Positions 1-10,029 of a stretch of 10,029 nt of DNA are shown here, one piece after another (within the stretch, counting starts at the first letter, position 1; each line of letters opens with the position of its first letter). The DNA comes from Oligoflexales bacterium. GTDB lineage: Bacteria > Bdellovibrionota_B > Oligoflexia > Oligoflexales > Bog-1112. The notes below the pieces were generated by a model. That model was not told where the DNA came from. It ran no database searches and saw nothing but the letters and a program-made list of their open reading frames with translations. Where the stretch lies: the NCBI GenBank assembly GCA_045105515.1, contig JBGCDR010000014.1:1-10029 (forward strand). The letters are read 5' to 3'. The position numbers were made by a program, and so were the translations under genes.

Positions 1-228
1 GCCGGCGGCCCTACGCTATGCATCTTATGTTCCACAGATGATATCGGCAGCTACTGCCAGCGGCAAACCGGGAGTTTTCTCTTGGGCGGGCGTTCTATTT
101 TTTGTTCGAAGCCACGATCGTTGCTGCAGCGCCGACTTTGGTCTCTTTTATATCGCCAAACTCGACGCGGATCCAACTGCGGAATCCGGCAGTGATGTAG
201 ACGGCAGAAACATTGGAGGGCATCGACT

Positions 229-504
229 ATGATCTACTGTTTGCGACACAAAAGCTACCGAGGAACTACCGCACCGTCGATCGCCTGCAAAACCTGCTGT
301 CATATTTTTATCGAAGAGGTCAAGCGCTGCCGAGATGTCGGTGAGCCGCTTCCCCTGCACCAGGGTCGTCCGCAGCCCAAGCTGCGCGGTCGCCCCTCGG
401 CCTCGCTTCCACGCCGGCTTTGTCAGCTGCTTGCTCAGCGCCGGCTCTTGGCTCAGCGCCGGCTTCTGAGCGCCCAAGCCGGGCGTGGAAGGCCGAGCTG
501 CTAA
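229..504 (+). CDS. Small hypothetical host protein with a possible Zn-binding N-terminus (C-x2-H ... C-x2-C-C-H) and a low-complexity C-terminal tail
   Basis: GGAGG Shine-Dalgarno ~216-220 precedes ATG 229. N-terminus MIYCLRHKSYRGTTAPSIACKTCCH has clustered Cys/His. The C-terminal part is repetitive and its reading frame is uncertain. Confidence 0.45.
   Translation: MIYCLRHKSYRGTTAPSIACKTCCHIFIEEVKRCRDVGEPLPLHQGRPQPKLRGRPSASLPRRLCQLLAQRRLLAQRRLLSAQAGRGRPSC
433..474 (+). repeat. Short imperfect 18-bp tandem repeat (~2.3 copies)
   Basis: GCTCAGCGCCGGCTCTTG / GCTCAGCGCCGGCTTCTG / AGCGCC, encoding LAQRRL-LAQRRL in the 229..504 frame. Confidence 0.7.
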
Positions 505-528
505 AAGGCAGCGATCGCCCCAGGGCCG

Positions 529-557
529 TTGACTTTAGCGGCGGCTGGGGCTAAGGT
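529..557 (+). promoter_or_regulatory. Sigma70-type promoter of the tRNA gene
   Basis: TTGACT (529-534), 17-bp spacer, TAAGGT (552-557), ending 13 nt before the tRNA 5' end. Confidence 0.65.
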
Positions 558-570
558 CGGCTGTTCCAAA

Positions 571-647
571 GGCGAGGTAGCTCAGCTGGTTAGAGCGCCG
601 GATTCATAACCCGGAGGTCGAGAGTTCAAGTCTCTCTCTCGCCACCA
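571..647 (+). tRNA. tRNA-Met (anticodon CAT), probably elongator type
   Basis: 77-nt cloverleaf. Acceptor stem GGCGAGG/TCTCGCC, D arm GCTC...GAGC, anticodon arm CCGGA-TTCATAA-CCCGG with CAT at 605-607, T arm GAGAG-TTCAAGT-CTCTC, encoded CCA end. A G1-C72 pair and no run of three G-C pairs in the anticodon stem argue against the initiator. tRNA-Ile2 is not fully excluded. Confidence 0.95.
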
Positions 648-652
648 TCAAG

Positions 653-688
653 ACCCAGGAATTTGTTTTGCAAGTCCTGGGTTTTTTT
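653..688 (+). terminator. Rho-independent terminator downstream of the tRNA
   Basis: ACCCAGGA (653-660) pairs with TCCTGGGT (675-682), with inner TTG/CAA pairs, followed by a T-tract to 688. Confidence 0.8.
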
Positions 689-757
689 GCGTTTTTGCTA
701 TGAAAGTATTGGGAAAGACTTCTTGAAAACCTTTAGTACGTGATTGATGAGATTCGC

Positions 758-1939
758 TCATTCAGCTCCTTTCTGTGCCTGGTCAGTTACGTGATGACAT
801 CTTGGTAAGTTGATGTAACTAGCAGTTTTATCGACCACTCCATCAAACATGTGTTGCACTGGCCTGGCGTACCTTTCCGTTGTCTTACGGTTTTTATGTC
901 CCATGTTTGCCTGAATAGCAGAGATATTCCCTTGGTTAGCAATTAGCCCTAAAGTCGCCCAAGTATTTCGTGTAATTCTGGCCCCTGTCCAATCCAGACC
1001 ACTTCTCTTGAAAGACCTTGTGAATACGTCGTATATCTTGGTTTGACGAAGAAAGTTACCATCTCGGTTATAAAACACTAGCGAAGTCTTAGCCGAATGG
1101 TTAGCCCTCCTTCGAGTAAGCAGCTCCACTAATTCTTGCGGGATCGAAACCACCCTTATTGATTGTTCTGTTTTGGCTACTTGCTGAAGGTAAGGTTCTT
1201 TAGAGTTAAGATCCCATGCTAAAGTACGAATAACACTAATAAAGCATCCTTCCAAATCCACCGCATCCCAATGCAAACCACAAGCTTCTCCTAAACGCAA
1301 GCCTGTGAGAATCAGGAACAAGGCAAGATCATAATACACAGGGTATTCGTGTTTTTTAAGATCACCTAACCATCTAGGTAGATCTTCTTTACGTACGTAA
1401 TAGTCAGGACGACGTTGGGTTGCACCTGGAAGAGAACAAGCTTTTCTATGTTTTTTTAGGATGGGTACGACAAATTTATAGTCTATCTCATTTCTATACC
1501 AATTAAGCACGATACTCAAAGCCCTTAGTTCATGTTGAAAAGACTTTCTATTTGGATTAGATGCAGTTGGGTGCTTGTGAAGCCACTTCATCCACTCATC
1601 AATATGAGCTACTCCAAATTTGGTCATGGCTATAGAACTGATAGGAGAGTCGAAAAAATACTTGAACCTAACACTCATAGACTGTTGAGAAGACTTTCTA
1701 AGCTGTGGAAGTGCTTCCAGTTGGTATTTTTTTACACAATCACTGAAAGTTAGATCTAAAATATGATTGCTTTTTACACCTTTTTCTAACTCCTTTTTCC
1801 TTTCCTCATGCCAGAGGTAGGCTTCTGCCTTTGTCTCAAAACACTTACTATCCAATCTCAATCCATTCACATATATTTCAGCTTGATAAAAGACAGTCTT
1901 TTTGCCTTTAGCTTTGCGGGATCGTTTAGCTACTCCCAA
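758..1939 (-). CDS. int: Tyrosine recombinase / phage-type site-specific integrase
   Basis: LILTGLRLGEACGLHWDAVDL (R215), K256, box II RITRNTWAT (R324), MGH (H348) and TTERY (Y357). N-terminal arm-binding-like region (SKCFETKAEA). TTG start overlaps the upstream xis gene. Confidence 0.95.
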   Translation of the reverse strand: MGVAKRSRKAKGKKTVFYQAEIYVNGLRLDSKCFETKAEAYLWHEERKKELEKGVKSNHILDLTFSDCVKKYQLEALPQLRKSSQQSMSVRFKYFFDSPISSIAMTKFGVAHIDEWMKWLHKHPTASNPNRKSFQHELRALSIVLNWYRNEIDYKFVVPILKKHRKACSLPGATQRRPDYYVRKEDLPRWLGDLKKHEYPVYYDLALFLILTGLRLGEACGLHWDAVDLEGCFISVIRTLAWDLNSKEPYLQQVAKTEQSIRVVSIPQELVELLTRRRANHSAKTSLVFYNRDGNFLRQTKIYDVFTRSFKRSGLDWTGARITRNTWATLGLIANQGNISAIQANMGHKNRKTTERYARPVQHMFDGVVDKTASYINLPRCHHVTDQAQKGAE

Positions 1940-2160
1940 GGTTTATTTTCCTTTCGTTTTACCCAGTCCTCAAAACTTTCCATGCGAATAAAATTGGTGT
2001 TGCCTAATGTCACAAAAGGAATGATTCTTTTTGCAATCCAATTTCGAATCGTTTGGGGAGATTTCCCTAGACTTTCAGCTAACTCATCTGGTGTGAGCAA
2101 ACCACCGATTCTGTTTTCAAAGAGCACACCATTCTTATCATCTATTGACATTTTTTTCAT
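1930..2160 (-). CDS. xis: Excisionase / recombination directionality factor (HTH_17-like)
   Basis: LLTPDELAESLGKSPQTIRNWIAKRIIPFVTLG...FEDWV is a typical Xis-type winged HTH. GAGGT RBS present. Overlaps int by 10 bp. Confidence 0.85.
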   Translation of the reverse strand: MKKMSIDDKNGVLFENRIGGLLTPDELAESLGKSPQTIRNWIAKRIIPFVTLGNTNFIRMESFEDWVKRKENKPWE

Positions 2161-2371
2161 TGAAAAACCTCTTTGTTTAATGAGACTATGTTTTCTAAAT
2201 CGCTCCTATATTCTTACTTAAAACCCCTCATATCAATGTATTCCCTTCCATCAAAGATTAAACTCCGAGTTTAATTGGATCTTTAAAGACCAACTCTCCT
2301 TACCGAATACTATATATTTGGTACTTCTCAGTGGAGAATTGGATCTTGAGAAATTAAAATATTTAAACAGG

Positions 2372-3325
2372 CTATTTTTGATTTTTTATTTTCTCTATCT
2401 GAGTAGCGGCCACCTCTAAAATGGGGAGTAGCTCTTTATGCATTACAGTATATTTTAGAATCTTATTTACCCTGTTAAGCTCAACCTTGTCCAAGTTATT
2501 AAGATGAAGTATGGATTTTTCAAGTTCTGGCTTTCTTAACAGAGTTGCTTCTGCTGTCTTTGTCTGGTCCTTTTTTTCATCAGAATCAAAATATTTTTTA
2601 AAGGTATCTAGGTCACCAAAATTCAACAATATGTCTTTAAAAACTATTTTAGTGTTATGAGATGATGAGTGGACTTCAAAAACCAACTGATTTTTTTCAT
2701 CAATATCAATTGAACAGATCACTTCATCAATAAGCTTAAGAAACCGTTCGATTCCCAAACTAGGGATTTTGAATCTCCTAGGAGCAGAGTGGAATAAACA
2801 TATTGTTTTTTCATCTATCGTTTCCAATATCATCTTTTGTATGGACATTACATCGAATACTTGGACAGTCTGAAGATCATTCCTGGCAATGGAGAGTTTA
2901 CTGCAATTGTTCTCATTCCATAAGACCACCTGAATTGCATATGCTGAAGCTTCTATTATCCTCTTTTCAATTTTTACTAGAACACCAATCTCCAGATCAG
3001 CTAAATCGCTTCGTAAATCTGGGTAAAGCTTATCGAATATTTTGGTCGATATTCCTGGGTAATGAGAATGCTTACTAATAAATGCATTCAATTTTCGAAA
3101 TACTCTAAGTTGATCTAAAAGGTCTGCTTTCTCTGTTTGTGTTACACCCATCAATGTAAGCAGTTTATTGTAGAGTGTCTTTTTGGCAGGGCTATCGGGA
3201 TCAGGTGGCTTAAATCCAAAAAGATTATATACGCTGGCAACGCTAATACCCAGCTCGTTTGCATAAGTTTGATAGCAGATGTCTACCTCATTTTCATCAA
3301 CATGTTGTTTGAAAGGGTTCACCAT
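2372..3325 (-). CDS. Hypothetical protein with N-terminal HTH, possible element repressor
   Basis: 317-aa ORF with AAGGT RBS. YQTYANELGISVASVYNLF resembles an XRE/Cro HTH. It lies divergent from the main plus-strand cluster. The C-terminal ~230 aa are not recognised. Confidence 0.55.
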   Translation of the reverse strand: MVNPFKQHVDENEVDICYQTYANELGISVASVYNLFGFKPPDPDSPAKKTLYNKLLTLMGVTQTEKADLLDQLRVFRKLNAFISKHSHYPGISTKIFDKLYPDLRSDLADLEIGVLVKIEKRIIEASAYAIQVVLWNENNCSKLSIARNDLQTVQVFDVMSIQKMILETIDEKTICLFHSAPRRFKIPSLGIERFLKLIDEVICSIDIDEKNQLVFEVHSSSHNTKIVFKDILLNFGDLDTFKKYFDSDEKKDQTKTAEATLLRKPELEKSILHLNNLDKVELNRVNKILKYTVMHKELLPILEVAATQIEKIKNQK

Positions 3326-3536
3326 AAATAATACCTTTTAAACCAATATTTTTTTTAGCGAGTCACCTCGCCTCTTCTCCTTTAACTTATTTAAGTCTTC
3401 TAAAATATTTTTTCAATTATTTTTAAATTAGTTGAATTTTCAGAATTACTGGTCTATCAAAAGCAAGAAAGCTGATTTGTCGAAAGTAACCATTTCAGTT
3501 CGGGATTTTTCATACTTATAACGTGGGTAACTATCT

Positions 3537-4481
3537 ATGGGAATAAGTCTAGATTACAAAGAAAGCAAAAACATTATTACACTTGTTAACATATTCGGTG
3601 TTGATAATTTTGTTTCTATGGAACTCGAAAATTTTAAGCAGAATCTTCCAACTGTGATTCCAAAAGACACCATATCATGCCTAACAAGTGATCAATTAAA
3701 TAGGCTGATTTTAGACTTTCTTAGTTCCAAAAGAAGTGAGCTAGAGCATAAATTAGTCAATATCAACACTACGCTAGTCCCCATCCAGATCGAAAAACGG
3801 CTCACTTACTCCACAATCAGGGACTTAGCAAAACTCAATGGTCAAAGTCAACGTGAGGTGCTAGCCACCCTTGGTTACAAGCTTTCAACAGGCGAAAAGC
3901 TTTGGGAGCGTGGTTCCGCCCTGAAGATGTATTTCACAGCTTGCATGCCTGATGATTACGTTTACACCGATATCGGTGGAGGTAACGCGTTGCATAAGGT
4001 TCCAGGTTACTCAGACCTATTGAACTTCACAAATATTAGCGCAATTGATGAAACCTTGCGAACAAAAAATGTTTCAGACAGACACATGTTGTTGAAAAAT
4101 CCCACTATTCATCTGAGGGTATCCACACAGGTTCCTCCTTATAAATTTTCTGATCTTAAAGTTGAAAATATCAAACGGGTCGTCTCTAGGTTAAACTCAA
4201 ATCAAATCAGCGTATCTGAGCTTATAGGTCAAGCTAATTCTGCAAAAACAATCCCTAAAAATAATTCCACTGATGCCCAAAATACAACTGGCTCTCTTAA
4301 AATTGGTGCCACTCTTGAAGACATTAATGACCAGCAGTTAAAGCTGCTAGGTCTTTATAAAGAACTTAAAAAAACCCTACGAGCAATGACTCCAGCCCAA
4401 GATGATCGATTTCGCATTGCTGAAGCGATCCTTGGAGTGTGTTCATTAGCAAGTAAAGCTTATTCCATCTATACATCTTAA
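3537..4481 (+). CDS. Hypothetical protein (314 aa), possible internal HTH-like segment
   Basis: Long ORF in AT-rich DNA ending 19 bp before the TGT-like gene. TIRDLAKLNGQSQREVLATLG is weakly HTH-like. No family recognised. Confidence 0.6.
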   Translation: MGISLDYKESKNIITLVNIFGVDNFVSMELENFKQNLPTVIPKDTISCLTSDQLNRLILDFLSSKRSELEHKLVNINTTLVPIQIEKRLTYSTIRDLAKLNGQSQREVLATLGYKLSTGEKLWERGSALKMYFTACMPDDYVYTDIGGGNALHKVPGYSDLLNFTNISAIDETLRTKNVSDRHMLLKNPTIHLRVSTQVPPYKFSDLKVENIKRVVSRLNSNQISVSELIGQANSAKTIPKNNSTDAQNTTGSLKIGATLEDINDQQLKLLGLYKELKKTLRAMTPAQDDRFRIAEAILGVCSLASKAYSIYTS

Positions 4482-4500
4482 GATATTATGAGGGTAAAAA

Positions 4501-5559
4501 ATGAGATCAGATTACATTTTAGCTTTTGGTATAAGCTGTTGTGATGTTTTTCAAGAAGTCGTTTGGAAGCTGAAAGACCTAGACCTTTTAAAAGATGTGC
4601 TGTGGTTAATTTCATCCACTGAATGCTTGGAAAAAGAGCTGTCAGAATATTTCCAATTGGAAAAGAGTTACATTTCTTCAAATTTTATCGGCGACTCAGG
4701 AGGCTATGCTATTAGAGTCTCCACCTTTCTTCCTAATGAGGTGCCCCCATCGTTAATTTCGAAATGCTACCAGCTAAACGCTTTCTCCTTTGGAATCAGC
4801 CCCGACGCACCTATTGGTTTAATTCCATTCGAAGATATGTTGGATTTGAACAAAGTAAGGTTTGAGGAATTTTACTCTCTAGAAAATAACCATAATATTC
4901 CCATTTTTGATTGTATTCATGGTCCTATCGAAAATGACAATAGTTCATATACATTAGATTTTCGTTGGGAGTGGGTCAACATGCTCAAAACTTTAAGGGG
5001 GAAATATAGCGAAGGATATGCAGTCTCACCTTCCTTAGATTTGCCTGACGCAGTCTTCTTTTATTTGCAACCTTGGTCTATAGGCGCTAAAAAGTTGCAT
5101 TTATTGGGCAAAGGCGACATTCAGGGAATACCTCTTTACATGTATTTAGCAAAAAAAGCGGGACTAAATGTAACAATTGACGCCAAAACGTATACGATCG
5201 ATGCGATAAAATTTTTAAGGTTCATGATTCCCGATGAAAATGGGGTTCCTATTGGCATCAATATCGGCAGAAAAAAGTTTCATAAGCTTGAAGCAAAAAA
5301 GCTAGAATGCCCTTGCCCTGTTTGCCTTCATTTTCAAGATCAATTTAGAATCAGCATATATTCACTTGCTGAAGAAAATTTTCATGATCGAAGCCTCGAT
5401 GGAAGTCGATTGCTTCATACCTGGATGGTTTGTCATAACATTGTCATCCTCCAGCAGTACCAGAACAAACTAAAATCTTTCCTTTACCAAAGCAGAAATA
5501 TTTTCATGAAATACTTGCATAAAGGGAATTCAACGAAACTATCAAGGCCATTCGTTTAG
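4501..5559 (+). CDS. tRNA-guanine transglycosylase (TGT)-fold protein, archaeosine-TGT/DpdA-like
   Basis: GAGG RBS. Ordered TGT motifs: GDSGGY (D65), SPDAP (D102), CIHG (H140), KLHLLGKG (H200), TIDAKTY (D227, nucleophile position), and Zn site CPCPVC (C270/272/275) plus HN (H312). Confidence 0.85.
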   Translation: MRSDYILAFGISCCDVFQEVVWKLKDLDLLKDVLWLISSTECLEKELSEYFQLEKSYISSNFIGDSGGYAIRVSTFLPNEVPPSLISKCYQLNAFSFGISPDAPIGLIPFEDMLDLNKVRFEEFYSLENNHNIPIFDCIHGPIENDNSSYTLDFRWEWVNMLKTLRGKYSEGYAVSPSLDLPDAVFFYLQPWSIGAKKLHLLGKGDIQGIPLYMYLAKKAGLNVTIDAKTYTIDAIKFLRFMIPDENGVPIGINIGRKKFHKLEAKKLECPCPVCLHFQDQFRISIYSLAEENFHDRSLDGSRLLHTWMVCHNIVILQQYQNKLKSFLYQSRNIFMKYLHKGNSTKLSRPFV

Positions 5560-5692
5560 TCGATAAGGTGGTTGATAAAGGACCAGAAAATTATGAAAAA
5601 AGTTTGCAATTTATTCAGTTAACCTAATGCAATATGTGACAGCAGTAGGAACTTACATTAAAATCCCTCGTATTTTAAGGAGTATAACTAAA

Positions 5693-6820
5693 ATGGAAAC
5701 TTTAAATCCAACAGAAAATTTAGACTGGCTTTCTCAAATGGACATAGCCGGGGAACCACAACTACTGAAGAGTATTTTAGTCGCATGTGTTTCAAGCCAG
5801 CTACCCGATCCACTATCGATTTTTATTGGCGGAAGTTCTTCATCAGGGAAGTCCACCTTAGTAAAGGCAGTTTTGGAAAATTTAACACCTCGGTCATGGT
5901 GGGAAAACACGGTGATATCTGAAATTTCACCAAAAGTTCTTTCAAAATTTGAACCAGACTTTTTTAAACATAAAATAATTTTTATTGATGAGACTCATGG
6001 TAGGTCCGATGATGTTGACTATCAATTGAGGATTGTACAATCGGAAGGAAAGTTTCAGCGATGGGTAACTGGTAAAGGTGGCGAATCAACAAAAGAAACC
6101 ATCAATGGCCCTGTAACAATCATTGACACTACGTCTGATGACTTTAATTCGCACAAAGAGGATAATCTTAACAGAGCAATCATTGTACAAACAGATGAGT
6201 CGCAAACGCAAACCGAAAATATTCTCATTAGCCAGGCGAAGGCTATAGCTGCTCCTAAGAAAATTAATACTGATTTTTTCAAACCATATCGACAACACCT
6301 TAGCAAATTAAAGAAGATTGCTGTGTATGTTCCGTATGCAGAAAATATAATACCAAAAACACGGCGATTACAGGAGAGAAGGGATTTCCCGAAGATTAAT
6401 AGAGTGATCAGAACAATAGCACTTATGAGGCAGTTTGATAAACCAACAAGAAAGTCAGACTTGGGCGAAGCATACTTGGAAGCAGACTTTCAAGACTATG
6501 AATCAGCCTATTCCATTCTCAACTATATGTTTCAGGCTACGGTCCACACTTCAGATACCCTAAAGTATCACTTCTCTGCTCTTAAGAAAGGATTAAAGAA
6601 AAAGGAGATTTTCAATGCTAGAGACTTCGAAAATCACACAGGGCTTAAATCCACCCGCACTAAAATTGTGCTAAAAAAAATGGTTGAAGAAGGGTTTATA
6701 ACTCAAGAATCTATAGCCCGAGGAAACCAATTTGCTCTATATAAACTATCAAAAGTGGAACCAAAACGATGCAACTTCTTGGTAACGCCTGATGAATTAA
6801 AACAAGCTTTAACCAAATAA
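5693..6820 (+). CDS. P-loop AAA+/MCM-like ATPase with C-terminal winged helix, putative element helicase
   Basis: Walker A GSSSSGKST (~5831-5857), Walker B IIFIDE, sensor-1-like IIDTT, Arg-finger-like DNLNR, RRDF, and C-terminal wHTH (FNARDFENHTGLKSTRTKIVLKKMVEEGFI). Start moved from 5627 to 5693 because TAAGGAG lies at 5676-5682. Confidence 0.75.
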   Translation: METLNPTENLDWLSQMDIAGEPQLLKSILVACVSSQLPDPLSIFIGGSSSSGKSTLVKAVLENLTPRSWWENTVISEISPKVLSKFEPDFFKHKIIFIDETHGRSDDVDYQLRIVQSEGKFQRWVTGKGGESTKETINGPVTIIDTTSDDFNSHKEDNLNRAIIVQTDESQTQTENILISQAKAIAAPKKINTDFFKPYRQHLSKLKKIAVYVPYAENIIPKTRRLQERRDFPKINRVIRTIALMRQFDKPTRKSDLGEAYLEADFQDYESAYSILNYMFQATVHTSDTLKYHFSALKKGLKKKEIFNARDFENHTGLKSTRTKIVLKKMVEEGFITQESIARGNQFALYKLSKVEPKRCNFLVTPDELKQALTK

Positions 6821-6988
6821 TTCTATTGTGGCCCCATTGAGGTCACTTGCTTGGCGACCACAGTTCCCTTAATGATACCGGCATGTTAATCCGAAGCCCC
6901 TGAAAATTCAATCTAGAACGAAAATGCTCATTTTTATGAAAATGGAATCTGTAAAATGATTGCAACAATTAATATTTTGGAGGGTGCT

Positions 6989-7171
6989 ATGCCTAGAATT
7001 GTTAAGTTACACCTAAAATACAGGATTCAAAAGCGTTTTAGGACACTGCAAGATGCGGCCTTAGAGCTAAACATCAGCTATTTCAAGCTAAGCAGGTACA
7101 TTAACGGGGCCTCTAATTTAAGTGATAAAGAGCTAAAATCTATTAAAAAAATTCTGAAAGATAATAGGTGA
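6989..7171 (+). CDS. Small XRE/Cro-family HTH DNA-binding protein (60 aa)
   Basis: TLQDAALELNISYFKLSRYING is a clear XRE-type HTH. GGAGG RBS at 6979-6983 supports ATG 6989 over 6956. Confidence 0.8.
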   Translation: MPRIVKLHLKYRIQKRFRTLQDAALELNISYFKLSRYINGASNLSDKELKSIKKILKDNR

Positions 7172-7183
7172 ATCGGAGATGAG

Positions 7184-7248
7184 AATAGTGGGGAATAGCT
7201 TTATATTATGCAATACTTACCTTACGTCAAAGGAAACTTCCCACTATT
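7184..7248. repeat. Inverted repeat upstream of the Rep-like gene
   Basis: AATAGTGGG (7184-7192) and CCCACTATT (7240-7248) are exact reverse complements, with imperfect extension on both sides. Confidence 0.6.
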
Positions 7249-7350
7249 TTCTACTTCTAACCAATGAAAATAGCTCTAACACATGTTTTCCAACTTCCAA
7301 TCTAAAAATTAGCTCGCTAGAGCATGTTTTTACTGTATGGAGTATTTAAA

Positions 7351-8661
7351 ATGAGTGATATTGAGGAATATAGACTAAATCCACTTGCCAATTTTGATAC
7401 CATTTTGGTTCGTATGTCTTACAGACTATTTAACCTACCGGTATCTTCATGGCATTCCCTTAGAAAAGAACTAAACGGTAGAAATCAGTGTCTTCATTCA
7501 TTTGACAAAATAGTAAATCTGCATAATAAAACTGCTACTTTTACCTTCCATTACACCAAAGATAGAACTTCGGAGAATCCGCTCTTAGTTGTAGGGGTTT
7601 TAATTTCTTTCAATGGGGTGCAAGAATACCAAAAATTTCTACATGAAAGAGGCTTAACTGTAGACTTAAACAAAAGATCTCCAAGCAATGAAAAATCAAA
7701 CTATCTCACCAATGAAGAACGAAATCTAGCCAATTCTTATGAAGGTTGTACTCCTATTGATTTCTACTTAGATCATCTTCCTAGGAAGGTTTGGCACTCA
7801 CTCTGCATATACTATAATGAAGCTTTATCGAAACTTAATTATTGGATCAAGAACCACACAGATTCCCCAGATCGTTTCCAGACATCTAATCAAGACCACC
7901 AATCATTTAGTTTTCAGTGGGTAGAGATTAATTGTGATCTACCTATCAATGAGGACTCTGACCCCTTGATAGATCCCCAATTTATCAGGAATATTTCTCT
8001 TTATGCTTCCGACATTAGGTCAATTAAGTATGTTAATACCTCTAAGGGAAGACTTAAAAAGGTTAGGACTGCTCCTCACTGCTACCGCAAGTTTAATTAC
8101 TCTCTTGAAGCTACCCTAGATCAACATCAAGTAGATTTAGTCTGCTACCACAAAGACAAGGATATCCTAAGAGTAGAAGCTATCATCAAGGATAAATCGA
8201 AGATTAATAATGAAAAAAAACAAAGGAAAGGTCCTGACAACTTTGAACTTATCAAGAAAGGTTCAGCAGAATACAACGAGGGTGGTAGCAAAGCGTTTAA
8301 TGATGAACATGATATTAAACATATTTTTACAAGGCTCTGGTCCTATGCGTTACCTACCCTAGAGAAGATAGCCAAGAAACATGGTAACCCTTCCCTTAAG
8401 CTAACAAAACGGAGACTGATTAATATTCTTACTGATGCCACTGATGAAGATGATTTTCCTATTTTTGATGAAGACCATGTCACCTACTTAGTTAATCACC
8501 TTCTGAATAATGACTTTATAATTCATCTCTCTTTAGAAAACGGACCCAGCAGACCTATCAAAGATATAGTTAGGAAGCTTGCTAAAATGAAGAAGGTTTT
8601 TCAACCTTTAGGCAAATACCGCAAAGGGGCTTACACGATAATTCCCACGTTGCTAACTTAA
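7351..8661 (+). CDS. Putative replication initiator, Rep_trans / phage gpII-like rolling-circle nickase with C-terminal winged helix
   Basis: FQWVEINCD resembles the R-x-D-x-x-x-D strand motif. LVCYHKDKDILRVE matches Y-x-K...R-x-E (Tyr codon 8146-8148). The C-terminus is wHTH-like. GGAG RBS at 7339-7342 supports ATG 7351. The ORF is solid; the function is tentative. Confidence 0.5.
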   Translation: MSDIEEYRLNPLANFDTILVRMSYRLFNLPVSSWHSLRKELNGRNQCLHSFDKIVNLHNKTATFTFHYTKDRTSENPLLVVGVLISFNGVQEYQKFLHERGLTVDLNKRSPSNEKSNYLTNEERNLANSYEGCTPIDFYLDHLPRKVWHSLCIYYNEALSKLNYWIKNHTDSPDRFQTSNQDHQSFSFQWVEINCDLPINEDSDPLIDPQFIRNISLYASDIRSIKYVNTSKGRLKKVRTAPHCYRKFNYSLEATLDQHQVDLVCYHKDKDILRVEAIIKDKSKINNEKKQRKGPDNFELIKKGSAEYNEGGSKAFNDEHDIKHIFTRLWSYALPTLEKIAKKHGNPSLKLTKRRLINILTDATDEDDFPIFDEDHVTYLVNHLLNNDFIIHLSLENGPSRPIKDIVRKLAKMKKVFQPLGKYRKGAYTIIPTLLT

Positions 8662-8703
8662 TATAGAAGCTTTATTTCCCTCTGGGTTATATAGGATATA
8701 ATT

Positions 8704-9912
8704 ATGAAAGTGAACAATGAGAAGAAAAATGTAGCTATTAAAATATTAAAGTCGCTAGACTCCATTCACCTTATCAACAGTGGGGCTGGTGTAGGAAAAA
8801 CGACCTTCGTAGTATACTTAATCACGAAAATCTTTGAACGTTCCTCTAACTCCGAAATTCTAGTCTTAAGTTTCTCTAGGAATGCTCGCTTCGAGCTAGA
8901 AAAGAGAGTTTGTGAATCATCCAATATAAAAATTAGAACTTTCCACTCCTTCTACCTTAGCATAATCCAGAAGAATATCGGCAACAAAGTTCCGCGAAAG
9001 TCCGCTAATAAAGTAGGTTATTCATCTCTAAAAATATCTGAAGGAATTAAACTGATTGTAGATGACTCAGAAATTATAAAATACCTAAAGGACAACAAAA
9101 TAATCTCCTGTAACAAAACTATAAAGATATTTTTAGAACAGTATAAGAGAATATCCTGGCGCAGAATTACGAACACGGACTTTAGAGATCTACTAAAAAA
9201 GTATGCTAAACGTAAGAAGCAAGACAACAAGATTGATCTTTATGAGATTGAAGTTATAGGTTACAGTCTTCTCAGAAAATACCCTCATCTAGTACATTCT
9301 TATGACTACATCATTGTGGATGAAGCTCAGGACTCAAAAAGCATCAACATCCAAACTCTTCGGCTCCTTATTGACCAAGACACCAAATTAATTTTAGCAG
9401 GTGATGAATACCAGAATATTTATGAGTTTATCGGCACACCAAAATCTATATCTAAAGTAGTTGCTGCAAAACTGAAAACCTTTAAGTCTCATTACCTTCC
9501 TACATCATTCCGTTTAACGAAACGCCTTGCTAATTTGGCTAACTCAATATCTAAGCACTGTAAGTCTATAGAGCATAAAAAAATAAAAGCTAATTCCAGT
9601 AAGAAAAAAGGGAAGAAACCGAAGCTAGTAAAATCTCTAGGATGGGAGGCAATTGATTATTCCGTTAAAAAAATTAAATGTGGTCTTAAACGAGGAAGAT
9701 ATTATGGAGATTATGTGTATTTGTTTCCTATATTCAAACACAGGAGATTCCGAAAATATAAGAGCAGAATATTAAAAAAGTTAGATAAAAATAATATTCA
9801 CTATTACCTCAAAGAAGATGAAGACCACCGGCTTGAACAAATCAACTTATTCTACACCATATTTCATTTTAACAAGCAGGACAAAGACACATTAGAGTTG
9901 TCTAACAATTGA
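8704..9912 (+). pseudogene. UvrD/Rep/PcrA-family SF1 helicase, C-terminally truncated
   Basis: Motifs I (SGAGVGKTT), Ia (LSFSRNA), Ib (TFHSF), II (VDEAQD), III (GDEYQNIY) and IV (TSFR) are present. The ORF stops near the start of the 2B domain, with no motif V or VI. The last codons fall within a putative IS end. Confidence 0.8.
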
Positions 9913-10029
9913 TAAAACCCTTTGGTAGCTTAATTTATGTTATTTTATAGTTCCAAAGACCTGCTGCTGCGTAACCTATTTCATCACGAAGCTTATCAAT
10001 TCTGACTCTTAACTTTGAAGAAGCTGCGT
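9895..10029 (-). mobile_element. Right end of a probable IS5-family (ISL2-group-like) insertion sequence
   Basis: TTA (9892-9894) is followed by GAGTTGTCTAACAA, which resembles ISL2-group termini as I recall them. It lies 40 bp past the stop of a transposase-like ORF and coincides with the helicase truncation. Confidence 0.6.
9935..10027 (-). CDS. C-terminal fragment of a probable IS5-family (DDE_Tnp_4-like) transposase, running off the window edge
   Basis: The minus-strand frame reads AASSKLRVRIDKLRDEIGYAAAGLWNYKIT*, resembling the R-x-R...D...aGLxN C-terminus of these transposases. It is absent from the ORF track because it has no start codon in the window. Confidence 0.6.
   Translation of the reverse strand, partial: AASSKLRVRIDKLRDEIGYAAAGLWNYKIT

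Follow-up and report, generated by a model that had tools for sequence, protein, structure and literature searches.

A far-diverged TGT-superfamily enzyme and its upstream partner gene on integrative elements: a candidate DpdA-like DNA base-exchange module

Five subfamilies of DpdA have been described (PMC10516641). When phage DpdA or DpdA2 is produced alone in E. coli, dPreQ0 is reported to appear in plasmid DNA from the host precursor, and in a queD mutant the same enzymes yield no dPreQ0 in the plasmid (PMC6884629, PMC10516641). According to Hutinet et al. 2019, 76 phages carry DpdA and lack preQ0 genes altogether (PMC6884629). Bacterial DpdA, according to the account in PMC10164549, requires the ATPase DpdB. 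Cap10 of type IV CBASS (9ntn) is described as a reuse of the TGT fold outside tRNA modification, with a tightly bound partner protein and with Cap9 (QueC-like) and a CD-NTase encoded alongside; its zinc site is reported to be lost, while the Asp, Ser, Asp and catalytic Asp/His geometry is kept (bioRxiv 10.1101/2025.04.06.647259).

The locus compared here with these systems lies in a window of 10,029 nt, which is the whole stretch of DNA that was analysed; the contig ends at 10029. An ORF of 314 aa (3537..4481, +) is followed after 19 bases by an ORF of 352 aa (4501..5559, +) with GAGGG 8 nt ahead of its ATG. The initial annotation had given these coordinates correctly and had described the second product as a TGT/DpdA-like base-exchange enzyme with intact catalytic Asp and zinc site, the first as unrecognised, and the pair as part of an integrative element with no FolE, QueC/D/E or DpdB/C nearby. 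All of this held up: profile, conservation and AF2 fold agree on the enzyme, no library searched contains a family for the 314-aa protein, a recombinase-bearing context is found in the window and at other loci, and Pfam and PADLOC searches detected none of the named precursor or Dpd genes in the window.

The 352-aa protein contains the motifs DSGG starting at residue 65, IDAKT at 226 (D227), CPCPVC at 270 and CHNI at 311 (H312), and D102 lies within PDAP. Across 24 aligned relatives, D65, D102, W158, G172, H200 and D227 are invariant, and the zinc site C270/C272/C275/H312 is at least 90% conserved in the alignment of 24 sequences. A family profile aligned the conserved motifs to DSGSFQ, LDIP, VHLFGAG, DSASY, CxCxxC and HN of the archaeal enzyme arcTGT (1iq8) with an E-value of 1.3e-7; against DpdA (7ui4) the E-value was 0.0059. 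In arcTGT the residues aligned in this way are the Asp that serves as general acid/base, the Asp that binds the base, the nucleophilic Asp and the zinc ligands. As a single query, the protein gave no match in Pfam, PADLOC, NCBIfam, PHROGs or the PDB sequences (phmmer), and NCBIfam up to E ≤ 10 returned nothing but one unrelated 12-bit match. PF01702 did not match the window protein at E ≤ 1; it did match eight of 24 family or sister members, the best at 1.5e-7, and the PADLOC DpdA models matched one of the 24, at 0.0067. Since the protein itself is without a library match, the motif reading goes beyond routine annotation.

The AF2 model of the 352-aa protein (pLDDT 90.6, pTM 0.91) was confident up to the C-terminal end and showed the architecture of solved TGTs, a (beta/alpha)8 barrel plus a C-terminal zinc subdomain. 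The best 50 Foldseek matches in the PDB were all TGT or QTRT1, with E-values of about 1e-9. Structural comparison with VIA-align, in which rows within 1 Z unit were counted as tied, gave Z scores of 23.8 for 1iq8 (arcTGT), 22.1 for 3unt (TGT), 21.4 for 6fv5 (QTRT2) and 21.2 for 7ui4 (DpdA; rmsd 3.5 over 284 residues), against 13.7 at most for unrelated TIM barrels. The product of 4501-5559 is a genuine, far-diverged TGT-superfamily enzyme. The structural Z scores do not tell DNA-acting from tRNA-acting TGTs, and arcTGT has the highest.

The family is very rare. Among 1.84 billion representatives, 26 matched it at E ≤ 1e-3, and the core clade comprised 19 full-length and two fragment representatives; in the host phylum it was present in three of 131 genomes. 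The 19 core sequences formed one side of a branch with SH-aLRT 98 in a tree of 30 rows, and 87 after two phage references had been added. This clade was separate from a DpdA-like sister group, from Bas24 DpdA (DpdA1) and from a Vibrio GR7B TGT-domain protein, in a tree that was built without DpdA3, DpdA4 and bacterial DpdA sequences and in which the references stand on very long branches. Core and sister group could be aligned by hhalign with a probability of 99.85% (E 9.7e-31, 309 columns); sequence identity to the sister group is only 19-26%.

As outgroup, a phage DpdA-like group (432 viral loci) stands nearest; its members come from uncultured viruses and are DpdA2-like, being related to the TGT-domain proteins that large Vibrio myophages encode. 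The best BFVD matches include a protein of Vibrio phage nt-1, and the nearest Atlas clusters of the enzyme are 91-100% viral. At the four nearest sister loci, of which 53 of 103 listed ORFs were scanned, PTPS/QueD, GTP cyclohydrolase I and QueC stood beside the TGT-like gene in all four and a radical-SAM/QueE-like gene in three. The core clade itself had no tblastn match among 50,697 phage records or in plasmids, and scans of IMG/VR with three core-family alignments found no relative. A locus search with a narrower alignment (A3) recovered only one metagenome locus and the already known contig of genome G002, and a word-indexed homolog search with the 352-aa protein matched only itself. The canonical housekeeping TGT is encoded on another contig (C181), scores 525 bits to PF01702, forms the longest branch in the 30-row tree and has no BLASTP similarity to the 352-aa protein; the enzyme is not a housekeeping TGT. 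No bacterial DpdA was detectable in the assembled genome with the two DpdA models of PADLOC.

In all four recovered loci a same-strand gene of 314-403 aa lies directly upstream of the enzyme gene. The spacing is a 19-bp gap in the window, a 4-bp overlap in both G002 and L014, and an overlap in G064. In G002 (locus L006) the partner occupies 2624-3835 and the enzyme, a full-length ortholog, 1464-2627. Across the four loci the enzyme gene always comes after such a gene and is in most cases translationally coupled to it. The initial annotation had envisaged a conserved pairing of the two ORFs. A gene in the upstream position is indeed constant, but significant homology among the upstream genes was confined to the window and G002 (28% identity over 145 aa, E 6e-11). 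Profiles of two or three upstream genes missed the remaining ones in a set of 3187 ORFs, and homolog searches with the 314-aa partner returned only itself and the L014 protein. Searches of Pfam, PADLOC, NCBIfam and PHROGs assigned the partner to no family, profile searches of Pfam and the PDB gave no match, and the upstream genes contain no recognisable ParB-like or DGQQR ATPase motif. The AF2 model of the partner, made from a four-row alignment, was unusable (pLDDT 37.9). Sub-threshold ParB-like and DUF3102-like Atlas rows (TM about 0.3) offer no more than a lead to its nature. Prediction of a complex of enzyme and partner scored 0.07 against a mark of 0.32.

The integrative elements that carry the pair differ from one another and have tyrosine or serine recombinases. 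An integrase or resolvase is nearby in three of the four loci: L014 has a tRNA-Ser, an integrase and an HTH_17 gene, and G064 has two resolvases and PolA. All four share just the two-gene pair; their helicase, polymerase and P-loop genes differ, and none of the four contains preQ0-synthesis genes, DpdB or DpdC.

In the window, a tRNA-Met (CAT) gene at 571..647 (+; ARAGORN; Rfam RF00005, 68.1 bits) is likely the integration site of the element. A hairpin and T-run can be read in the sequence 3' of it at about 653-690, and public contigs of the element start within the tRNA gene, at 591 or 600. It is followed by a tyrosine integrase of 393 aa (758..1939, −; PF00589, E 5.4e-19), an excisionase-like HTH_17 protein of 76 aa (1930..2160, −; PF12728, E 2e-11) with 30% identity to the HTH_17 gene adjoining the integrase of L014, and a 317-aa ORF divergent from the pair (2372..3325, −) that Pfam, PADLOC, NCBIfam and PHROGs assign to no family. 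Downstream of the pair lies a P-loop NTPase of 397 aa (5627..6820, +) with weak AAA_16, DUF5906 and Zeta_toxin P-loop matches and a C-terminal winged-helix-like part (PHROG MarR-like match, residues 323-378). It is 39% identical over 357 aa to a gene adjoining the pair in G002, whereas no counterpart was found in L014 and G064; it could serve the element as a replication protein or as an ATPase helper. Further along are a small HTH-like ORF of 71 aa (6956..7171, +; weak HTH_3 and LacI matches, E 0.03-0.04), a 445-aa ORF without significant family or PDB match (7324..8661, +), and the N-terminal ATPase part of a UvrD-like SF1 helicase, 402 aa (8704..9912, +; PF00580, E 1.8e-29). The helicase also matches phrog_1967 DNA helicase (E 1.2e-42, profile positions 164-514 of 776) and the RTasHel and GajB-type helicase models of PADLOC. 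PDB searches with the 397-aa and 445-aa neighbours found nothing, Pfam detected no ParB or DUF328 domain among the window ORFs, and no capsid or tail genes were seen in the 10-kb window.

A promoter and terminator scan of the window performed no better than on shuffled sequences, and neither the window nor L014 yielded an att direct repeat. Two read joints (6949>8199 and 7860>9894) were set aside, as their sides were only 20-24 letters long. Three runs of one study contain the identical element sequence, and a second study contains pieces of it; no RNA dataset is listed among the sequencing runs with this sequence. The host of the element is uncertain because the left 570 bases of the window, with 59% GC, have a read depth of 1-3 compared with 41-46 for the element.

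With respect to precursor supply, QueC was not detected in two of the three assigned hosts, genomes G000 (91% complete) and G064 (94%). G000 carries TGT, QueF and two PTPS/QueD-like genes. QueC is present in G002 and in five of 15 relatives of the same family, including a genome of the same genus.

At about even confidence, the best explanation is that integrative elements carry the pair as a DpdA-like module for DNA base exchange, with the precursor made by the host. Acting like DpdA on double-stranded DNA, the enzyme would replace guanine by a 7-deazaguanine, either preQ0 or something close to it, which would come from the host queuosine pathway or from uptake. The base would mark the DNA of the element, perhaps host DNA too, and in a new host the restriction enzymes could then cut it less. 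An accessory role, of the kind that DpdA-type enzymes may require, would fall to the upstream protein as a DNA-targeting or loading factor in the place of DpdB; in some elements ATP hydrolysis may come from the adjoining P-loop NTPase. With phage DpdA the enzyme shares the TGT fold, the DSGG, LDxP-type, catalytic Asp and zinc motifs and carriage by mobile DNA, and stand-alone DpdA acting on host precursor is documented in the phage reports (PMC6884629, PMC10516641). The family, though not the window copy, which stops before it, also has the C-terminal AIDxxD helix of the phage DpdA-like sister group. The differences are a core clade set apart on a long stem, the lack of linked FolE/QueCDE, and the obligatory upstream gene, which was absent from 80 viral loci searched. 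Because the core clade was absent from the phage records, plasmids and IMG/VR sets searched, the analogy with phage anti-restriction is indirect. Bacterial DpdA/DpdB resembles the pair in fold, in its location on genomic islands and in the dependence of DpdA on a second protein reported in PMC10164549, here mirrored by the partner gene. It differs in that the PADLOC DpdA models miss the enzyme and the partner lacks a ParB-like/DGQQR ATPase signature; a Dpd island would moreover include DpdC-K, which are missing from the 10,029-nt window. The initial annotation had suggested that the module may be undescribed and minimal; the word undescribed needs qualification, as phages with DpdA and no preQ0 genes were already known.

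A more doubtful version sees a hitherto undescribed two-component base-exchange system of non-phage integrative elements, in which a fast-evolving partner without a family replaces DpdB in loading the transglycosylase onto DNA or aiming it there. Because several apparent hosts are without QueC, the inserted base may be something other than preQ0, such as a guanine analogue that is salvaged or new to science.

The condition of the window copy itself bears on any of these functions. The profile match and a read-through alignment cross a single TAG, which ends the 352-aa gene and is followed by 20 further in-frame codons (5557..5622, +). It stands where the conserved C-terminal helix of the family (AI[DE]xVD..G..Y) is expected, a helix common even to the phage sister group, and all 23 aligned relatives extend 24-222 aa (median 37) beyond this column. 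This early stop had been missed in the initial annotation. Without the helix, the window copy may be impaired. It is nevertheless rather unlikely that the copy is a decaying remnant, its module inactivated by a nonsense TAG that cut off the final conserved helix. In favour of decay, the open codons after the TAG keep a faint residual similarity, and two other genes in the window use TAG as their stop codon. Against it, 20 open codons are possible by chance in AT-rich DNA, no catalytic or zinc residue and no part of the barrel has been lost, other stops or frameshifts are absent, and the modelled fold does not lose confidence towards the end. The contigs of the three sequencing runs (X1-X3) showed no variant at the TAG, and the same sequence recurs in the second study as fragments.

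Among the other functions considered, an element-encoded transglycosylase that tunes translation by exchanging a base in a tRNA of the host or one relevant to the element, with the upstream protein as RNA-binding or regulatory subunit, would account for the tRNA enzymes heading both the structural and the profile matches, for NCBIfam TgtA being the best family of five of the 24 members, and for archaeal tRNA-guanine transglycosylases among the Atlas structural rows (TM about 0.7). Eukaryotic TGT, too, is reported to have a second subunit (PMC10164549). We nevertheless find this improbable: the enzyme consists of the catalytic domain only, without the C1/C2/PUA tRNA-binding domains of arcTGT (Pfam), to which it has about 16% identity, and it occurs in a bacterial mobile-element context in a genome that already has a canonical TGT. 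Its closest sequence relatives are phage genes within DNA-modification clusters, and the Z margin of arcTGT over DpdA is small. A role in host defence or self-marking, either with Dpd-like restriction genes beyond the contig end or as a TGT-fold glycosylase acting on modified invader DNA, seems just as improbable. Integrative elements frequently carry defence systems, and the helicase 3 kb downstream has its best PADLOC matches among DRT- and Gabija-type models. TGT homologs, moreover, are reported in Dpd and in a BREX-related system (PMC10164549, PMC12839542). Against such a role, the shared content of the four loci is limited to the pair, none of six window proteins matches PADLOC components beyond generic helicase and P-loop models, the DpdA models of that library do not recognise the enzyme, and Pfam revealed no nuclease in the window. 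Least probable is a Cap10-like enzyme that holds or transfers a protein-attached 7-deazaguanine, with the upstream protein as substrate. Cap10 (9ntn_B) was the fifth structural match (Z 17.0) and the tightly coupled, family-less partner gene would fit such a system, but that Z is 4-7 units below those of the nucleic-acid enzymes, the zinc site is retained here, and neither a QueC-like Cap9 nor a CD-NTase was found in the four loci.

The presence of DpdA-family enzymes is taken to signal 7-deazaguanine modification of DNA. The present clade would add a subfamily to these enzymes, one that escapes the Pfam, PADLOC, NCBIfam and PHROG models, is found on integrative elements instead of recognised phages and has a new kind of partner gene. 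Should the candidate DNA base-exchange module prove to act on DNA, modification of this kind would reach a further class of mobile elements, and a minimal two-gene system would be available for studying targeting and the base that is inserted when the host lacks a preQ0 pathway. If the enzyme acts on tRNA or protein instead, it would represent one more reuse of the TGT fold.

The window is the entire contig C14 (10,029 bases) of a 6.29 Mb assembly with 38% GC, 461 contigs and 91% completeness. Reading of the open reading frames confirmed the two genes of the initial annotation, both on the + strand: an upstream ORF of 314 aa (3537-4481) and, 19 bases after it and preceded by GAGGG, a TGT-like enzyme ORF of 352 aa (4501-5559). 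The enzyme's motifs were likewise found where they had been placed, with DSGG starting at residue 65, D227 within IDAKT, CPCPVC from residue 270 and H312 in CHNI. As a single query the 352-aa protein had no matches in Pfam, PADLOC, NCBIfam, PHROGs or the PDB sequences, and among 5.8 billion proteins a word-indexed search retrieved only the protein itself. Exhaustive phmmer searching of 1.84 billion cluster representatives gave 26 relatives at E ≤ 1e-3, seven of them below 1e-30.

Twenty-four of the 26 relatives were aligned, the fragments P0019 and P0021 (166-174 aa) being left out. In this alignment D65, D102, W158, G172, H200 and D227 are invariant and the zinc-site residues C270, C272, C275 and H312 are conserved to at least 90%. 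Eight of the 24 members matched Pfam TGT (best 1.5e-7) and five matched NCBIfam TgtA (best 1.1e-11). The family profile matched archaeosine TGT 1iq8 (E 1.3e-7), QTRT1 (2.7e-5) and the DNA preQ0 insertase DpdA 7ui4 (0.0059) in the PDB. In the alignment to 1iq8, D65 corresponds to the Asp of DSGSFQ, D102 to LDIP, H200 to VHLFGAG and D227 to DSASY, and the Cys and His residues align with the zinc ligands. An AlphaFold2 model built with the family alignment (pLDDT 90.6, pTM 0.91) was compared with 48,161 PDB representatives; the matches were arcTGT (Z 23.8), bacterial TGT (22.1), QTRT2 (21.4), DpdA (21.2) and Cap10 (17.0), with unrelated TIM barrels at 13.7 or less. A Foldseek search agreed with the TGT matches. 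Alignment, profile match and predicted fold thus bear out the proposed TGT/DpdA-like identity with its catalytic Asp residues and zinc site, and indicate that the protein is a real TGT-superfamily enzyme.

The same assembly carries a canonical TGT on contig C181 (525 bits to PF01702) without BLASTP similarity to the 352-aa protein, which excluded a housekeeping TGT as its identity. The 26 relatives split into a core group (P0001-P0018 and P0020), with pairwise identities of 18-44%, and a sister group (P0022-P0026). A 30-row tree set the 19 core sequences apart by a branch with SH-aLRT 98 (stem 1.36), opposite the sister group with five added viral ORFs (SH-aLRT 95). A grouping with housekeeping tRNA TGTs, named in the initial annotation as an outcome against its proposal, was not seen, the host TGT lying on a very long branch. 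Addition of two phage references, Bas24 DpdA (of the DpdA1 type) and a TGT-domain protein from a Vibrio phage, left the core intact with a support of 87; the Vibrio phage protein clustered with the sister sequences, and the branch leading to Bas24 was too long for placement. The trees covered the family, the host TGT and these phage sequences, not arcTGT, bacterial DpdA, DpdA3 or DpdA4, and the wider placement is provisional. Profile-profile comparison of core and sister groups gave a probability of 99.85% (E 9.7e-31, 309 columns).

Members of the sister group come from viruses (432 loci in IMG/VR), and the ESM Atlas clusters nearest the window protein are 91-100% viral. Among the best-ranked four of the 432 loci, scanned over the 53 ORFs nearest the gene of 103 listed, PTPS/QueD, GTP cyclohydrolase I and QueC genes lay beside the TGT-like gene in all four and a radical-SAM QueE-like gene in three. 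Such a setting is the signature of phage 7-deazaguanine DNA modification, according to PMC6884629 and PMC10516641. On one viral contig (L017, 9401-12881) TGT-like paralogs of 398, 378 and 385 aa stand in tandem ahead of genes for PTPS/QueD, GTP cyclohydrolase I and QueC. At another viral locus (L016) the gene immediately upstream of a phage DpdA-like gene encodes a DUF6884 protein (9542-9970, E 8.5e-37), and archaeal 575-aa proteins in the Atlas join DUF6884 to a TGT-like fold; DpdA-like enzymes may have a further recurrent partner in DUF6884.

The core clade is extremely rare. It was present in 3 of 131 genomes of the phylum, its clusters contain one or two sequences each, and no matches occurred in 50,697 phage records, 72,556 plasmids or three IMG/VR scans.

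Four family loci were readable: the window, a 7 kb contig (C206, L006) of genome G002, contig C136 (L007) of genome G064, and a 189-kb metagenome contig (L014). The proposed pairing with the 314-aa gene held for position, since all four have a same-strand gene of 314-403 aa immediately upstream of the enzyme gene, but solid homology among these genes was limited to window and G002 (28% over 145 aa, E 6e-11). The match between window and G064 was borderline (2e-4), and the L014 gene had no detectable homology to the others. The paired genes overlap by 4 bases in G002 and L014 and also overlap in G064; no terminator-like site was found in the 19-base gap of the window, with a scan that overall performed no better than chance. 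Profiles from subsets of the upstream genes missed the others in a set of 3187 ORFs and also found nothing in 80 viral loci. The upstream protein therefore either diverges at a very high rate or has undergone replacement. The upstream protein had no Pfam or PDB matches, and its structure model was unusable.

In the window element a tyrosine integrase gene and an excisionase-like HTH_17 gene accompany tRNA-Met, and the L014 element has the same layout at tRNA-Ser. The G064 element (L007, 3154-15515) carries genes for a family-A DNA polymerase, an FtsZ_C-like protein, a Walker-A protein of 707 aa and two recombinases of the resolvase family, and looks like a self-replicating, partitioned element. 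A P-loop NTPase adjoining the pair is common to window and G002 (39% identity) and has no counterpart in G064 or L014. None of the four loci contained preQ0-pathway genes, a ParB-like DpdB or DpdC, so the reported absence of FolE/QueCDE and DpdB/C near the enzyme gene extends from the window to the other three. Elsewhere in the genome, PADLOC's two DpdA models gave no hit to a bacterial DpdA.

The assembly carries TGT, a two-module QueF and two PTPS/QueD-like genes (contigs C92, C333, C170 and C181). QueC was not detected in it by Pfam or TIGR00364 and no real QueC was found in G064, which at 91-94% completeness does not prove absence; G002 has the gene, and so do 5 of 15 family relatives, the same-genus genome G014 among them. 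Positions 591-9918 occurred as a single contig in three public runs of one study, without differences and at depths of 41, 46 and 13. Bases 1-570 have 59% GC versus about 36% for the rest and a depth of 1-3 versus 41-46, and the public contigs of the element begin within tRNA-Met. The last 107 bases (9923-10029) had depths of about 6700-7600 in two runs, versus about 41-46, and 2100 in the third. Because of these depth breaks both ends look like joins through shared sequence. The left end probably reflects a join across the conserved tRNA or the presence of the element in several copies, and the host assignment is therefore shaky. The UvrD-like helicase gene at 8704-9912 (402 aa) matches approximately the first half of a helicase profile from PHROGs (positions 164-514 of 776) and is either a short form or truncated near the contig end; an abundant or repeated sequence closes the contig just after it. 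Two 151-base contigs of depth 2 from a soil run of a different study match stretches of the enzyme gene (4741-5072) exactly.

A TAG at 5557-5559 terminates the window's enzyme gene. The 23 aligned relatives, the phage sister group included, all run 24-222 residues (median 37) past this column, and their extension contains a conserved C-terminal helix, AI[DE]xVD..G..Y, that lies beyond the TAG. Twenty open in-frame codons follow, the TAG and this stretch together taking up 5557-5622. TAG is the genuine stop of two other window genes, and public contigs showed no variant at the site, though contigs drop rare variants. The barrel, catalytic residues and zinc site are unaffected. Judged from this comparison the window copy may be impaired or merely shorter; that it is inactive, independent of the family's function, seems unlikely.

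Conservation of its chemistry points to a base-exchange enzyme whose target is a guanine-like base in a nucleic acid. As the best reading, to which we give about an even chance, the enzyme would insert a 7-deazaguanine into DNA in a DpdA-like manner. This is favored because its closest kin are phage DNA-modification enzymes, because it is carried on integrative elements, and because in E. coli phage DpdA or DpdA2 alone sufficed to modify plasmid DNA with precursor from the host, as described in PMC6884629 and PMC10516641. Bacterial DpdA needs DpdB, according to PMC10164549, and the upstream protein would serve as an accessory in DpdB's place. An enzyme directed at tRNA instead is improbable. 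TGT homologs occur in several defense systems (PMC12839542 and 10.1101/2025.04.06.647259), and a defense or self-marking role appears equally improbable here. A protein-directed role like that of Cap10 is the most doubtful, since the zinc subdomain is retained in the window enzyme whereas Cap10 has lost it, as stated in 10.1101/2025.04.06.647259.

Orphan DpdA as such is already known, PMC6884629 counting 76 phages with DpdA and without preQ0 genes. No published description of the clade was found in open-access texts, PMC10516641 without its supplements, on DpdA, TgtA5, 7-deazaguanine, transglycosylase and Cap10. What is new is a distinct, very rare clade missed by Pfam, PADLOC, NCBIfam and PHROGs profiles, the constant coupling of its enzyme to a family-less upstream gene in four of four loci, and its residence on non-phage integrative elements.
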